Below are positions 1 through 64,000 of a stretch of 64,000 bases of DNA, one piece after another. This DNA is from a virus. Within the stretch, counting starts at the first letter, position 1. Each line of letters begins with the position of its first letter. Under the pieces are notes generated by a model. It had not been told where the DNA came from. It saw only the letters and a list, made by a program, of their open reading frames with translations, and ran no database searches. The position numbers and the translations under genes were made by a program. The stretch is taken from positions 7,263 through 71,262 of the IMG/VR virus record IMGVR_UViG_3300025879_001499; one strand, 5' to 3'.

Positions 1-285
1 AACCTTAGATGCACCTCTTTGAATCGCACGATGTGCAAATACACCAATATTAGCCCCCAAATCCAATACAACATCATCTTCTTTTATATAACAATCATAT
101 CTCTCATAATCACATCCAATATCATTGTGGATGTAACTATTGAAGTTTTCTTGCCATTGATAATTGTATGAATCGAACTCACCATTCACAAATTTCTCAA
201 AAGTAAAGTGCTTTCCTTCTCTTTCTAAATCCCTTAACTCAACCAATCCATCAGAATCAATTGTGTAAAACTTTTTTGTTCTCAT
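1..285 (-). CDS. FkbM-family SAM-dependent methyltransferase (runs off window start)
   Basis: Translated by hand from ATG at 285: MRTKKFY...DDVVLDLGANIGVFAHRAIQRGASKV; VxDxGANIG motif. Confidence 0.8.
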   Translation of the reverse strand, partial: MRTKKFYTIDSDGLVELRDLEREGKHFTFEKFVNGEFDSYNYQWQENFNSYIHNDIGCDYERYDCYIKEDDVVLDLGANIGVFAHRAIQRGASKV

Positions 286-293
286 AACTTAAT

Positions 294-1301
294 TTAAAAT
301 TGTCTCCAATCAAACTTACCCAATGTAGGTTGTGGTGGGTTTAACACTTCATCTATTGCTGTGTTTATGTATTTAAAACGTTGTTTTAGTGGTTCACTCA
401 CACCATTGTTGTGATTACCTTCAACGTTTACATCTACCACATTAGATAAATAATCTAGTCCAATAGGTCTTAGTTCCAAATCTACCTTTTCCCTAATTCT
501 CATTATATCATCCCATAGAGTTGTACCATCAATAGTTCTACCATCGGTAATACTACCATCTTTATGCTCATGCTTCCTAACATAAGTGAGTACTCTTTTC
601 AAACTTTGAAATCCCAATCCCAAATAATCCAATGAAGATAAGAACTCCAAATCATCCACAAAGTTTGAAGTCATTGTAATCTTATCCGATACTTTAAGAA
701 CAGATGATGTTCTCATTATATATGGGTGAAATACACACATAATATTCAGCTTAGATGCATGTATTATAGATGTAATATGTTGTGGCTCATCATAGTAGTT
801 TTGAGTAAATGTCCAAGGAGTATTCCAAGGTTTCTCAACATAACCAGCCCATATATCCCTGCTTTTTGGAATATCCAATGGAGTTATGGTTGGCATTATT
901 TCAGTTAACTCTTTACTTTTATCTTTAAATAATACAGACGAACCATATGCAAAATCCAAATCAGGTGTTTCTGAAAACACTTTATCTATGAATGATAATG
1001 AATCAAAATCCAATAAATCATCATCATCCAATCGAATCATAACTTCACCATTAGATACTTTGGGAGCAATCTTCCAACTCTCTTTAAATAAATGATATGA
1101 ACCACCTGAATTAATATATGTTATAGTATGGGTTGGAACTCTTTTTTTGAATTCATTTACCACCTTTTGGTTCTTTGGATTATCACCATCATCAAATACA
1201 ATCACTTCCCAATCTTTGTGGGTTTGTAATTGTATTGATACTAATGATTGTTCTAAGAAATCAGGCCTATTACAAGTTCTAACTATAACCGATATTTTCA
1301 T
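294..1301 (-). CDS. Glycosyltransferase family 2
   Basis: KISVIVRTCNR, VIVFDDG and RLDDDD GT-A motifs. Confidence 0.85.
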   Translation of the reverse strand: MKISVIVRTCNRPDFLEQSLVSIQLQTHKDWEVIVFDDGDNPKNQKVVNEFKKRVPTHTITYINSGGSYHLFKESWKIAPKVSNGEVMIRLDDDDLLDFDSLSFIDKVFSETPDLDFAYGSSVLFKDKSKELTEIMPTITPLDIPKSRDIWAGYVEKPWNTPWTFTQNYYDEPQHITSIIHASKLNIMCVFHPYIMRTSSVLKVSDKITMTSNFVDDLEFLSSLDYLGLGFQSLKRVLTYVRKHEHKDGSITDGRTIDGTTLWDDIMRIREKVDLELRPIGLDYLSNVVDVNVEGNHNNGVSEPLKQRFKYINTAIDEVLNPPQPTLGKFDWRQF

Positions 1302-1305
1302 TTAC

Positions 1306-1473
1306 CTATTTTAGATTCATCATAGATGTAATCTCATCTATCAGCTTTTGTTCGTTTTCTTTACATTCACTTACATATTGTAAATCACCTTCATTAATTG
1401 CAGCCAATTTTTGCTCACCCCACCATTGGAGTTCATTCTGCATTTGTTCTACTTCTGAGTAATTCTTAATCAT
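1306..1473 (-). CDS. Hypothetical helical protein
   Basis: ORF packed between neighbours; likely start MIKNYSE. Confidence 0.5.
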   Translation of the reverse strand: MIKNYSEVEQMQNELQWWGEQKLAAINEGDLQYVSECKENEQKLIDEITSMMNLK

Positions 1474-1873
1474 TACTATATTTTTTTCTAACCCTTTCCG
1501 AAATTGGTATAGGGTCATTGTTTTCATCAATTCTAACGAACTTTATGTTCGTAGATAGTATAACCGATTGTTGGCCAGAATACACATTATGTGCTCTAGC
1601 TTCTAAGTATAAGGTAAGTGAAGTATGACCTATATCAGCAACTCTACCATAAATCTTCAGAAGTTGTCCCTCTTTAGCAGGTTTCTTAAAGATACATTCA
1701 TCAATTTTCACCGTTACCATTCGAGGTGTATCCGCTATTTGAGTTGCCAAAGCGGCTCCAGCAGAATCAATCCATAGCATTAAATTTCCTCCAAATAGAT
1801 TACCATGAAACCCCAAATCACTTTTCTTAACTGGGTGAGTACTAATTAGTTCAAAATCATCTATTACTTCCAT
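1466..1873 (-). CDS. Acyl-CoA thioesterase (HotDog fold)
   Basis: DLGFHGNLFGG..WID, FKKPA..G, GHTSL and FVRID motifs. Confidence 0.85.
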   Translation of the reverse strand: MEVIDDFELISTHPVKKSDLGFHGNLFGGNLMLWIDSAGAALATQIADTPRMVTVKIDECIFKKPAKEGQLLKIYGRVADIGHTSLTLYLEARAHNVYSGQQSVILSTNIKFVRIDENNDPIPISERVRKKYSND

Positions 1874-2544
1874 AACCACTTATATGTTTTTCTATGTTTA
1901 ATTTGGGATATTTGGGCTTGGGATATATCATACTTTTCTGATATGATTCTATACCTAACTCCATCCTTAATCATCTTATCTATTTCCAATACAACCTCAT
2001 CGGAGTGCTTAGCATTGTGTCTAGCTAATTTCTCTTTGGTTGATTCGCTCAATACCTTACCTTTATGAGCTTCGGATATTCTGCGCCTTACATCCTTTCT
2101 AAACTCACTATCTCTATCATATTCCTCTTCATAATATCTTCGAATACCAGCAATCCTAGCTTCAATATCTTCCTTTGTAGGTTTCTTACCTTTTTTTCTA
2201 CCCAACTTAATAGCTTCAATTCGTTCTTTGGAATGTTTAATCCCCTTTAACTTATTACTAATCTTTTTTCTTTGCTCCAATGGTATTGTATACCCTCTTA
2301 ACTCATCAGCTTCCTTACCCAACTTTCCAGCCAACATTCTTGCTGCTGCTAAGTCTTTCATATTACCAGTTTCAATATATTGTTTGGAATGTATTTCATA
2401 GTGTTCATCCAATGATACACACATTAAATTACTTAGTTCGTTGTTCTTACGATTTCCATCTTTGTGATGTATCTCATAGCTTCTACCTTTATCATCTTTA
2501 GGTATATCACCATAGGTAGATTCCCACAGTTTTCTATAATTCAT
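1864..2544 (-). mobile_element. Free-standing HNH homing endonuclease with NUMOD3-like repeats and C-terminal HTH
   Basis: EIHHKDGNRKNNELSNL...EH...H; KHSKE and HKGKVLSESTKEKL repeats; own upstream ATATTTATA motif. Confidence 0.8.
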
Positions 2545-2559
2545 AATAAGTTATTTTAT

Positions 2560-2603
2560 TATAAATATAAGAGTTTACCACCAAACATCAGTTTTCTACC
2601 AAA
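2560..2603 (-). promoter_or_regulatory. Putative late promoter (ATATTTATA) with two tandem TTTGGTRGWAAACT boxes
   Basis: Motif at 2560-2568; boxes at 2572-2585 and 2590-2603 (12/14 identical). Confidence 0.55.
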
Positions 2604-2619
2604 TTATTTTAAGTATTTT

Positions 2620-2856
2620 TCAAGATACATCATCTAAACTTACACCATTCTCCTGCATCAACTCAAAGAGTTTCTCTCTAGCCTCAACATACGCATCATA
2701 CTTATCTGAATTGTATTCTTCATCAGACATATATTTGTACTTCTTTCTCAACCATTGGTCCATCTGCCAACAAACATTCCACCAATCTGATGCTTTGGTT
2801 GCTAGTTTGAACTCTTGGTTATCTTCAGGTAGATTAAAAGTTAAAGTTGCTTTCAT
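2620..2856 (-). CDS. Hypothetical phage protein
   Basis: ORF starting MKATLTFNLPED; ATGA overlap with upstream gene. Confidence 0.65.
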   Translation of the reverse strand: MKATLTFNLPEDNQEFKLATKASDWWNVCWQMDQWLRKKYKYMSDEEYNSDKYDAYVEAREKLFELMQENGVSLDDVS

Positions 2857-3137
2857 TTCTCTTTGGTGTTAAAGGTTTCTAATATATGCAGAGCAAAGTC
2901 TGCCATCATATCATAATGGTAGTGTGCATAGGTTTGTCCTTCACTACGATTAGACTGAACAAAGTCATCAGTCATAGATAGAATCTTGTCGTATGTATCA
3001 GTACCATATTCTGCTAATACTTTATCCCATTCCTCCTTCAGCACCTCTTTAGGTGTTGTTTCAACGATGTATGCCATCTCTTCACCAAAGTTCTTGAAAT
3101 CTGCTTGTGGATTGTAATTTGGATTTACTTCACTCAT
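2853..3137 (-). CDS. Hypothetical protein ending FNTKEK
   Basis: ORF track; ATGA overlaps at both ends. Confidence 0.65.
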   Translation of the reverse strand: MSEVNPNYNPQADFKNFGEEMAYIVETTPKEVLKEEWDKVLAEYGTDTYDKILSMTDDFVQSNRSEGQTYAHYHYDMMADFALHILETFNTKEK

Positions 3138-3304
3138 TTCTCTTTTGTTTTAGTTCTAAACCTAAACGGATAATACGGATAACTAGACATCCATTCTACG
3201 CCATACTTGTCTTTATAGAAGCAAACTTGTGTACCGCTTACAACATCTGTAAAAGAAGTTCTAAGAGTCCTCTTCATCGTGAACATACTGATTAGTCTTT
3301 TCAT
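3134..3304 (-). CDS. Hypothetical 56-aa protein ending KTKEK
   Basis: Hand translation MKRLISMF...RFRTKTKEK; fills the gap exactly. Confidence 0.6.
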   Translation of the reverse strand: MKRLISMFTMKRTLRTSFTDVVSGTQVCFYKDKYGVEWMSSYPYYPFRFRTKTKEK

Positions 3305-3317
3305 TTCTCTTTGGTGT

Positions 3318-3713
3318 TTAACGTTTAACTCTATTTCTTAGACTGAACCAATTTGATATCGATAATGTCATAAATGTATAAGAAAGTATTGTTCCTACTA
3401 TCCATAATCCAGCATATCTATGTTCAATTGATGTATAGATACCCATTACTAATATACATAAACCCAAAAACCAAGCCAATACCCATCCAGTTAATGGGAC
3501 TTTACTTATAACTTTTGATTCTAATTTTTGAACCCTCTCATCATGCACAACTCTACTAAGAGCATCTTGTAAATCCTTACCATATGCTGGTACTACTTCT
3601 GTAGTTCCATCGGTATTTTGGATAGTTATTTCATACTTTAGCCAACCATCGAACTTCTTACTTTCCTTTCTCAGTTCTACATGAATTGCTTTCCTCTTCA
3701 TCTTCATCTTCAT
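3318..3713 (-). CDS. Membrane protein with two C-terminal TM helices
   Basis: Two hydrophobic segments. Confidence 0.65.
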   Translation of the reverse strand: MKMKMKRKAIHVELRKESKKFDGWLKYEITIQNTDGTTEVVPAYGKDLQDALSRVVHDERVQKLESKVISKVPLTGWVLAWFLGLCILVMGIYTSIEHRYAGLWIVGTILSYTFMTLSISNWFSLRNRVKR

Positions 3714-3722
3714 CTTAATTTT

Positions 3723-3869
3723 CTATTCTACAATTTCCCAACTAAATGGGTTACGATTACGTTGATATTGTTCCATTGACCAATCAATATTATCAGTACT
3801 TAACTCAATGAGTTCAGGTTGAACATCATCGGCGTTTAAATAAGTTATTTTTACTTTATATTCTTTCAT
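3723..3869 (-). CDS. Hypothetical 48-aa protein
   Basis: Hand translation MKEYKVKITY...FSWEIVE, directly after a promoter. Confidence 0.55.
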   Translation of the reverse strand: MKEYKVKITYLNADDVQPELIELSTDNIDWSMEQYQRNRNPFSWEIVE

Positions 3870-3874
3870 AGTTA

Positions 3875-3886
3875 CAAATATACGAA
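3875..3886 (-). promoter_or_regulatory. Bacteroidetes-type -7 promoter box TTCGTATATTTG
   Basis: Matches TAnnTTTG; full or core copies also at 12211, 22097, 23459, 37194, 38973, 53468 and 62457. Confidence 0.75.
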
Positions 3887-3898
3887 TTATTTTTTACA

Positions 3899-4468
3899 TT
3901 ACCAAATTTCAAACCCACCACATTCTCTTAAAAATGAGATAAAGTTATTAACATGTCTTAGAGGTGCTGAATGCGATGGTTGTACTATCGTGCCATCATC
4001 CATTATCACACTACCATATAGGATTGAACCATATGGATATTGTTCATTCAATACCTCATTGATTTCTTCACCTAAGAACTTACCATCCATACTTGCCCAA
4101 CTTCCTAAGTTGAGGTAAATGGTATCTACTTCATCTTCCAGCTCAGTTTGAGTTTGGACAATCTCTTCCAAGGCTTCAGCCAATCGGTTACAATCTTCTT
4201 GATTGTCTAAACCAGCTCCATCATTAGAACCCCAATTACTCAAATCAAATCCCAACTCATAATCATCATTGGCAAAATCCACCAACATTACAATAGGTCT
4301 CCATCCCCACCAATTGGAACGGAAGTAATCGCCGGGATTTTCCTCTTCCCATTTATCCAAATGTTTGAAGAACATTTCTTTTTCTTCCTCATCAGTATCT
4401 TTCCAATTTGGATATTGAGGTTTTGGTGAACGAATAATTGGATTTATTCCTGAAATATCTACTCCCAT
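3899..4468 (-). CDS. Hypothetical acidic phage protein
   Basis: MGVDISG...YFRSNWWGWRPI...FLRECGGFEIW. Confidence 0.7.
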   Translation of the reverse strand: MGVDISGINPIIRSPKPQYPNWKDTDEEEKEMFFKHLDKWEEENPGDYFRSNWWGWRPIVMLVDFANDDYELGFDLSNWGSNDGAGLDNQEDCNRLAEALEEIVQTQTELEDEVDTIYLNLGSWASMDGKFLGEEINEVLNEQYPYGSILYGSVIMDDGTIVQPSHSAPLRHVNNFISFLRECGGFEIW

Positions 4469-4471
4469 AAC

Positions 4472-4657
4472 TTAAATTGCTAAATGTGTTAATTTTTCGT
4501 TTAATCTTTTCATATGTTTACAAGGTGCGAACTTACGAAACTCCCTTGCTTTACATTCACAATCTACGATTTTCCAATCGGTAACTGTTACGTTGTAGTA
4601 GGATAACTTACCAGTCTTTTTACTCCTACTTCCCATTTCTCTATATTTCCAAGTCAT
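4472..4657 (-). CDS. SWIM zinc-finger protein
   Basis: CEC-x10-CKH. Confidence 0.75.
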   Translation of the reverse strand: MTWKYREMGSRSKKTGKLSYYNVTVTDWKIVDCECKAREFRKFAPCKHMKRLNEKLTHLAI

Positions 4658-4658
4658 A

Positions 4659-5015
4659 TTAATCGAACCATTGTTTACGATTAGTCTTAATGTTCTTTAT
4701 ACCTTCATCTTTGTACTTAGGATTATCCTTTTCCATCTCATCAAATCGTTCTTTAATCTTTTCAAATGCGATTTGTTCGTTCTTCTTACCAATCTCATCA
4801 GCTCTCTTTAACTCTTCATCAGTAAGTTGTTTACCTTGCGTTGCGGCTGTTATGGATGCATATCGTTTAGTGTGGTATGAACTTAGCGGTTTACTGAATT
4901 GTTTCAGATACTCAGCTTTTTGGTCTAAGTAATCTAAGAAAGCATCAAAGTTTTCTTTACCTAACGTATCCAACTCCTCATCGGATAGTGGGTTGTTTGG
5001 GTCAAACTCTACCAT
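4659..5015 (-). CDS. Hypothetical protein
   Basis: ORF track; operon packing. Confidence 0.6.
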   Translation of the reverse strand: MVEFDPNNPLSDEELDTLGKENFDAFLDYLDQKAEYLKQFSKPLSSYHTKRYASITAATQGKQLTDEELKRADEIGKKNEQIAFEKIKERFDEMEKDNPKYKDEGIKNIKTNRKQWFD

Positions 5016-5281
5016 GCAGTTTCAACTAATCCAATTGAACTTAACTCTGCTTTTACTTTCTTAGAACCTTTCGTAATAAGGTCAACAGCCATCACAGCTT
5101 CAATAACTGCTTGTGCTTTTTGTGGATTGATATACTTCTTACCAACTAAGTTTTTAACTCTAGCGGGAGCTTTATCAATCTGAACCATAGTTGGAAACTT
5201 ATCGGTTCCAACAGGAATTACCGTTACATTTTTATAACGAACTTTCTTTTCTAACTTTTCTACTGCTAATGGTGAACTCAT
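5009..5281 (-). CDS. Hypothetical protein
   Basis: ORF track; operon packing. Confidence 0.6.
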   Translation of the reverse strand: MSSPLAVEKLEKKVRYKNVTVIPVGTDKFPTMVQIDKAPARVKNLVGKKYINPQKAQAVIEAVMAVDLITKGSKKVKAELSSIGLVETAW

Positions 5282-5294
5282 ATCTTTTATAATT

Positions 5295-5567
5295 TTAAAC
5301 GTTAACTGAAATCATATTCATAGGAACTGTGTAAGTTCCATATCCATTCAATACTTTTAGAACGGCCTTAGTTCGGTTGATTTTCTCAACTCTGAGTTGT
5401 TTACCACTCAACTTAGGGTGATTCACACTCACATTAGCCCCAACATAAAGGGATTCCTTCACATTAAGAGCAGTTTCACTCTTTTTAATCTTAATCACTT
5501 CAACTACTTTCTTATTTAAGATTCGTAGTTCTTCAATACTCAATTTAGTTAATTCTGAATAATTCAT
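5295..5567 (-). CDS. Hypothetical protein with SH3/KOW-like C-terminus
   Basis: LYVGANVSV...RVEKINRTKAV; likely start MNYSEL after the conserved leader. Confidence 0.6.
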   Translation of the reverse strand: MNYSELTKLSIEELRILNKKVVEVIKIKKSETALNVKESLYVGANVSVNHPKLSGKQLRVEKINRTKAVLKVLNGYGTYTVPMNMISVNV

Positions 5568-5655
5568 TTTATTTGTTTTAAAGGGTTTAACACAGTGGGA
5601 ACTCACCCACTCAATTACTATACTAACTTACGAAATTAATTTGACATACACAAGC
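5568..5655 (-). promoter_or_regulatory. Promoter-GTAATTGAG-hairpin leader cassette
   Basis: CTTG-N20-TAAGTTAG-N4-GTAATTGAG, hairpin 5594-5611, then TTAAACCCTTTAAAACAAATAAA-ATG. Confidence 0.75.
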
Positions 5656-5665
5656 TTTTGTTGAA

Positions 5666-5782
5666 TTATTTTTCAACTTTTTTGTGTTTCTCTTTTCGAG
5701 TGTACTTCTTTTTGTTTTTGTAGATATTAGGACGGGTAGCCATCTTAATCTCTTCTTGCGTTACTATTATCTTCTTTATCAT
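5666..5782 (-). CDS. 38-aa basic peptide
   Basis: MIKKIIVTQEEIKMATRPNIYKNKKKYTRKEKHKKVEK, behind a GTAATTGA promoter at 5790. Confidence 0.6.
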   Translation of the reverse strand: MIKKIIVTQEEIKMATRPNIYKNKKKYTRKEKHKKVEK

Positions 5783-5833
5783 CTCTTTCTCAATTACAGT
5801 ACTAACATACGAAAAAGATTTGATATAAACAAG

Positions 5834-6349
5834 CTATTTCTTACTTTTTTTCCAAAGTTCGTAATCTTCTTCGTTTACTTTGTATCCCCAGTGGATTAAA
5901 GATTGTCTAGCTCCCAACGAATAGGATTCATCTGAGATATCACCACCTCTTTTATGAATCTGAGTGTAGATGTAGTTTCTCCATCTTCCAGTCTCACCAC
6001 AAAAGTTTAACCATCTACGAATCTGCCTTTCATCATCCTCACATCTTCGACCCATATAGTATCTACAATACCATTGAAACCAACCACGAGGGTCTATTGG
6101 GTTTATCCAACCCATCTTTTCCCATTCTTCTTGTGATTGTCCGCATTTGGTTTTAAAGTAGTTTACCTTACGAAGATACTTCTTTGAGTAATAGAACTCA
6201 GTAGGTAATCCCTCAAACCAATCTGATGGGAACTCATTTACATCTATATCGATATTTCTATCAGTTGGATGAAAGTAAGTACCACCAAACGAACCCATTT
6301 GGATAATCTCTTTGGGTGTTAAGTTAGGTTTAAACAATTCGTGCATCAT
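5834..6349 (-). CDS. Conserved protein of unknown function (FGGTYF...GWFQWYCRYY family)
   Basis: PNLTP, GSFGGTYF, DPRGWFQWYCRYYMGRR..DDERQI.RW and RQSLIHW motifs. Confidence 0.7.
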   Translation of the reverse strand: MMHELFKPNLTPKEIIQMGSFGGTYFHPTDRNIDIDVNEFPSDWFEGLPTEFYYSKKYLRKVNYFKTKCGQSQEEWEKMGWINPIDPRGWFQWYCRYYMGRRCEDDERQIRRWLNFCGETGRWRNYIYTQIHKRGGDISDESYSLGARQSLIHWGYKVNEEDYELWKKSKK

Positions 6350-6530
6350 CTATTTTATCACATAAATAAAACATCCCATCCTTAGCTCTAAGGATAGTTT
6401 CACAATGATAGTTATCACATACCACTTTTGCCCCAAACTCCTTTATAATAGGTTCAAATTGGGTTATAGGAAAGGTTCTCTTAACTATGTATAGCTCATC
6501 TCCAACTGGCAATACTTGCTTATTAAACAT
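6330..6530 (-). CDS. Hypothetical protein
   Basis: ORF track. Confidence 0.5.
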   Translation of the reverse strand: MFNKQVLPVGDELYIVKRTFPITQFEPIIKEFGAKVVCDNYHCETILRAKDGMFYLCDKIDDARIV

Positions 6531-6717
6531 ATCTTTTGAATCCTTTGATTTCTACTTTGTTAGATAAATCGATTATTGATTTGATTTCAGTTTCCTTTGT
6601 TTGAATCAAAGAACGAGTCATTGCTAACAACTCCAAATCATATTCTTTATCAATCCAACGCATGAATAATTTGGTTAGGATTTTTGATTCAACTTTTTGT
6701 AGTAAGTTTTTAATCAT
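6523..6717 (-). CDS. Hypothetical protein
   Basis: ORF track. Confidence 0.5.
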   Translation of the reverse strand: MIKNLLQKVESKILTKLFMRWIDKEYDLELLAMTRSLIQTKETEIKSIIDLSNKVEIKGFKRYV

Positions 6718-7106
6718 TATATAAATAATTTATAGTTATTTTCTTCTTTGTATGCTGCAATCTCATATGGATGGTCCGAATAACCATATCCCATATTATA
6801 GTACCTCTTCATCCAAGATGGTGATTGTAGGTAGTGTTGGTATTCGTGAACCAATGTTTGAATAACATGCTCTTTATCTTCCATCTTAGGATAGTAAATG
6901 ATAATCTCATTGTTCATATTACAATACTCAGCATCAGGGTTTTGTTCACCCATTGTACCATCATCTTCTTCACCACTATAATGAGAGTAGATGGATGTAT
7001 CATAATCTACATATGGAGTAGATGGTTGGAACTTAGAAAGTCCATAATGTTCTACAATCTTAGGAAAGGTTTCTTCTACTATTTTTTGTATTTCGTTTAG
7101 CTTCAT
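6717..7106 (-). CDS. Zincin-like HEXXH metallopeptidase domain protein
   Basis: TLVHEYQHYLQ...HPYEIAA. Confidence 0.7.
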   Translation of the reverse strand: MKLNEIQKIVEETFPKIVEHYGLSKFQPSTPYVDYDTSIYSHYSGEEDDGTMGEQNPDAEYCNMNNEIIIYYPKMEDKEHVIQTLVHEYQHYLQSPSWMKRYYNMGYGYSDHPYEIAAYKEENNYKLFI

Positions 7107-7173
7107 ATCTTAATCAATTACTTTGTAAACATACGAAATTTATTTCATATATCCTAATCTTTTTTGAATTATT

Positions 7174-7482
7174 TTACTTACCAAATACAATATTCGATAT
7201 AACCTCCTCTACTACATTTCTGTATTTTTCTATTTGTTGTTCCATACTCAATCCAATTAGAGAAATATTACCAATATGAGTATAATCGCCAGTTTCAACA
7301 TTTGAATGTGCTATTGGAAACTGACCTTCTTCTTCCCAATTTGGAGTAGCATATACTACCATATCAGAACTTTCTTTGTACCATTCAATTGTTCCACTTC
7401 GTTCATCCATTGTAGGAGAGTATCCGTATAATGGCTTCATTGATTCAATTTGTTCTGATTGTAAATAAATTTGATTTTTCAT
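7174..7482 (-). CDS. Hypothetical early protein
   Basis: Start MKNQIY after the conserved leader. Confidence 0.6.
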   Translation of the reverse strand: MKNQIYLQSEQIESMKPLYGYSPTMDERSGTIEWYKESSDMVVYATPNWEEEGQFPIAHSNVETGDYTHIGNISLIGLSMEQQIEKYRNVVEEVISNIVFGK

Positions 7483-7570
7483 TTTGTTTGTTTTAAAGGG
7501 TTGACGTTGGTGAGAACTCACTCACTCAATTACAATGTAAACATACGAAAAATAATTGAGACTGCCAAAT
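7483..7570 (-). promoter_or_regulatory. Promoter-GTAATTGAG-hairpin leader cassette
   Basis: Closely similar to 5568-5655; hairpin 7510-7525. Confidence 0.75.
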
Positions 7571-7582
7571 TTTTGGCAAGAA

Positions 7583-7611
7583 AAAACCCAACTTTTTTTA
7601 AGTTGGGTTTT
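7583..7611 (-). terminator. Intrinsic terminator
   Basis: AAAACCCAACTT/AAGTTGGGTTTT inverted repeat with T tract. Confidence 0.8.
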
Positions 7612-7644
7612 CTTCACATTCAATCACTTTGAATTACGATTGAA

Positions 7645-8472
7645 TTAAAATTTGAATTTCTTTTTTAGTTTCTTTCCAGTTTTACTAGCACCCTTAGATA
7701 CCGATTTACCAGCATTAGATGCTGTGTTAGAAACATTGTTGACTACTTTGGTAGTTTCTTTAGCAACTGTTTTTGCATCATTACTAACTGTATTAGCAAC
7801 TGAATTAGCCGAATCCTCTACGAACTCTTGAGCTGGTTTAGTATCTACACTAACTGAAAGGTCAACATCTACACCCACTCCTAATGCAAGTTCACCATCA
7901 ACACCAACAGTTGCAACACCATCATCCATTGTAGCACCTCCACCAACTTCAGCACCTACTTGTGCTCCAACCGATACTCCAGCACCGGCTTCAGCACCAT
8001 TACCATTTTTATCGTAAGTACTATTAGATGCTCCCACACCTACTGATACTCCAGCCATTGCTCCTGCATGTCCTTCGGCACCATCTTTACCAACTTGTCC
8101 ACTTGCACCAACATAAGCTTTAGCTTCTGCTCCAGCGTGAACTTCAGTTGTATTAGTTACTCCACCATACTCTACTGAATTGGATGCTCCTACTTCAGTT
8201 GATGCTCCCACTTCCGCATGTGCATCAACATATGCGTTTCTACCATCCCAACCAGCTTCAGTTGTTGCTTCAGCATGAACTTCAGCTTCAGCATGTGCTT
8301 CTTGTGAAATGGTTACATCACCAATTTGGTTTGAATTTTCTACTCCAGCATGAACTTCTGCCCCTGCTTCTACACCAGCACTTACTGATGTGTTTGTAAC
8401 TTCAGTTCCAGCAGATGCTCCTACTGATGCTCCGGCGTTTTCGTTACCTACCGATTTTGATTCATCTACCAT
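7645..8472 (-). CDS. Gly/Ala/Val-rich beta-repeat protein
   Basis: Repeated AGAEVHAG / GVSVGA strands; basic C-terminal tail. Confidence 0.7.
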   Translation of the reverse strand: MVDESKSVGNENAGASVGASAGTEVTNTSVSAGVEAGAEVHAGVENSNQIGDVTISQEAHAEAEVHAEATTEAGWDGRNAYVDAHAEVGASTEVGASNSVEYGGVTNTTEVHAGAEAKAYVGASGQVGKDGAEGHAGAMAGVSVGVGASNSTYDKNGNGAEAGAGVSVGAQVGAEVGGGATMDDGVATVGVDGELALGVGVDVDLSVSVDTKPAQEFVEDSANSVANTVSNDAKTVAKETTKVVNNVSNTASNAGKSVSKGASKTGKKLKKKFKF

Positions 8473-8479
8473 AATTTAT

Positions 8480-8809
8480 TTATTTTCCTGTATCGGATAA
8501 GGATTCCCCATCCTCTTCATCCATTTTCTGCACCAACATTTTATCTTTATCGGTATCACTAAACCAATAATCTATAATCTTACCATACGAACCTATCAAT
8601 GCTCCTAAAAGAAGTAGTAATAGTTCTTTCCACTCCCCACTTACTTCGGATTCCGAATGGATGGATAGTAGGATTCCCATTGTAATTGCCATAAAAGTGA
8701 TTAAGACTACTAAAGTCATTAACCACCTTCTATTCATCATTGATAAGAGTAATTTCTGAAATCCTCTTTCTTCTGGCTGTTCTTCGGGGTTGGGTTTATT
8801 TTCTAACAT
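8480..8809 (-). CDS. Two-TM membrane protein (possibly holin-like)
   Basis: Two hydrophobic helices, IIDYWF, acidic tail. Confidence 0.6.
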   Translation of the reverse strand: MLENKPNPEEQPEERGFQKLLLSMMNRRWLMTLVVLITFMAITMGILLSIHSESEVSGEWKELLLLLLGALIGSYGKIIDYWFSDTDKDKMLVQKMDEEDGESLSDTGK

Positions 8810-9445
8810 TTATTTCTTTTTCTTTAATCTACTCTTTTCTTTTCTACCTCTATTCTTACTTTCAGATTCGAAACCTACAATCTTACCACCTTTGTGTGAA
8901 GCATCTTTACCATCACCATTTCCGTAAGTACCTTTATCTCTATTGTACTTATTTAATTCAGCTCTATACTTCTTTGCTTTAGTTGATGATTGGAATTTCT
9001 TATACTCAGCTTTGTAATCTCTCTTAGCTTTCTCATCCAATTCAACTCTATCACTTTCGGTGAATTTTATGTTAGATTTTCCACCAAACTTCTCAGCTTC
9101 CTTTTCTCTGAATGCTGGTAAGTATTTGAATCGGGCTCTTTTTAGAACTTTCTTTTTCTTCTTAGCTACCCACTTTTCAATTTGTTTCCTTTGTATGATT
9201 GTTAGTTCCGATTTTGGAACATCTGGAAATAACTTATTCCTAAAGAATTCGTACACATCTCTATAAGCTGCTTTGTATGCTTTCTTATAAAGTTGTTCAC
9301 TACCTTTCTTTCTCAACATTGTACGTTGACGTTTACGTTGAATCAAACGTTGCTTACCAGCCATCGCTCGTTTACGAGCCAACTTCTGCATCGGAGTTAG
9401 AGCTTCCGTTTCAATTTCGGATAATATTTCAGTTAGTTTAATCAT
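8810..9445 (-). CDS. Basic protein with MIKLTEILSE leader and degenerate HNH-like C-terminal module
   Basis: Leader shared with 45012 and 47435; RDYKAEY...GDGKDASH...SKNR. Confidence 0.65.
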   Translation of the reverse strand: MIKLTEILSEIETEALTPMQKLARKRAMAGKQRLIQRKRQRTMLRKKGSEQLYKKAYKAAYRDVYEFFRNKLFPDVPKSELTIIQRKQIEKWVAKKKKKVLKRARFKYLPAFREKEAEKFGGKSNIKFTESDRVELDEKAKRDYKAEYKKFQSSTKAKKYRAELNKYNRDKGTYGNGDGKDASHKGGKIVGFESESKNRGRKEKSRLKKKK

Positions 9446-9921
9446 ATTCTACAAAATTCTAATCTTGTGGGACGTGCACCATCCCAATAGATTGCTTCTC
9501 CTGATTCTTGTGCATAAAAACCAGCGGGCGGTCTAATTGTTCCAGCTGAATTAGCCCAAAATTGAAGTTCACTTGCGGAAACAGTCATACGTCCATCATT
9601 ACCCCAATATTGACCCGGAGAACGGAATGAGTTTTGACAAGCTAAGTCTAAACTTCGTGTACTGGTATCGGAATTACCAGCCCAACCAACATTTCGTAAA
9701 GAAACAAAAGTTGGAACAGGTGGACGTGCACGGTGATTATATCCATACCATTCAGATATTGCAGCAGGATTACTACTATTTGGCCTTCTTGAACTATTTT
9801 GATTTATAGTAGCATAACCCCCATTCTCCGCTGTATCCAATGATATATACGATGATGAAACTCTACGAAGTTCCGTATTTATTTGAGACATTCCAATTTG
9901 TCCTGATGTGGGTAATGCCAT
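9442..9921 (-). CDS. Tail-fibre tip/adhesin-like virion protein
   Basis: MALPTSGQIGMSQINTEL...ISEWYGY N-terminus typical of phage fibre-associated proteins. Confidence 0.55.
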   Translation of the reverse strand: MALPTSGQIGMSQINTELRRVSSSYISLDTAENGGYATINQNSSRRPNSSNPAAISEWYGYNHRARPPVPTFVSLRNVGWAGNSDTSTRSLDLACQNSFRSPGQYWGNDGRMTVSASELQFWANSAGTIRPPAGFYAQESGEAIYWDGARPTRLEFCRI

Positions 9922-9936
9922 AGTTTATTACTTTTC

Positions 9937-9945
9937 TATAAATAT
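9937..9945 (-). promoter_or_regulatory. Putative late promoter ATATTTATA
   Basis: Recurs upstream of genes at 2560, 25341, 36542, 37838, 40255, 48952, 49300 and 61549; ATACTTAT variant at 23578, 57750 and 61522. Confidence 0.6.
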
Positions 9946-9955
9946 CAAAAAACAA

Positions 9956-9979
9956 AAAACCCCACCGAAGTGAGGTTTT
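9956..9979 (-). terminator. groEL intrinsic terminator with cUUCGg loop
   Basis: AAAACCTCAC-TTCG-GTGGGGTTTT followed by T tract. Confidence 0.85.
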
Positions 9980-10005
9980 CTTATCAATGATTCACAAATT
10001 GAGAA

Positions 10006-11643
10006 TTATCCCATCAACATTTGTGGTTGTTGAGGTTGGTTATTCTTTTCAGCCTTATCAACCACCATACATTCGGTAGTTAAAATCATACCCACAACTG
10101 AACTTGCGTTTTGTATTGCGGTACGAGTAACCTTCTTAGGGTCAATAATACCATCAGTAAACATATCCACAAATTCTTCACTCTTAGCGTTGTAACCCAA
10201 ATTATTACCTCCTTCAACATCCCAATGGTCAAATAGAGCTTTGATGATATCATCGGAACGTTGTCCAGCATTTTCCAAAATCTGAGTGATTGGTGCTCTC
10301 AATGCTTCTCTAATTACATCAACTCCATCTTCTTCCCATTGGTCCAAATCTGCGGTATTTGCAAATTCGGTTACGGCTTTCAAAGTACGAAGTAGAGCGA
10401 TACCACCACCTTCAACAACACCTTCTTCAATTGCCGATTTGGTAGCTTGAAGTGCATCATCTACTCTATCTTTCTTTTCCTTCAACTCTACCTCAGAACC
10501 AGCTCCGATGTAAAGAACTGCAACTCCACCAGCTAACTTAGCCAATCTCTCTTGCATCTTTTCCTTTTCGTAATCTGATTGCGAATCTTCAATTAGAGTT
10601 TTAATTTGTTGAACTCTCTCAGCGATTTCTTCACTTTCACCAGCTCCGTTTACCAAAGTAGTGTTATCCTTAGATACGATAACTTTCTCAGCTACACCCA
10701 ACATATCCAATGTTGCATCTTCTAACTTCATACCCACTTCAGGTTGGATGAATGTACCACCAGTTACCACAGCGATATCTTTCATAATCTCTTTCTTTCT
10801 ATCACCGAAAGCTGGTGCTTTAACTGCACATACATTAAGAGCTCCTCTGAGTTTGTTTACTACTAATGTACCTAACACTTCACCTTCCACATCATCAGCG
10901 ATAATCACTAATGGTTTTGAGGTTTGAGCAACACCTTCCAATAGAGTAAGGATATCGTTCATATTTGAGATTCTACCATCGTATAATAAGATGTAAGGAT
11001 TCTCTAACTCAGCCTGCATCTTCTCTTGGTTGGTAGCGAAGTGAGTTGAAAGGTATCCCTTATCAAACTGCATACCATCTACTACCTCCATATAGGTTTG
11101 CATACCTTTGGATTCTTCAACAGTAATCACACCATCTTTTCCAACTTTCTCAAACGCATCAGCGATAAGTTTACCGATGTTCTCATCACCATTTGCTGAT
11201 ACTGTTGCGATTTGTTCTACCTTATCACCAACTTTGATTGCTTGGTTTGATAGTTCGTTTACAATAATATCCACTGCCTTATCCATACCTCTTTTGAGGA
11301 ATACTGGATTTGTACCAGCTTCTACCATTTCAAAACCTTTCTTAGCGATAGCTTGTGCTAAGACTGTTGCTGTTGTTGTACCATCACCAGCAGAATCGGC
11401 TGTTCGTTGTGATACATCCTTTACCAATTGTGCTCCCATATTAAGGTATGGATTTTCCAAATGGATTTCCTTTGCTACACTCACACCATCTTTGGTAATG
11501 TGTGGTTGACCTGGTCCTTTTTGGAGTAGAACATTTCTACCCATCGGTCCAAGTGTTACTTTTACTGCATCCGCTAGGATATCTAATCCGGTTTTCAGAG
11601 CTTCTCTTGCTTCTGAATTGAACTTCAATTGTTTACTTGCCAT
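10006..11643 (-). CDS. groEL: Chaperonin GroEL
   Basis: VTLGPMGRNV, ITKDGVSVAKEI, GDGTTTAT, KAPAFGD, ERLAKLAGGVAV. Confidence 0.98.
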   Translation of the reverse strand: MASKQLKFNSEAREALKTGLDILADAVKVTLGPMGRNVLLQKGPGQPHITKDGVSVAKEIHLENPYLNMGAQLVKDVSQRTADSAGDGTTTATVLAQAIAKKGFEMVEAGTNPVFLKRGMDKAVDIIVNELSNQAIKVGDKVEQIATVSANGDENIGKLIADAFEKVGKDGVITVEESKGMQTYMEVVDGMQFDKGYLSTHFATNQEKMQAELENPYILLYDGRISNMNDILTLLEGVAQTSKPLVIIADDVEGEVLGTLVVNKLRGALNVCAVKAPAFGDRKKEIMKDIAVVTGGTFIQPEVGMKLEDATLDMLGVAEKVIVSKDNTTLVNGAGESEEIAERVQQIKTLIEDSQSDYEKEKMQERLAKLAGGVAVLYIGAGSEVELKEKKDRVDDALQATKSAIEEGVVEGGGIALLRTLKAVTEFANTADLDQWEEDGVDVIREALRAPITQILENAGQRSDDIIKALFDHWDVEGGNNLGYNAKSEEFVDMFTDGIIDPKKVTRTAIQNASSVVGMILTTECMVVDKAEKNNQPQQPQMLMG

Positions 11644-11646
11644 AAC

Positions 11647-11937
11647 TTATACTATCATTAAAATTTCTGATTCTCTTACTAAGAAGTAATCCTCACCATC
11701 CAATCGAACCTTCTGTCCACTTCCATTGTTGATAAGAACTTTATTACCTACTTCTACACTTAATTTAATTAGTTCACCATTACCACCAATGAATCCATCG
11801 GATACTGAAACTACTTCAGCGGTTTGAATGGTTTGAGTGGATTGATTTAAAATAATACCACCAGTTGATTTTTTCTCAGATACCTCTTCTAATTTAAGAA
11901 GAACCCTATCTGCAAGGGGTTTGCCATAAACTACCAT
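11647..11937 (-). CDS. groES: Co-chaperonin GroES
   Basis: KPLADRVL, STGGIIL mobile loop, VRESEIL; adjacent to groEL. Confidence 0.95.
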   Translation of the reverse strand: MVVYGKPLADRVLLKLEEVSEKKSTGGIILNQSTQTIQTAEVVSVSDGFIGGNGELIKLSVEVGNKVLINNGSGQKVRLDGEDYFLVRESEILMIV

Positions 11938-11947
11938 AAACTTATTT

Positions 11948-12205
11948 TTATTTTATTTGTTCGTAATCATTTACTAAATCTCTGAAGATAGCACATAATT
12001 CGTACTCTTCTATATCTTCATTATACTTCATTAATAACTCAATCCAATCCACACCGAAACCTTTTACTAATTCAATAGGGTCAACTTCATATCTATGGTA
12101 TGCTTCCATAAACTCCTGAGTTAAATCCATCAACATAGCTTCTTTAGGTTCACCAAAGTGTTTTATGAATCCTTTAACTGTCTTTATATCTTCTAATTCA
12201 AACAT
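11948..12205 (-). CDS. Hypothetical protein with UVR-like C-terminus
   Basis: EEYELCAIFRD; likely start MFELED. Confidence 0.55.
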   Translation of the reverse strand: MFELEDIKTVKGFIKHFGEPKEAMLMDLTQEFMEAYHRYEVDPIELVKGFGVDWIELLMKYNEDIEEYELCAIFRDLVNDYEQIK

Positions 12206-12255
12206 AGTTACAAATATACGAAAAATATTCCAATTATACAAATACTGACAAATCG

Positions 12256-12924
12256 TCAGTACATTTTTATTTTAGGGAACAAAACTTCCTTCATAAAGTA
12301 CTCTGCTCTCTCTTTTCCAATGTTTGCCGTTAATGCTCCCATTGTTCTTTTGTTGGATGCTTGGTGTTCACAATATGTATTCTGATTTTCTATGATGGTT
12401 TCAATATCATTTACATCATCAGTAATATCCTCATCCGAATTTACCTTATCCATCCACTTTTGAAATGCTTCAAATCCAACTTCGAAGATTTTCTCATATT
12501 CATCCTCAGTAGGTCTTACTGCAATGAAACTCTCAGAAAATACAGTTGCCCAAACGGGTAACTTTCTATCTTTATTCCAAGTTGAATCGTGCCATTTCTC
12601 TTCGTACATCACAGGAGACCAATCTATGAATACTCCACTAATCTTCGATGTACCCTTTTCTTCATCTTCATAACCTACTACATCAAACCCAAAGATAGGT
12701 GCCTTAGAATTCTCAGTTGGGAAAGCAGTAATGTGTACCACTTGCAATCCTTTGTGAGAATATCTTTCAACATGAGCCAATCTGAATTTATCATTTTCAT
12801 AGCGATAATTTTCCCATCCGTAATCATCAGTTGGTACTTCAGTAACCCCACTCTGAGATTCTATCAGTTCTTTGAACTTCTCTGAGTGGTAGTATATCCT
12901 ATCTTTTAGTTTGTAGTAACTCAT
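12256..12924 (-). CDS. pcyA: Ferredoxin-dependent bilin reductase, PcyA-like
   Basis: FRLAHVE, VVHITAFP, PIFGFDVV, RKLPVWATVFS, NQNTYCEHQASN and VLFP match PcyA motifs. Confidence 0.85.
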   Translation of the reverse strand: MSYYKLKDRIYYHSEKFKELIESQSGVTEVPTDDYGWENYRYENDKFRLAHVERYSHKGLQVVHITAFPTENSKAPIFGFDVVGYEDEEKGTSKISGVFIDWSPVMYEEKWHDSTWNKDRKLPVWATVFSESFIAVRPTEDEYEKIFEVGFEAFQKWMDKVNSDEDITDDVNDIETIIENQNTYCEHQASNKRTMGALTANIGKERAEYFMKEVLFPKIKMY

Positions 12925-13433
12925 AGTGTTTTTTCCAATTCTCCCATGATATCAATCATAAAATCAAAACCTCTATTCACTTCATCAGCCCACTCATCTT
13001 TTTGGATTGCTCTAATGTGTGCAGCAGATTCGTTCATATCTTCGAACTCATACATATTACCATCACCTGGCGTAACTCTCTTCATCATCTGCCCACCAAA
13101 CATAATGGCTAGGTAGTTAAGATAGATGTGAGCATTTACAGTCTCTTGGTCTAAATCTTTGAGGTAGTTTACATATCGTAGAGTAGCCTCATCAGTTTTG
13201 ATAGTTCTACCAATGTTCAATGAACTGATATCTTTACTAACTGCATACTTTCGTTTCAATCCTTCATGTGGCATCTCAAAGTTATCTTCGATAATTGAGA
13301 ATATTCCCAACTGAGATGTTAGGTATTGTGCATATTGTTCGTTGGTTAGTTCACCTTTAAACATTTTCACATTGAATGGCATTCTTTCTACCTCTTTGTG
13401 TTTATCGTGTGTTGCTTCTTTTAGTGGTTTCAT
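12921..13433 (-). CDS. Heme oxygenase
   Basis: LKEATHDKHKEVE (proximal His), AHIY...FGGQ, YEF; ATGA overlap with the bilin reductase. Confidence 0.88.
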   Translation of the reverse strand: MKPLKEATHDKHKEVERMPFNVKMFKGELTNEQYAQYLTSQLGIFSIIEDNFEMPHEGLKRKYAVSKDISSLNIGRTIKTDEATLRYVNYLKDLDQETVNAHIYLNYLAIMFGGQMMKRVTPGDGNMYEFEDMNESAAHIRAIQKDEWADEVNRGFDFMIDIMGELEKTL

Positions 13434-13666
13434 AATTTTGTTATTTCTATTACTATTTCAGTTTTGTTACGATGGAGTTCATACCCAGTCCATCTATTAT
13501 CTAATTTGAATATCTTTGAAAAATTAAATACCTCAATCTCATTACCATCTACCCACCCCATAAGTGAATTGGGTGCATAATCTATACCTAAACTGGTTAT
13601 TTTATTTTCCAAATATAGTTTTCTTATGTGTGGTTTTAAATTTAATATTGGTATGTGTATTGTCAT
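13430..13666 (-). CDS. Hypothetical protein
   Basis: ORF track; ATGA overlaps. Confidence 0.55.
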   Translation of the reverse strand: MTIHIPILNLKPHIRKLYLENKITSLGIDYAPNSLMGWVDGNEIEVFNFSKIFKLDNRWTGYELHRNKTEIVIEITKL

Positions 13667-13857
13667 TTTTTATTTATGTTTGTCAAAATTTCACCCAATT
13701 CATAAATAGTATCTACTGCCCAAACGCACCCACAATCGTTAGGTCTAAATACCCACTCATTCAATCCATCTAATATAATGTTTCCTGCATGCTTGCCTGT
13801 ATTTTTGGATACTACTTTGATATTTCTATCATCTATGGGTTGTATTTCTAATCTCAT
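13663..13857 (-). CDS. Hypothetical protein
   Basis: ORF track; ATGA overlaps. Confidence 0.55.
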   Translation of the reverse strand: MRLEIQPIDDRNIKVVSKNTGKHAGNIILDGLNEWVFRPNDCGCVWAVDTIYELGEILTNINKK

Positions 13858-14032
13858 CTTTTTACCCAGTTATCGTTTTCTTTAATTCTTTATACTTCTC
13901 TTTCCAATCATAAACATTATCCCTCTCTTCCAAAAGTTCGTTCATAATCTTCTCATTTTCTTCTTTGAGTTTAACAATCTCCTTTTCCAAAGATTCTATT
14001 TTAATCTCATATAGTCTTGAATAATCCATATC

Positions 14033-15049
14033 TTAATTACTTAGAGGTGCTTTAATTGTTGGGTGATATTCATAATCGTTGATTGTGTAATCAAACTCAC
14101 CATTAAGTATATCCACATTTGAGAACTCGGCTGTTGGTAGTTTGTATGGGTCTCTACCAATTTGTTCTTTGGCTTGTTGGATGTGGTTCTTATATAGATG
14201 TACATCACCTAAGTTACCAATCAACTCACCAGCAATCATATTACATTCATCAGCTATGAGTTGTAGTAACGTACCATATGATGCGATGTTAAATGGTAAT
14301 CCTAAGAATGTATCCACACTTCTCTGATTCCACATTAGTGATACCACTTTGTATTTACCAGGATTTACAATCTTTTCTTCTCTCGTAGAATTCCTCGTAT
14401 AGAGTTGGAATCCATAATGACATGGGGGTAGAGTCATTTCGTCTAACTCACCCACATTCCAAGCTGATACCATCAATCGTCTACTATCAGGATTGTTTTT
14501 TAAATCTACAATCACCTTAGCAATCTGGTCAATTTGTAGTAGGTAACCTTCACCCTTAGCAACATTAAACTTTTGTGATTTCCAATCTCTCCATTGCTTT
14601 CCATAGATAGGACCTAACTCACCCCATTTACGAGCAAACTCATCATCGGTTTTGATTTTTTCAATGAATTCTTCTTGTGATAGAGGCCCACAATCACAAG
14701 TATCGGTATGACCACAATAACAATCTATATAATTATCCCAATCCCCACTTTTTGGTTTAGATTGTTTACTAATATAGTTCTTATACGCATCACCATTCCA
14801 AATGTTGCATCCGTTATCAACCAAATATTTGATGTTGGTATCTCCCTTTAAGAACCACTTCAATTCAGTCATCATAGTTTTGACTGCCATCTTCTTTGTA
14901 GTTAGGAGTGGGAATCCCTCACTCATATCGTGTCTGATTTGTTTACCAAACACACTAATAGTACCAGTTCCAGTTCTATCTTCCTTTTCTACACCTTTAC
15001 CCAAAATGTGTTGTAGTAATGCTTTGTACTTTAAATCTAAATTATTCAT
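14033..15049 (-). CDS. thyA: Thymidylate synthase
   Basis: DRTGTGT, FPLLTTKK, LGPIYGKQWR, LPPCH, NQRSVD.FLGLPFN, GDVHLY. Confidence 0.98.
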   Translation of the reverse strand: MNNLDLKYKALLQHILGKGVEKEDRTGTGTISVFGKQIRHDMSEGFPLLTTKKMAVKTMMTELKWFLKGDTNIKYLVDNGCNIWNGDAYKNYISKQSKPKSGDWDNYIDCYCGHTDTCDCGPLSQEEFIEKIKTDDEFARKWGELGPIYGKQWRDWKSQKFNVAKGEGYLLQIDQIAKVIVDLKNNPDSRRLMVSAWNVGELDEMTLPPCHYGFQLYTRNSTREEKIVNPGKYKVVSLMWNQRSVDTFLGLPFNIASYGTLLQLIADECNMIAGELIGNLGDVHLYKNHIQQAKEQIGRDPYKLPTAEFSNVDILNGEFDYTINDYEYHPTIKAPLSN

Positions 15050-15371
15050 CTTTATTTATAAAATATATGTTATCTTTTTTCATATTGTATGATACCCCAT
15101 TCTCTGAGGTAATCATTATTTCAAAACCACAACCAGACCATTTAAAATCAGGTGTTAGTTCAACTAAATTCTCTTCAGTTATTTGTACTTTAGTGCTCAT
15201 TTTACTTAAACCTACTAACATTTTTCGGTTAGTTTCTGTATCAGCATTAAGTTGATGTGTGATAGAAACTCCTTTAACAGTTCCTTTTACTTCACCACCA
15301 TATTTGCTTTTGTAAACGAAATCTAAACCTACCAGGTCTTTTTGTAAACCCTTTAATATATTTTCAAACAT
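15042..15371 (-). CDS. Hypothetical protein
   Basis: ORF track. Confidence 0.55.
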   Translation of the reverse strand: MFENILKGLQKDLVGLDFVYKSKYGGEVKGTVKGVSITHQLNADTETNRKMLVGLSKMSTKVQITEENLVELTPDFKWSGCGFEIMITSENGVSYNMKKDNIYFINKDE

Positions 15372-15385
15372 ACTAACTTTTTATT

Positions 15386-15667
15386 TTAATCACTTTTACA
15401 AGTTATTATTTCTACTTCTGTTTCTCTACTCTTTTCTCTTGGTAGTTCAGGACATAATACATCTTTAATGAAAGATTTTGCTTCTTCTATTGTTTTAAAT
15501 TTTGTTCTAACTTTATAACAATCACCCCAAATCCATTCTTCATGTTTAATATCCTTCCAATAATACTCCCATAAGAATTTTTTACGTTGTTGGATGTAGT
15601 AGTATTCGTTTGCTACTTTACCACTTTCATTAAAGTATTCGTAGTGTTTAATTCTAAAATCTGACAT
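15386..15667 (-). CDS. Hypothetical protein
   Basis: ORF track; YYIQ.RK.FLW...F.TIEEA pattern. Confidence 0.55.
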   Translation of the reverse strand: MSDFRIKHYEYFNESGKVANEYYYIQQRKKFLWEYYWKDIKHEEWIWGDCYKVRTKFKTIEEAKSFIKDVLCPELPREKSRETEVEIITCKSD

Positions 15668-15847
15668 GTTTTTATTGTATTAATTCAAATATATTTCCGT
15701 TACTTGTTCTATCATTTTATTTATTCTTTGTATTTTTTATAGAAAGCCTTTTTTGCTTTCTCATTTTTTAATGCAAACTCCAAATGTAGAACGTAATCAA
15801 AGATTTCTCTGTTAACCTTATGGTGTATGATTTCGTTATCTTTGTTT

Positions 15848-16207
15848 CTAATACTTAAATAATTCATAATTACTATTTTCAGTTTTGAACTTAATATAAT
15901 CATCTCGTTGTTCCACAATTTCGGTGATGGTTGTGGTTTGCCAAGTAAAGAATTGATTGAATGGAGACATCATTAAGGAAAGACCAGGCGCTGGTAGTGG
16001 ATGTGTTTTTTTGTATGTACCATCCGCATTCCACTCTAACCATTTAATATCTTTGGATTGTTTAAGTAATCCATCTCTTTCTCTGATGAGTTTCCAATGA
16101 AATTCATTTTCAACGATTCCCAACAATTCAGCTTGTAACGGGTCTAATTGTAGGTTTCCATCTTCATCAAAGGAAACTACTAATTTTGGTTGTACTCCAC
16201 CTATCAT
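15848..16207 (-). CDS. Hypothetical phage protein
   Basis: WQTTTITEI...FKTENSNYEL. Confidence 0.6.
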   Translation of the reverse strand: MIGGVQPKLVVSFDEDGNLQLDPLQAELLGIVENEFHWKLIRERDGLLKQSKDIKWLEWNADGTYKKTHPLPAPGLSLMMSPFNQFFTWQTTTITEIVEQRDDYIKFKTENSNYELFKY

Positions 16208-17124
16208 AAGTTTTCTTCCTTTAAATATATCGTTAACCAATCTGTAAGAACATCACCATTTGCAATTTCAAAAGATTCAAATGTAACTTTTTCATAATCT
16301 ATTGCTCTTGATAATCCTAATTCAAAAATGGGTTTTGATAAATGTTCTTCTTTTTTAATTAAATCACCATAATATGTTTTCGATTGATATTGTAAATCAA
16401 ATTCATCGGTTTCATATAATATATGTTTAGCAAATTTAGATGATAAGTGTCCAATCATCCAACTATGATGATTACCATTTTTTTGTAAAAAATAAGAAAC
16501 AGGTGGGCAATATACGTTGGTATCTGATGTATGGATATTTGTATCTGCTGCAAACTGAATTGGTGTGTTATTTTCAATCAATTTACTAGCACCCCTCTTA
16601 TTAATAATATATGAATGTGCAGCCCATTCGGTTGTTGGCATTTTCATCTTTTTTAAGATTTTAGTATCAATAGAATCATCATCTATCTGATTCATATGTT
16701 TACTTACTTGTCCCAATTGAATCACATCCCAATCAATATTTTTAGTATCCTCTAAAAAATAATCATATGCAGGTGTATTTCCGATAAATGTTCTAAGAGC
16801 AGTATGTGTCAAACTTGCATCATCTTCCAATATCAATGCAGTTTCCATATCACTTTGTTTTAAAAAATCTTTGTAAATATTTTGATGTGATAATGCACAT
16901 CCATATATTGATTTACTCAAAACTCCACTATAATCTCTATACTTAGAACTAATAGTACCATCTAACAAAAGTTGATTAATATCCAATGTATTACCATCTA
17001 TTGCACTTACCCATTCTATCTTATTTTCATCAAATCCAGCAGATAATAAATCATTCTTAATAGTATCTCTACGAATTGTTGCTGAATCTAAAGATATAAT
17101 GTAAATTTTATCTACCCATTTCAT
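16204..17124 (-). CDS. Glycosyltransferase family 25
   Basis: YIISLD...RR, AIDG, GCALSH, LILEDDA, AHSYII. Confidence 0.9.
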   Translation of the reverse strand: MKWVDKIYIISLDSATIRRDTIKNDLLSAGFDENKIEWVSAIDGNTLDINQLLLDGTISSKYRDYSGVLSKSIYGCALSHQNIYKDFLKQSDMETALILEDDASLTHTALRTFIGNTPAYDYFLEDTKNIDWDVIQLGQVSKHMNQIDDDSIDTKILKKMKMPTTEWAAHSYIINKRGASKLIENNTPIQFAADTNIHTSDTNVYCPPVSYFLQKNGNHHSWMIGHLSSKFAKHILYETDEFDLQYQSKTYYGDLIKKEEHLSKPIFELGLSRAIDYEKVTFESFEIANGDVLTDWLTIYLKEENL

Positions 17125-17273
17125 AAACTATCTTCTTTACCTGATTCTCTTGCTAATACTAACCCTACACCAATCATCATACCACCCACAAATCCCCATA
17201 GGATTCCATTGAATTGTAAAAAATAGATACCTAATATTGAAATTAATAATGCATGTTTATAAGTACTCATAAC

Positions 17274-17576
17274 CTAATAAAATTCGTTGTATAAATAAAG
17301 TCCATATCCCAAAAGTAAGTTGAAATTAACTATTACTAAATTCCATTGCTTTGCTATCCATACTTGTGGTAGTGAAAGTACAGCTCCAACTAAGTAAGTC
17401 CATGCACCTAATGAATCATATTTTAGTAAATAAGGAGACATCATAATAAATGATGTACCCATATAACCCAAACGATTTCCCAATCGTTCTAATGGAGTCA
17501 GCTTTTTATCTAACACAAAAATTTTAAGTATCCTATTCAACATAGGATATTGTGTGGTATTTTTGGATTTACCCAT
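17274..17576 (-). CDS. Small multi-pass membrane protein
   Basis: Three hydrophobic segments. Confidence 0.6.
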   Translation of the reverse strand: MGKSKNTTQYPMLNRILKIFVLDKKLTPLERLGNRLGYMGTSFIMMSPYLLKYDSLGAWTYLVGAVLSLPQVWIAKQWNLVIVNFNLLLGYGLYLYNEFY

Positions 17577-17880
17577 ATCTTTATTGTTTAATTATTAATT
17601 TTTACAGTTCACGTTGTTGGCTAACACCACATAAATTTAATTGCTCTTTATGGTATATTTTTGCATAAGCCTTTATGTCTGCTTTATGGCACTTAAACCA
17701 ATGCTTATCACTATCGTCAACATACGTAAGTATTTTATCTAAAAACTTTTCACTTTCTGTCATATCTTATATTTTACGTTTTGAATAATCACATAATTTA
17801 TGATAACCACATTGATAGCATAAACAATGGTTACCTAATATCCATCTTGCTAATTTAATTTTTAATCGTCTAATCATAAC

Positions 17881-18096
17881 TTATTTCAATTTATATTTCT
17901 TCGTATAACGTTCTATAAATGCTTCACCAACACCAATATCCAATATCTCATAGTTATGTGGGATAGCTGGTTTTCTTTTGTTAGCATCTATAATATCATC
18001 CAATCTAATGGTACGGAATACTTCAAGATACACTTTACCATACTTTCGTTTTTTGTAGGTAACTACAACCGGTATTTGCTGATTTAGATTTCCCAT
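17881..18096 (-). CDS. Hypothetical protein
   Basis: ORF track. Confidence 0.55.
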   Translation of the reverse strand: MGNLNQQIPVVVTYKKRKYGKVYLEVFRTIRLDDIIDANKRKPAIPHNYEILDIGVGEAFIERYTKKYKLK

Positions 18097-18097
18097 A

Positions 18098-18619
18098 TTA
18101 GTCCCACCATCTTTGAATATTATGTTCTATAAAATCCCATAAGAGTTTATGTGCTCTCTTTTGTTTATCAAATGAATGAATCATCATCTCTCTTCGAACC
18201 TCATCAATTTCTTTTTGATGTTGTTCATCAACTGCATTTTCGTTCCAAACTTTCATTTCATACAACTCTTCACCAGTTCGTTTAGATACTTCACCCACAT
18301 CTACAAAATCATAGTGAGTTGTACCATATAATTTATCAATCTGAGCCATATACTCACTTGCATATTCCTCATCGTAAACTTTATCCATTAATCGGATTGC
18401 TGTTCTTATTTTCTGAGCATTGATTGGAGCTGATAAGGTATGGGCTCTATCCGATTCTAAATGTTTAGCCTGTCTTTCCAATTGTTTTTTGAAAAGTTCA
18501 ATAGAATATTTGTAATCAAAATCAAACCCATTCCAAATCATAGGTAGGAAATCAATCACTCGTTGAATCTGTCTATATTTTCTTCTAAAGAAGTATGTAA
18601 AGTTATTCCAATAATCCAT
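18098..18619 (-). CDS. Hypothetical phage protein
   Basis: P.IW..FDFDY...ends IQRWWD. Confidence 0.65.
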   Translation of the reverse strand: MDYWNNFTYFFRRKYRQIQRVIDFLPMIWNGFDFDYKYSIELFKKQLERQAKHLESDRAHTLSAPINAQKIRTAIRLMDKVYDEEYASEYMAQIDKLYGTTHYDFVDVGEVSKRTGEELYEMKVWNENAVDEQHQKEIDEVRREMMIHSFDKQKRAHKLLWDFIEHNIQRWWD

Positions 18620-18941
18620 AAATCGAATTTAATATACCATAACCAATTAATATAATCAATACACCAATACATGCATATGCGATTATCTTACTCGAATCTT
18701 CAATTTGTTTAGGATTCTTACCTTGAGTACTTCTATATTGTCTAAACTTCCCTTTTTCAGAATCCCATTCTTTGGTTCTACCTTTGAAAATATCTAAATT
18801 GTTGTATCTCTTCATTTTTTCTAATTTTGAATTTTCGATTTTGTTACCATTCTCATCACATACAGGTGCATCTAGTATTGAATAAATTATAAACAATGCT
18901 GAAACTAAAAGGTAAAATCCGAAATATATTATTAATTCCAT
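18603..18941 (-). CDS. Membrane protein
   Basis: TM helices at both termini. Confidence 0.55.
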   Translation of the reverse strand: MELIIYFGFYLLVSALFIIYSILDAPVCDENGNKIENSKLEKMKRYNNLDIFKGRTKEWDSEKGKFRQYRSTQGKNPKQIEDSSKIIAYACIGVLIILIGYGILNSIYGLLE

Positions 18942-18947
18942 TTATAT

Positions 18948-19157
18948 TTACAATTTACCTGCATCTAAGTTTCCATTATCAATATCATCAATAAGAAATT
19001 TAATTCTTTCTTTTGCGATATAAGGAGAATCTTCTTCTAATAATTCTTTAATCTGATTTAGGTTTTTGATAACCAATCTCTTTGAACACATAGGGTTTTT
19101 AACTTTAAATTCCCTACCTTCACTCAACCAATCTTTTACTGTATCTCTTAAACTCAT
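18948..19157 (-). CDS. Hypothetical protein
   Basis: ORF track. Confidence 0.5.
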   Translation of the reverse strand: MSLRDTVKDWLSEGREFKVKNPMCSKRLVIKNLNQIKELLEEDSPYIAKERIKFLIDDIDNGNLDAGKL

Positions 19158-19167
19158 AACTTATAAT

Positions 19168-19506
19168 TTATTTAGTGTATCCTACAAAATTAAACTTAGG
19201 TTCTTTAATGAATCCTTTACTCACATAGTAATCCAAATCATCAGCCATCTGATAGTTTGGTAGGTATTCTAAATCACCACAAATACCTTCGTACATAGAA
19301 TCCAAATCAAATCCGAAACCATAACCAGTTCCAATTACTTTAGCGAATTTGTTCAATTCATCCATATCACCACCTTTGTATAGTTCTTCTAATGTATCAG
19401 ATAAACTAGCTTTGATTAGTTTAGCAACCAAATCATTGTGGTTATACATTTCCTTATTCCAAGGCTTAGTGATTTCGATTCCGTACTTAGTTCCAATTAC
19501 TTTCAT
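19168..19506 (-). CDS. Hypothetical early protein
   Basis: Follows a GTAATTGA promoter at 19522. Confidence 0.6.
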   Translation of the reverse strand: MKVIGTKYGIEITKPWNKEMYNHNDLVAKLIKASLSDTLEELYKGGDMDELNKFAKVIGTGYGFGFDLDSMYEGICGDLEYLPNYQMADDLDYYVSKGFIKEPKFNFVGYTK

Positions 19507-19556
19507 ATCTTAGGGTTTTAATCAATTACAAGCCTAATATAAGAAAAATAATTGAA

Positions 19557-20459
19557 TTAACCAAATTTTTCGGTAAGATATTTTTCTAAAGTTTTGGTGG
19601 TTAAGTTAAAGGTTTGTTTATAATACTCCAATTTTTCAGTATTAACAGTATATCTTCTATCATGCCCTAATCTATCTTCAGTATGATTATACTTAACATC
19701 TTTATTCAATATATCACCAACCATAGTTATGATATCCTTATTAGTCCAACTATCCCCACTACCAATATTCCATATTCCGATTTGCGATATCATTAAATCG
19801 TAAATCAATTTAACATTATCTTCTACCCAAATCCATTCTCTAATTTGAGCTCCATCGCCATAAAGTGGAATTGGATTACCACTCTCAATAGAACGAGCTA
19901 TTGTGGGTAGGAACTTTTCTTTATGTTGATGTACACCATAGTTGTTACAAGTTCTGGTGATTAGATATGGTAAACCAAATGTTCTACCAGCTGATTCAAC
20001 CAAATGGTCTGCTGATGCTTTGGTAGATGAATAATACGATGATGGTTGTAATGATGTTTGTTCGGTAGCAGATGCTAATCCTCTACTATCCATATCACCA
20101 TACACTTCATCAGTAGAAATCTGAATGAACTTCTTTAGATGTGGTATCTTATTTGCAACTTCCAACATATTAAATGTACCTTCAACATTTGTTTTCACAA
20201 AAGGTAATCCATTTGAAATGGAGTTATCCACATGAGATTCTGCTGCAAAGTTTACGATATAATCTGCGTATCCAATATCATCCAACGTAATATCACAAAT
20301 ATCCCTTTGGATAAGTTCAACATCAGCCGGTATTGAGAATGGGTCAGCTGCATATGTTAATTTATCTATAACAACTATCTCACAATCAACATTCTTTCTT
20401 AGGTAGTTTACAAACGATGAGCCTATAAACCCACAACCACCAGTAACTATTACTCTCAT
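19557..20459 (-). CDS. rfbB: dTDP-glucose 4,6-dehydratase
   Basis: VTGGCGFIGS, DKLTYA, FAAESHVD, STDEVYG, YSSTKA, DRLGHDRRY. Confidence 0.92.
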   Translation of the reverse strand: MRVIVTGGCGFIGSSFVNYLRKNVDCEIVVIDKLTYAADPFSIPADVELIQRDICDITLDDIGYADYIVNFAAESHVDNSISNGLPFVKTNVEGTFNMLEVANKIPHLKKFIQISTDEVYGDMDSRGLASATEQTSLQPSSYYSSTKASADHLVESAGRTFGLPYLITRTCNNYGVHQHKEKFLPTIARSIESGNPIPLYGDGAQIREWIWVEDNVKLIYDLMISQIGIWNIGSGDSWTNKDIITMVGDILNKDVKYNHTEDRLGHDRRYTVNTEKLEYYKQTFNLTTKTLEKYLTEKFG

Positions 20460-20665
20460 TTATTTGTTTTAAGTGTAACTAATCTATGTATTTTTTTAAT
20501 TGCATCTTCTAATGATGTGGTTTGGAATTTAGGATGCCACCTACCCCAAACCCCAAATAGCCACTTATCATTCCACTCAACGATATAAACCGATTCTCCC
20601 CTTAATTCATGCTGAAGAATTCTATATCGTTTCATTTCTTTATTCCAACGTTTATCGCTTTTCAT
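20456..20665 (-). CDS. Hypothetical protein
   Basis: ORF track. Confidence 0.5.
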   Translation of the reverse strand: MKSDKRWNKEMKRYRILQHELRGESVYIVEWNDKWLFGVWGRWHPKFQTTSLEDAIKKIHRLVTLKTNK

Positions 20666-21206
20666 TATTTACGATTAATTTAATGATATCGTTAACTGTA
20701 TTTTCACCTACCTTTATGGTGTGATATGGTATGTTGTTATCAATTAAACTATTCATTATCACCTTATCCAATTCTTTGGATTCTTCTAAATTCTGATATC
20801 TCTCATCATCATTATGCTTACCATCAGCTCTTTCTAATACTATATTGATATTATCGTACTGATTGAATATATCCAATACCATCGTATCAAACGTTTCACC
20901 ATATAAATTTGATGGATAATCGGTACCCTTATAATAGTTACGATATGTTAAAGAGAGTAGGATAGGTGAATCCAATACAATGTAATCCACCTTTCCGTAA
21001 CTCTTTACAATACCCCTATGTTGATTTGCAAGAACATAGAGTTGGTCTTGGATTGCTGAGTGGTTCTCATCCCATGCTAATAACTTAGGAAACTCATAAG
21101 GTTGGTCACAATCAATGTGATTCTTTTTGAGTTTGTAAGTAATACCAGCAGCGATTGAGCTCTTACCCGCACCAGGTCCTCCAAATAAATTTATGATTTT
21201 ACTCAT
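20652..21206 (-). CDS. NadR/AAA_28-like P-loop kinase
   Basis: INLFGGPGAGKS, VLDSPILL, R.Q. Confidence 0.8.
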   Translation of the reverse strand: MSKIINLFGGPGAGKSSIAAGITYKLKKNHIDCDQPYEFPKLLAWDENHSAIQDQLYVLANQHRGIVKSYGKVDYIVLDSPILLSLTYRNYYKGTDYPSNLYGETFDTMVLDIFNQYDNINIVLERADGKHNDDERYQNLEESKELDKVIMNSLIDNNIPYHTIKVGENTVNDIIKLIVNNEKR

Positions 21207-22057
21207 TATAGTGATAGGATATATTCTTTCAATTTATCCGATGGTGCCCAATCCAATCTCTCTAAGGTATCATCATTCTCTCTTAGAGTTTGACGGTAGT
21301 TTCCAGCTACATCAGGTAGATGTACCTTTTCCAAACCATCGAATCGTTCGTTGAAGAATGAGAACACTTCATTGATTGAGTAGTTCATACCTGTACCCAA
21401 TTCCCAAGCATCTTCGTGCTTCTTATCACTTGTACCGATTTTGTAAAGTGCATCACAAATATCATCTACGTGTGTGAAATCTCTACGTTGTTCTCCATCT
21501 GAGATAATGGTAATTGGTTTACCTTCTTCAACTTGCTTTCTCCAAATTCCAATTACTGCTGCCCATTCTCCATCAACCAATTCGTTTGGTCCGTATACAT
21601 TGTAGAATCGTGCAATCTCAAAATCACAACCATAAGCAGTTCGGTACATCTTTAAGATATCCTCACCTAACTTCTTACAAGTTGCATATGGTGATGTTTC
21701 AGGGTTACACCAACGAGATGATGAACCACTATAAACTACCTTCACATTGTTTTGTCTTGCCCATTCTGCAACAATCATTACACCATTGGTATCCACTCTA
21801 AATGTTTCCATTGGGTCATCGAATGATGGTTGTATTCTTGCCAATGCTGCGAGGTGGTAAACTAAATCAAAGTTATCACCTTTCCAATATAAAAGAGATT
21901 CAATATCCCCATATACATAATTACAACCCTCAACCTCATACTCTTTCAATCCAGTTGATAAATCATCCAAAGATACCACATCGTGTCCTTCGGATACCAA
22001 TTTCTTAATTAGATTTGAACCGATAAATCCATTACCGCCTGTTACTAAAATCTTCAT
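21206..22057 (-). CDS. NAD-dependent nucleotide-sugar epimerase/dehydratase
   Basis: VTGGNGFIGS, HLAA, YATCK, RFYNVYGP, RDFTHVDD. Confidence 0.92.
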   Translation of the reverse strand: MKILVTGGNGFIGSNLIKKLVSEGHDVVSLDDLSTGLKEYEVEGCNYVYGDIESLLYWKGDNFDLVYHLAALARIQPSFDDPMETFRVDTNGVMIVAEWARQNNVKVVYSGSSSRWCNPETSPYATCKKLGEDILKMYRTAYGCDFEIARFYNVYGPNELVDGEWAAVIGIWRKQVEEGKPITIISDGEQRRDFTHVDDICDALYKIGTSDKKHEDAWELGTGMNYSINEVFSFFNERFDGLEKVHLPDVAGNYRQTLRENDDTLERLDWAPSDKLKEYILSL

Positions 22058-22115
22058 ATTATTTCTTTTATTTCATTTACAATAACCACTTAACTACAAA
22101 TATACGAAATTATTT

Positions 22116-23435
22116 TTATTTATACAAATAAATCCAATCCGAATGTTTACTATCTTTTATTTTCTGTCTTACCCTTTCCGATGATATCCCAAAGTATTCA
22201 CCAGCTTCTTTTAACGAATAGAACTCTATATCATTACATTTAATTATAGGATATTCCATTACAATCTCATATTCCCACATAGATTCCATATCTTCATAAG
22301 TAATATCCCAACCATCTACTTTCTTCCAATGTCTATAAATTGGGTTGTTAGATTCAATTCTATTTCTACATTCCATTTCACTTAACTCACACAACTTAGA
22401 TATTTGTATTGGTGATTCAAATGGAATATTTCCCACAACATATTTTATTTTAGGTTTCGTTTCCTCACCAATGATTTGCCAATCCTTATACGATGATTTG
22501 GTACTCCTACACCTTCTCTCTACTTCAGATGCTACTAATTTGTTTGGGTCTATATCAATTGCAGCATGGCGAAAAGTCAAGTATTTTGTACCATTTACTT
22601 GACACATTGGTTCACCACCTTTGATTTCCTCAGTTGCAATATCAGGGTTTCCTTTTACGAATACCAATACATTTTGATGTACTGATGGTATCTTACGATT
22701 TCTATCAAAGTAAGTTTTACCAACTCGAGATGCTTGGTGTTGTGAATTAAAGAGAATCATATCGTTATAGAATGATAACCCATGCTTCTCACACATTTGA
22801 ATGGTTTTGTGAACTAATCCTCTATACTTTCCAATAGAATAATTTCCCGTAGTAGATGGTTCTCTAACTTCAGAAACCACAATGGCAAAGAAACGATTGT
22901 TCTTTAATTTAATTGAGGATTGGTACAATATAGATTCTAAGGATTCATCAAACTGAGATTCACTCATTTGAGATAAATCACTTTTATTATCCGAATACAC
23001 TTCTAAATCATAATAAGGTGGACACGTAAATACAAAATCAAATTCATCCTCTAAACCAAATACTACCTTTTTAGAATCACCGAATATCCAATTTGGTTTA
23101 TCTGATTGTTCTTTGTTGGCTAAGATTTGAGATTCAGATAAATCGATACCTGTATAACTTCTACCCATTTCCTCTGCTACGATTCCTCTAACCGAACCTC
23201 CAGCAAATGGGTCTAATACACTTCCACCCTTTGGTGAAAACCAATCGTACATTACTTCACATAAAACCGGGTCAAATATAGAAACATTAGTAGATGGATT
23301 ATCCCAAAATATAGTTTTACTTTGGGTATCCTCTCTACCTAATTCCGATTGGATACCATAAGTAGTAATCCAATGTTCCTTACGCTTCTTCCACTCCTTT
23401 GTACGTGTATCTAAGACTGAAAATGGTGTTATCAT
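22116..23435 (-). CDS. N6A/N4C DNA methyltransferase with three C-terminal NUMOD1-like modules
   Basis: VLDPFAGGS and FTCPPY; C-terminal repeats such as FYSLKEAGEYFGISSERVRQKI. Confidence 0.8.
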   Translation of the reverse strand: MITPFSVLDTRTKEWKKRKEHWITTYGIQSELGREDTQSKTIFWDNPSTNVSIFDPVLCEVMYDWFSPKGGSVLDPFAGGSVRGIVAEEMGRSYTGIDLSESQILANKEQSDKPNWIFGDSKKVVFGLEDEFDFVFTCPPYYDLEVYSDNKSDLSQMSESQFDESLESILYQSSIKLKNNRFFAIVVSEVREPSTTGNYSIGKYRGLVHKTIQMCEKHGLSFYNDMILFNSQHQASRVGKTYFDRNRKIPSVHQNVLVFVKGNPDIATEEIKGGEPMCQVNGTKYLTFRHAAIDIDPNKLVASEVERRCRSTKSSYKDWQIIGEETKPKIKYVVGNIPFESPIQISKLCELSEMECRNRIESNNPIYRHWKKVDGWDITYEDMESMWEYEIVMEYPIIKCNDIEFYSLKEAGEYFGISSERVRQKIKDSKHSDWIYLYK

Positions 23436-23470
23436 TTATAACTTTTTGTTTGTAAATACAAATATACGAA

Positions 23471-23495
23471 AAAAGGTTGGATATACCAACCTTTT
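23471..23495 (-). terminator. Terminator hairpin fused to a promoter
   Basis: AAAAGGTTGG-TATAT-CCAACCTTTT immediately followed by TTCGTATATTTG. Confidence 0.7.
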
Positions 23496-23508
23496 CTTTA
23501 ATTATTTT

Positions 23509-23574
23509 TTACTCATCATTTGTGGTGAACCACACAAAAAGAGCTAACACCACAAAAAATACAACTCCCCACAT
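23509..23574 (-). CDS. 21-aa single-TM micropeptide
   Basis: MWGVVFFVVLALFVWFTTNDE, located between an ATACTTATA motif and a terminator. Confidence 0.4.
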   Translation of the reverse strand: MWGVVFFVVLALFVWFTTNDE

Positions 23575-23585
23575 AACTATAAGTA

Positions 23586-24179
23586 TTAGTTAGCTACGTG
23601 ATAATCTTGCCAATCCGTTCCCTTTGTATTAGCGTTAGGGAATAGGAATACCTCTTCTCTATCATCCCATCTGATTATCTTTCTAAACCCAGATGGTACA
23701 GTTGCACCTGATGGAAGAACTTCACATTCTCCTTCAAATAGAACTTCAATTCTTACATTCACTTCATAGAAGTTTGCAAGGTTTCTTTCAAATCCTTCTA
23801 ACCTATTCCAAATCCCTCTATTCAAAGATTCGTGTTGTAGAGCAGAATTCAAATACGAAAAAGTTTTCTTTAAAGTTTCCTTATCACAATTGAATGCTGC
23901 TGCAGGAGCCATATGTCCTTTATCCCAAACATTCTTTGAGTAATCATCATCATCTGAAGTATGTACTCCATCTACCTCATAGAAATCCATTCCATGTCTT
24001 TCAGCATCTCCGTTTGGACATTGTACTTTGTACTCAACCCACATAGGTTGTTCCAATACCTCATTGTATTCTACTGTAAAGATATCAGTTTCAATAATAA
24101 CCGATTTTCTTAATCCTTGTGCTTGAGTAGTGAATACAAATAGTAATCCTACTACTAAACTTAATAATCCTTTTTTCAT
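23586..24179 (-). CDS. Secreted DNA/RNA non-specific endonuclease (NucA/EndA family)
   Basis: Signal peptide MKK...AQA; WDKGHMAP, TFSYLNSALQ, LNRGIW..LE. Confidence 0.9.
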   Translation of the reverse strand: MKKGLLSLVVGLLFVFTTQAQGLRKSVIIETDIFTVEYNEVLEQPMWVEYKVQCPNGDAERHGMDFYEVDGVHTSDDDDYSKNVWDKGHMAPAAAFNCDKETLKKTFSYLNSALQHESLNRGIWNRLEGFERNLANFYEVNVRIEVLFEGECEVLPSGATVPSGFRKIIRWDDREEVFLFPNANTKGTDWQDYHVAN

Positions 24180-24280
24180 TTTATTTCTATTTTACCGCAT
24201 TTTCTACATGAATAGTACCCACCATTGGTACCATTTATATAACTCATTAAATCATTACAACTTTTACAAAACATATTTTT

Positions 24281-25129
24281 CTATAATTTTAATCCAATCC
24301 CTATTCCTATTCGTAATTCCCTACCCATCGATATCTGAGTTAGTATCTCCCATATCTCAAATCCGTATATCATTCCTACTTTAGCTGATATACCATTATA
24401 CACTCTTTCATTTATTGTATACAATCCACCTTCACTTCTGGATGATAGGATATAAGTTTCATCAAAGAATGAATCCCATTCACTTATCTTATAAAATCCC
24501 ATTCCTATATAAGGTGATACCCTTTTATGAGTCGTTCCTAACGCTAGAACCAATTCTCTTCTCTCCTTTGGAGTTCCCATCGGTAAATCTCCCCACTCTT
24601 CTACCTCCCATGGATAGATGTTATCATAATGAGGTATGGTATTAGGTAAGGAATAATGATATTGTATTAAGAGGAAAGTTTTTCCACCTATGGTAAGATA
24701 CGGAGAAAACGTATTTGGATTTTGGGTAGTTACCTCACTCAGGACCCCAACGGATAATCTCAGCGGAGGTGTAGGTGATGTTTTAGAGGTATCGTTGGTT
24801 AGGATGTATGTTCTACCATCCCAACTTCGATTTGGGTTCCAATATGGATTGTATCCCCATTGTTGTGGTTGGTAATAATAAGGTCGATAGGCTCTAACTC
24901 TTGGTGGACGTGGTGGAAGAATTGTATTGGTGGGTGTAGAACGTTCTCTCTTTTCTATCACCTTTCGTTGTTTTTGAGTCTTTTCCGTAGATTGTCCGTA
25001 GGTGATGTTGGTGAATAAGAAGATAAGGAGGAAGTACGGAAACCAACCCTGCTTTCTTGCTTCCCAAATGTTGTTACCGATTTCCATAATCCATTTACAT
25101 AACTTTTTTTTGAACTCTATTCTATCCAT
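24281..25129 (-). CDS. Putative outer-membrane beta-barrel protein (start uncertain)
   Basis: Signal-like LLIFLFTNITYGQ, Pro/Tyr-rich linker, amphipathic strands, SPYIGMG, C-terminal IGIGIGLKL. Confidence 0.55.
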   Translation of the reverse strand: MDRIEFKKKLCKWIMEIGNNIWEARKQGWFPYFLLIFLFTNITYGQSTEKTQKQRKVIEKRERSTPTNTILPPRPPRVRAYRPYYYQPQQWGYNPYWNPNRSWDGRTYILTNDTSKTSPTPPLRLSVGVLSEVTTQNPNTFSPYLTIGGKTFLLIQYHYSLPNTIPHYDNIYPWEVEEWGDLPMGTPKERRELVLALGTTHKRVSPYIGMGFYKISEWDSFFDETYILSSRSEGGLYTINERVYNGISAKVGMIYGFEIWEILTQISMGRELRIGIGIGLKL

Positions 25130-25576
25130 CCCTTTAAATAAGATATTCGGTTTAGATACAATTCTCTACACTTATAGGAACACATCTCTTTGGATTCCCC
25201 CCAACGCTTATACGTTTGTAAATGATAATCCGTTTCTACCAATTCCCTTTCCCACTTCGGATGTATCCCCAATGAGGAGGTAAATTCGAATAAGGCTTTG
25301 TTGAGGTTATTTCCCATATTAATATAATTATACTTTCAAATATAAATATAGTGAAATAGAACTATCAAAAAAAAATCAAGGTTTCGACTCACCCCCCACC
25401 ATAAACGATGTAAAGGAGATATCCCCCCTAATCCTCAATAGATGTTATAGTTTGTTTCAATGGGATGTAATCATCAATACCATCATTAAAATCGGTATCA
25501 TAATAATCTCCACGCTCATCTTTATTGGTGGTGGGTTCGTTCCATTCATCATTGAAGAACTTAAAATTCTCTTTCA

Positions 25577-25780
25577 TTAGAATATGTTTACTATTATTTT
25601 AGCAATCCCATTTTGAGTCATTACTGGTACTATCATATCACCATTCACTGGATTGAGTAATATCTTACCCTCATCCAACTTCTTTTGTTGGGATGGAGTC
25701 AACCTCTCTAATATCTTTTTAGTTACTAAAGGGTTTTTGATTAGCTCATCATCGGTTATGAACGATTCTATGGATATCAT
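25577..25780 (-). CDS. Hypothetical protein
   Basis: ORF track. Confidence 0.5.
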   Translation of the reverse strand: MISIESFITDDELIKNPLVTKKILERLTPSQQKKLDEGKILLNPVNGDMIVPVMTQNGIAKIIVNIF

Positions 25781-26056
25781 TTAATATGCTGGGGATACTG
25801 TTAGGATACATTCCGATAACCCTTCGAACTTTGATTGAACAGGTTCAATCTTTTCGATTTTCCATTTTAACTTTTGGAAAGTAATGTTTCCACCTACCGA
25901 TAGAACAGGCCCACCTTCGAAATCAAACATTGTAATATCTCCACTGTCATTCTGAGCCGTTCTCTGAAACTGAGATTCACCCATAATTCTAATGCGATTA
26001 GTATCAATCTTTTCGATTGTACGTTCTACACCATATCTACTTTTAGAAATTTCCAT
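25781..26056 (-). CDS. Hypothetical phage protein
   Basis: KSRYG...FDFEGGP.L.VG. Confidence 0.6.
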   Translation of the reverse strand: MEISKSRYGVERTIEKIDTNRIRIMGESQFQRTAQNDSGDITMFDFEGGPVLSVGGNITFQKLKWKIEKIEPVQSKFEGLSECILTVSPAY

Positions 26057-26239
26057 TTTTCATTAACTCTCTTTAGTTATTTTTAATTTATCATTATAGA
26101 TGGATAATAGCTCTGTATACTCCTTATCCTTACTATACATATTACCAAAATTATTTATAAGGTTAAGTACACTACCATTAGTTAAGTGAATGTACTGAGC
26201 CGTTCTGATTGTATTCCAAACTTTTGTATAAGCCGTAAT

Positions 26240-26529
26240 CATTATCGTAATCCTTTTATTCGATTTTCTTCCTCATTTCTCAAACATCTTTCGATGGAGA
26301 GTTCGGTCAATTTTGTTATTTCTTCTATTTTCTCTGGTTCATGTGGTGAATTGTAACATTCGAATCTTGGTGATTCTACTTCGTTATCTTGTAAGACAAT
26401 CACATGGTAATCTTCATTTAAATCTTTCATACCATGGATTGCCTTTCGTGATTCATTCACTTGGTTTGATGTCCAATAACCAGGTACTCTGATAATAAAA
26501 ATTGGTTTACCCATTATCGTAATCCTTTT
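26240..26529. repeat. 18-bp gene-junction direct repeat AAAAGGATTACGATAATG (minus strand)
   Basis: Identical at 26240-26257 and 26512-26529; both genes end KGLR-stop overlapping the next ATG. Confidence 0.85.
26242..26514 (-). CDS. Hypothetical protein
   Basis: ORF track; bounded by the repeat. Confidence 0.6.
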   Translation of the reverse strand: MGKPIFIIRVPGYWTSNQVNESRKAIHGMKDLNEDYHVIVLQDNEVESPRFECYNSPHEPEKIEEITKLTELSIERCLRNEEENRIKGLR

Positions 26530-26999
26530 GTTGTTGTTCTACCCAATGCTATTGCAATTTCTGATGGTGTTGTTCCCATCTTAACTTGCTTTTTGTACCA
26601 CCAATACATATCTTCAGTTGTACCTTTTCCTCTTTGCTTTTGTAAACATTTTTCCCACAAATCTTTTCCGAACTCAGCTTCCAACTCAATTCGTAATTGA
26701 TGTAATCTCAATTCCTCTTCCTTAATACCAACTTCCATCAACTTTTGTGCTTTGATTCGTTTCATCTTAGCATGTTGATGAGCTTCTACCTTTCTATCAT
26801 TGATATCTGATATTTTGGATGTTTTCATAAATTTATCATACATCGTATCGTACAATTCAATATTATCATCTGCTTCCAAAAAGTAAGGAGAGTATTCAAA
26901 ATCCCCATTTCTAATTTTCAATAGAAGTGGTGCGTTTGATTTTAAAGGTCTATTTCTATACTTACCTTCGGTAAAATATCGGAATGGATTGTAAGACAT
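26514..26999 (-). CDS. Hypothetical protein
   Basis: ORF track; promoter-like sequence at 27025-27056. Confidence 0.65.
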   Translation of the reverse strand: MSYNPFRYFTEGKYRNRPLKSNAPLLLKIRNGDFEYSPYFLEADDNIELYDTMYDKFMKTSKISDINDRKVEAHQHAKMKRIKAQKLMEVGIKEEELRLHQLRIELEAEFGKDLWEKCLQKQRGKGTTEDMYWWYKKQVKMGTTPSEIAIALGRTTTKGLR

Positions 27000-27196
27000 G
27001 TTTTATGGTTTTAATTATTATATGTAAATATACGAATAATATTTGATATAACCAAATTAATCTCTTTCTAAGATTTTCTTTAATTGCGATTCTTTTAACA
27101 TTTTGGGTTGTTCGGTGTTTTTACCAACCTCTTCTTCAGTTGGGATGCGATAGTTCTCAACTAATCTCTGCATCCAATCTTTGGTTTCTTTACTCA

Positions 27197-27523
27197 TTAT
27201 CGAAATATTAAGTTTAATAGGGATAATAGTATCTTCTCTGATTTACTCAATTGACTCCATAATTCTAAATCCCCCAATTGTTCTAATAATTTTAAAGATG
27301 GGGTTCTGAGGAATAATACATCTCCACTAAATTTTAACTTCTTATCTGCCCCATTGGGTAATTCCCAAGTCATTTTTAGTAAAGAGTATTCTCGTAATCC
27401 ACTTTGAATATTTAAGATATCAAATCCCCAACCTTCCCAAGTGTTATTGATTAGGATGATTAGAGGTGATATTGTAATGTGAAGTTTTCGAAACTTCCAA
27501 CTTATTTTTTGTAGTAATTTCAT
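27197..27523 (-). CDS. Hypothetical protein
   Basis: ORF track. Confidence 0.5.
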   Translation of the reverse strand: MKLLQKISWKFRKLHITISPLIILINNTWEGWGFDILNIQSGLREYSLLKMTWELPNGADKKLKFSGDVLFLRTPSLKLLEQLGDLELWSQLSKSEKILLSLLNLIFR

Positions 27524-27556
27524 ATTTTATGTTTTGGTTAAATTAAAAAGAGATTA

Positions 27557-27575
27557 GGGGAGTTGAGTACTCCCC
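27557..27575 (-). terminator. Hairpin downstream of the AAA+ gene
   Basis: GGGGAGT-ACTCA-ACTCCCC followed by TAATCTCTTTTT. Confidence 0.6.
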
Positions 27576-27599
27576 CATTCTCAGCGTAATTGAGTAACC

Positions 27600-28811
27600 C
27601 TAAAACATCGGAATCTCATCTTCCGAATTCGTTTCGGTTTCCTGCTCAGTAAAGAGAGCTTCACCCTCATCCTTCACATACTTCTGAACTAATTGTTTAA
27701 CATAAGTTCGTTCAGAATCAACCCCACCATCGTTAGAGAAGAATGGGAAGATTGAAATCTCAGCTGATTCGAACAAATCAAAACCATCATAAATCAATCC
27801 AGCCATCTCAACACTAGCACGAGTGGAAACCATTGCTGTAACTTTACCCGAATCACTCATCGATTGAGTACGAGTGTGGTGAGCGATTTCAGCCACAGCT
27901 TTTAAATCTTCTTCGTTCACTTCAGGGAACATAAACTTCAACAATCCGAACTCTTGCTCATCATTTAGAACATCCATCTCAATGGTTACGAATCGGTCAA
28001 GAATCGCTCTATCAATAACTCTAGTCGAAGTGTATTCGTTACCGATGTTAGCGGTAGCGATGAAAGTAACACCTTCAGCCACTTTCACAATTGGAGAACC
28101 TTCAGCCTCATCCAAACGTAAGTAACGTTGTCCACCATCTAAAACGGTCATTAGGATGTTCCAAGCATCAGGGTGAGCACGAGATAACTCATCTAATAGA
28201 ATCACAGCGTTTGGAGTTTTGATTGCTTTCACAAACGATGATTCAGAGAAGTAAGTTCCGTTATCTTTGGAGAACTGAGTGTTCCCAATCAAAGTAGCAC
28301 GAGGGTCTTGCGTTGCTCCTAAGTTGAAGTAAAAATCAGGACGGTCAAGTGCTTTAACCAAAGCCTTAGCAGCCATAGTTTTACCACAACCAGCAGGTCC
28401 GGTCATCATAATGTTTTTAGCTCGAACTGCTGAACGAACTAAGTACTTCCACTTTAGTTCAGTCATCACCAACTCAGTTGGTTTTAGATTGAATGAACCA
28501 TTGTGGATAAAATCTTTAATAGCCGTATGGTCCGTTTTATCCTCAAATTGAACTTCACCTTTATCGGTGTTCATTGGGATAACTAAGTTGTTGTAAACAT
28601 CCATACCAACTTTTCGGTAAACTTTCTTACCATTCTTTTGAATGTAGGCTTGAATAGCATCACCATTCTCATAGGCCCCTTTACGAGTACCAGTAGTAAC
28701 ACCCATTGTACCAACTTTAGTACCTTTGGTGTCAATTAACTTAAATGAGTTTCCAAACTTTTCTACTTTGTAAACTTCATTTTTAACGAATCCGATTTTG
28801 AAATCTGTCAT
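27600..28811 (-). CDS. MoxR-family AAA+ ATPase (CbbQ/NorQ/CobS-like)
   Basis: GPAGCGKT, ILLDELSRA, FIATAN, AILDRF, STR. Confidence 0.9.
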   Translation of the reverse strand: MTDFKIGFVKNEVYKVEKFGNSFKLIDTKGTKVGTMGVTTGTRKGAYENGDAIQAYIQKNGKKVYRKVGMDVYNNLVIPMNTDKGEVQFEDKTDHTAIKDFIHNGSFNLKPTELVMTELKWKYLVRSAVRAKNIMMTGPAGCGKTMAAKALVKALDRPDFYFNLGATQDPRATLIGNTQFSKDNGTYFSESSFVKAIKTPNAVILLDELSRAHPDAWNILMTVLDGGQRYLRLDEAEGSPIVKVAEGVTFIATANIGNEYTSTRVIDRAILDRFVTIEMDVLNDEQEFGLLKFMFPEVNEEDLKAVAEIAHHTRTQSMSDSGKVTAMVSTRASVEMAGLIYDGFDLFESAEISIFPFFSNDGGVDSERTYVKQLVQKYVKDEGEALFTEQETETNSEDEIPMF

Positions 28812-28902
28812 AACTTTTAACATTTTAGGGTTTAAACATTTGGGGAACATCCCCACTCTCAATTACTATACTAATATACGAAAACTATTTGAGACTACCA
28901 AA
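28812..28902 (-). promoter_or_regulatory. Promoter-GTAATTGAG-hairpin leader cassette
   Basis: TATATTAG-N4-GTAATTGAG; hairpin 28841-28855; TTAAACCCTAAAA. Confidence 0.75.
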
Positions 28903-28930
28903 CTTTTTTGGTACTTTTTTTAAATTATTT

Positions 28931-29155
28931 TTAATAATCATACGATGGGAACATATCTTCCCAACCATCTACGGCGTTGTTGTTAGAATATCTAACCTCT
29001 TTTGGTTCTACATATGTATCAGGCCAAATTGAGTATTGTTCATCTGGAAACATTCCTTCCAAATCAGATACCAACTCATTAGCTTCATCTAATGAAAGTT
29101 GAGTTGTATGTTCTTCGGGATAATTTGTTTCATTCATTACTTTGTATAATTCCAT
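28931..29155 (-). CDS. Small acidic early protein
   Basis: ORF with its own GTAATTGA promoter at 29191. Confidence 0.6.
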   Translation of the reverse strand: MELYKVMNETNYPEEHTTQLSLDEANELVSDLEGMFPDEQYSIWPDTYVEPKEVRYSNNNAVDGWEDMFPSYDY

Positions 29156-29245
29156 AATTTTAACGGTTTAAAGGTTTAACTCTCTCTCTCTCAATTACCC
29201 CACTAATATACAAAATCCATTTGGATTACACAAGCTTTTCTTCAA

Positions 29246-31357
29246 TTATTTTTGAAGAAAAAGCCCGTTAATAGTTTTAGTGATTTGTGAAACATTGGTT
29301 ACGTCTATCAAACGTGCCCCCTTACCATACATTGTTTTGAATCCTTCAGATGGTTCACCATTTGTTGGTATCCATTGTTCAACATAGTAAGAAAGAGTCT
29401 TAACTCCCATTCCTTCAATCTTCTTCACCATCTTACGAGTGTGTTCGAAGGCTGATTGACCTGAGTAATACATCTCACCATTTTCGAAGTAAGGTTCACC
29501 ATCTGAGATGTTAAGGAAGTAAGAATCCATATCGTTATTGGCTGGTAAGAAGTTATCCATAATAGCTTCAAAACACAATCCCTCAGGAGTAGTACCACTC
29601 ACATTAAGTGCTGGGAACATTTGTTTTACCTTTGAGAACTTATCACTACGAGAATCATAAGCCATCACAATGTAAGGTTTACCATTTGAAGTAGTTCGGA
29701 ACGATACCTGAATCGATAGGTTCTGAATCATATCAACTGCTTTACAAAGTGCAACCACATTAGTCATTGTCTTATTCCACTTATCACCATTCATAGAACC
29801 ACTAGCATCGATTGAGATGTGTAGGTTAGCTTTTTTGTAAGAATCAGTCTCCATATATTGGAACACATTCTCATTTCCAAATCCTAATGAAGAAATCATT
29901 CTTCTATCAATCTTACCATGCTTTTGGCGATTGAAGATGGTGTTTCTATCTTCACCACGAACTTGAAGTTTCTTACCTAAGATGGTTCCGATTCGAACAC
30001 CTTCAGCAACTTCTTTTTCATTGTATCGTTTGATTGGCCCATCTTCAGAGATATTCCAATAGTTGTTTGAGGTCATTGGGAACATCTCAGATTCCAAAAG
30101 TGATTGAGTTAATTTCTTAACTACAATACATTGAGTACCTTTCATAATTCTACCCCAATAGTTTTGAACACCATCACCAACAGTTTTCAACTCAGAACCA
30201 CTCTCATCGATTGCAGAAACGTTATCGTTATCTTTTTTAGAAATGGTTTTCTTACGAACATCACCATCCATAAACTTCTTCTGCTTCTCAATTTTCTTTT
30301 TAAGTAACTCCTTTTGTCTATCTGAAAGAGTAACTTTTTCAGAACCATTAGAATCTGATTGAGATGGTTGTCCACCTTCCATATTTTGAGGAAGATTATC
30401 TACATCCATTCCACCACCACCAGTTGGTTGAGAATCCATATTACCACTAATTGAAGATGAACCATTCATTTGGTTTGAGAACTCTTCAAACTCTTCATCA
30501 GTCATTTCACGAGATTCGTTCGAATCAGAACCACCACCTTGTCCGTTTTGAGATTGTGAATTCTCACCATTCTCACTTTGCCCATCACCTTCACCTTCAC
30601 CATTTTCAGATGATGGTAGGTTAGCCATAATGATTTGAAGTACTTTAAGAGCGATATTAAACGAATCTAAGGAACTCTTTAATCGGTTGATAGTACCTAA
30701 CCCAATTACCTTATAAATCTCTCTTAAACCCTTTAGTTTAGAGAGTTCAGTATTTTTGTTGTGAAGGTTGATGATTCGGAACATATAAGAATCAACACAC
30801 TCTTCAGTATGTTCATCAGAAAGAAGAGCTTTATCAATCAACTTATCATTGAAGTACTTATCGTACATTGCTCGGTAGTAATCACGATAGCCAGGAGCCG
30901 AATCGAAAACGAAACGGTCAATACGTCTATCTTCAATCACATTCCACAAATCTTTTACAACTGAAACTGGATTAGTGATACCCTTCTTAATAGCCCCATC
31001 CTTAATGTGTTGAGGAACTAAGTTGTAAATGTTGTGAAGGTGTTCGAAATCAGTTAGTTTGATGTGAGAACCCTCATGCAATGCCAAACCAACAGCAATA
31101 TCGAAATCTTTTGGTTCAACTACATTAGAACCAATTACAACTGCTTTACCATCCGTATAAGAATCACCTCTTTGGTTAAAGGTAACAGGGATAGAATCGT
31201 TGGTTACAATGTTTACGAAGTTAGAGATAGCTCGTTTAGAAGCGGCTAACTTATAAAGGTCATTTGATTTTCTTTCAACATCGGTTAAAGTATCTGAGAT
31301 GATATCATCATCTTCCCAATCTTTTAGCCAATAAGAAGAATTTCCGTACTTACTCAT
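29246..31357 (-). CDS. CobT-like protein: HEXXH domain, acidic linker and vWA domain
   Basis: ALHEGSH, NVIEDRRID, G/S/E/N-rich linker, MIDAS DASGSM, GTTPE, ISDGEP. Confidence 0.88.
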   Translation of the reverse strand: MSKYGNSSYWLKDWEDDDIISDTLTDVERKSNDLYKLAASKRAISNFVNIVTNDSIPVTFNQRGDSYTDGKAVVIGSNVVEPKDFDIAVGLALHEGSHIKLTDFEHLHNIYNLVPQHIKDGAIKKGITNPVSVVKDLWNVIEDRRIDRFVFDSAPGYRDYYRAMYDKYFNDKLIDKALLSDEHTEECVDSYMFRIINLHNKNTELSKLKGLREIYKVIGLGTINRLKSSLDSFNIALKVLQIIMANLPSSENGEGEGDGQSENGENSQSQNGQGGGSDSNESREMTDEEFEEFSNQMNGSSSISGNMDSQPTGGGGMDVDNLPQNMEGGQPSQSDSNGSEKVTLSDRQKELLKKKIEKQKKFMDGDVRKKTISKKDNDNVSAIDESGSELKTVGDGVQNYWGRIMKGTQCIVVKKLTQSLLESEMFPMTSNNYWNISEDGPIKRYNEKEVAEGVRIGTILGKKLQVRGEDRNTIFNRQKHGKIDRRMISSLGFGNENVFQYMETDSYKKANLHISIDASGSMNGDKWNKTMTNVVALCKAVDMIQNLSIQVSFRTTSNGKPYIVMAYDSRSDKFSKVKQMFPALNVSGTTPEGLCFEAIMDNFLPANNDMDSYFLNISDGEPYFENGEMYYSGQSAFEHTRKMVKKIEGMGVKTLSYYVEQWIPTNGEPSEGFKTMYGKGARLIDVTNVSQITKTINGLFLQK

Positions 31358-31445
31358 ATTTTTAGTTTTAGGGTTTAACATTGGGGTTCTATCCCCACTC
31401 AATTACAGTACTAATATAAGAAATGTTTTTGACATACACAAGCCA
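31358..31445 (-). promoter_or_regulatory. Promoter-GTAATTGAG-hairpin leader cassette
   Basis: Hairpin 31382-31397; GTAATTGA at 31399-31406. Confidence 0.75.
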
Positions 31446-31458
31446 TTTCTCATTTATT

Positions 31459-31722
31459 TTAGCCCAAATGTGAATTAAATTCAGCCATCTCCTGCTTTTC
31501 GTACAAATCGTAACGTTGTTCCATTCGTAGAACCGAATGAAAATCAAAGATGTATTTTTTAAGATTGTTCAACTTCTCATCCATTTGTTCTGAAGTAAAG
31601 AAGTGTTGTTCCATATGTAAGTCCGATAGGTTACTAGCGATTCGCATTAGTACATCGGTTGTTTGAAGAGTTTCAGGTGTGTAACTCTCATTGTGCTTTT
31701 CACAAAATTCTAACTTTGTCAT
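31459..31722 (-). CDS. Hypothetical early protein
   Basis: Start MTKLEF after the leader. Confidence 0.6.
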   Translation of the reverse strand: MTKLEFCEKHNESYTPETLQTTDVLMRIASNLSDLHMEQHFFTSEQMDEKLNNLKKYIFDFHSVLRMEQRYDLYEKQEMAEFNSHLG

Positions 31723-31812
31723 ATTGTTTAATTTAATTGGGTTAACGTATTGAGTAGAACTCCCACTCAATTACCCCACTAAACTACAAAAAAGAATTGA
31801 CATATACAAGCT
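31723..31812 (-). promoter_or_regulatory. Promoter-GTAATTGAG-hairpin leader cassette
   Basis: Hairpin 31749-31771; GTAATTGA at 31767-31774. Confidence 0.7.
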
Positions 31813-31827
31813 TTTTTTGATTTATTT

Positions 31828-32664
31828 TCAAAAATTTCTCCAGCCAATGAATTTTTGTTGAACAAATGTCTGAGTATCGTAATCCTTTTCAAAGTATGGA
31901 TAGTACATAAATGAATCTATCTTAGGTTCTAATCGTTTGAATGAATTCAAATTATGCCAATACAATGATGTATTTTTAATATCATCTAATGTAGAATGCC
32001 ACTTATATAAATAGAAGTTCATTTGGTATTGGTGATACTTCAACGATTCCAAATGAGATTCCTCTCCTCTGAGATGTCCACTTTGAAAGTGGTCTGTGAT
32101 TACGTTGTTATCAATTGGATTGTAAACTCTACCATGATAGAAATCATTTATAGATGTTCTATGTGGTAAGTAACGATATGCTCTGAAGAAGTAATCCGAT
32201 TCTTGATATCCGATATTACAAAATCTCTCATCCCACAATCCTATCTTACGGATAGCATTAGATGTATAACTCATAAAGGTATCACCAGCACCTAATTGAA
32301 CCAAATCATAGTTGATGTGATTCTTCATCACTTCCTCTAAGAAGTTAGGAGTAAATGTTGTATCATTCTGAGAAGTAATAACAACATCACAATCGGGTTC
32401 TTTTAGGTTTACAAATCCGTTAATGATGGCTTGATTCCAATTCCTAGTCAAATGTCCAGTTGAAAAATCAGCTCTTGTTTGGTTGTGGAGTACAGTAACT
32501 TTATTAGTGAACCAATCATCCATTTTAAAGTTGGAATGATTGTTTATAATGAATAACTGATATTGTGTATTATCGTAACGTTCTAATGTAGGTTTAAGAG
32601 TTTGTAGACTCGTATTCAATACATCGTTATTATTGTATGTAACTATAAAATGCTTTATTAACAT
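31828..32664 (-). CDS. GT-A fold glycosyltransferase
   Basis: IVTYN, WNQAI, SQND, IGLWDERF..GYQESDY. Confidence 0.75.
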   Translation of the reverse strand: MLIKHFIVTYNNNDVLNTSLQTLKPTLERYDNTQYQLFIINNHSNFKMDDWFTNKVTVLHNQTRADFSTGHLTRNWNQAIINGFVNLKEPDCDVVITSQNDTTFTPNFLEEVMKNHINYDLVQLGAGDTFMSYTSNAIRKIGLWDERFCNIGYQESDYFFRAYRYLPHRTSINDFYHGRVYNPIDNNVITDHFQSGHLRGEESHLESLKYHQYQMNFYLYKWHSTLDDIKNTSLYWHNLNSFKRLEPKIDSFMYYPYFEKDYDTQTFVQQKFIGWRNF

Positions 32665-32880
32665 TGTGTTTTTTAATATTCATCATCAAAGTGAGATATT
32701 GGGGAATCCATATCTAAATCTCTGATTAAGAAATTTATCTCCTTTCTCACATCTTCAACTTGCTCCCAATCCTCATATGATATTGCTTCATCTAAAATTA
32801 GATTGAAGTTTTGTAATTTATCAATTATATTTTCCATTTTTTTCATATTTTACTTAAATATGATTTTTTCAAAAAAGTGG

Positions 32881-34350
32881 TTACATTGTAAATGTTTTTT
32901 TAATATCATTTACCCATACAACATCTTTATTTGGTATCAATTCCATAAAATCAGATAGTACAATATGGTCTTTATCTAAAGTATCACAATATCTCTCATC
33001 TGCGGTACCTTTAGATGTTCTGGTTATATTTAATCCTTCTTTCATAAATTTTATAGGTACACTTATCTTATTCATATGAGTATGCAAAAAGTGCTCATGT
33101 GGAACCATATAATGCCCCTTACCCAAATGTTCCATCATAAAGAAATAACAAGTAGAATAATAATTCATCATCTTTGGTGAACCATACGCAAATAAATCCG
33201 ATATACCATCACTATTATTATAGTTGTTTAATCTTATTCTCCCATTTGGTACCGATAATGTATTATCTATATCAATAGTTAATGGATTTGTAAAAAATAT
33301 ATCAGTTCTAGCACGTATTACAACATCATAATCAATACCAAATGAGTTAGTTAACATATTAGCCCTCCAAACTTTGTACCACATCGCCATAGTACCAAAA
33401 TCATTACAAGACTTCATTAAATTAGATAATATTGTATTTGGTGGATTTATATGATGTCTAAGTGGTTCTAATGTTGATTTATCAAATATATCATAACGTT
33501 CTACTTCCATCTTCTTAACGTTGTATATCTTATGGAAGTTATTTATAGTATCCCCAATTTCAACATTTTCAACATCCCAAAAGGATGCATATACATCTAT
33601 ATCATATTTGTTGATTAACTCCAACCAATAATCTTTAGTTCGTTCCAAATCTCTAAGGTGTCCTGAAAAGCAAATAGCCATCTTAGTTTTGGGAGTTACC
33701 TCCTTACGTTTTATTTGGATAGCCTTTCGTTTAAATACATCTGAGAAATATTCTAAATCATCTTTCCACAATTGAGTTAATTGTTCTATTTGGTCTGAAG
33801 TATACATATCCTCTTTACGAAAATGAGTATTAGTTATAAATTCTGAATGATTGTGTATTGTTATACCAAATTCCTTAGCCAACTCCGATATATCGTTTGA
33901 TAAATCATTGTAACTTAATACAATACTATTATCATCTAATAACCAGTTACCATCAATATCCTTTAGTTGTGAAAATAAACTAGCCCTATAAGTAGGTACA
34001 TGAAATATCTGAGTTCTATCTAAGTATATGTTTAAGAAATCATTGAAAGTATCAGTTTTATGTTGATATCTACTCCATGCCCAATTTGTGTTCCAATAAT
34101 CGTACAATAACTCAAATGGGTCTTTTACTATTGTTATAATTCTATCACCAGAGTTTATATTAAAGTTATCAACTGGTTGAAACAGCCCATGCTCTCTATC
34201 AGGATTTTCCCAGTCACCCCACCCCTTTATCCGAGTTGGGTAGTTCCATTGGTTTGAATGAGTTGTATCAATTTCAATATTTTGGGAATTTATTAAATCC
34301 CTAAGAGATGTCCATTTGGTTGTTGGTAGCCCTATTAAAATATTTTTCAT
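32881..34350 (-). CDS. Fusion of a sulfotransferase-like N-domain and a glycan-modifying C-domain
   Basis: ITIVKDPFE...Y and LWKDDLEYF (Sulfotransfer_2-like); AICFSGHLR, YDVVIRARTD, SDLFAYG. Confidence 0.6.
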   Translation of the reverse strand: MKNILIGLPTTKWTSLRDLINSQNIEIDTTHSNQWNYPTRIKGWGDWENPDREHGLFQPVDNFNINSGDRIITIVKDPFELLYDYWNTNWAWSRYQHKTDTFNDFLNIYLDRTQIFHVPTYRASLFSQLKDIDGNWLLDDNSIVLSYNDLSNDISELAKEFGITIHNHSEFITNTHFRKEDMYTSDQIEQLTQLWKDDLEYFSDVFKRKAIQIKRKEVTPKTKMAICFSGHLRDLERTKDYWLELINKYDIDVYASFWDVENVEIGDTINNFHKIYNVKKMEVERYDIFDKSTLEPLRHHINPPNTILSNLMKSCNDFGTMAMWYKVWRANMLTNSFGIDYDVVIRARTDIFFTNPLTIDIDNTLSVPNGRIRLNNYNNSDGISDLFAYGSPKMMNYYSTCYFFMMEHLGKGHYMVPHEHFLHTHMNKISVPIKFMKEGLNITRTSKGTADERYCDTLDKDHIVLSDFMELIPNKDVVWVNDIKKTFTM

Positions 34351-34793
34351 TTTTTATAGTTTTGAATTATATCTGAACAAATACCTATTGTTCCTTCAAT
34401 TGGTTCTTTATTAAATACTTCGGGTAATACCAAAATACCCCTATTGTATAAGTTGGTTGACCATATGTAATTATGTGATGTAAGAACACCCATATCCACA
34501 TCATGCGAAAAGTAATTGAATTGAGATGATTTGGTATCACCATATTCATTGAAGTAGGATAATGCATCCATATTCTTACAATGAATCCAAAGTGAAGGTG
34601 AACGATTTTCCAACCATTCCAATGATACCTCATATTGAGGTTCATCATGACCTAATAATAACTTACCATCTTCATACCAAACATCAATCTCCACATCATA
34701 CCCCTTTGAAATTGCTTCATCGATATAATCAGGGTGATTTTCCCTTTCGGTATTTTTACCTTCTAAGTTTCCTCTATGTGATATCAGTATCAT
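34347..34793 (-). CDS. Glycerophosphodiester phosphodiesterase-like (PLC-like) protein
   Basis: ISHRGN, EN, DVEIDVW, LGHD, WIHCKN, GICSD. Confidence 0.8.
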   Translation of the reverse strand: MILISHRGNLEGKNTERENHPDYIDEAISKGYDVEIDVWYEDGKLLLGHDEPQYEVSLEWLENRSPSLWIHCKNMDALSYFNEYGDTKSSQFNYFSHDVDMGVLTSHNYIWSTNLYNRGILVLPEVFNKEPIEGTIGICSDIIQNYKK

Positions 34794-34794
34794 A

Positions 34795-35529
34795 TTAAAA
34801 TGGTGGTGGTTGTAACAATTGATTTATATTTGATAAGCTTAGATTATCCTCTGGAATGTAATTACTTTCCCATACTTTATTGTAAACATTAGCCACAACT
34901 TTATATGGTTTAAGGTTTTCCAAATCTATGATTTCAAAATTATCAACCATCATTTGGATACCATCGTTGGAATCAAATTCATTTTGATATTTTTCCCTAA
35001 GATAAGCGTTGGTTAAATGCATTTCAGGTTCATAAAATAACTTCATCTCACCATTAACCATATGTTTGATACTCATCATATCAAATCCAATTTTAGATGA
35101 TTTAAACATAGTTTTTAAATTATCAGTTGTACCAGCTATAATATGGTCTGATATATGGAATTTCCATTGATTAAAATGCCTAAACCATATAGGAGAACAA
35201 TAAATTTTGTTTGGATGTGATTGTAGTGAATTAACTAATGAGTTTAAATTTGAATAGTACTCATCTCCCCTAACTTTGATTGAATATTCAGTATCGGATA
35301 GCATCAACCCATTTAGAGTTGAAGTGAACTGATAGTTCATTCGTTGTGGACCTGATTTAAGAGGTGGGTTTGTAGTTACAAACTTTACATTATGTGGGAT
35401 GTACGATAAATCCAATGTATGATTAGTCCAAGTTGATATTACAATTGGATTATATGGATATGTTTGGATGTAAAAATTGTATGATTCTTGGGTTATTAAC
35501 CCTTGAACTATTATCGTAACATTTTTCAT
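34795..35529 (-). CDS. WavE-like LPS synthesis protein
   Basis: IIVQG, ISTW, Q..STLNGL, IKVRGD, FHISDH. Confidence 0.7.
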   Translation of the reverse strand: MKNVTIIVQGLITQESYNFYIQTYPYNPIVISTWTNHTLDLSYIPHNVKFVTTNPPLKSGPQRMNYQFTSTLNGLMLSDTEYSIKVRGDEYYSNLNSLVNSLQSHPNKIYCSPIWFRHFNQWKFHISDHIIAGTTDNLKTMFKSSKIGFDMMSIKHMVNGEMKLFYEPEMHLTNAYLREKYQNEFDSNDGIQMMVDNFEIIDLENLKPYKVVANVYNKVWESNYIPEDNLSLSNINQLLQPPPF

Positions 35530-35535
35530 TAAAGT

Positions 35536-35715
35536 TTATCGTTTGAACTTTAAGTTTATATAGTTTATACCACCCATTATAGTTGGTGCCCATAATCCTA
35601 TGAATACCCCTAACATCTCTTGCTTTTCTATCAGAAATAGATATAATGAGAAAATTATTGAAAACATAACACACATTAGTAATATCAATTCTGATATGGG
35701 GATTCTTCGTTTCAT
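35536..35715 (-). CDS. Small two-TM membrane protein
   Basis: Hand translation MKRRIPISELILLMCVMFSIIFSLYLF...LGVFIGLWAPTIMG. Confidence 0.6.
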   Translation of the reverse strand: MKRRIPISELILLMCVMFSIIFSLYLFLIEKQEMLGVFIGLWAPTIMGGINYINLKFKR

Positions 35716-35724
35716 AGCTAACCT

Positions 35725-35871
35725 CTAATATTCATCATTATCGAAGTAATTTGGTTTATACTTCTCTTTACGTTTGTAGTTGGAACTTTTCTTATCCGAT
35801 TTTCTCTTTCGTGCTCTATCGAAATCATCATCCCACACATCATTGTGGGCTGTATTCTTTCCCCTTTTCAT
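35725..35871 (-). CDS. 48-aa charged peptide
   Basis: Hand translation MKRGKN...KKSSNYKRKEKYKPNYFDNDEY. Confidence 0.5.
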   Translation of the reverse strand: MKRGKNTAHNDVWDDDFDRARKRKSDKKSSNYKRKEKYKPNYFDNDEY

Positions 35872-35872
35872 A

Positions 35873-36181
35873 TCAATCTTTAAGTAATTCTTTAGTAGAT
35901 TCAGTCTTATCTATTTTACCATCTACCATCTTATTAATACTCTTAATAATCTTTTCTAACTTTTGTATATCATTCAAATGATTTGATGAAGAGTTAGATT
36001 GGCTGAAGTGTTGGTTTATCCTTTCCTCCAGCCTATCTAAATCCTTTTGACAATTTATCTTACCCAATTTCAGTTCGTATTTTAAATCCGATATCCGAGT
36101 GTTCAACCTAAATATAATAAAGGTTAGGGATAGTACTACGGCTAATATTGAACCGAAGATGATAAAATAATCCATTTCCAT
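35873..36181 (-). CDS. Membrane-anchored coiled-coil protein
   Basis: N-terminal TM helix followed by heptads. Confidence 0.6.
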   Translation of the reverse strand: MEMDYFIIFGSILAVVLSLTFIIFRLNTRISDLKYELKLGKINCQKDLDRLEERINQHFSQSNSSSNHLNDIQKLEKIIKSINKMVDGKIDKTESTKELLKD

Positions 36182-36184
36182 AGT

Positions 36185-36520
36185 TTACTTCTTATTGTAT
36201 AATTCGTAAACTTTATTGATTAGGTTTGTCTTTGTTAGTGAAGAATCAAAATCTACATTGAACTCTTCTTTAGCGGTAGAAATCAATTCAGCCTTCTTCA
36301 TCGCTCTAAGTGATGATTTAGTTACTTTCTTTGGTTTCTTACCAGCTTTTGCTTTTTTGTTAATCTCCTTTGCAGTCTTTGCCAATTCCTCAATAGTATC
36401 TTCTACTACATCAGGAATTAAGTCTCCATCTCTATCAGAAAGTTTTCCTTTCTTTACAAAGTAAATAACAACACCAGCTACTAATAATAGTACACCGATG
36501 ATAATTAAAATTGTGTTCAT
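36185..36520 (-). CDS. Membrane-anchored protein with Rho-N/HeH-like C-terminus
   Basis: TM helix, DRDGDLIPD, LRAMKKAELISTAK...LTKTNLI. Confidence 0.65.
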   Translation of the reverse strand: MNTILIIIGVLLLVAGVVIYFVKKGKLSDRDGDLIPDVVEDTIEELAKTAKEINKKAKAGKKPKKVTKSSLRAMKKAELISTAKEEFNVDFDSSLTKTNLINKVYELYNKK

Positions 36521-36688
36521 AATTTAATTTAATTTACTAATAATAAATATTAATAAGATTAAATAAACATATGGTAATCAGCTTCATCTTCCATTGGCTC
36601 AGATTCTTTATTATTAATCTGAGTTGGTGGATTTGTGTTTGCTAATATCAATGTTGCTAATCCTATTAATAAACTTCGAAAATACTTT

Positions 36689-36952
36689 TTAATACTCTCC
36701 ATATAATGAATACGTTTTTTGTGGTTCGGGCTCTATAACTTTTTCTTCTTGTTGAATCACATAAGTGAAGCCCTCTCTCGCATCCATATAGAATTGTGTA
36801 TTTCCGTTCTTTTGATAAATGTACTCTAATACATCTGTCAATGAATCTAAGATAACCGAATCGTTATCCAAAGGAGTCCAACGGTCACCCGGTGGTACTC
36901 TCTTAGCAACTTTTACTTTTACTTCTTCGGTAACTACTTCAGATTCTCTCAT
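36689..36952 (-). CDS. Hypothetical phage protein
   Basis: ORF track; AKRVPPGDRW. Confidence 0.6.
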   Translation of the reverse strand: MRESEVVTEEVKVKVAKRVPPGDRWTPLDNDSVILDSLTDVLEYIYQKNGNTQFYMDAREGFTYVIQQEEKVIEPEPQKTYSLYGEY

Positions 36953-37161
36953 TACTCAATTACTCTTATTACTCTACTTTCCTTTGCTCCACTTACCTTA
37001 TAATCAATGTTTACATTAGCATCAGTAAAGTCTTGTACAACTCTTGCTTCCGCCTCAGTTACTGACATTGCATCAACTAAGTAGATTTCTTTTTTCAATT
37101 TTGGGTTTCCATTTTTAAGTGTTGCAACCTCAACTTCCACTACTACTTCGAAATATTTCAT
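36952..37161 (-). CDS. DUF4494-like protein
   Basis: KEIYLVDAMSVTEAEARV matches the Bacteroidetes DUF4494 motif as recalled. Confidence 0.7.
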   Translation of the reverse strand: MKYFEVVVEVEVATLKNGNPKLKKEIYLVDAMSVTEAEARVVQDFTDANVNIDYKVSGAKESRVIRVIE

Positions 37162-37236
37162 ATCTCTCTATTTTTATATATTAATTAACTTTACAAATAT
37201 ACGAAAAAAATCCGAAAAAACAAAAATATTTTCAAA

Positions 37237-37803
37237 TTAATATTCATATTCTTTTTTGGGTCCTGTCAAATTCCCATTTATAAGGAATGAACAATTGAAA
37301 CACAACATTCTGAGGTTATCATATTTGTGATTTTTTCTATCACCATCTAAGAAATCCAATACCAATGGAACTCGGAAATCGGTTACCCTTCTTTCTTCAA
37401 ATCCACAATTATTACACTTCTCCAACATATACCCATTGTTCAATAATCTCTTCTTTAGCTTCCACACCGGATACTCAGGGTGTTTACCAGCTAAGATATC
37501 ATCTAAACCATGAGCTAATGTATTTGGGTTTGTTCCTTTTCTGATTCCAATACCATGTGGGTTTTTCAAATCATCAAATATACCATACTCCTTAGCGTAC
37601 TTCTTATAAGTGTTGTATGATACTCCCAACATCCTTGCAGCCTCAGCAGCAGAACGTGCTTTTTGTTGTACATCCTTTATCTCAGATTCCATCAATGGTC
37701 TAGCACCCAATCCCCTTTTAGTTCTATTTTTAGGGGCTTGTGATAAATCAGTTGTTGGGTCATATTGGGGAAATAAAGATTCCCCATTTGTAACATCTTC
37801 CAT
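37237..37803 (-). CDS. HTH plus Zn-binding HNH-like protein
   Basis: SAAEAARMLGVSYNTYKKY; CNNCG...LDFLDGDRKN...NLRMLCFNC (the usual catalytic His reads F). Confidence 0.75.
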   Translation of the reverse strand: MEDVTNGESLFPQYDPTTDLSQAPKNRTKRGLGARPLMESEIKDVQQKARSAAEAARMLGVSYNTYKKYAKEYGIFDDLKNPHGIGIRKGTNPNTLAHGLDDILAGKHPEYPVWKLKKRLLNNGYMLEKCNNCGFEERRVTDFRVPLVLDFLDGDRKNHKYDNLRMLCFNCSFLINGNLTGPKKEYEY

Positions 37804-37849
37804 TTTTATATACTATTTAGGTTTTTTACTATTTGTATATAAATATAGA

Positions 37850-38062
37850 TTAATCCTTTTTTTCTACACCAAACTTAGAAAGTTTGTACCAAGCTCTTTC
37901 GTGAAAGAAATAAAGTATCATTTTAGTAAATACCTCAACTCCACCAATGGTTAATCCCATTTCCCAACTTCCAGTTATTAGAGCTGATAGGAGCATCGTA
38001 TCCAATGTTCCTATCACTCTCCAACTTATGGTTTTTAAAAGGTGTCTTTTATAACTTACCAT
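37850..38062 (-). CDS. DUF2061-like small membrane protein
   Basis: RHLLKTISWRVIGT...YFFHERAW. Confidence 0.8.
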   Translation of the reverse strand: MVSYKRHLLKTISWRVIGTLDTMLLSALITGSWEMGLTIGGVEVFTKMILYFFHERAWYKLSKFGVEKKD

Positions 38063-38450
38063 CTTTTTTCATTTGCTCTCTGATTGAGGTTGCTGAGATA
38101 TCACCTATTTCCTTTGGTGGTACGTGCTCTATAATATCGTACCCCACTCCTCTACCATAGTTGATAGATTCTATATCTGGAATAATGGTTGGTAATACTT
38201 TACCCTCTTCAATGAGTTCTTTTAACTCACCTTCTTTCACCATTTCCAAAATTTGTTCTGCTGTCCAAGGATTCTTTTCATCTGGTTCTACATCTCTGAT
38301 ACCTAACCATACGTTGTATCCTTCTTTAAGTCTTTCATTGATTAACCATAGATGTCCCTTATGTAGCGGCTGCCATCTACCTGCAAAAAATGAATACTTC
38401 TTCTCCGTAGAGGAACTCTCTTTATCTGCTCGTGCTTTTATGTTTGCCAT
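38049..38450 (-). CDS. HxGH cytidylyltransferase-like nucleotidyltransferase
   Basis: GRWQPLHKGH, YGRGVGY, ISATSIR. Confidence 0.85.
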   Translation of the reverse strand: MANIKARADKESSSTEKKYSFFAGRWQPLHKGHLWLINERLKEGYNVWLGIRDVEPDEKNPWTAEQILEMVKEGELKELIEEGKVLPTIIPDIESINYGRGVGYDIIEHVPPKEIGDISATSIREQMKKDGKL

Positions 38451-38467
38451 TGATTTAATTTAGCGGT

Positions 38468-38953
38468 TTATAACTTGTTTTCTTTTTTTAAATGATTTAC
38501 GATTTTGGTGAACGATTGTTCAGGTGTATCTTTAGTTGTATCCACATCAAAGAAATTCTTTTGAGGTGCTACATAATCTTCCGAATGGAAGTGGTCTCTT
38601 TCTCTTGGTTCAGAACAGTGTACATAGAACTCAGAAAAATCATCTAAACCAATTCTTTCTTTGAATTCTTCTCTTAACCATTCATAAGGTGCTACTAATG
38701 ATACGACTACATCACATCCTTTATTGTAAAGATACTCAGCTATTAAATGAGCGTTTCGGATGTTGTTGATTCTTCCCTGTTCGGAATAATCTTTATTTAC
38801 AGTAAGTGCTCTTAAATCATCACCATCGATGTGAAACACTTCCTTTCTCCAATTTCGTTTTTCGGATTGGAGTAGTTCTACTAACTTTTTACCTAATACA
38901 GTTTTTCCGTGAGCCGGTTGGCCTGTAAACCAATAAATTTTACCATTTACCAT
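38468..38953 (-). CDS. cysC: Adenylylsulfate (APS) kinase
   Basis: WFTGQPAHGKT, IDGDDLR, DYS..GR..N, VSLVAPY. Confidence 0.85.
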   Translation of the reverse strand: MVNGKIYWFTGQPAHGKTVLGKKLVELLQSEKRNWRKEVFHIDGDDLRALTVNKDYSEQGRINNIRNAHLIAEYLYNKGCDVVVSLVAPYEWLREEFKERIGLDDFSEFYVHCSEPRERDHFHSEDYVAPQKNFFDVDTTKDTPEQSFTKIVNHLKKENKL

Positions 38954-38983
38954 AACTTGAGTTTAATTGATACAAATATACAA

Positions 38984-39009
38984 AAAAAGTTTGGATTTAC
39001 CAAACTTTT
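38984..39009 (-). terminator. Terminator hairpin fused to a promoter
   Basis: AAAAGTTTGG-TAAAT-CCAAACTTTT followed by TTTGTATATTTG. Confidence 0.7.
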
Positions 39010-39038
39010 CTTGCATTTATTTTTAATTTGAGTAGATA

Positions 39039-40250
39039 TTAGTTAATAGCATATTTAGCTTCATTATCATCCCAATCTTTTTTAGACATATAACCAAATG
39101 ATTCAACACCTTTAATGGTTAACATCCTATCCGTATTTTTGTTTTTAAACATATCTGCACCACGTTTTGATGCATGTACTTTTATTAATTTTTTACCCCT
39201 TCTAGTATCAACGTAACTAACATACTCATTGTTAGATTCATCTACCGATTCTTTCATATTTGAGGTAATTGATTCAGGTGCGTTATCTTTAACCCATCCA
39301 AACAATTTATCTTTCCAAATTTTTTCTGGGAAAATACCACCCTTAGCTTTCTTAACAGGTAGTGAAAGGAAACCCTTTACTTTACCTTTAATCGTTCTAC
39401 CCTCATCATCAGTATAGAATACAGTATTCTCAGGGTTGTTTAGAATAACATCTACTCTACCATTCATTCCTTTTGGAAGTGCTTTAGTTATCAATCCCCA
39501 TATTGTGTTAGAAGCACCTTCATGTGTTTTTAAAAGGATATCTTCAGGTACCATCCTAGCTCTACTCTTATTATTTACCATTGCGGTAACGTAGTTAGTA
39601 AGAACCCAAGTTAAGTGAATGTTTTCAGCTTTATATCCAGCGTTCTTTAACATAGGAAGTACTTTAGTAATATCAGTTACATCCTTTGCCGTAATATCAA
39701 ATAAGATATTTGGAAGTGTTTCTGGGTTATCTTTACCAGTTAATAAGTTAGCCAATGAATTATCTTTGATACCCATTGCTTTAACTAAGATATGAAGAGC
39801 GTATACGTGGTTTGGGTTCTTTAGATTTAAATTTTGTAATTTATACCCATCACTTTCAATTTTGTTTATCAAATCTAAATCCTTTGGTTTGATATTTTTA
39901 CCATATTTTTTAATGATAGTTTTAATATCCAATTTACCCAGCCTATTTAGTACCTGAAGTTGTTTCTTCATTTCATCCACATCTCTAATTTTAAAAGATG
40001 CCGAATCTACAAAGTTTTTTATAGCGAATCCTTTACCACTACCAGCTCCACCAGCCATAAAAACGATTTGACCATATGGTTTACGATTACCATAGGTAAT
40101 CAACTTTTCATTTAATATCTCTTCTGTTATTTCTTCGAAAATCATAATTTCATTTTTTCTCTTTTTCTTTCCTGCACAATGTGCCTTTTGACTAAATCCT
40201 TTTGGGTTAGAACAATCTATTGATTTCTTATATTTCTTACTCCAAGTCAT
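39039..40250 (-). CDS. Zeta-toxin-like P-loop kinase with extra N- and C-terminal modules
   Basis: MAGGAGSGKG, DVD, ILFD, RARMVPE...H; linkers EEITEEILNE and KESVDESNNE. Confidence 0.7.
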   Translation of the reverse strand: MTWSKKYKKSIDCSNPKGFSQKAHCAGKKKRKNEIMIFEEITEEILNEKLITYGNRKPYGQIVFMAGGAGSGKGFAIKNFVDSASFKIRDVDEMKKQLQVLNRLGKLDIKTIIKKYGKNIKPKDLDLINKIESDGYKLQNLNLKNPNHVYALHILVKAMGIKDNSLANLLTGKDNPETLPNILFDITAKDVTDITKVLPMLKNAGYKAENIHLTWVLTNYVTAMVNNKSRARMVPEDILLKTHEGASNTIWGLITKALPKGMNGRVDVILNNPENTVFYTDDEGRTIKGKVKGFLSLPVKKAKGGIFPEKIWKDKLFGWVKDNAPESITSNMKESVDESNNEYVSYVDTRRGKKLIKVHASKRGADMFKNKNTDRMLTIKGVESFGYMSKKDWDDNEAKYAIN

Positions 40251-40285
40251 ATTCTATAAATATATATTCAAAACCTTAAAAGTTG

Positions 40286-41884
40286 TTATTTTGTGGTGAT
40301 TTTTACACCACCTTGGAAGAATCCATTTGGTACATTCTGAATTGTTGTTGGTTTATCATTTGTATTTTTATTAAACAATACATTTGGTGTACCACCCAAT
40401 AAGCTTCTTCTATCAGTCCAATCATCTGCATTTGATGATGTGTAAATAGCATCACCAGATAAACTTTCTAAGGATGCCTTTATAACCTCAGGCTTAGAAC
40501 CAGGATTTTGTTGTAATAACAAAGCAGCCATACCAGCAACTTGAGGAGCTGCCATAGATGTTCCACCAATATTACATTGACGATATGCATTATCAAAGTT
40601 ATAAGGTGCATCGGCAAACTTATTTGTATTTGAAGTACAACTCATAATATTGGTTCCAGCAGCATAGATATCAACACCAGGTCCACATTCCGATGATTGA
40701 ACTTTTTGGTCTTTTGTTGCTGAGTTAGCAGTTGAATCTATATTACCAACCATTATTGCTCTATCTGAATATGGGGATGACCCTCTATGATAATAACGAG
40801 TACCAACATTAGTTACAACAAAATTATCATAATCATCACCACCAGGTATATCTATTTTATTACCTCTATTACCAGCGGCAATAGTTACTACAATACCAGC
40901 ATCAATCAATTCCTCTACATCAGTATCAACCGATGCTATTCTTGTATTGGATACGAAATTTCTACCAGCGTTTGCACCACTATTATATACTAAACCATAA
41001 TTAGATTCTCTATAAGATGAACTACTGGTTGTATTTGAATCTGTATAGGATGTTCCTCTATAAGTTAATGAAGTTACAGAATCAAAATAAGTTCCATATC
41101 CCCAACTCATATTTACCACAGTTGGTCTTTTATATCCAGTATCAGATTGAATTGGTTTATTGTTGTGCCAACCCTTAATGACATCAAATGCATCGGATAT
41201 AGAAATACCAGTACCACTATCACTACTACCTTCCAATCCATTTACTTTTACGAAGTAAACAGCAGCACCTTTAGCTACTCCATGATTCAAGCCAGCAGCG
41301 ATGCCAGCTACGTGAGTCCCATGCCCATCTAAATCTCTATTGTGATTTGCATCTTGAGTTCCACTTACCCCACTTAAATTGTACCAATCAATTGTTAGTG
41401 CTCTCTCAACACCATCAGTTCCTTTAAATTCAGGGTGGTCAAACTGTAATCCACTATCTTGAATTACAATATCCACACCACTACCATCTAAATTATAAGT
41501 ATAATCTTCGGATGTAGATGTACTACTACCATAGTTGTTAGTTTTGGATTTATGTCTTATCAATCCCCAATTTAAAAATGCACCACTATCAGATGTGGTT
41601 TTAGTAAAATTTCCAGTTTGAGTTACTCTTGGTTCGATGAAAATATCATCTCTAAATTCAGGTGGTATTTCAACAGCCATAACTCTTTCATCTTGTCTTA
41701 TTAGTTCAACCTCTTCTTCTGAAAGAGTGTACCAAGTTTGACGTGGCGAGTTTGGTCTAAGATTTGGAGAATCAACTCTACGATTAGGGATATATAGTTT
41801 ACCCCCATCGTTTTCGTTTTCCATATCATCCCAAAAAGATTGATAATTTACACCTTTGTGTAATATAACGTTGTATGTTTCCAT
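40286..41884 (-). CDS. Subtilisin-like S8 serine protease
   Basis: IVIQDSG, GHGTHVAG, AAGN and GTSMAAP triad motifs. Confidence 0.93.
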   Translation of the reverse strand: METYNVILHKGVNYQSFWDDMENENDGGKLYIPNRRVDSPNLRPNSPRQTWYTLSEEEVELIRQDERVMAVEIPPEFRDDIFIEPRVTQTGNFTKTTSDSGAFLNWGLIRHKSKTNNYGSSTSTSEDYTYNLDGSGVDIVIQDSGLQFDHPEFKGTDGVERALTIDWYNLSGVSGTQDANHNRDLDGHGTHVAGIAAGLNHGVAKGAAVYFVKVNGLEGSSDSGTGISISDAFDVIKGWHNNKPIQSDTGYKRPTVVNMSWGYGTYFDSVTSLTYRGTSYTDSNTTSSSSYRESNYGLVYNSGANAGRNFVSNTRIASVDTDVEELIDAGIVVTIAAGNRGNKIDIPGGDDYDNFVVTNVGTRYYHRGSSPYSDRAIMVGNIDSTANSATKDQKVQSSECGPGVDIYAAGTNIMSCTSNTNKFADAPYNFDNAYRQCNIGGTSMAAPQVAGMAALLLQQNPGSKPEVIKASLESLSGDAIYTSSNADDWTDRRSLLGGTPNVLFNKNTNDKPTTIQNVPNGFFQGGVKITTK

Positions 41885-41893
41885 TTAGTTTTA

Positions 41894-44545
41894 TTAATAT
41901 AGTGCGTTCCATTGGTTACCATCCCAAAAGTATGGTTTAATTGTATTCCCACTACCACTTGATATAATACTACCACTCTGAGGATTTGTTGGAGTTGTTG
42001 TTCTTGGTGTAAGTTGAAGAATATCATCTATTTTTACACCTAATTCGTTACTTGAACTCAACAATAACTCACCTTCAGTTCTAAACTCCATTGCAACAGA
42101 TTCAATATTGGTAGTTGTTGTAGTAATCGTATGAGTATTGATTGTACCACCAACAGTTAAATTATCATCTAACGATATGGAACCAGTACCAATTACTGAA
42201 CCAGTACCAATAGTTATTGTACCCGTTGTAGTAATATCTTCAGTTGTAATTAAAGATTCTACTGTTGCAAAATCAATATTACCAGCACCATCGGTTTTTA
42301 AAACTTGATTTGCAGATGTACCATCCGAAGTTGGGAATTGGATAGCGTTATTAAGTATAAGAGTATCACCTTCCAATCTACCAAATGAACCAGTTGAATC
42401 AGCATTACCGGATAAAGCACCAGTATAAGTAATATTCGAAACAACTATATCATCAACTGTAAGCGTATTGGTTGCATCATTGAATGTTAAATCAGCTGAA
42501 CTGGTTATATCACCAGTTGAACCGGCTATTAATACGTGTCCATTAAGTGTTGTGGCTGGTGTTATTTGTGCCGATGAAGATACAATACCAGCTCCCAATG
42601 TTTCTATCTGACCTGATGATGATATGATACCAACAGGAACATTAGTCAAAGTAGAATAATCACCACCACTATCAGCTCCACCAGTCAATGATACCCAACT
42701 ACCACTTTTATATCCTAAGAAATCATGCGAATCTAAGTTATATAATATATCACCATTTGAAACCGAAAAAGATGCAGTTACATCATTATCAAACGGAGTC
42801 AACCTAAATGGTGAATCGGTAATCACAACAGCGTTAGATGCTGATAGGTTTAAGTTGTTATTTGAATATATAGTTGGTGTACCAGATGTACCAACTGATA
42901 TTGATTCTGCTGTTATAGCACCAGATGCAGATATTGTACTATTGAATATAGCAGGAGGTCCTACTATGAAATTACCCGTACCATCTTCAATTGATGCTGA
43001 GAATGAACCAGATGCTATCTTTTGTCCATCAACCCCACCTTCGATTGCCGAACCAGGTATATTGAATAATCCTGCTCCACTACCACTAATAAGTGAACCA
43101 CTTTGGATTACTATATTCCCATTTGCTAATATACTACCAGTTGGTGTGTTGATTGTAATACCAACTACACTATTGGCAGTTATCGAATTATCACCATCCG
43201 ATAGTGATGATGCCTCAGTTGCAACAGTACCAATAATTGCGGATGATGGTATCCCAAATAATTGAGCACCACTACCACTAAATGCACCATTAGTTAGTAA
43301 AACACTACCAGTTACTTGAACATCTCTAAATTTCTGAGTTGCAGTGAAATCATTCTCATCTACAAGATTCACACCTTGAATAGCATCTATATTAGTTTGT
43401 AATGCCGAAGCTGATGCATCTAATGCACCTTGTAATACAAAAGTTAAATCACTTATTTGTTGTGAAGATGATATGATGTTAGTACCACTTACACTAAACC
43501 CACCACCTCCAGCTGAACCTGAAAGGACTTGTAGTTGATTTAAATAAGGTAACACTAATGAATTTGCATAATACCTATTGGTTGAACCCTCACTAATATC
43601 ATCGGTAGTTAGAGTTGATAAGTCTATCTGAGAACCATCTATTTGTGCAGATGATGATACTATACCCGTTGGTTTGTTGCTAAGAGTATTCCAATCGGCT
43701 GCTCCACCACCAGCGTTATCCAATCTAGTTGCAAATGAACCAGAATCAGTTTCATAATCAGATAAACTAACAAAGTTACCAATATCATTTGTAGTCAACA
43801 AATTACCACCATCAGCACCACCAATGGCTAAATCTATTGTATCATTAAATGCATTACCAACGCCAGTAAATGTAAGAGTAGAATTGGATAATGTTATATT
43901 TGAGATATAATCAGTTCCACCTCCACTACCACCTCCCGCAGCGTTTAACGCATATGAGGAAGTAACAGCGTATGATGCTGATAAAACGGTCATTGATGAT
44001 GTAACACTACTACCTATGAATCCCAACTCAGTAATTTGCTGTGAACCAGATACAGTTCCCGATGGAATTGATACACCACCACCACCACCGGCTCCGAACC
44101 CTGCAGCTGCAACCGATGCGGATACATCCGAATCGAAGTTGGTTATAGTTGATGAACTGATTGAACCACTTAATACATCACTACCACCCAATGCGGATAA
44201 TACTGCAGTATTTAAGTTTTGTATTTGAGTAGCTTCGACTTGTTGAGATGAAGTTATCATACCCAAATCAATAACGTGCTCAGTTACTCTAGCATTAGTA
44301 TAATATAGATTTGAGGGATTTTCAGAAATATCACTCGTATCTAATGCGTTAATTGTAGAGTTTACCGTTGATATCTGAGATGTTAATTCAGCATCAGTTG
44401 CTAAATCATCTGTAAGATATGATTGTAATGATGTTAATGTTGTTTTTTGTGTTGTTCCACCATCTACAACGGGAAAAATCGTAGCATCTCTAAGAGAGCC
44501 CGATGTTAGTTCCGTTAGTTCCGATATTTTTACGTTATCTGCCAT
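41894..44545 (-). CDS. Tail-fibre-like structural protein
   Basis: G/S/T-rich; ISSS(Q/A)QI repeats; DISE..N.YY repeats; NQVLKTDGAGN. Confidence 0.75.
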   Translation of the reverse strand: MADNVKISELTELTSGSLRDATIFPVVDGGTTQKTTLTSLQSYLTDDLATDAELTSQISTVNSTINALDTSDISENPSNLYYTNARVTEHVIDLGMITSSQQVEATQIQNLNTAVLSALGGSDVLSGSISSSTITNFDSDVSASVAAAGFGAGGGGGVSIPSGTVSGSQQITELGFIGSSVTSSMTVLSASYAVTSSYALNAAGGGSGGGTDYISNITLSNSTLTFTGVGNAFNDTIDLAIGGADGGNLLTTNDIGNFVSLSDYETDSGSFATRLDNAGGGAADWNTLSNKPTGIVSSSAQIDGSQIDLSTLTTDDISEGSTNRYYANSLVLPYLNQLQVLSGSAGGGGFSVSGTNIISSSQQISDLTFVLQGALDASASALQTNIDAIQGVNLVDENDFTATQKFRDVQVTGSVLLTNGAFSGSGAQLFGIPSSAIIGTVATEASSLSDGDNSITANSVVGITINTPTGSILANGNIVIQSGSLISGSGAGLFNIPGSAIEGGVDGQKIASGSFSASIEDGTGNFIVGPPAIFNSTISASGAITAESISVGTSGTPTIYSNNNLNLSASNAVVITDSPFRLTPFDNDVTASFSVSNGDILYNLDSHDFLGYKSGSWVSLTGGADSGGDYSTLTNVPVGIISSSGQIETLGAGIVSSSAQITPATTLNGHVLIAGSTGDITSSADLTFNDATNTLTVDDIVVSNITYTGALSGNADSTGSFGRLEGDTLILNNAIQFPTSDGTSANQVLKTDGAGNIDFATVESLITTEDITTTGTITIGTGSVIGTGSISLDDNLTVGGTINTHTITTTTTNIESVAMEFRTEGELLLSSSNELGVKIDDILQLTPRTTTPTNPQSGSIISSGSGNTIKPYFWDGNQWNALY

Positions 44546-44598
44546 ATCTTACCAATGTTCTTATCTTTGTTTCTTTTATTCTTTCTTTATATAACGTA

Positions 44599-45012
44599 TT
44601 ACAATCTACCCCACTCCGAAATACTTTCTTTGAGTGGTTTCATACCACCCTTAACTCTGAGTGTATTCAATTGTTTAATTACCTCTTTTTGTTTTTGAGA
44701 GTTCGGTATTGTTTTCAAAGCTTGAGTCATTAACTTATACATCTCAGCTTTCTCAGATGATGATAATGATTCGTTCATCTCTCTAGCATACATCTTCATC
44801 TTAACATCCATATCAACAAACCTCACTTTGATGTTTTGTTGTTTGTAGAAACGATTAAGTGTTCTTACCAAATCACTAATTACCGATTTTACCTTCTCTT
44901 TATCATTCTTATCCGTAACCCAAAAGAACTCTTGTGGAAAGAGTTCTCTAACGATGTTTGCAATCGATATGGTTAGGGATGATTCGTTTAATATATCAGT
45001 TAGCTTAATCAT
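44599..45012 (-). CDS. Putative head-internal protein with MIKLTDILNE leader
   Basis: Leader plus internal EMNES and LKESISE. Confidence 0.6.
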   Translation of the reverse strand: MIKLTDILNESSLTISIANIVRELFPQEFFWVTDKNDKEKVKSVISDLVRTLNRFYKQQNIKVRFVDMDVKMKMYAREMNESLSSSEKAEMYKLMTQALKTIPNSQKQKEVIKQLNTLRVKGGMKPLKESISEWGRL

Positions 45013-45013
45013 A

Positions 45014-46876
45014 TTAGTTGATGTATGCATTTAACTCATATCCGTTCTTCATTCCGTAAACCTGAATGTGTAACATCTTTCTTTGTGGTTTACCATTTTT
45101 AAGAAGTTCTAACGATACTCTTGTAGTTTTACCCACCGATGGTCTCTTTGAGTTCATTCCAACTTTGGTGAACATCTCATCATCCTCTATTTCGTATCCT
45201 TTCTTTTTAGCGTATACTTCTGCTGCCTCAATTGCATGAGTGTAAGATTTGTGATACACATCATCCGATTCGTTTACTGATTCATATTTAATCATATCAG
45301 TATTAAACTTTTCAAAATTCTTCTTTGCCCATTTTACGGCAGATTCGTAAGAATTAAATTTAATTCTGTCTTGTTTGAATCCTTTTTTCTTGTTTAAGAA
45401 ATCAATGTAAACTTTTTCTTCGTTTACTAATTCAAACAGTTCATCTCTTGTAAGTTTTCTACCGAATGCCTTTTCAAATGCTTTAATCATTTTTACTTCA
45501 GTACTAGCATTTCTTCCAAGTAGTTTTAAAACTCTTTTTAATTCATCTTCAGAAAAATTATAGTTTACTTTTTCTTCGTTTACTGATTCATTTACCGAAT
45601 ATGAAAGGAATCCTCTATCACCAACGTTTACTTTAATTTTACCCTTAGATAGTTTTTCAACTTCTCTTTTAGTTTTCTGTGGGTCTTGATGTGCATGATA
45701 AAAGTTATTCTTAATCTTAGAAGATGAACCAGGTTTTTGATTAAAGTTTTTTACCAAATCACCACCATCATACCCAACTCCACCAATATTAACTTTATTA
45801 TGACCAGAGTTATAATAAACATCATATTTTGGCTTAGCATCTAATATTACCTGTGTAAGGTATTTGTAATCTGCCTTTTCGTTTAATGATTCATTAAATC
45901 CTTCAATATCCCATTGAATTCTTTGTAATGGATTATCACCTCTAAAGTTTTTCTTTACCCAATCAATAAGTCCAGGTTCATTCTTAGCATTTTGAGCCAT
46001 ATCGAATGCGTTTCTAGCACCCCCATTACTTGCCATACTATCCAACCATTGTTCATATTTCGTTTGAGTCCATCTTACTTTCTTAACTACTTTCTTATGT
46101 GGACCATCTCCTAATTTTGAAGTAGCTGCAGCGTAAGAACCTGGAAGGAATACACCAACATCCTTACCATTACCATATTTTATTTTTTTTCTGAATAACC
46201 TTAGTGAATATTCTCCACTTTCTTTTTGTTTAGGTTTTGAAACTTCGCCTTGTCTTTTACCTAATTCAATTTTCTTTTCTTCAGCAGTTTTGGGATTTAT
46301 TTCAAAATGTAAAGATTTTACTAAATCACCAATACCATCAAATTTACCTTCGTTTACTGATTCATCAATTTCAAATTTAGAATATTTGTTTAAATCATTT
46401 AAACTTTTTAATTCAACTCGTTTACCGTTTGAATCCAATCCATAGATAGTAGCGGTATATTTACCCATTCCATCGGAACGTTTACCTTTTAGTTTTTGTT
46501 TTAATTCAGCACCAGCTCTTCGTTTGTTGATAGATGAATTAAATTCGTTTACTGATTCTAACTCAACACCTTCATATATTGATTTAAGATATTTAAGGAA
46601 GTCTTTATCACTCTTCATATCTCTAAAATCACTATTTGAAAATACTTTCTTTATAAAATCCCTAATATCTTTAGAACTTTGCTTGATTAAATCAAGTTCA
46701 GCTCCTAAACTTTCACTAACTTCATCTATGATTTTAACTGGAACTAAGTGTGTACCAATTTTAGAATCGTATGCCATTATGTAATGAATACCATCCTTAC
46801 CCATAAGTTTGAAATCCTTATGTTTCTTATTCCACTCTTTTTTAGTGATTGTATGTTTAATCTTAGGTTTAGCCAT
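45014..46876 (-). CDS. Modular putative polyprotein with ESVNE linkers
   Basis: Six E-[SL]-[VL]-N-E linkers separating unrelated Lys-rich modules. Confidence 0.75.
   Translation of the reverse strand: MAKPKIKHTITKKEWNKKHKDFKLMGKDGIHYIMAYDSKIGTHLVPVKIIDEVSESLGAELDLIKQSSKDIRDFIKKVFSNSDFRDMKSDKDFLKYLKSIYEGVELESVNEFNSSINKRRAGAELKQKLKGKRSDGMGKYTATIYGLDSNGKRVELKSLNDLNKYSKFEIDESVNEGKFDGIGDLVKSLHFEINPKTAEEKKIELGKRQGEVSKPKQKESGEYSLRLFRKKIKYGNGKDVGVFLPGSYAAATSKLGDGPHKKVVKKVRWTQTKYEQWLDSMASNGGARNAFDMAQNAKNEPGLIDWVKKNFRGDNPLQRIQWDIEGFNESLNEKADYKYLTQVILDAKPKYDVYYNSGHNKVNIGGVGYDGGDLVKNFNQKPGSSSKIKNNFYHAHQDPQKTKREVEKLSKGKIKVNVGDRGFLSYSVNESVNEEKVNYNFSEDELKRVLKLLGRNASTEVKMIKAFEKAFGRKLTRDELFELVNEEKVYIDFLNKKKGFKQDRIKFNSYESAVKWAKKNFEKFNTDMIKYESVNESDDVYHKSYTHAIEAAEVYAKKKGYEIEDDEMFTKVGMNSKRPSVGKTTRVSLELLKNGKPQRKMLHIQVYGMKNGYELNAYIN
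45269..46558 (-). repeat. In-frame 15-bp repeat GAATCAGTAAACGAA, six copies
   Basis: Exact at 45269, 45575, 46349 and 46544; one mismatch at 45419 and 45878. Confidence 0.9.
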
Positions 46877-46877
46877 C

Positions 46878-47165
46878 TTATTTTAATTTGTTTGCTATTG
46901 AATATAAATCAAATTTGAATCCCATTCCAGCTCCACTATATGAGTGGTCTACATCAATAGGTAGTTTTAGTTTCTTTTCTAATGCCTTTCCAACAATAAC
47001 ACCAATCATATCATCACCAGCTCCTCTAGCTTCAATTGCATTTTGTAATTCATCCAAATCCTTAGATGTTTTAGCAATTGCCGCTAAATGAACATCACCC
47101 TTTGAAGGCATAATTGTGAAATTAACTGAGAATTTCTTACCACCTGATTTAATATCTATCTTCAT
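46878..47165 (-). CDS. Hypothetical protein
   Basis: ORF track. Confidence 0.6.
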   Translation of the reverse strand: MKIDIKSGGKKFSVNFTIMPSKGDVHLAAIAKTSKDLDELQNAIEARGAGDDMIGVIVGKALEKKLKLPIDVDHSYSGAGMGFKFDLYSIANKLK

Positions 47166-47183
47166 ATCGTTTTATTTAATAAT

Positions 47184-47435
47184 TTAGGATACATCCATTG
47201 CATCATTATGAGTAAAGGTAATACCCTTCTTCTTCAAAGTTTTAGCAAGCTTTTCCATATCATCATAATCGTATCTATATGGTAACTCAATACCATATCT
47301 ATCTTCAAAATCCGGTTTGTACATCTTCTTACCATCCACAACTATCTTATATAGTTTACCACTACGGTCTAAATAAGTTGCATCAATCTTCTTTGGATTT
47401 TTTGCTTCTGAAAGTAATTCTTTTAGTTTAATCAT
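47184..47435 (-). CDS. Putative head-internal protein with MIKLKELLSE leader
   Basis: Leader motif. Confidence 0.6.
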   Translation of the reverse strand: MIKLKELLSEAKNPKKIDATYLDRSGKLYKIVVDGKKMYKPDFEDRYGIELPYRYDYDDMEKLAKTLKKKGITFTHNDAMDVS

Positions 47436-47436
47436 A

Positions 47437-47997
47437 TTATTTGTGTTTGATGTGTTGTACTCTCCACTTCACATCCTTTGTTCTCAACATTTTCTTTACA
47501 GCATCCACATTCTTTAATGAATCATCTGCAAAGTAAACATCATCATATCCTTCGTTATCAATCTTATCCTCAATCCAATCTGCTTTTGCCTTTGGATTAT
47601 TGTTTTGTAATCCAGTTACAGGTATTTTTTGATTGATACCAATATCTTTTAAGTATTTTGCTACGTGCTTATCTACTGCTTGTGGTCTTGCCGTTAGAAT
47701 GAATACACCATCACCTCTATTTTTCTGAATGATTCTCTTTAATACTTTGGTGATTCGTTTCAACTCTTGTGGTTCTTGAACCGAGTAGAAATCTCTGAAA
47801 TCATACTCTTCACCTGGCTTCTCATTATAAACTGCAAATTCGGCTGGTGTTAGTCTCTTTTCTTTACCATTAGGTTGTTTAACGTAGATATATGATTTAG
47901 TAAGAACCAACGTTTCATCAAAATCAAACACTCTTAGTTTTTTTGATTCGGAGAATAAGCTTCGTGCTATCATATCTTCTTGCTCTTTTATCATCAT
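47437..47997 (-). CDS. HAD-family phosphatase (polynucleotide phosphatase-like)
   Basis: VFDFDETL, ILTAR, K, FADDSLKN. Confidence 0.8.
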   Translation of the reverse strand: MMIKEQEDMIARSLFSESKKLRVFDFDETLVLTKSYIYVKQPNGKEKRLTPAEFAVYNEKPGEEYDFRDFYSVQEPQELKRITKVLKRIIQKNRGDGVFILTARPQAVDKHVAKYLKDIGINQKIPVTGLQNNNPKAKADWIEDKIDNEGYDDVYFADDSLKNVDAVKKMLRTKDVKWRVQHIKHK

Positions 47998-48030
47998 GCT
48001 AATATACGATTTTTATACCTAATATCCAAA

Positions 48031-48357
48031 TTATTTAGAGTTAGAATTCAAAATTTGATTGTTTAATTCCAACAATCTTCGATTCTCCATCTCTAAATAC
48101 TTTACTTTGATTGTCAACTCAGCAACATCCTTAGTTAGTTCCAATATCTTCTCTCTAAGTTCATCCTTTTCTTTTGAACTTTGTTGAAGTAATGATTCTA
48201 ATCTATCGATTCTCTTAGCACAATCATCTTTGATATAATCCTCCTCATCCTTTTTATCTTGCGCACGCTTCTCATAGTATCTCCAAGCCCCAGCGGACCC
48301 CAATACTGTGATAAGTGTAATAATTACTGCGTAGATTGATTCTGGATTCATTATCAT
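48031..48357 (-). CDS. TM plus coiled-coil protein
   Basis: N-terminal TM helix followed by heptads. Confidence 0.65.
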   Translation of the reverse strand: MIMNPESIYAVIITLITVLGSAGAWRYYEKRAQDKKDEEDYIKDDCAKRIDRLESLLQQSSKEKDELREKILELTKDVAELTIKVKYLEMENRRLLELNNQILNSNSK

Positions 48358-48929
48358 TTTTTGTTTTGTAAGATACTATCTGATTTTTCCATCTCAGCTC
48401 TAAGGTAGTGTTTAGCACCAACTATATAATCTTTTGCCTTTACGATTTTAGTTTGCCACCAATGTGGTAAATCTATCTCAGCGTTCATTTCATCAAATTC
48501 AGCCATCATTTCACCCAATTCTTCAGCATATCTTTCAATAATACTCAAATCAGCTCTTAACATACCTGGCTCATTATCTTGATGTCCTAAATCTACATCT
48601 TCGAAAACGGATGTATCTAACTCAGTATCGGTTGACATCTGAGATACATACTTATCTTCCATATCCATTAACTGAGATAGATTCTTTTGTCTATCTTTTA
48701 TTTTCTTAGTCAAATCCTTTAATACTTTAAGAATTTGCTCTTTTTTCTTTGGGTCTTTTTCTGTTTTATAAGGTTGTACAGCCTTTTTTCTATCAGCTTC
48801 CAACTTTGCGATTTCTTTTTTAACCGCTTCTATTTTCAGAAATAACTTAGGTATTCCTTCGTTGATTAATTGCTCAACAGTGAACCTTCCTTCGTATTTT
48901 TCAACCAAATGTTCTTCTAATAATTTCAT
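48354..48929 (-). CDS. Two-module putative head protein
   Basis: HLVE, LINE and SVFE junctions; DNEPGM...LPHWWQTKI..AKDY module. Confidence 0.6.
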   Translation of the reverse strand: MKLLEEHLVEKYEGRFTVEQLINEGIPKLFLKIEAVKKEIAKLEADRKKAVQPYKTEKDPKKKEQILKVLKDLTKKIKDRQKNLSQLMDMEDKYVSQMSTDTELDTSVFEDVDLGHQDNEPGMLRADLSIIERYAEELGEMMAEFDEMNAEIDLPHWWQTKIVKAKDYIVGAKHYLRAEMEKSDSILQNKK

Positions 48930-48985
48930 ATCAGTTCAATTTTACCTTTAAGATAAATATAAGGTATTTAGATTTAAAGTAGAAT

Positions 48986-49011
48986 AAAACCCCCCAACTA
49001 AGGGGGGTCTT
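48986..49011 (-). terminator. Intrinsic terminator
   Basis: ACCCCCC/GGGGGGT stem with T tract. Confidence 0.8.
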
Positions 49012-49014
49012 TTA

Positions 49015-49242
49015 TTATTCTCCTTTCTTAAAGATTTTAGTAGCTCCATCGATTCCAAATGAACCCAATGTGATAATTACGAATGAATTGAATACTGTAT
49101 CATCGATTATTAATTCAGTTCCCAATATACCAGTTACGATATCTGCTCCAGCGAACAATGCCATCACTGCGAATGATGCAAATCCAACGATGTTCTTTTC
49201 GTTTAAATCGTTATTGTCTTTAAAAATGTCCTTAAATGCCAT
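49015..49242 (-). CDS. Small two-TM membrane protein (holin-like)
   Basis: Two TM segments, basic C-terminus, upstream ATATTTAT motif. Confidence 0.55.
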   Translation of the reverse strand: MAFKDIFKDNNDLNEKNIVGFASFAVMALFAGADIVTGILGTELIIDDTVFNSFVIITLGSFGIDGATKIFKKGE

Positions 49243-49321
49243 AATAAATTTCTTTTTTTGTTTTAGCGTTAGCATAACGTATTGATGAAACTTATTATAC
49301 ATAAATATCAAATTCTTTTCT

Positions 49322-50194
49322 TTAAAGTGATTCTGAGAACTTTTGGAGTACTTCCCTCATTATATCATTGGAGTATTTCTTACCATCGTGCTTTAAATCA
49401 AATACTTTTATTTTATCTTTATACGATGGTTCTCTATGCTCCTCATCCTTATCTTCGGTAATGTACAATCCGTTTAATACATATTGTGATATATCAACAC
49501 CAACGTTCTTAGCGATACCAGATGCAAACATAGCGAATGTATCTTCTGAACCATATCCTCCAAATTCTTCAGGTATTCCAATTTTATCCCAAAACTCCTT
49601 TGAGTATAGAGTGTGCATACCACATCCAAACTTAAACACACTTAACTCACCCAAAGTAACTTCGGTTGGTTTTTGAGTAAATGTATTGTTCCAACATTCT
49701 TTGGTTCTAAATTGTTGCATCTCTTCATTTCTGAAATTAGGATGTACTAACGGGTCCCAACTACTATCCCACCAACGAGGAATATTCGGAGATATTACAT
49801 ACTTTCCACTCACTTGCTCAGATGCCATTAGTTGCATTTTCAGTTGTTGTTCGTGGATTGAGATATCAGGGTCAACAAAGATAAACTGGTCATAATCTAA
49901 TTTGATTACCTCTCTCTTTTGTTGAGTTGTTCCCCATAGAGAATTATCTACTACGATTTGAAGATATGAACGAATACCCTCCATTGACTTGGTAAATTTA
50001 TCAATAAACCATTGTGGTTTCAATTCACTATTTTCCCAATCAGTCAATTCAGGATTTAGATTAAGTGTAACATACATAGTTACATCATCATTATCATCCA
50101 AATATTTGAATCCCTCTTTATAGTAGGTGATGAATCTCTCAAACATCTCCAACTCCAATGGCATTACATGAGTTACAATTAAGGTTCTTTTCAT
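49322..50194 (-). CDS. GT-A fold glycosyltransferase-like protein
   Basis: FIFVDPD, GGYGSEDT. Confidence 0.65.
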   Translation of the reverse strand: MKRTLIVTHVMPLELEMFERFITYYKEGFKYLDDNDDVTMYVTLNLNPELTDWENSELKPQWFIDKFTKSMEGIRSYLQIVVDNSLWGTTQQKREVIKLDYDQFIFVDPDISIHEQQLKMQLMASEQVSGKYVISPNIPRWWDSSWDPLVHPNFRNEEMQQFRTKECWNNTFTQKPTEVTLGELSVFKFGCGMHTLYSKEFWDKIGIPEEFGGYGSEDTFAMFASGIAKNVGVDISQYVLNGLYITEDKDEEHREPSYKDKIKVFDLKHDGKKYSNDIMREVLQKFSESL

Positions 50195-51351
50195 TAGTTT
50201 AGGTTTATTAGTTTGGTTTGATATTCATTCATCTGAACTATCTCTATGGTTAGATTACCCAATGTGAATCTTCCAACCTCACCACTATCTTGTATGATTT
50301 TAGCCAATTGTTGGATGATTTTGAAATCATCATTGTTTAAAGTTGTACCATCAATCTCTACTAAGATTTCATTGTTCTTTTCGTTATCAAATGGTTTAAC
50401 TCTTTCGTTCAAATCCATTAAAGTATTATCCTTTTCAATATATAGATAATCGGTATAGTTGAAATCTACATATGATGTACTTGCCCAAGGTTCCAATACC
50501 TTTAACAAATTTAAATTACAATTTTTGATGATAAACCCAATATCATATTTAGGTGTAATGATTGGATATTGGAATGAATCATTCTCAATCCAACTTCCCC
50601 ATTTTCTTAAATAGTTTCTGGCCGCCTTCTGAGATGCTACTTTGTAGTAATCATCATCTTTCTGAATTTGGTCATTCCATCTATGTCCTCTACACGTTAA
50701 GTGATATACAAATGAATCTCTACTTTGAATCAGTTCGTAACCAGCCATTATCCATCGTTGGAAGATATCACTATCCTCATATGGGAATGGTGCGAATAAT
50801 GGGTCATGTCCACCAATTCGTTGAAAATCTTCTTTATAAAGAATCCAAGGTGCAAACATACCTTTGGTAGTTTTACCTTTATTTTCACTTTGTGATTTTT
50901 TAGCAAACTCTTCAAATGCTGGAATATCTAAATCATCAAAATCCAACCCAAAGTTTTGAATAATCTTTTCATTACCAGGTGGATGGAGTGGTGGTTCGAT
51001 ACGAGTAGCACAAACTACCTTACCCTTATCCAAATGTTTGAGTAGGTTCTCTAAGTAGTTTTCAGTAACAATCATATCAGCATGAATGATACCAATAATC
51101 TCATTGTTAGCCATTTCTATACCTAAGTCATATAGAATGGTATGCCCTACCCTTTCTTCACTTCGGTGGAGTATTACGTTATCATCCTCACTTTGAGTTG
51201 ATTGTAACCACTCATACGTCCCATCATTTGAACCATCATCTAATAGTACCAACTCCAATGTTGGATACCACTTTCTGATTGAAGTGTATGCGTTTTTAAT
51301 ATGCTGAAAATTGTTATACGTTGGTATAACTAATGTTACGTTATTTACCAT
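50194..51351 (-). CDS. Glycosyltransferase family 2
   Basis: VIPTYN, LDDGSNDGT, HADM, EDSD. Confidence 0.88.
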   Translation of the reverse strand: MVNNVTLVIPTYNNFQHIKNAYTSIRKWYPTLELVLLDDGSNDGTYEWLQSTQSEDDNVILHRSEERVGHTILYDLGIEMANNEIIGIIHADMIVTENYLENLLKHLDKGKVVCATRIEPPLHPPGNEKIIQNFGLDFDDLDIPAFEEFAKKSQSENKGKTTKGMFAPWILYKEDFQRIGGHDPLFAPFPYEDSDIFQRWIMAGYELIQSRDSFVYHLTCRGHRWNDQIQKDDDYYKVASQKAARNYLRKWGSWIENDSFQYPIITPKYDIGFIIKNCNLNLLKVLEPWASTSYVDFNYTDYLYIEKDNTLMDLNERVKPFDNEKNNEILVEIDGTTLNNDDFKIIQQLAKIIQDSGEVGRFTLGNLTIEIVQMNEYQTKLINLN

Positions 51352-52708
51352 AGTTTTCTAAATAATATTTTAAATCTTCAGGTGTACCCAATCCCCACAT
51401 TTTTGGAATATCGAATGTACGGATTTCTTTACCACCTTCAATTGCTTGATTGAATACAGGACATACATAGAACTCATCGTTTACTCTGATATCTTTCTCA
51501 ATCATTTCCTCTGCATATTTAACAAAGTCAGAACCATTTTTCCAATAGTAATATCCAACCGTTGCAATATCTGAGATTGGGTTCTTTTCAGCTACCTCAG
51601 TTACGAATCCGTTTTCATCTATTTTAGCAAATGACCATTTTGGGTGAGTTGCTCTAAATGATACAATCCCACCATCTGCATTAGTTTCATTCATCTTATA
51701 CATAAACTCAGTTGAATCCCATTCTACGAATTGGTCTGAGTTAGCGAAGAATAATGGATTATCGTTATCGATGTGTTCTTTAGCCAATAATGCCGTACAT
51801 GCAGCACCTTCGGTTAAACCATCTACCTCAACAATCTTACAATTTGGTGCAATCAAATTTAAGAGTGTATCTAAGTTGTATTTCTCTCTATGTGATTTCT
51901 GAACTACAAAGATGAAGTTTGCATCAATATTAAGATTTTCAACCACCAATTGAATCATAGGTTTACCCTCTACATCGATTAGTGGTTTTGGGAATGTATA
52001 TCCTGCGGCTTGGAATCTACTACCAGCTCCAGCCATTGGAATCAATACATTCAATTTTTTATCTACCCACTTTGGAGTATCATTTAATTTTCCCATTTCT
52101 ATTTCAGTTAGTTTTTTAAATATGTTTGTATAGGTTACTTCGGATGGATTTACAACTCGCAATACATGAGCCTTAGAGCGATATGCCGCTTGTAATCCAT
52201 ATGGTGAATCCTCTACAATTAGAGTTTCTTCAGGTAAACATCCCATCTTTGAGATTGCTCTCCAATACATCTCTGGATGTGGTTTGGAGTTTTGTACATC
52301 TTCGTTTGAGATGATGTAATCCATAAACTCCATAATTCCCAACTTTGAAAGTACAGTCAAAACTGTCTTTCTGATTGAATTGGAACATACTGCAATCTTA
52401 TACCCATCTTCAACCAATGCGTTCATTAGGGATTGTAGAGTTTGGTTTGGTTTCAACTCTTTCAACATTTGCAAAGTCAACTTTTGTTTACCTTCCCAAA
52501 TCTCTTTATGTAGTTCAGTTGGTAAACCTTTTCGTTCACTCAACATTTCTAATTTCTGATTAGTTTTTAATCCATCATAGGTTGATAGGTGTTCGTTCCA
52601 ACTAATTGCGTATTTCTCACCTAAAGCTTTATTAAGTGCATCGTAATGAATGTTTTTGGCTTCAACAAGCACACCATCCAGGTCGTAGATTATTAACTTT
52701 ACTCTCAT
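51341..52708 (-). CDS. HAD phosphatase fused to a sugar-phosphate nucleotidyltransferase
   Basis: YDLDGVL, KPHPE, VEDS; IPMAGAGSRF, PKPLI, NSDQ, LGTPEDL. Confidence 0.88.
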   Translation of the reverse strand: MRVKLIIYDLDGVLVEAKNIHYDALNKALGEKYAISWNEHLSTYDGLKTNQKLEMLSERKGLPTELHKEIWEGKQKLTLQMLKELKPNQTLQSLMNALVEDGYKIAVCSNSIRKTVLTVLSKLGIMEFMDYIISNEDVQNSKPHPEMYWRAISKMGCLPEETLIVEDSPYGLQAAYRSKAHVLRVVNPSEVTYTNIFKKLTEIEMGKLNDTPKWVDKKLNVLIPMAGAGSRFQAAGYTFPKPLIDVEGKPMIQLVVENLNIDANFIFVVQKSHREKYNLDTLLNLIAPNCKIVEVDGLTEGAACTALLAKEHIDNDNPLFFANSDQFVEWDSTEFMYKMNETNADGGIVSFRATHPKWSFAKIDENGFVTEVAEKNPISDIATVGYYYWKNGSDFVKYAEEMIEKDIRVNDEFYVCPVFNQAIEGGKEIRTFDIPKMWGLGTPEDLKYYLENYGK

Positions 52709-53463
52709 AATACCAAATATTCTTGCTTACCACCTTTATGAAACCAAGGTCTACTCCGTATACCAGCCCATGCATCTAACATAGCCCCAACATCAATAGC
52801 AACCTTACCATAATTGTGTTTTAAATATGAAACATAATCTTTTTGAATCCCACAACCTACTAAAACCACATCGGATTTTATATCTCTAAATGAGTTTATG
52901 AACTCTTCCCTATTCCTTAAATTTACATTCATAGGATGTGTTGTAAATGTAACATCGGCATCAAATAACTTACTCAAATTTTTACTCTCTAATCTCTCAG
53001 TATTTGGTGATATGATATTCAAACTTCTACCTTGTAGGATATCTTTGAAGTTTTCAGGTTTACCAAATTCTTTAGTTCTTGATAACATATGGTCACATAC
53101 CTCCAATTCATACTTAATTCCATTATCTTTTAAGAAAGTATCATCAATAGACCAAACTTCCTTTGTATAATAGATACTCTTAGCTATATCATTAGTATCA
53201 TCCATTATACCAATAACATCACTATGTTTTATTGCATTTAGTATGATAGAACTAGCATCAGTATATAGTTGTTCAACTTCATTTGGATATTTATATCCCC
53301 AATTTCTACAACTTCTTTCTTGATGTTGTGGAGTTGAGTTTTTGTTCAACATTCTAATTTCACCATCACCAAAACGTGATAATGCAAATGGAGTATTTGT
53401 TTTGATTTTATCTTTTATCAAATCAATTGTTTCCGTAATGGTTATAGTGGGTTGTAAATACAT
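52705..53463 (-). CDS. GT-D-fold-like glycosyltransferase
   Basis: FALSRFGDGE, AIDVG..LD. Confidence 0.7.
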   Translation of the reverse strand: MYLQPTITITETIDLIKDKIKTNTPFALSRFGDGEIRMLNKNSTPQHQERSCRNWGYKYPNEVEQLYTDASSIILNAIKHSDVIGIMDDTNDIAKSIYYTKEVWSIDDTFLKDNGIKYELEVCDHMLSRTKEFGKPENFKDILQGRSLNIISPNTERLESKNLSKLFDADVTFTTHPMNVNLRNREEFINSFRDIKSDVVLVGCGIQKDYVSYLKHNYGKVAIDVGAMLDAWAGIRSRPWFHKGGKQEYLVL

Positions 53464-53486
53464 TCTACAAATATACTAAATTATTT

Positions 53487-54287
53487 TTAATAAAACAAAT
53501 GTTTATAATCATTATCCAACCAAGGTGCTGAACTTACTAATCTATCGGGATTGAAATTGATTCTATCATTGTAGTGTATTTTACCCAACTCCTCAATTTG
53601 TGTATCTGATATCAGATTGAATCCGTAATCGATTTTACGATTTACCGATAATGCGTAATCTATAAACTTAAAGTGCCCACCATAAAGTGTTCCTTTAATA
53701 TTCACTCTAGCATTTGGAATTCCCCAAGCATCTGCCGCAATCAATCCATGTAAAGATGATGATAGGATGAATTCCACATCTAATATATCTTCGATGAACT
53801 CATGTAACCCAGCACAAATATCAATAATCTTCACACCTTGTTTTTTTAGATTTTCAACTTGAACTTCATTCTCATCTGCGTAATGAGGAATCAATCCATA
53901 TTTGTACTTTGGTTCTTTTCTCTTATATTCGGTGATATATGGCATCAGAAGAGCAGGGTCTCCATATACATCAGGACACTCAATACCTCTCATCATAAGT
54001 TCGTTTCGAGTTAGAGGTCCTCTTACAGCAAATACCTTTTGTGGAACCCCTGATATATGATTTTGGTCAATTGCTCCACCACCCCATACTAAATCACCAT
54101 TTCTTAGATGTTGTAGAACCGAACCTACTACGATTAGTTTATTGGATTCACCTGAGTTATTGGTTAGTTCTATATTCTCACTTTGAGAAATTGTCTTAAC
54201 TAATGGATGTGATACTATATCTCCCCAATTCTTTGAACGATGTGGGTGTTGTGGATTGCCATTGTTGTATTCAAATACTTTCATCAA
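53487..54287 (-). CDS. Polysaccharide pyruvyl transferase family protein
   Basis: NWGD, AVRGPLT, GDPAL, IPHY, SSSLHGLI, FKF.DY. Confidence 0.85.
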   Translation of the reverse strand: MMKVFEYNNGNPQHPHRSKNWGDIVSHPLVKTISQSENIELTNNSGESNKLIVVGSVLQHLRNGDLVWGGGAIDQNHISGVPQKVFAVRGPLTRNELMMRGIECPDVYGDPALLMPYITEYKRKEPKYKYGLIPHYADENEVQVENLKKQGVKIIDICAGLHEFIEDILDVEFILSSSLHGLIAADAWGIPNARVNIKGTLYGGHFKFIDYALSVNRKIDYGFNLISDTQIEELGKIHYNDRINFNPDRLVSSAPWLDNDYKHLFY

Positions 54288-55147
54288 TCAAAATCTTTAA
54301 TCATACCATATTCATCAAACATTGGAGGTCTACCCCATTTTGATATCCACTTTCTCATATTAGCTTGTTCTGAGAGAATTTGTCTTTCCGAACTTCTACC
54401 ACCATTTTCTTCCAATCGATGTGAACCTCTTGCTCCGAAATGCCAAACCAACGATGTGGTTGGTAGGATGAATCTAAATCCACTTTGTAACATTCGTAAA
54501 AACAAATCCATATCATCATAAGATGCCGGTGCAAATAGTGGGTCATTACCACCAATCTCATCCCAATGTTCTTTCTTAATCAACCCACTTACACCTTCAC
54601 CTTTTGGAATCTCAAAATCATTCTCCGAAGTGAATTGTTCGGCATATTTATCAAAGAACTCTGAGTTAAAATCGTTATGATATGCTCCAAATACATCTTT
54701 TGGAACTACAACAGTACCTGGTCTACTTTGTGAGTTAGGAAACATCTGAGGTTCTATCCTATGTGAATTTACCCATAACTTTTCATTTGGATATTTGTTA
54801 TGAGTATCCATCAAAGACTTATCCCAATTAGGTGTTACATAGAAATCTGAATGTAAGAACATAATGTATTCAGTTTTCACTCTATCAGCACAAAAGTTCA
54901 TACCACCACCTATACCAATTGGTTGTTCGTTCTTATCTATGTAATACTCTAAGTTGTATCTTTCTGAGTTTTCTTCTAACCACTCATCAGTTCCATCATT
55001 ACAATTTTCAGCGTGAATTATGAACGGAGAATCTTTGTAGTAAGAATTCTTACGAACACTATCTACTGCTATTTTAAGATACTCTAAGTTATTATATGTT
55101 GAAATACAAAATGTTATCATTCTTAATATTTTAAAGGTGCTCCCCAA
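54284..55147 (-). CDS. Glycosyltransferase family 2
   Basis: ISTYNN, DGT, HSDF, GGNDPLFAP..DD.D. Confidence 0.85.
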   Translation of the reverse strand: MGSTFKILRMITFCISTYNNLEYLKIAVDSVRKNSYYKDSPFIIHAENCNDGTDEWLEENSERYNLEYYIDKNEQPIGIGGGMNFCADRVKTEYIMFLHSDFYVTPNWDKSLMDTHNKYPNEKLWVNSHRIEPQMFPNSQSRPGTVVVPKDVFGAYHNDFNSEFFDKYAEQFTSENDFEIPKGEGVSGLIKKEHWDEIGGNDPLFAPASYDDMDLFLRMLQSGFRFILPTTSLVWHFGARGSHRLEENGGRSSERQILSEQANMRKWISKWGRPPMFDEYGMIKDFD

Positions 55148-55902
55148 TTACTCTGCATTACCATTCCCAAATATTGTTTATGGAAGTGCTCTTCTTTCCA
55201 ACCCAATTGTTTATATAATTGATATTGCCCAACAAAGTGAAATTCTTTAAATAATGGCGATGTTGGCATCATTGGAGTTCCCATTGCCAATGCACCTTCA
55301 CCATACCATTTTAGTTCGTTTGGATGTTTCTTAAATAATACATCCAATCCCCATTCAGTATCTAACCATTCCCAAACTTTAGTATCCCAAATATAAGGGG
55401 ATATTCCATAATGGTATATTTTACCTTCTCTACCAAAGTGAGCCATAATAGATTTATATTCAGCTTCATGTCCTTTTCTTACATCATAAGTTTGTAACTT
55501 TGGGAATCTATCTACGAATTCATAAAAATCATCCCTCTCATGCATTATCATATACGGAATATCCTCAGTATATAAGAAATCCGTAATATAAAAATCTTTG
55601 AAGAAGTATGCATCTGAATCAATACACACATAGAATCTACAAAGGTTAAGTTTGTAAACCAATGATTTAACGAATTGCTGACCTACCCAACCATTATGAT
55701 TTGAAGTTATTGAATCATCACTCAGTATCTCGGTATAGTGTGGGATATTGGATTTAAACATTTCTACATCTTCAGGCGGTACTGAGATGTAATATGGGAT
55801 GTTATCTCTGTTATATAGTTGAATACTCTTAGATAGTTCAATACATCTCCCCAAGTCTCCTCTATAACTCTTTGTGAATATTATTAGGTTTTCGTATTTC
55901 AA
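55123..55902 (-). CDS. DUF6492-like nucleotide-sugar transferase fold protein
   Basis: GWVGQQFVK, CIDSD. Confidence 0.55.
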   Translation of the reverse strand: MKYENLIIFTKSYRGDLGRCIELSKSIQLYNRDNIPYYISVPPEDVEMFKSNIPHYTEILSDDSITSNHNGWVGQQFVKSLVYKLNLCRFYVCIDSDAYFFKDFYITDFLYTEDIPYMIMHERDDFYEFVDRFPKLQTYDVRKGHEAEYKSIMAHFGREGKIYHYGISPYIWDTKVWEWLDTEWGLDVLFKKHPNELKWYGEGALAMGTPMMPTSPLFKEFHFVGQYQLYKQLGWKEEHFHKQYLGMVMQSNWGAPLKY

Positions 55903-56458
55903 AATTTGGTAACTCTTTTAGTTTTTTATTTACTTTATTGATTTTATCCATATAAGGCTTCACGTCATCAATGTATTCCGAAGTTGTTCTTTGCTTAAAT
56001 GGTATCATTTCCACTTCATAAATTTCTTCAAACTCTTTTTTATAATCACCAACCACATCGGTATTGATAATTACCATTGGGAAATGTGGATTTCTTGTCC
56101 AATTATCAATTTGAGAATCGATATTATCTAACCACACTCCAATATCAAACGGAACTTCTTCACTACCTTCCATTAGTTTTTGGAAGTTGTGATACATCCC
56201 TCTTTTGATTTGAGATGAAATTGCAATCCCCACATCTTCGGTGTAACAAAATATACCACTACCTACCATCACATCTAAAGGTCTTACATAATGACAAGCC
56301 TTCATTTCATATGCCGTATTGTAAGTGGTAAATTTATCCTTTATACAATCTCTGATGTAGTTAGAACGACATCCACCAAATGAATTTATCCATACATCAA
56401 TTGGCTCTCGTTGGAATAACTCTACAATGATATCCTCTGAAAAGTTATGTACTCCCAT
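55862..56458 (-). CDS. Possible sulfotransferase-like protein
   Basis: INSFGGCRSNY resembles a PAPS-binding loop; lies in the glycan cluster. Confidence 0.4.
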   Translation of the reverse strand: MGVHNFSEDIIVELFQREPIDVWINSFGGCRSNYIRDCIKDKFTTYNTAYEMKACHYVRPLDVMVGSGIFCYTEDVGIAISSQIKRGMYHNFQKLMEGSEEVPFDIGVWLDNIDSQIDNWTRNPHFPMVIINTDVVGDYKKEFEEIYEVEMIPFKQRTTSEYIDDVKPYMDKINKVNKKLKELPNFEIRKPNNIHKEL

Positions 56459-57087
56459 TATATAGTTTCGTATAAAGCGTTTTGTCTTTCTTGTCTATCG
56501 ATATCCTTTGGGTGATACAATGCGAAATCTTCCTCTAATGGTAGATAAGTCATTGTATTGTAACCTTTGATTCTTTCATGTACTTCACCTACCCATTCTA
56601 TCTCAGAAGTTCTTCGGTAGAGTCTAGTCTGAACATCAGGCCAATTTACCCAACCCTTTTCATTTACATTCCATCTCCACTTTTGAATGTGTTCGTTTGT
56701 TAAACCTTCAACTGTGTTTACTCTGGGAACAAAGAATAAATCAATATCTTTATTTGCTTCCAATAAATCATGCATATTTGCCACCAAATATTCGGATGGT
56801 AGCTCGTCCGCATCGCATTGAAAGATGAACATACCATTTGCATGGTTCTTTAGATTATTCTTAAATGTAGCAAAGTCTTTATTAAGTGGAAAATTTATTA
56901 CATTTACATTTGTATGCAATTGTTCAATAATCCTCAGATAATCAATAACATCTTTCGTTGCCCCTTCCGTATCATATTGAATCAAAATCTCATCTTCAGA
57001 TTGGATTCTAGGATGTAGGAAGTTTACCAACCTCGTAATCTCTTCCAATTCGTTGCAAACTGTAATTGCGTATGTAACATTAATCAT
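56458..57087 (-). CDS. Glycosyltransferase family 2
   Basis: YAITVCNE, FQCDADE, WPD.Q.R, VHE. Confidence 0.85.
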   Translation of the reverse strand: MINVTYAITVCNELEEITRLVNFLHPRIQSEDEILIQYDTEGATKDVIDYLRIIEQLHTNVNVINFPLNKDFATFKNNLKNHANGMFIFQCDADELPSEYLVANMHDLLEANKDIDLFFVPRVNTVEGLTNEHIQKWRWNVNEKGWVNWPDVQTRLYRRTSEIEWVGEVHERIKGYNTMTYLPLEEDFALYHPKDIDRQERQNALYETI

Positions 57088-57810
57088 AATAGTTTTTTAT
57101 TTTGTTACTATGTATCCCATTCGGATACTTTCTTTTTTTCATATTTTCTTCCCAAGGTATAAATTGTAAATTATCAATACTAGCAACATCTATTGGGTCA
57201 ATTCCCATTATATATGCCTCAGATATTTCTAATTTATGGTCTAAGTGATATGCCCCATTTACACCAGCCTTACCTCGTTTATCTGAATTTTCTAATGATG
57301 ATACATCTACCATCTTTGTTAAATTCATTACTTCACGTTTATATCTACTATAATCATCCATCTTAGATAGATACTCATCGTAGGTAATACCCTGAGTCTC
57401 TAATATAGTTTTTATTCTAACGTGCTCTTTACCTCTTTTAGAAAAAATGGTTGATTCGGATATCTTTTTCTTGTGTTCATCCGATAATTTGTGAGTTCCA
57501 TTTCGTTTTCTACTTTCAGCAATTTTATTGTGCCAAGTATGTTCCACTTTTTTTAGCGATTCACTACGTTTGGCTATAATTTCATCATACCTATCCCCAT
57601 ACAATTCTTTTTGAGATTTACCAACATGCATACAACTCTTACATAATCGTTGTTCATCTTCAGCGTATCCACAATTGTATTTAGATTTATACTCAATTTC
57701 ATTTTTACATTTTGGACAATTTCTTACATACATAATATATTGGTTTATAGATAAGTATATAAAATTTTGTTTTTCAAATTGATACTATGGATGTAACATT
57801 AGCCATAATA
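57072..57810 (-). mobile_element. HNH endonuclease cassette (CDS 57080-57733) flanked by 20-bp near-direct repeats
   Basis: CPKC..CKSC, NUMOD3 HKLSDEHKKKIS, YHLDHK...NLQFIPWEEN; repeats at 57072-57091 and 57791-57810 (18/20 identical). Confidence 0.8.
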
Positions 57811-58263
57811 TCTTTCTAATATATCTTTCTTTAAAAATACTTCAGTAGCGTATTGGATACCATCTAACTTATAAGTTCTATAAGCTGCACCCTTTGCTAC
57901 AAAATCTTTGTTGTTTCTGATGTATGAATCGTAGATTCTATTACCACCAGAATCCATTGGAGTTACAACCTCATATAAACCAACATTTTCACTATCGGTT
58001 TTATCATATTCATTTGATGCCAATCTCTTAAACCAATTAAGAAATTTTAAAGGTTCAATATTTGATAGTTTTAATGCGGAAATTTTCTTATCAAAAATAC
58101 CCGTAACAAAGATTAAAGTTTCATCTGAACCTTTTAGTGATTTTCTACCCTCATCAACATATGTGTAAGTTGAAATTTTATAAATGCCGTATGATTGGAT
58201 ATCACCTTTGGATACCCTACCACCGGTCTTAATATATTGTCTATATTGAGATGAATAATTCAT
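57799..58263 (-). CDS. Hypothetical protein
   Basis: ORF track; AYRTY motif. Confidence 0.6.
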   Translation of the reverse strand: MNYSSQYRQYIKTGGRVSKGDIQSYGIYKISTYTYVDEGRKSLKGSDETLIFVTGIFDKKISALKLSNIEPLKFLNWFKRLASNEYDKTDSENVGLYEVVTPMDSGGNRIYDSYIRNNKDFVAKGAAYRTYKLDGIQYATEVFLKKDILERYYG

Positions 58264-59564
58264 TATAGTTTGTTTAGTTTAGGAAGTTTTAATTCAGGCT
58301 GTTTATTTAACTTTGGTAAATTAAATGGTTTTTGTACAGGTGCCTTAGCAACATACTTATCCATAATTCTACCCAATTCTTTAGTCATTTTTTCCATTGT
58401 GAAGTTATTAAGAATATTGGTTTTTAAACCAGCTGAACGTTGTAGTTCTTTATCATATTCATTAAATACCTTATACATCTTATTTGCCGCATCTGAGTAG
58501 TTTACAGTAAACCATTTCGATTCTTTTAATAAGAACTTATCTGCTGCTGTTTTATCTACACTAGTCAATTGCCCTTCCAATAAAACAGTATGTTCTTTTG
58601 GTAAGAAATCAACTTGTCCACTCCAATTAGAAACCATAATAGGTTTTCCAGTTGATGCGAATTCCGCTAGAGGTCTACCATATCCTTCACCTTTAGTAAA
58701 CGATACCATTGCCTTTACCTTTGAGTGATTATACAACTGAGCCATTTCAGTATCTTTCAAATCACCATGTAATAAGTAAATTGGTGGAATATCATCACCT
58801 AATTCTTTTGTTACATTCTCAATCTTCTCTCTAACGGTCTCTCTATCGATTACCGAGAATCCGGCATGAGATGTTTTTAAGATAAGACCTGGTCTTTTAT
58901 CCTTTGGTAAGTATTTGAATACCGTAGCAAATGTTCTGATAACCATTCCTACATCCTTTCTATCTTGCCCCAATTTACCTTTCAACCAATGTCCAACAAA
59001 TAAGAAGTTGAAATCAGTTTCAATACCATCTAAAATATCGATATCCGATTTTGGATAATCTACATAAGTATCTACATCAACCCCCTCAAATAGAACCTCA
59101 ACTGGCTTTTCAGTTTTGAACGTTCTGATGATTTGTTTGGTTTGTTTATCTTGCTCTTGGAATTGAGTTTTATCAAATAATGATTTTGTAAACTGAGATG
59201 GTACAATTACCATATCCATTTTGTTTGCACCTTCGATAAACTCTTTTGGAATAACAGTTGTTTCCACACCAGCAGTAATACCGATGTTGTAGTTACCCTT
59301 TGGTTCGAATTCGTTTGCAACAGACATCTGCATAAAGATATCAGGTTTTCTATCTACCTTAGTAACTACATTCGATAACATCTTCTGTCCAAATTCAGTT
59401 GTTGGGTCTGCTTGGTTTTGTGGAGTATTTCCCCATCGAGTTGGTACAATCTTCACATCGTACTTATCTAACTCAAACAAGCTTCTCAGAATATCTCTAG
59501 CATGGTCACCATAACCACTTCGAGTAAATACTGGAGCTTGGTATACTAATAAAGGTTTATTCAT
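58263..59564 (-). CDS. GT-B glycosyltransferase (GT4-like)
   Basis: SGYG, GEGYGRPLAE, WSGQVDF. Confidence 0.85.
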   Translation of the reverse strand: MNKPLLVYQAPVFTRSGYGDHARDILRSLFELDKYDVKIVPTRWGNTPQNQADPTTEFGQKMLSNVVTKVDRKPDIFMQMSVANEFEPKGNYNIGITAGVETTVIPKEFIEGANKMDMVIVPSQFTKSLFDKTQFQEQDKQTKQIIRTFKTEKPVEVLFEGVDVDTYVDYPKSDIDILDGIETDFNFLFVGHWLKGKLGQDRKDVGMVIRTFATVFKYLPKDKRPGLILKTSHAGFSVIDRETVREKIENVTKELGDDIPPIYLLHGDLKDTEMAQLYNHSKVKAMVSFTKGEGYGRPLAEFASTGKPIMVSNWSGQVDFLPKEHTVLLEGQLTSVDKTAADKFLLKESKWFTVNYSDAANKMYKVFNEYDKELQRSAGLKTNILNNFTMEKMTKELGRIMDKYVAKAPVQKPFNLPKLNKQPELKLPKLNKL

Positions 59565-59570
59565 AACTTC

Positions 59571-59891
59571 TTATCTTTTGTATGCGGTAATATTTGTAAT
59601 TTGGTAATTTTCGTTGAAAGTGATTACATCCATAATACGGAATACATCATCTCCAATTGTAATGGTAATCTCATTGAATGTTTTATCACCAGAATGAGTG
59701 ATATTATGTACTTCCAAAGTAAAATATAAATCAAACAAAGATGCGTTTGCATTCAATACTTCTTCTTTACCACTCACTTCAATGTTCCAATCCAATAAAC
59801 TAACGTTTTGGGAATAGATGTGAGATAATCCTCTAATATCCTTACCACTAAACTTATCAAAGTATTCTTGTGTTTTTTTAATATACATCAT
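59571..59891 (-). CDS. SnoaL/NTF2-like protein
   Basis: YFDKFS.KD, L.DW, G...V, DVITF, I.AY. Confidence 0.7.
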   Translation of the reverse strand: MMYIKKTQEYFDKFSGKDIRGLSHIYSQNVSLLDWNIEVSGKEEVLNANASLFDLYFTLEVHNITHSGDKTFNEITITIGDDVFRIMDVITFNENYQITNITAYKR

Positions 59892-59892
59892 C

Positions 59893-61278
59893 CTATTTGA
59901 TTTTGAATAGTTCGTAACGTTGTCTTGGTTTCCAATTTTCAAAAGTAGATTCAATACCATTTACCAATTGTTGACACATATTTTCTTTGGTCAATCCCAT
60001 ATCTTCAATAAATGCTCTTCTACCTTCTAAACCATTTTTCTTCAACTCTTCCTTCGATTTGCTATACATCTCTTCCATAGCTGTTGCTACATCGTAGATA
60101 TCAACTTTATCATCCCAAATGTATGGTGTTGGAACGGAACCAGTGAGTGATTGTGCTCTACTCCATATCGGCCTAGCCCATTCTCCCCAAGTTACTTTAT
60201 CTTCCCAATCTCTCCATTTGTGAAGTGAACCGATTTCGATGTAATCTTCAGCGGTTAAGTACTTACCATCCAATTTGAAACCACATTGGTCTTGCAATCC
60301 ACCAGTTACATTCACAATGATTGGTGTACCAGCCATTACCGATTCTGCGGTTGTTAACCCAAATCCTTCATTACCAGCAATGTTGATTGTTACATCTCCA
60401 ATGTTGTATAGGTAATTAAGTTGTTCGGTTGATAATTTCTGAGTTGAGAATATTACATTACAATCAGGTGCTAATGTTTGAGCTACCTTTGGTAAATCCG
60501 TACCATTTTGGTCCACAGGTGTGGTGTGCATTAGAAGTGCAACCTTCTTAGCTTTTTCTTCACCAATTCTATCACAAAAATCTTTAAATGCCATAATCAC
60601 ATCCGATGGTTGTTTTCTACGGATGTTTCTATTTGACCAGAAGAATACATAATCATAATCCTTACCACCTAAGATTTTGTTTCTAAAATCAGTTGGTACA
60701 TCTACTGGTTTAAATTCAGTTGGTTCAATACCATGCGGTACATATGATACCTGCCAATCTTTGTGAGGTTTCCACGTTGGTTTATCAGTCAATGCTGTCA
60801 ATCGAGAAACGATACCATAAGTTTGACGAGAAATTGCTCCTAACCAATCACAACTTTCATAATAATTTCGATTGTATTGTGGGTCTGGTAAATCATCCCA
60901 AATTGTGTAATAAAGGATTGGACAATTCTCTCTAATTTCATGCTCCATATCATATAACCATGTCCAATAACGAGGGTCCGTAAAGTGTAGAATTGCATCG
61001 GGTTTTTCTGAATTCATAATCTGTCTTAACAAATCAGCATTACCATATCCACTCCAAGGTAGAATCTTTACACTAGCATCCTCTACACCAGTTCGTTTTT
61101 GGATATCTCCAGATAAATCCAATACCTTACCTTTATCAGGGTGATTTACAGCTGCACCCACTTGGAACCAATCGTATTTATTAATAGTTCCCATTACCAA
61201 TGATTTACTCATAGTAGCGATACCACTACTCATTCGCATATCATCGGAAAGAAGAAGAATCTTTTTCTTTTTACTCAT
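59893..61278 (-). CDS. GT-B glycosyltransferase (GT4-like)
   Basis: SGIA, VPHG, RNIRRK, NEGFGLTTAES, TGGL. Confidence 0.88.
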   Translation of the reverse strand: MSKKKKILLLSDDMRMSSGIATMSKSLVMGTINKYDWFQVGAAVNHPDKGKVLDLSGDIQKRTGVEDASVKILPWSGYGNADLLRQIMNSEKPDAILHFTDPRYWTWLYDMEHEIRENCPILYYTIWDDLPDPQYNRNYYESCDWLGAISRQTYGIVSRLTALTDKPTWKPHKDWQVSYVPHGIEPTEFKPVDVPTDFRNKILGGKDYDYVFFWSNRNIRRKQPSDVIMAFKDFCDRIGEEKAKKVALLMHTTPVDQNGTDLPKVAQTLAPDCNVIFSTQKLSTEQLNYLYNIGDVTINIAGNEGFGLTTAESVMAGTPIIVNVTGGLQDQCGFKLDGKYLTAEDYIEIGSLHKWRDWEDKVTWGEWARPIWSRAQSLTGSVPTPYIWDDKVDIYDVATAMEEMYSKSKEELKKNGLEGRRAFIEDMGLTKENMCQQLVNGIESTFENWKPRQRYELFKIK

Positions 61279-61301
61279 AACTTATTATTATAACTTTTAT
61301 C

Positions 61302-61499
61302 TTAAAATTGTGAACCTGAGATTTGTAGTTTTAGATATTCATTCATTTCTTCTCTGAAATCACCATCACTTACATATCTTTCCACAGTTCTATTTACTAA
61401 TTTTTGAAGTGTAACATCGGATTCAAATGAAACTTGTTTGAAGTTCGAATAAACACCTTTCAAAATCTTTACAGTTGTTAGCTTTGTTTCTGCTTTCAT
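61302..61499 (-). CDS. Small ribbon-helix-helix-like DNA-binding protein
   Basis: Strand LTTVKI followed by two helices. Confidence 0.5.
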   Translation of the reverse strand: MKAETKLTTVKILKGVYSNFKQVSFESDVTLQKLVNRTVERYVSDGDFREEMNEYLKLQISGSQF

Positions 61500-61568
61500 T
61501 ATATATACATTTGTGTTTGTATATAAGTATATATAACTTATATTTTTATATAAATATATATAGAATTT

Positions 61569-62438
61569 CTAAGATGGCTTCTTATCACACAATCCTCGTC
61601 TACCAAACTCACAAAATTTACAATTCTTTTGCCTTTCACCTGGCTGCTTTGGGTATTCTTTTTGTATGAATTTACCTTCATCATCAAATACATCATTTAC
61701 AAAGTTGATGAACTCATTGTAAATCTTATTTACAGTTGGTTTACCATTTGCAGGTATGTGCTTTGACATATATGGGATTGGGAATGGTGCATCTTCATAG
61801 AGTTTTCTTCTCATAATCTGATACTCCACCTTAATCTTATCCAATGGAATATTGAATAACTCAGAATAGTATTTCTTATATAGAACAATCTGAGCGTTCT
61901 TAAACTTATCAGCTTTAGCGTATTTGTTCCACCCCATTGTTGATGTTTTCAAATCAATAATGATGATTGAATTATCTGATAAATCTCTCATTACCACATC
62001 CACAAAACCGATGAATTGTACACCTTCTTTGATTTTAGCGTTTAGTGGAATTTCAATTCCTACCAACTCAAAACCAGCCTTTGTATAGAACTTATCTAAT
62101 TTCTTTTTGAACCACTCTAATATTCTCCTACCATCTCCATAGAACTCTTCTAATTCTAACTGAGTACATATTGTACCTTCACTTAACTTTTCGTTCTCTT
62201 TGATGTATTCTTTTCTCATCCAATCCAACAACAATTTATCGGTATTGATTTCCATTGCTTGTTTCTTAGAAACACCATACATTACCGAAAGGAAATGTTG
62301 GATTGTTTCGTGAATAGCCGTACCGAAAATCGTATATATGTTAGCGGATGATTCCCCTAACTTATCTATGTATCTCAACTTATATTGTTGAGGACATGAT
62401 GAATATGTTGAATATTGTGAAAAACTTACTCTTGCCAT
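61569..62438 (-). CDS. PD-(D/E)XK Cas4/RecB-like nuclease with Fe-S cysteines
   Basis: CP, GTAIH, E...GFVD, IIDLKT, Q..Y, CKFC-x6-C. Confidence 0.85.
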   Translation of the reverse strand: MARVSFSQYSTYSSCPQQYKLRYIDKLGESSANIYTIFGTAIHETIQHFLSVMYGVSKKQAMEINTDKLLLDWMRKEYIKENEKLSEGTICTQLELEEFYGDGRRILEWFKKKLDKFYTKAGFELVGIEIPLNAKIKEGVQFIGFVDVVMRDLSDNSIIIIDLKTSTMGWNKYAKADKFKNAQIVLYKKYYSELFNIPLDKIKVEYQIMRRKLYEDAPFPIPYMSKHIPANGKPTVNKIYNEFINFVNDVFDDEGKFIQKEYPKQPGERQKNCKFCEFGRRGLCDKKPS

Positions 62439-62468
62439 AATCTTTTGTTTGATATACAAATATACGAA

Positions 62469-62493
62469 AAAAGTTTGGGATTACCAAACTTTT
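62469..62493 (-). terminator. Terminator hairpin fused to a promoter
   Basis: AAAAGTTTGG-TAATC-CCAAACTTTT followed by TTCGTATATTTG. Confidence 0.7.
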
Positions 62494-62498
62494 CTCTT

Positions 62499-62948
62499 TT
62501 AAACTTTCAACTTTAACTTTTTTATTACTTTCGTTTCCGTACCATAATCTTCAGCCAATTCCTTTATCTTCTCTTTACCACTTTTAGTAGCGTATAGAAT
62601 CTTTAAGTAATCTTCAGCTTCCAACTTAGATACTTCATAATGGTTAGCCACCAATTGTACCAACCATCCTTCGTATTTATCAGCTCCCTTTGGTTTCATA
62701 TACTTCATAAAGTGTCTACCTTTTGGGAGTATATCGATTAGAGCTAAGTACAATGCTTTTGGTGGAACTTCCTGCAGATATGGCTGAATGGTTGCTATTG
62801 TTTCTACCCACTCATACTTCATAGATAGAAAACGAAACACCATATAGTTGCTCCAAGTACGTTTATCAGCCTCTTCTAACTTATCCCAATACTTTGGGTC
62901 TTGCTCATTAGTAATTGCTTTGATGTGGTCGAACAAACTCTTAGGCAT
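62499..62948 (-). CDS. Clamp loader subunit (T4 gp62-like)
   Basis: SLFD.I.AI, YMV.RFLSM, LPKGR.F.KY; two genes from the gp44-like gene. Confidence 0.75.
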   Translation of the reverse strand: MPKSLFDHIKAITNEQDPKYWDKLEEADKRTWSNYMVFRFLSMKYEWVETIATIQPYLQEVPPKALYLALIDILPKGRHFMKYMKPKGADKYEGWLVQLVANHYEVSKLEAEDYLKILYATKSGKEKIKELAEDYGTETKVIKKLKLKV

Positions 62949-63255
62949 TCTTTTCTGCGTTAATTTTATCCAACTCCATTAATGCTTTCAATTGTTCAGG
63001 CATCAACTCTTCACAAATCTCACCACAATTAGCACATAACATTACATCAATTGGAACTACTACATCTTGCGGTGTACCAGTAATCAATTTTGAAATCTTA
63101 CGAAACTTACCTGCGGTTACAAATACATCATCACCACAACTTCCACATACGATTGGTTTAGATTTACCCAAATCGATTTGAGGTTGCCCAGCTTGCGTTG
63201 GTTGTTCTGATGCTTTTTGTGGTTTATTACCACCCATTCCTACAATTTTTGCCAT
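62941..63255 (-). CDS. Zinc-ribbon protein
   Basis: CGSCG and CANCG. Confidence 0.7.
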   Translation of the reverse strand: MAKIVGMGGNKPQKASEQPTQAGQPQIDLGKSKPIVCGSCGDDVFVTAGKFRKISKLITGTPQDVVVPIDVMLCANCGEICEELMPEQLKALMELDKINAEKNA

Positions 63256-63256
63256 C

Positions 63257-64000
63257 TTAAATTAAGTTTAGAATTTCTATTAGTGTTGCTGCCATTGGAA
63301 TCTCTTTATCAATAGCGTTAAAGTGTTTACTCTGTCCTTCGGATAATGCGATGATTACATTTGCTGTGTTTGATGGAGCGTACTCATCTACCTTCTCATA
63401 CAATAGAGTGAATAATTCTGAGAAATCAGTTACTCTACTATTAATAATAGTTTGCCTCATATTGGTATATTTGTTTCTCTTATCATCCGATGATTTAAGA
63501 ATATCCAACACTTTCGTTTTGTAATCATTCTCCAATAGGTTCTGAGTATCTACTTGTAACTTACCTTTAACGGAGTTCATTTGACAAGTATTGATAATCT
63601 TACGAATATCAGGATATCCAGCATCAATAATTGGAACTAACTCCTTTGGTTCGAATGATACACCTTCTGCTCCCAAAATCTTTGAGATTTGAACAGCTAC
63701 ATCCTTCTTAGTTGGAGGTATGATTTGGAATGATTGACAACGAGATTGAATCGGGTCAATTACCTTCTCAACATAATTACAAGTCAAAATGAATCTACAA
63801 TGTTGTGAGAATGTCTCCATCAAATTACGAAGAATCGCTTGTGCGTTTGGAGACATGTAATCAAACTCATCTAAGATAATAATCTTCCACTTTTTGAATC
63901 CCATTGAGGATGCGAAGTTCTTTACCTTATTACGGACTGTATCTACGTTATTCTCATCAGATGCGTTGATTACCATATAATCACAATCAACTGATTTTAC
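63257..64000 (-). CDS. Clamp loader ATPase (T4 gp44/RFC small subunit), 5' end beyond window
   Basis: INASDE, ILDEFD, AQAILR, FILTCNY, IQSRC, PDIR. Confidence 0.93.
   Translation of the reverse strand, partial: VKSVDCDYMVINASDENNVDTVRNKVKNFASSMGFKKWKIIILDEFDYMSPNAQAILRNLMETFSQHCRFILTCNYVEKVIDPIQSRCQSFQIIPPTKKDVAVQISKILGAEGVSFEPKELVPIIDAGYPDIRKIINTCQMNSVKGKLQVDTQNLLENDYKTKVLDILKSSDDKRNKYTNMRQTIINSRVTDFSELFTLLYEKVDEYAPSNTANVIIALSEGQSKHFNAIDKEIPMAATLIEILNLI

Follow-up and report, generated by a model that had tools for sequence, protein, structure and literature searches.

Introduction

Homing endonuclease genes (HEGs) that stand free of introns are known from phages, where the seg and mob genes of T4, for example SegF, SegG and MobE, are cases of 'intronless homing', and in organelles the insertion of a HEG with duplication of a gene end is known from Allomyces atp6. 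C-terminal duplications of atp6 and cob that are flanked by GIY-YIG or LAGLIDADG ORFs are described for fungal mitochondria (PMC6279837). I-TevI, the endonuclease of the phage T4 td intron, is described as binding an operator that resembles its homing site and overlaps its late promoter; putative operators of the same type are mentioned for I-TevII as well as I-TevIII, and the phage genes split by HEGs that are treated there include mobE in Aeh1 nrdA and the split gene 43 (PMC2988022). In open-access full text, we found neither a phage HEG that targets a thioesterase (TE) gene nor the replacement of a gene's 5′ end by a phage HEG.

Here we analysed a 64,000-nt stretch of viral DNA (IMG/VR record IMGVR_UViG_3300025879_001499, positions 7,263 to 71,262; hereafter the window), in which an HNH endonuclease gene is preceded by a short sequence resembling a motif of the adjoining TE gene. 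Comparison with related loci indicates that this sequence (2568-2603), which borders an intragenic HNH cassette on the left, is most likely a decayed scar left by the displacement of the TE gene's original 5′ end.

Results

The HNH gene and the adjoining thioesterase gene

The HNH homing endonuclease gene (1864-2544, minus strand) encodes 226 amino acids, comprising an N-terminal HNH_3 nuclease domain (Pfam E 8.4e-11; 41.8 bits, with a cut-off of 24.8), a helical linker and a C-terminal three-helix domain that may be HTH-like. Residues H26, H27, N34, N35 and H52 were invariant among 23 homologues, and the nuclease domain (residues 1-55) showed 65% amino acid identity to I-TevIII-like proteins of T-even phages. 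Profile matches at the C-terminus stayed below the cut-off (HTH_23 E 0.053, Trp_repressor E 0.033, NUMOD3 E 8.1), with the weak HTH_23 and Trp_repressor matches falling at residues 188-218. The AF2 model was moderate overall (pLDDT 74.9, pTM 0.36) and had a confident three-helix C-terminus (pLDDT 91-94; residues 181-220 above 90). Foldseek of this model against the PDB gave no match at E ≤ 0.001, the top matches being HTH domains and I-HmuI (rank 10), every one with an E value of at least 0.3, and phmmer of the protein against PDB sequences gave 0 matches. When the protein was compared by tblastn with 50,697 phage records, 0 records covered at least 80% of it; in those records the nuclease domain alone matched I-TevIII-like genes.

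The TE gene (1466-1873, minus strand) is intact, encodes 135 amino acids from its ATG and belongs to the 4HBT hotdog family (Pfam 4HBT E 3.7e-15), with 72% nucleotide identity to gp221 of Flavobacterium phage immuto, a 'hydrolase/thioesterase'. Its ATG (1873-1871) overlaps the 3′ end of the HNH gene, whose stop codon lies at 1866-1864.

Tandem boxes and a promoter-like motif upstream of the HNH gene

Two boxes on the minus strand precede the HNH ATG at 2544. Box A, TTTGGTAGAAAACTGATG (2586-2603), translates as FGRKLM and appears to be a degenerate scar of TE codons 27-32 of the displaced 5′ end; box B, TTTGGTGGTAAACTCTTA (2568-2585), translates as FGGKLL, is probably target-derived and is a candidate operator or left recombination arm. 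They form an 18-nt tandem pair with the common unit TTTGGTrGwAAACT, and TATATTTATAA (2569-2559) adjoins them. The original prediction had the sequences and positions right: the minus strand at 2588-2568 reads ATG TTT GGT GGT AAA CTC TTA, TTTGGTAGAAAAC forms a second box at 2603-2591, offset upstream from the first by exactly 18 nt, and the resident TE gene carries CTA TTT GGA GGA AAT TTA ATG at 1798-1778. The two versions were said to differ mainly at wobble positions, which is true of 6/9 mismatches, at third positions, but not of the 3/9 that fall on a codon's first position, and in two of the codons a different amino acid results (K to N, L to M). The further claim that no other TE remnant flanks the copy holds for the window, where comparison of the TE 5′ end with the upstream 260 nt gave a best local score of 20, from the boxes alone, and no further remnant was recognisable, but it is false for the family. 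Since nothing beyond the boxes can be recognised in the window, their reading as a scar rests on the relatives.

The promoter-like motif of the HNH gene, ATATTTAT (2561-2568, minus strand), is one of 9 gene-strand copies, all of which lie outside called ORFs (roughly 5% of the DNA of the window); in 7 of the 9, a start codon follows 0-45 nt further downstream. We infer that it is the promoter of the HNH gene. Boxes of this kind accompany the HNH copy only, and we discarded the idea that they are a general promoter element, given that the other 8 gene-strand motifs in the window lack them. A host-type promoter was likewise rejected, as in our reading the TTTG elements are not spaced as in a second upstream motif that is frequent in the window (TTTCGTATATTTGTA type), and so was a mini-ORF, MFGGKLLYL, whose ATG is absent from the other cassettes.

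Relatives retain displaced thioesterase 5′ ends

HNH homologues were taken from the best 80 of 449 viral matches and from all 52 metagenome hits, whose contigs may be chimeric, and the TE set consisted of the best 80 of 198 relatives. We examined 30 full-length HNH homologues, comprising that of the window and viral and metagenome hits, at 43-98% amino acid identity. A TE gene or fragment adjoins HNH in 30/30; in 29 of them the TE gene lies directly downstream, its ATG overlapped by the HNH stop, and the 30th has an upstream TE 5′ fragment only. Complete displaced TE 5′ fragments were found upstream of HNH in L100 (=L083), L195 and L202; their local scores were 82-92 (z 29-33), or 96-102 under a second scoring scheme. 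L205 has a diverged TE 5′ remnant and L128/L197 have partly deleted ones. The displaced remnants stop with the FGGK(LL) codons or slightly beyond them, with variable ends, that of L205 reaching codon 35. The comparison thus bears out the expectation that the nuclease is tied to FGGKLL-coding DNA, both through the TE association of every homologue and through the codons at which the remnants end. In L100 and L195, where the displaced TE 5′ fragment is complete, its FGGK motif and box A are one and the same. This physical continuity of the box with complete fragments in related cassettes, and not statistics, is in our judgement the decisive evidence for the origin of the boxes. At the motif the L195 remnant reads TTTGGAGGAAAA, from which GGTGGT would be no strict requirement for cleavage.

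An empty site is seen in L017-L019, where up78 is present and its stop overlaps the TE ATG; in the window this upstream neighbour (2620-2856, minus strand) encodes 78 amino acids and has no family. None of the 80 TE loci (best 80 of 198) has an HNH gene, and at the L011 TE locus the HNH ORF is reduced to its last ~30 nt. The presence of HNH is polymorphic at a fixed TE site among related genomes, and 29 of the 30 homologues are found there. As a separate observation, an exonuclease gene associated with a related HNH lineage has its 5′ end in duplicate, with a displaced MANDIMID start upstream of HNH.

The window and L179 were 63% identical in up78, 73% in the intergenic DNA, 96.6% in HNH and 100% in TE codons 1-32 (1778-1873, minus strand; 0/96 mismatches), a segment that appears to have been imported with the cassette. 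The first mismatch falls in codon 33 (1776), with 87% identity over codons 33-58 and 69% over the rest of the TE gene. We infer that insertion took place between codons 32 and 33 (junction 1778|1777). As these alignments delimit it, the cassette is made up of the ATATTTAT promoter-like motif, the HNH ORF and replacement TE codons 1-32, and it occupies the codon 32/33 junction, immediately behind the FGGKLL codons that belong to the conserved FGG motif. By the same comparison, the original TE 5′ fragment is left upstream, either complete, partly deleted or, as in the window, as two 18-nt boxes. The linkage to TE and the displaced 5′ fragments in relatives mark HNH as a probable intragenic homing cassette. 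The gene had been taken for a mere neighbour of TE, with the copy as an independent, free-standing mimic of its target; instead, HNH seems to be inserted inside TE, for which it supplies codons 1-32, and the copy to be a vestige of the TE gene's own displaced 5′ end.

The resident thioesterase is altered at the putative target

The resident motif region, LFGGNLMLWIDS (codons 26-37; 1763-1798, minus strand), would be the altered homing site. The resident TE departs from the consensus of at least 80% at 6/137 positions, 4 of these within codons 26-37, and its N30 and L33 occur in 0/80 relatives (best 80 of 198). FGGKLLAW is present in 68/80 HNH-less alleles (best 80 of 198) and in 0/26 HNH-linked ones; in the same two sets the core TTTGGTGGTAAR is present in 18/80 versus 0/26, the box core being absent from 62/80 HNH-less alleles. 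A search of HNH-less relatives for TTTGGTGGTAAA, proposed in the original prediction, likewise recovered it in 18 of the 80 (best 80 of 198). Columns 30, 33, 34 and 37 hardly vary in HNH-less alleles but reach an entropy of 1.6-2.0 bits in 24 HNH-linked alleles, although the sequences are not independent, since several loci duplicate one another fully or nearly so and a separate TE clade holds many of the HNH-linked alleles, so that the Fisher tests on these sets are to be read as uncorrected and the column differences as perhaps partly phylogenetic. Residues 16-29 are almost invariant in both allele sets, with just 18, 22 and 24 varying in the HNH-less set. The L100 remnant and its functional copy show 5 synonymous differences over the LFGGK codons (14 nt), compared with 2 over the preceding 42 nt.

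The resident allele had been proposed to be recoded and immune, with its target readable from the boxes. It is indeed altered at the target, but not by synonymous recoding alone: immunity would come mainly from amino acid replacements at residues 30, 33, 34 and 37. For the left half of the target, the boxes do appear to be readable.

Conservation and possible functions of the boxes

Over 19 non-redundant cassettes, mean pairwise identity was 81% for box A and 83% for box B, compared with 35% in the 18 nt before box A and 42% at HNH fourfold-synonymous sites; third and second HNH codon positions gave 54% and 80%, and an independent MAFFT alignment showed the same pattern. The offset of box A from box B is fixed at -18 in 19/19 of these cassettes, and the exact 18-nt period of the two boxes was found in 21/22 non-redundant upstream regions. 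Judged by their excess over the fourfold sites, the boxes are probably still functional. The ATATTTAT motif was 98% identical over the 19 cassettes, and box B starts 15 or 17 nt before it in 21/22 upstream regions, a fixed spacing by which ATATTTAT would take the place of the cut junction (+18) in the target. In the larger clade just 3-4 nt separate the end of ATATTTAT from the ATG, an odd spacing if the motif is a promoter, and the related cassettes L205 and L187 lack both boxes and promoter motif.

That the resemblance is due to chance, or that the boxes belong to a transcribed guide or regulatory RNA, is barely credible. Coincidence would be suggested by the figures for the window: box and resident TE motif share 12/21 identities, a weak match, and the box B 18-mer is up to 17/18 identical to the 80 TE relatives (best 80 of 198), a grade of match to the TE family that is reached at ~9 separate places in the 64 kb, or in roughly 1% of 75-nt regions. 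The sequence TTTGGNGGNAA occurs 4 times in the window versus 0.81 expected, a number attained by 1/100 shuffles. Against both chance and RNA stand the continuity of the box with complete TE 5′ fragments in relatives and the unconserved ATG of the mini-ORF; the guide RNA, which the original prediction had kept as an alternative, is further contradicted by the location of the boxes upstream of the promoter motif and by RNAalifold, which gave 0 conserved pairs over 18 aligned upstream regions (-62 to +26). It is also improbable that the boxes are a functionless neutral vestige, alike through recent common descent or because every homing event renews them from naive genes. Some cassette pairs do have 100% identical upstream DNA (the window and L182, L183 and L184), and in recent insertions box A literally is the recipient's motif, but the fourfold sites are saturated at the level given above and the DNA before box A is lower still, whereas the boxes stay at 81-83%, and refreshment by homing predicts a full 66-nt remnant, which is absent from most cassettes.

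The leading candidate for the present function, compatible with an origin as a scar, is a homing-site mimic serving as autoregulatory operator, which the HNH DNA-binding domain would bind without cutting, thereby occluding the gene's own promoter, as I-TevI does. This reading is tentative and falls somewhat short of probable. It accords with boxes as conserved as HNH second codon positions amid poorly conserved non-coding DNA, with a spacing that puts the promoter motif at the place of the cut junction, and with the I-TevI precedent, the nuclease domain here being I-TevIII-like. The same conservation could equally serve recombination, however, the boxes originate from a gene remnant and not from an independently evolved mimic, and L205 and L187 do without them; deletion of the I-TevI operator, as far as the account in PMC2988022 goes, had no visible effect on phage viability. 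The boxes might instead be kept solely as a left homology arm, or landing pad, which seems rather unlikely. The left end of a cut recipient, ending in the FGGKLL codons, would then anneal to the box, and synthesis would pass through the promoter and HNH rather than the recoded resident copy, making homing independent of the upstream gene. Cassettes follow many unrelated upstream genes and nonetheless retain boxes at the left border, box A plus the spacer corresponds to TE codons 27-32, with its end precisely on the junction, and the fresh full remnants of L100, L195 and L202 would be the recipient's 5′ end retained on arrival. Yet the 6-nt spacer by the junction, where the invading 3′ end would lie, is just 54% conserved, 12-18 nt are short for homologous repair, and one box would suffice where two are found at an exact period.

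Discussion

If the boxes are the scar of the displaced TE 5′ end, as we favour, the cassette may have spread as follows. The HNH enzyme would recognise and cut naive FGGKLL|AW-coding DNA, and repair after the cut would copy the cassette into the naive TE gene, whose imported altered motif (FGGNLMLW in the window) would leave the resident TE gene immune. The boxes, as left target halves, may be under selection because a nuclease bound to them would cover ATATTTAT in an I-TevI-like autorepression, because they would supply a left homology arm with which the cassette could home whatever the upstream gene, or for both reasons. Cleavage, binding and repression are putative activities of the HNH protein. 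A more speculative and somewhat doubtful extension is that the tandem boxes have a dual use, as operator for the cassette's own promoter and as portable left homology arm, and that the 5′-end-replacement design recurs in related HNH lineages targeting other phage enzymes, such as the exonuclease mentioned above; the cleavage sites of nucleases from uncultured phages could then be read directly from scars.

As a computational read-out, the scar would place the nuclease target to within a few codons in never-cultured phages, and it offers a concrete substrate for cleavage assays. A selfish nuclease also appears to drive the diversification of a phage enzyme, in its amino acid residues 30, 33, 34 and 37 beside the FGG motif. 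The locus would be a phage 5′-end counterpart to organellar gene-end replacements, and target-derived boxes by a promoter motif would make it a natural second test case, in an HNH enzyme, for the autorepression model of I-TevI.

Like the I-TevI operator, the boxes are a homing-site-like sequence just upstream of an endonuclease ORF, at its putative promoter (PMC2988022). Unlike that operator, the site here is a target-gene remnant, is repeated in tandem every 18 nt and forms part of a cassette that has no intron. With free-standing phage HEGs (see also PMC2790892) the locus shares an intron-less HEG beside the gene that would be cut, a sporadic distribution, a resident allele whose target is altered, and flanking DNA with a gradient of co-conversion, seen here between the window and L179. 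Those HEGs are intergenic, whereas the present cassette lies inside the target ORF and replaces its first 32 codons, the displaced 5′ end remaining. A free-standing HEG inside the coding region of a conserved phage enzyme also recalls mobE in nrdA and the split gene 43 (PMC2988022); there, two polypeptides reassemble, whereas here one restored ORF stands beside a decaying pseudo-fragment. As with organellar HEGs, the element brings a copy of a gene end and the original end persists nearby as a non-functional fragment (PMC6279837). In the organellar cases, however, the 3′ end of mitochondrial genes and other nuclease families are concerned, and here the 5′ end of a phage gene and an HNH enzyme, where the restored start codon is overlapped by the HNH stop and the target-derived boxes are conserved.

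Organization of the HNH–thioesterase locus

Every gene in the first 6 kb of the window, itself part of a 71-kb virus record, lies on the minus strand. First comes up78 (2620-2856), a 78-aa gene without family match; a spacer of 75 nt (2545-2619) separates it from the HNH gene (1864-2544), whose 226-aa product matches Pfam HNH_3 at E 8.4e-11. A 4HBT thioesterase gene (TE; ATG 1873-1871; Pfam 4HBT, E 3.7e-15) comes next and overlaps the HNH stop (1866-1864). The TE shows 72% nucleotide identity to gp221 ('hydrolase/thioesterase') of Flavobacterium phage immuto, a gene that lacks an adjoining HNH. The minus strand of the spacer carries box A (2603-2586, TTT GGT AGA AAA CTG ATG, preceded by TAA) and, directly after it, box B (2585-2568, TTT GGT GGT AAA CTC TTA), beyond which TATTTATAA and a leader of 15 nt extend to the HNH ATG; the original prediction had placed and spelled the boxes correctly.

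The box copy shares 12/21 identities with the resident TE motif; for TTTGGNGGNAA, 4 occurrences compare with an expectation of 0.81. Among the best 80 of 198 TE relatives, the family consensus is LFGGKLL and not the resident LFGGNLM (68/76 motif matches), and box B reaches a 17/18 match, with exact 15-mers in two loci (L040 and L055). Matches of 17/18 to the TE family are found at ~9 places in 64 kb, therefore at roughly 1% per 75-nt region, and taken alone the match is suggestive but not decisive evidence against chance.

Displaced thioesterase 5′ ends upstream of HNH homologues

We assembled 30 full-length HNH homologues from IMG/VR and metagenome contigs (43-98% aa identity, window included). 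In 29 of them a TE lies directly 3′, its ATG overlapped by the HNH stop; the remaining locus, L187, has a TE 5′ fragment upstream of HNH and no TE downstream. A second complete TE 5′ end, which begins at the ATG and extends as far as FGGK(LL), was found upstream of HNH in L100 (=L083), L195 and L202, with local scores of 82-92 (z 29-33), or 96-102 under another scoring scheme; this copy is diverged in L205 and partly deleted in L128 and L197. The FGGK motif of the displaced fragment is box A itself in L100 and L195, where box B stands exactly 18 nt after box A, abutting the promoter-like motif ATATTTAT. Judged by these relatives, the window's boxes are all that can still be recognised of a displaced TE 5′ end. 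The proposal that they are an independent mimic of the target is not borne out, and neither is their reading as a guide. The exact 18-nt period could stem from joining at the CTT leucine codons flanking the unit. In L180 (786-900), right at the inferred junction, the W34 codon of TE reads as an in-frame TGA (FGGKLLA*); L180 and L187 might represent insertions that are damaged or dead ends, or else errors of assembly.

Limits of the mobile unit

Between the window and L179, a relative locus, identity was 63% in up78, 73% in the spacer, 96.6% in HNH, 100% in TE codons 1-32 (0/96 mismatches), 87% in codons 33-58 and 69% in the rest of TE. Since identity falls first at codon 33 (first mismatch at 1776), HNH moves together with TE codons 1-32 as one unit, whose right border coincides with the point at which the displaced remnants stop. 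The window is also 100% identical to L182 from ~2806 to ~2310, a stretch that starts in up78 and takes in the HNH nuclease domain; past ~2310, identity is 50-80% for the HNH C-terminal part and TE (L182 allele FGGKCLSW). Position ~2310 thus marks a recombination breakpoint inside HNH, between the nuclease module and a presumed DNA-binding module. In an AF2 model of the HNH protein built from a 23-sequence alignment (pLDDT 74.9, pTM 0.36), a beta-beta-alpha region at the N-terminus is followed by helices that pack poorly in the middle and by three confidently modelled helices at the C-terminus. Foldseek returned only weak matches (E at least 0.3), to HTH DNA-binding domains and, at rank 10, to I-HmuI. 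Because of these modelled domains and weak HTH matches, a modular architecture is likely. A 21-nt sequence over the start codons of two adjacent small genes is repeated on the minus strand (2853-2873 and 3301-3321; 0 and 1 mismatch, 0.01 expected), with several further copies in L179 and L183, and may be a recombination-prone gene-boundary repeat.

No HNH was detected within 4 kb of TE at the 80 TE loci examined (best 80 of 198 relatives). In L017-L019 the up78 homologue and TE share a stop/start overlap (TAATG), and there is therefore no room for an intergenic insertion. The closest syntenic relative, L011, has a 316-aa ORF at HNH's place (L011:3016-3994), the final ~30 nt of HNH (..KHRKTYKWLWG*) still in front of TE, and the non-consensus TE motif FGGKCLSW; it is the only one of these 80 loci to retain an HNH 3′ end without HNH. 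The HEG of L011 was thus lost or replaced, whereas the altered TE allele stayed.

Signature of the probable target site in the thioesterase

The resident TE (residues numbered from the ATG) departs from the consensus of at least 80% at 6/137 positions, 4 of them within residues 30-37, and N30 and L33 are present in 0/80 relatives (best 80 of 198). When 24 non-redundant HNH-linked TE proteins were compared with 64 non-redundant HNH-less ones, columns 30, 33, 34 and 37 were near-invariant without HNH (consensus frequency 0.89-0.98) and hypervariable with HNH (entropy 1.6-2.0 bits). In either set there is almost no variation over residues 16-29, and in the HNH-less set it is confined to 18, 22 and 24; columns 43, 114, 127 and 131 also differ between the sets. 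FGGKLLAW occurs in 68/80 HNH-less and 0/26 HNH-linked alleles, and the core TTTGGTGGTAAR, predicted for HNH-less relatives, in 18/80 and 0/26 respectively; Fisher tests on these allele counts are uncorrected for relatedness, with near-duplicate loci counted in. The comparison thus supports FGGKLL-coding DNA as the probable target and immunity of the resident allele, as originally predicted. In L100 the remnant differs from the functional copy by 5 synonymous changes within the LFGGK codons, the 42 nt before them holding 2. Since GGAGGA stands in the L195 remnant, wobble bases cannot explain everything.

Conservation and candidate functions of the boxes

In 19 non-redundant cassettes, mean pairwise identity was 81% for box A (position taken blindly at -18 from box B), 83% for box B and 98% for ATATTTAT. 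The corresponding values were 35% for the 18 nt before box A, 54% for the 6-nt spacer, and 54%, 42% and 80% for HNH third codon positions, fourfold-synonymous sites and second codon positions. An unanchored MAFFT alignment gave the same two conserved blocks. Both boxes are found in 21/22 non-redundant upstream regions having the promoter motif, the exception being L211; L187 and L205 are without the motif altogether. Because the rest of the remnant decays and the boxes do not, we infer that the boxes are under selection.

Their conservation is compatible with two functions that are not mutually exclusive. An operator role, as in I-TevI, would fit the spacing: the target junction lies 18 nt after the box start, and the distance from box B to the start of ATATTTAT is 15-17 nt in the cassette, so that a protein bound to box B would cover the promoter motif. 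The boxes would also fit a left homology arm, which would end exactly at the cut.

Promoter-like motifs in the window

ATATTTAT has 9 gene-strand (minus) copies in the window (2561-2568, 9938-9945, 25342-25349, 36543-36550, 37839-37846, 40256-40263, 48953-48960, 49301-49308 and 61550-61557); none of them falls within a called ORF (ORFs leave ~5% of the DNA free), and in 7 cases a start codon follows within 0-45 nt. The motif resembles a second promoter class; within the window, boxes accompany the HNH copy only. Another frequent upstream motif, of TTTCGTATATTTGTA type (examples at 7483-7560, 12206-12255, 22058-22115, 23436-23500, 27000-27056, 37162-37236, 38954-39038 and 62439-62498), commonly follows a G+C-rich hairpin or a TTTGG..CCAAA palindrome. 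This motif, which we take to resemble the Bacteroidota -7 element, probably represents the phage's host-type (early) promoter class.

Related cassettes and comparison with known systems

Two other HNH lineages have the same design on an exonuclease-like gene (L141:2420-2500 and 3100-3200; L096, L097, L222 and L223): a displaced start, MANDIMID(stop), lies upstream of HNH, and the functional copy (MAADIMIDLETLD.. or ..SNDIMLDIESLD..) begins at the 3′ end of HNH; the upstream/downstream local score in L141 has z 8.3. In L086 (2950-3000 and 3727-), and likewise in L089, an HNH relative lies just upstream of a 456-457-aa ORF, taken from its GNPGGG motif for a putative DnaB-like helicase. Before a ATATTTAT-type motif, these loci have MSVLN* or MVILN*, a possible remnant of the downstream ORF's start (MVLNQ..), too short to be sure.

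We found no publication on a TE-targeting phage HEG cassette in the open-access full-text literature. With free-standing phage HEGs the cassette shares a sporadic distribution, an altered resident target and a co-conversion gradient. It also works like the organellar gene-end replacements described in PMC6279837, in which HEGs flank C-terminal duplicates of atp6 and cob. Four features set it apart: the cassette swaps a 5′ end and sits in a phage, its restored TE start overlaps the HNH stop, and tandem boxes derived from the target are kept at its promoter motif.

Follow-up and report, generated by a model that had tools for sequence, protein, structure and literature searches.

The window (the whole 64-kb stretch of DNA analysed here), which comes from a marine T4-like phage, contains an ORF for a polyprotein whose seven units are joined in frame by six copies of a 15-nt sequence, GAATCAGTAAACGAA, exact or with a single mismatch. 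Judged from sequence comparison, this 15-nt joint is a point of insertion, deletion and replacement of units between related phages, and each unit behaves as an independent evolutionary unit; the joint is probably also the place where a head protease cuts the units apart. On balance, we favour a reading in which the ORF encodes several complete, small and basic proteins arranged head to tail, of the sort packed into the capsid as internal proteins by T4-type phages. The locus is a probable variant of the T4 internal-protein system, i.e. a recombining cassette array of proteins that are probably delivered by the capsid.

The polyprotein, its joints and its relatives

Allowing up to two mismatches, GAATCAGTAAACGAA has seven matches in the window, compared with a mean of 0.21 in shuffled sequences, none of which (0 of 100) reaches seven. 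Six of the matches lie in the polyprotein ORF, all in frame on the minus strand (Table 1). The seventh (position 37533, two mismatches) is unrelated. The preliminary description had listed six in-frame copies, four exact and two with one mismatch, at spacings of 150, 156, 303, 471 and 195 bp; the mismatch search bears out the copies, and the measured spacings are the same. It had further noted an additional SVNE with a different coding (45587-45598), which indeed reads TCG GTA AAT GAA, and seven dissimilar Lys-rich modules. The pieces have pI values of 8.4-9.7, contain 13-22% Lys and belong to seven different module families. The joint peptides of the ORF are ESVNE, ESLNE or ELVNE.

Table 1. 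Position of the polyprotein, its units and joints, and of neighbouring genes in the window
Feature	Position	Strand	Residues	Remarks
Polyprotein ORF	45014..46876	minus	620 aa	Stop codon 45014-45016; seven units, six E-x-[VL]-N-E joints
Unit 1	46544..46876	minus	1-111	First ~52 aa: head conserved in the polyprotein family
Joint 1	46544..46558	minus	107-111	Exact 15-mer, ESVNE; bounds 195-bp indel on one side
Unit 2	46349..46543	minus	112-176	65 aa including joint; missing from contig L155 and P0002
Joint 2	46349..46363	minus	172-176	Exact 15-mer, ESVNE; bounds 195-bp indel on other side
Unit 3	45878..46348	minus	177-333	157 aa; all-alpha domain when modelled alone
Joint 3	45878..45892	minus	329-333	One mismatch, GAATCATTAAACGAA, ESLNE
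Unit 4	45575..45877	minus	334-434	
Joint 4	45575..45589	minus	430-434	Exact 15-mer, ESVNE; second SVNE just before
Unit 5	45419..45574	minus	435-486	
Joint 5	45419..45433	minus	482-486	One mismatch, GAATTAGTAAACGAA, ELVNE
Unit 6	45269..45418	minus	487-536	
Joint 6	45269..45283	minus	532-536	Exact 15-mer, ESVNE
Unit 7	45017..45268	minus	537-620	84 aa; common C-terminal unit
Downstream small gene	44599..45012	minus		MIKLTDILNE/S leader; likely start 45012
Upstream small gene	47184..47435	minus	83 aa	MIKLKELLSE/A leader
Second motif-bearing protein	39039..40250	minus		P-loop unit, then ESVDE, then short C-terminal unit
ESVDE joint of P-loop protein	39237-39251	minus		GAATCGGTAGATGAA
Subtilase gene	40286-41884			Peptidase_S8, E 1.5e-32; two genes downstream of polyprotein

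The exact 15-mer is present in at least 131 viral contigs, and inside ORFs of viral contigs it is read in the ESVNE frame in 171 of 175 cases. At E ≤ 1e-3, the polyprotein has at least 919 relatives among 7999 scored candidates, and the stretch is present in sequencing runs from 13 studies. A megablast search with 10 kb gave no match. By tblastn against cultured phages the C-terminal unit, and no other, was matched in four Melnitz phages, where unit 7 is also the end of gene 20. Gene immuto35A_191 of the Flavobacterium phage vB_FspM_immuto carries NESVNE and KESLNE at a distance of 45 aa. Scans of the polyprotein and its neighbours with Pfam and PHROGs assigned no family to the polyprotein. 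Nine of 35 relatives match a Pfam family at E ≤ 0.001, eight of them above the Pfam cut-off (DUF5661, DUF5824, DUF3008, UPF0227) and the ninth with two matches, both below it. The orthologue of the second motif-bearing protein in G003 possesses the exact 15-mer at the position of the ESVDE, as well as three further units; the P-loop unit of this array has a weak Zeta_toxin match.

The model of unit 3 alone has a pLDDT of 86.3 and is all-alpha, which marks this unit as an independent folding unit as well. The model of the whole polyprotein has a pLDDT of 52.7 and a pTM of 0.22, with six of six joints in segments below 50. Searches with unit 3 returned no Foldseek match in PDB and BFVD at E ≤ 1e-3, and a best Z of 4.8 in VIA-align against 48,161 chains, inside the range that the tool calls uninformative. 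Foldseek with the low-confidence model of the whole polyprotein gave no match, and unit 7 retrieves only viral clusters without names from the ESM Atlas. Since no unit matches a known fold or family, an effector function of the units is a guess.

Recombination at the 15-mer

Contig L155 matches the window at 98-99% identity across about 9 kb, with one clean 195-bp indel between two exact copies of the 15-mer, by which the two alignment blocks overlap exactly. Among 91 related sequences, 139 homology breaks were found, and 217 of the 556 break ends are at most 3 nt away from a motif-like 15-mer; positions this close comprise 1.0% of the sequence in this comparison. In 21 of the 139 events all four ends are at motifs; these events represent seven distinct clean indels (195-570 bp, all multiples of 3) and four distinct replacements. 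The break points fall within 15-17 shared bases, and the linker length never varies. Among the 24 loose ends listed for contigs from four other sequencing runs, 14 are no more than 3 nt from a motif copy (such positions cover 6% of the stretch). One of the contigs has the form in which the 195 bp are skipped; this single joint has a short side of 27 letters and is flagged as weak.

The protein sequences agree with these observations: 53 non-redundant proteins with at least two motifs display 50 architectures (module orders), and identity profiles drop abruptly over the five joint residues, from 0.6-0.8 to about 0.15-0.3 (461 and 639 joint pairs). According to a cruder test, 27% of 4458 BLAST alignment ends are no further than 8 aa from a motif versus 8.7% at random, an enrichment of about threefold with many breaks located elsewhere; this test is superseded by the motif-anchored profiles and by the DNA comparison of near-identical contigs. 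The repeat had been proposed to act as a DNA recombination point, and this proposal holds, as the gain, loss, replacement and reordering of units all take place precisely at the 15-mer, even between genomes of 98-99% identity.

Codon bias alone, named beforehand as one explanation that would undo this proposal, is rejected as the cause of the repeat identity: 82 of 112 distinct ESVNE joints (73%) are the exact 15-mer, against 4.3% expected. The loci were found via peptide words excluding the motif, and the expectation reflects codon usage in these same ORFs. When joints with similar flanks are collapsed, the exact 15-mer makes up 71 of 98; the strictest linkage leaves 31 joints, 18 of them exact. 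Serine codon AGT occurs in none of the 112 joints, compared with 29% in the background. The variants ESINE and ESLNE are mostly one base away from the 15-mer; that amino-acid variants are mostly one-base derivatives, not free choices of Ile or Leu codons, points to the copying of one DNA sequence. Conservation stops at the borders of the 15-mer, save for a G that directly follows it in 82% of the joint clusters. Synonymous sites in homologous flanks are unsaturated (codon identity 0.81 at 70-90% amino-acid identity), and motif copies with unrelated flanks have a codon identity of 0.84. Recent common descent of the joints, without direct selection on the DNA, could account for much of the identity.

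Leaders, head genes and alternative readings

The preliminary description advised searching for the modules behind MIKL leaders, and modules 3 and 7 were recovered there as single proteins, in which a MIKL- or MKHI-type leader ends in NE precisely at the unit start. The five-residue joint sits at the position of the leader's end. Unit 3 takes varying positions in other polyproteins, and many of the 48 listed matches of 150-200 aa are its stand-alone forms (161-190 aa), which have cleavable-looking leaders, e.g. MKHIxTFExFxNESLNE or MIKLKDLxxE, and stop at the point where NESLNE follows in the polyprotein. Among 120 short relatives listed for unit 7, 46 have 92-107 aa, 38 of which begin with MIKL. 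Some fused ORFs retain the whole leader internally. The polyprotein itself begins with MAKPKIKHTITKK (MAKPKIKH...), which is not a MIKL-type leader, and in P0018 and P0055 the head of ~52 aa forms a separate unit ended by ESVNE. Parts of the downstream small gene recur as C-terminal pieces of polyproteins in other contigs.

Four related records with motif-bearing ORFs were searched for head genes, and Peptidase_S77 and Gp23 are each present in all four. Motif-bearing, leader-bearing proteins adjoin the T4-type prohead protease (Peptidase_S77) in each of the four, and the head clusters possess leader-bearing proteins between protease and scaffold, some of them with ESVNE joints; some polyproteins in these clusters do begin with a MIKL- or MKHI-type leader. 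Comparable sequences are seen in the scaffold (TINE/V, four of four records), at the C-terminus of the protease (VINE/S in two records, NESV in the other two) and at the N-terminus of the MCP (ILNE/S or LLNE/S, two of four). The predicted maturation sites of capsid proteins in relatives are LVSE/A, LVKE/A and LLDE/A. The window's own record, a 71-kb fragment (CheckV 40%), has neither the S77 protease nor the Gp23 capsid gene; the window does contain T4-type clamp loader genes. The T4 late-promoter octamer (TATAAATA) is not enriched, with 14 occurrences versus 13.2 expected, and gives no timing information.

In T4, gp21 cuts after L/I-X-E and removes a targeting sequence of 10 aa (PMC9026906), a site matched by the V/L-N-E of the motif. 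ESVNE is far tighter than this protease rule needs, so something beyond protease specificity keeps the motif. The first part of the T4 leader holds the targeting residues and its end only processing residues (PMC9026906), and ESVNE alone is therefore not expected to target a protein to the prohead. The T4 proteins Ip1-3 have only the leader in common, and each blocks a GmrSD restriction enzyme (PMC12373910). Directly after the motif, 90 of 125 joints have a small residue (A, G or S).

Under the explanation we favour, the polyprotein would first be assembled into the prohead, and the T4-type prohead protease (Peptidase_S77, which cuts behind the Glu of hydrophobic-X-Glu) would then act on it, cutting behind the last Glu of each ESVNE and freeing the units. 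Such cleavage would agree with all observations made here. These would remain with the DNA, enter the host at infection like T4 Ip1-3 and act there early, e.g. against host defences. Capsid packaging, injection and an effector or anti-defence activity of the units are extrapolated from the T4 internal proteins. Short-homology recombination between identical 15-mers, in mixed infection or during replication, would add, remove and exchange units. The delivered proteins would then form an array that is expandable and changes fast, with one promoter and one targeting head.

Alternatively, the polyprotein might stay uncleaved, as a beads-on-a-string multi-domain protein similar to the polyvalent proteins, with ESVNE as no more than a scar or flexible linker translated from a DNA joining site. 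The tightness of the motif and the lack of a MIKL-type leader in the window polyprotein would suit such a protein, and polyvalent proteins with 2-15 domains are known, some of them packaged unprocessed (PMC5512222). We nevertheless regard it as rather unlikely, as the joint corresponds to the leader end of stand-alone forms, the whole leader serves as linker in some fused forms, a small residue commonly follows the hydrophobic-X-Glu of the motif, and motif-bearing proteins are encoded next to the prohead protease. Very improbable, in our estimate, is a cut by another protease outside the prohead (the phage subtilase or a host enzyme), with units that are cytoplasmic or secreted instead of capsid cargo. 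For this speak the nearby Peptidase_S8 gene, the location of the window polyprotein outside any head-gene cluster and the orthologue of S8 in G003, which adjoins an ESVNE protein; this adjacency results from the conserved order of a fibre-like gene, S8 and the P-loop gene. S8 is, however, found in one of five related records and is absent from two of the three CheckV-complete ones, as opposed to S77 in four of four, and a cut behind a Glu that has a hydrophobic residue two positions ahead of it follows the S77 rule and is atypical for subtilases. The subtilase is unlikely to be a general processing enzyme, being missing from four of the five related records.

The remaining readings concern the nucleotide identity of the joints. 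It could be kept by selection on mRNA or decoding, with breaks clustering at joints because recombinants that cut units are purged. GAA, TCA, GTA and AAC are codons for which full pairing with the usual anticodons is expected, and synonymous codons are somewhat better conserved in the motif than in the flanks of the same similarity bin (0.79 vs 0.64 and 0.94 vs 0.81, from few, non-independent pairs). Yet the excess of exact copies is far beyond known accuracy effects, the breaks lie inside the shared bases without changing the linker length, and one-base derivatives prevail among the variants, so that we give this reading little credence. It is also doubtful that the 15-nt joint is itself under selection as a recombination signal, equivalent to an integron attC or a PeSL but in frame, in a dedicated array that captures any leader-bearing internal-protein gene, perhaps via excised module circles or a motif-directed nuclease. 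If so, a phage population would share a pool of injected proteins, swapped unit by unit, and the same five residues would supply the release site for each captured unit.

Comparison with known systems

The internal proteins of T4 are the classic case of proteins injected with the phage DNA, and the T4 leader differs in sequence from the leaders found here (MIKLxDLLxE or MKHIxTFExFxNESLNE). Like T4 Ip1, Ip2 and Ip3, the units are small basic proteins of a T4-type phage with, in stand-alone forms, a short N-terminal leader ending in hydrophobic-X-Glu (PMC9026906, PMC3012670 and PMC12373910), unrelated beyond the leader and highly variable among related phages, and the S77 protease is present in related records. 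Unlike the T4 proteins, many units are fused in frame here, only the last five residues of the leader are kept between units, and the joint is conserved at the nucleotide level. In the giant phages phiKZ, 201phi2-1 and SPN3US, an S77-related protease cuts head-internal or ejection proteins at several X-X-Glu sites (PMC9026906, PMC5694885), as is predicted here. Those cuts remove propeptides from single proteins, and the consulted passages of the two papers describe no array in which mature units are interchangeable and separated by a fixed joint. Arrays of this kind were not found described in the literature on capsid targeting, prohead protease, polyproteins and internal proteins of marine and T-even phages, nor did a full-text match to 'ESVNE' return a phage paper by title, subscription journals lying outside the coverage of both searches.

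The locus points to a large and for the most part uncultured group of marine T4-like phages that has made its internal proteins into an array, with many proteins per gene and a fixed joint that would permit addition, loss and exchange of single units while the frame stays intact. Among cultured phages, the closest relatives of this group infect Flavobacterium and Microcystis. The array would be a clear example from nature of one short sequence serving as recombination point and processing site. Hundreds of unit families without assigned function become candidates for early-acting or counter-defence proteins, and the arrangement suggests a simple design rule for equipping a phage head with several cargo proteins.

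Polyvalent proteins (Iyer et al. 2017, PMC5512222) likewise combine many unrelated domains per polypeptide in very many architectures, and for both systems co-delivery with the DNA and release by proteolysis have been proposed. Their definition by 2-15 distinct domains in many combinations applies here, with seven units and 50 architectures among 53 relatives. Polyvalent proteins, however, possess recognisable enzymatic or anti-defence domains, taken from a described repertoire that targets or modifies DNA/RNA or counters restriction, and often their own zincin-like peptidase (PMC5512222), whereas the polyprotein has no Pfam family and some relatives have DUFs. The units here are 50-160 aa long, and they are separated by a fixed joint of 5 aa and 15 nt, putatively read by a separate head protease.

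Short conserved sequences flanking variable segments are known from the PeSL cassettes between T4-type genes (PMC2839356) and from the glycine-rich motifs inside the adhesin gp38 (PMC3157838). As in these systems, closely related genomes differ here by insertions, deletions and replacements that start and end at copies of a short conserved motif. The PeSL is an intergenic promoter-terminator (stem-loop) cassette, whereas the joint is an in-frame coding sequence of 15 nt for ESVNE. In gp38, the motifs build the core of a single folded domain and occur in a fixed order; the motif described here, in contrast, separates whole proteins, allows their reordering and, unlike both PeSL and gp38 motifs, probably doubles as a protease site.

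The polyprotein and its repeat

The window belongs to a large T4-like phage. It is AT-rich (33.5% G+C) and carries nearly all of its long ORFs on the minus strand, with PHROGs matches to GroEL, GroES, T4-type clamp loader subunits, thymidylate synthase, glycosyltransferases and HNH endonucleases. The record it comes from is fragmentary, with a length of 71 kb and a completeness of about 40%. The neighbourhood of the polyprotein is conserved and comprises orf191, orf108, a HAD-like gene, (orf83), orf95, the polyprotein, (orf143) and a fibre-like gene.

The polyprotein possesses the 15-mer GAATCAGTAAACGAA in four exact and two one-mismatch copies, with spacings of 150, 156, 303, 471 and 195 bp. 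Every copy is in frame and encodes ESVNE, ESLNE or ELVNE; as many 15-mer matches as in the window were present in none of 100 shuffles. Each of the seven pieces comes from a module family of its own and is basic (pI 8.4-9.7, 13-22% Lys). The additional SVNE is coded differently from the joints. The preliminary description had reported six in-frame copies at these spacings, seven dissimilar Lys-rich modules and a deviating SVNE; as all of these check out, its observation is right throughout. The N-terminus is a conserved 52-aa head (MAKPKIKHTITKKEWNKKHKDF...), not a leader, and forms a separate unit in some relatives.

Positions of the polyprotein and of further features in the window and in related loci
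Feature	Positions	Strand	Sequence	Remarks
Polyprotein, 620 aa	45014-46876	minus	window
Additional SVNE	45587-45598		window
Small leader gene	8810-9445	minus	window	MIKLTEILSE
Small leader gene	44599-45012	minus	window	MIKLTDILNE
Small leader gene	47184-47435	minus	window	MIKLKELLSE
P-loop protein, 403 aa	39039-40250	minus	window	DUF3008-like N-terminus, P-loop GGAGSGKG (weak Pfam Zeta_toxin match), ESVDE (39237-39251), then a short unit
Peptidase_S8 subtilase	40286-41884	minus	window	E 1.5e-32; directly downstream of the gene for an 883-aa fibre-like protein
Protein of 191 aa	48354-48929	minus	window	segment …GHQDNEP…PHWWQ.K… in common with immuto35A_191
immuto35A_191, 842 aa	5963-8488		L237
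Phage-own GroEL (545 aa, E 2.4e-168) and GroES	10006-11937	minus	window
HNH or intron-like homing endonuclease gene	1864-2544	minus	window
HNH or intron-like homing endonuclease gene	37237-37803	minus	window
Small basic protein	7796-8077		L151	between internal-protein genes and scaffold gene; Mel-JY01 counterpart annotated ribosomal protein S21
Small basic protein	9185-9412		L236	as in L151

Exchange of units at the joint

Relatives of the polyprotein number 919 (E<=1e-3) among 7999 candidates scored from a large protein collection. The best 120 of them are 342 to 1077 aa long, with 14% to 100% query coverage and 41-100% identity, and most possess the motif at varying spacings (ESVNE 192, ESINE 32, EGVNE 27 and EGINE 12 times). 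Split at E-x-[VIL]-N-E and clustered, these 120 relatives yield 107 piece families, and the units of the query are found again at other positions, beside other neighbours. The relative P0004 has the order head, new unit, unit 2, unit 5, new unit, unit 3, unit 7; the order in P0002 is that of the query with unit 2 missing. With 50 architectures in 53 non-redundant proteins having at least two motifs, module order is not fixed in relatives; a fixed order was what the preliminary description had named as refuting its idea. In joint pairs with only the left unit in common (n=461), identity is 0.6-0.8 up to the pre-motif residue and 0.33, 0.32 and 0.16 at post-motif residues 1-3; pairs with only the right unit in common (n=639) display the mirror-image step. 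The existence of this step is partly built in, since piece families were set by a 70% coverage rule, but the rule does not account for how sharp it is. Enrichment is weaker in a cruder test on raw BLAST alignment ends, of which 27% (n=4458) fall no more than 8 aa from a motif, compared with 8.7% of random points.

The exact 15-mer is present at 131 or more loci in viral contigs; of its 175 occurrences there within ORFs of >=60 aa, 171 are in frame for ESVNE. Codon bias alone, another outcome named in advance as refuting, is rejected as the source of this identity: in a motif-independent set, retrieved via peptide words not containing the motif, 82 of 112 distinct ESVNE joints (metagenome set and window) have the exact 15-mer, vs 4.3% predicted by the codon use of the same ORFs. 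AGT serine never occurs in the ESVNE joints (background 29%), and GTT valine in 14 of 112 (background 44%). The most frequent ESINE form (9 of 15 joints) and each of the five ESLNE joints derive from the 15-mer by a single base change. With similar-flank joints collapsed, the exact form predominates in 71 of 98 clusters, and in 18 of 31 under single linkage by either flank. Conservation stops at the 15-base borders, except that the next base is G in 82% of clusters. Synonymous codons are identical at 0.81 in homologous flanks of 70-90% amino-acid identity and at 0.84 in motif copies with unrelated flanks, vs 0.54 by chance, from which the joints are seen to descend from one DNA sequence by copying. 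The joint data show such descent; on their own they would not establish selection to keep the bases fixed. A second form, GAATCAGTTAATGAA, is less frequent (9 of the 112 ESVNE joints, metagenome loci L155-L234) and could be the canonical sequence of a separate sub-lineage.

The related locus L155 is 98-99% identical to the window across about 9 kb, with a single 195-bp indel inside the gene. One alignment block ends at window 46544 and the other at 46363, each at the outer edge of an exact motif copy, and in L155 the blocks share exactly 15 bases; the two protein forms occur on 12 and 5 contigs. Across 91 sequences, made up of 80 metagenome loci, 10 viral loci and the window region, 139 breaks separate collinear blocks of >=90% identity. 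Of the 556 break ends, 217 are no more than 3 nt from a motif-like 15-mer, and such positions make up 1.0% of the sequence; as the loci are partly redundant, these counts are comparisons, not independent events. All four ends lie at motifs in 21 events, which reduce to seven distinct clean indels (195, 201, 225, 240, 252, 465 and 570 bp) and four distinct replacements of a segment by another. The stretch is furthermore present in sequencing runs of 13 studies. In contigs from four runs that are not the window's likely source, 14 of the 24 loose ends listed (of 93) are 3 nt or less from a motif copy, positions that account for 6% of the stretch. One of these contigs links 46348 to 46544 and thus skips the same 195 bases, with a shorter side of 27 letters (weak). 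Comparison thereby shows the recombination half of the earlier idea, with the 15-mer as the point of unit exchange.

Units as whole proteins and their putative release

Modelled alone with 33 relatives, unit 3 has a confident all-alpha model (pLDDT 86.3, pTM 0.64). The whole-polyprotein model (pLDDT 52.7, pTM 0.22; six of six joints in segments under 50) is compatible with separate units and, built on a poor alignment of shuffled proteins, goes no further. Unit 3 has 130 short relatives (E<=1e-3), 48 of them 150-200 aa long with a Met start, and many of these 48 stand alone. Their leaders are, e.g., MKHIHTFESFINESLNE or MIKLKDLISE; the aligned polyprotein unit starts directly after the leader's final ...NE, and the stand-alone proteins end ...DIEAYA, where the polyprotein continues GFNESLNE. 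Unit 7 has 542 short relatives; among the 120 listed, 46 are 92-107 aa long and 38 of these start with MIKL, for example MIKLKSLLKE followed by ATDFETYHKSYT.... Modules behind MIKL leaders, a check put forward in the preliminary description, are hence found for units 3 and 7. In some fused ORFs two units are still separated by a complete leader (…ENTMIKLTDLLGE…, …KIKLTDLVKE…), so linkers range from the full leader to bare ESVNE. The units are complete proteins, joined by what is the terminal part of a leader. Family scans and fold searches detected no known fold or family for any unit.

The three leaders in the window are near-identical and in form like the T4 capsid targeting sequence. The ORF listed as 44599-45030 probably starts at the internal MIKL, and parts of this gene are C-terminal pieces of polyproteins in other contigs. 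In the related viral record G003, the orthologue of the P-loop protein (823 aa) has the same P-loop unit, followed by the exact 15-mer and three more units; enzyme-like units therefore also join these arrays. The …GHQDNEP… segment sits within a long multi-unit ORF in immuto35A_191, and is a further unit that occurs singly in one phage but as part of a fusion in another.

According to PMC9026906, T4 gp21 cleaves after Glu in L/I-X-E, and the first 10 residues of T4 internal proteins are a capsid targeting sequence, of which the early residues target and residues 8 and 10 control processing. A Peptidase_S77 gene and a Gp23 capsid gene are both present in all four of the related records with motif-bearing ORFs that were searched; the window's own 71-kb record contains neither a prohead protease nor a Gp23 gene. 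The head clusters of the four records encode leader-bearing proteins between protease and scaffold (MKKLKDLLKE/S, MIKLKNLLNE/K, MKLKDLLNE/S; slash, putative cut), some with one to three ESVNE joints and with units in common but in different order. [VIL]-N-E occurs at sites corresponding to cuts in T4 proteins: VINE/S in the protease C-terminal region of two records (NESV in the other two), TINE/V in all four scaffolds, and ILNE/S or LLNE/S at the capsid protein N-terminus in two. Of 125 distinct joints, 90 have A, G or S directly after the motif, and 82 have a hydrophobic residue two positions ahead of the first Glu, so that a second site (e.g. F-N-E/S) often precedes the first. ESVNE is far more constrained than the protease rule. 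Capsid-protein maturation sites are predicted as LVSE/A, LVKE/A and LLDE/A, placed by a conserved ...LVRRIF stretch and the T4 site.

Processing might alternatively be due to the subtilase encoded two genes downstream of the polyprotein, the orthologue of which adjoins an ESVNE protein in G003; this adjacency, however, follows conserved gene order, and a subtilase was found in just one of the five related records searched. We infer that the prohead protease would cleave the joints, and the cleavage and delivery half of the earlier idea is a well-motivated prediction.

Cultured relatives and known systems

Among cultured phages, Microcystis phage Mel-JY01 and Flavobacterium phage immuto come closest by capsid protein (53-56% identity). 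Gene 191 of immuto possesses two joints, 45 aa apart, which opens the cleavage prediction to laboratory testing.

Leader-targeted T4 internal proteins are the familiar counterpart of the leader-bearing units. In the T-even internal proteins the capsid targeting sequence is the sole common part, as stated in PMC3012670, and Ip1, Ip2 and Ip3 each block a different GmrSD restriction enzyme, as stated in PMC12373910. Further counterparts are the multiply cut head proteins of giant phages (PMC5694885), polyvalent proteins (PMC5512222) and, for T4-type genomes shuffled at short conserved motifs, PeSL cassettes (PMC2839356) and the gp38 glycine-rich motifs (PMC3157838). Full-text searches, mainly of literature outside the subscription journals, found no description of arrays of this kind. 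Nowhere in them was there a combination of whole internal-protein units in one frame with a nucleotide-invariant joint that is the exchange point and probably also the release site.
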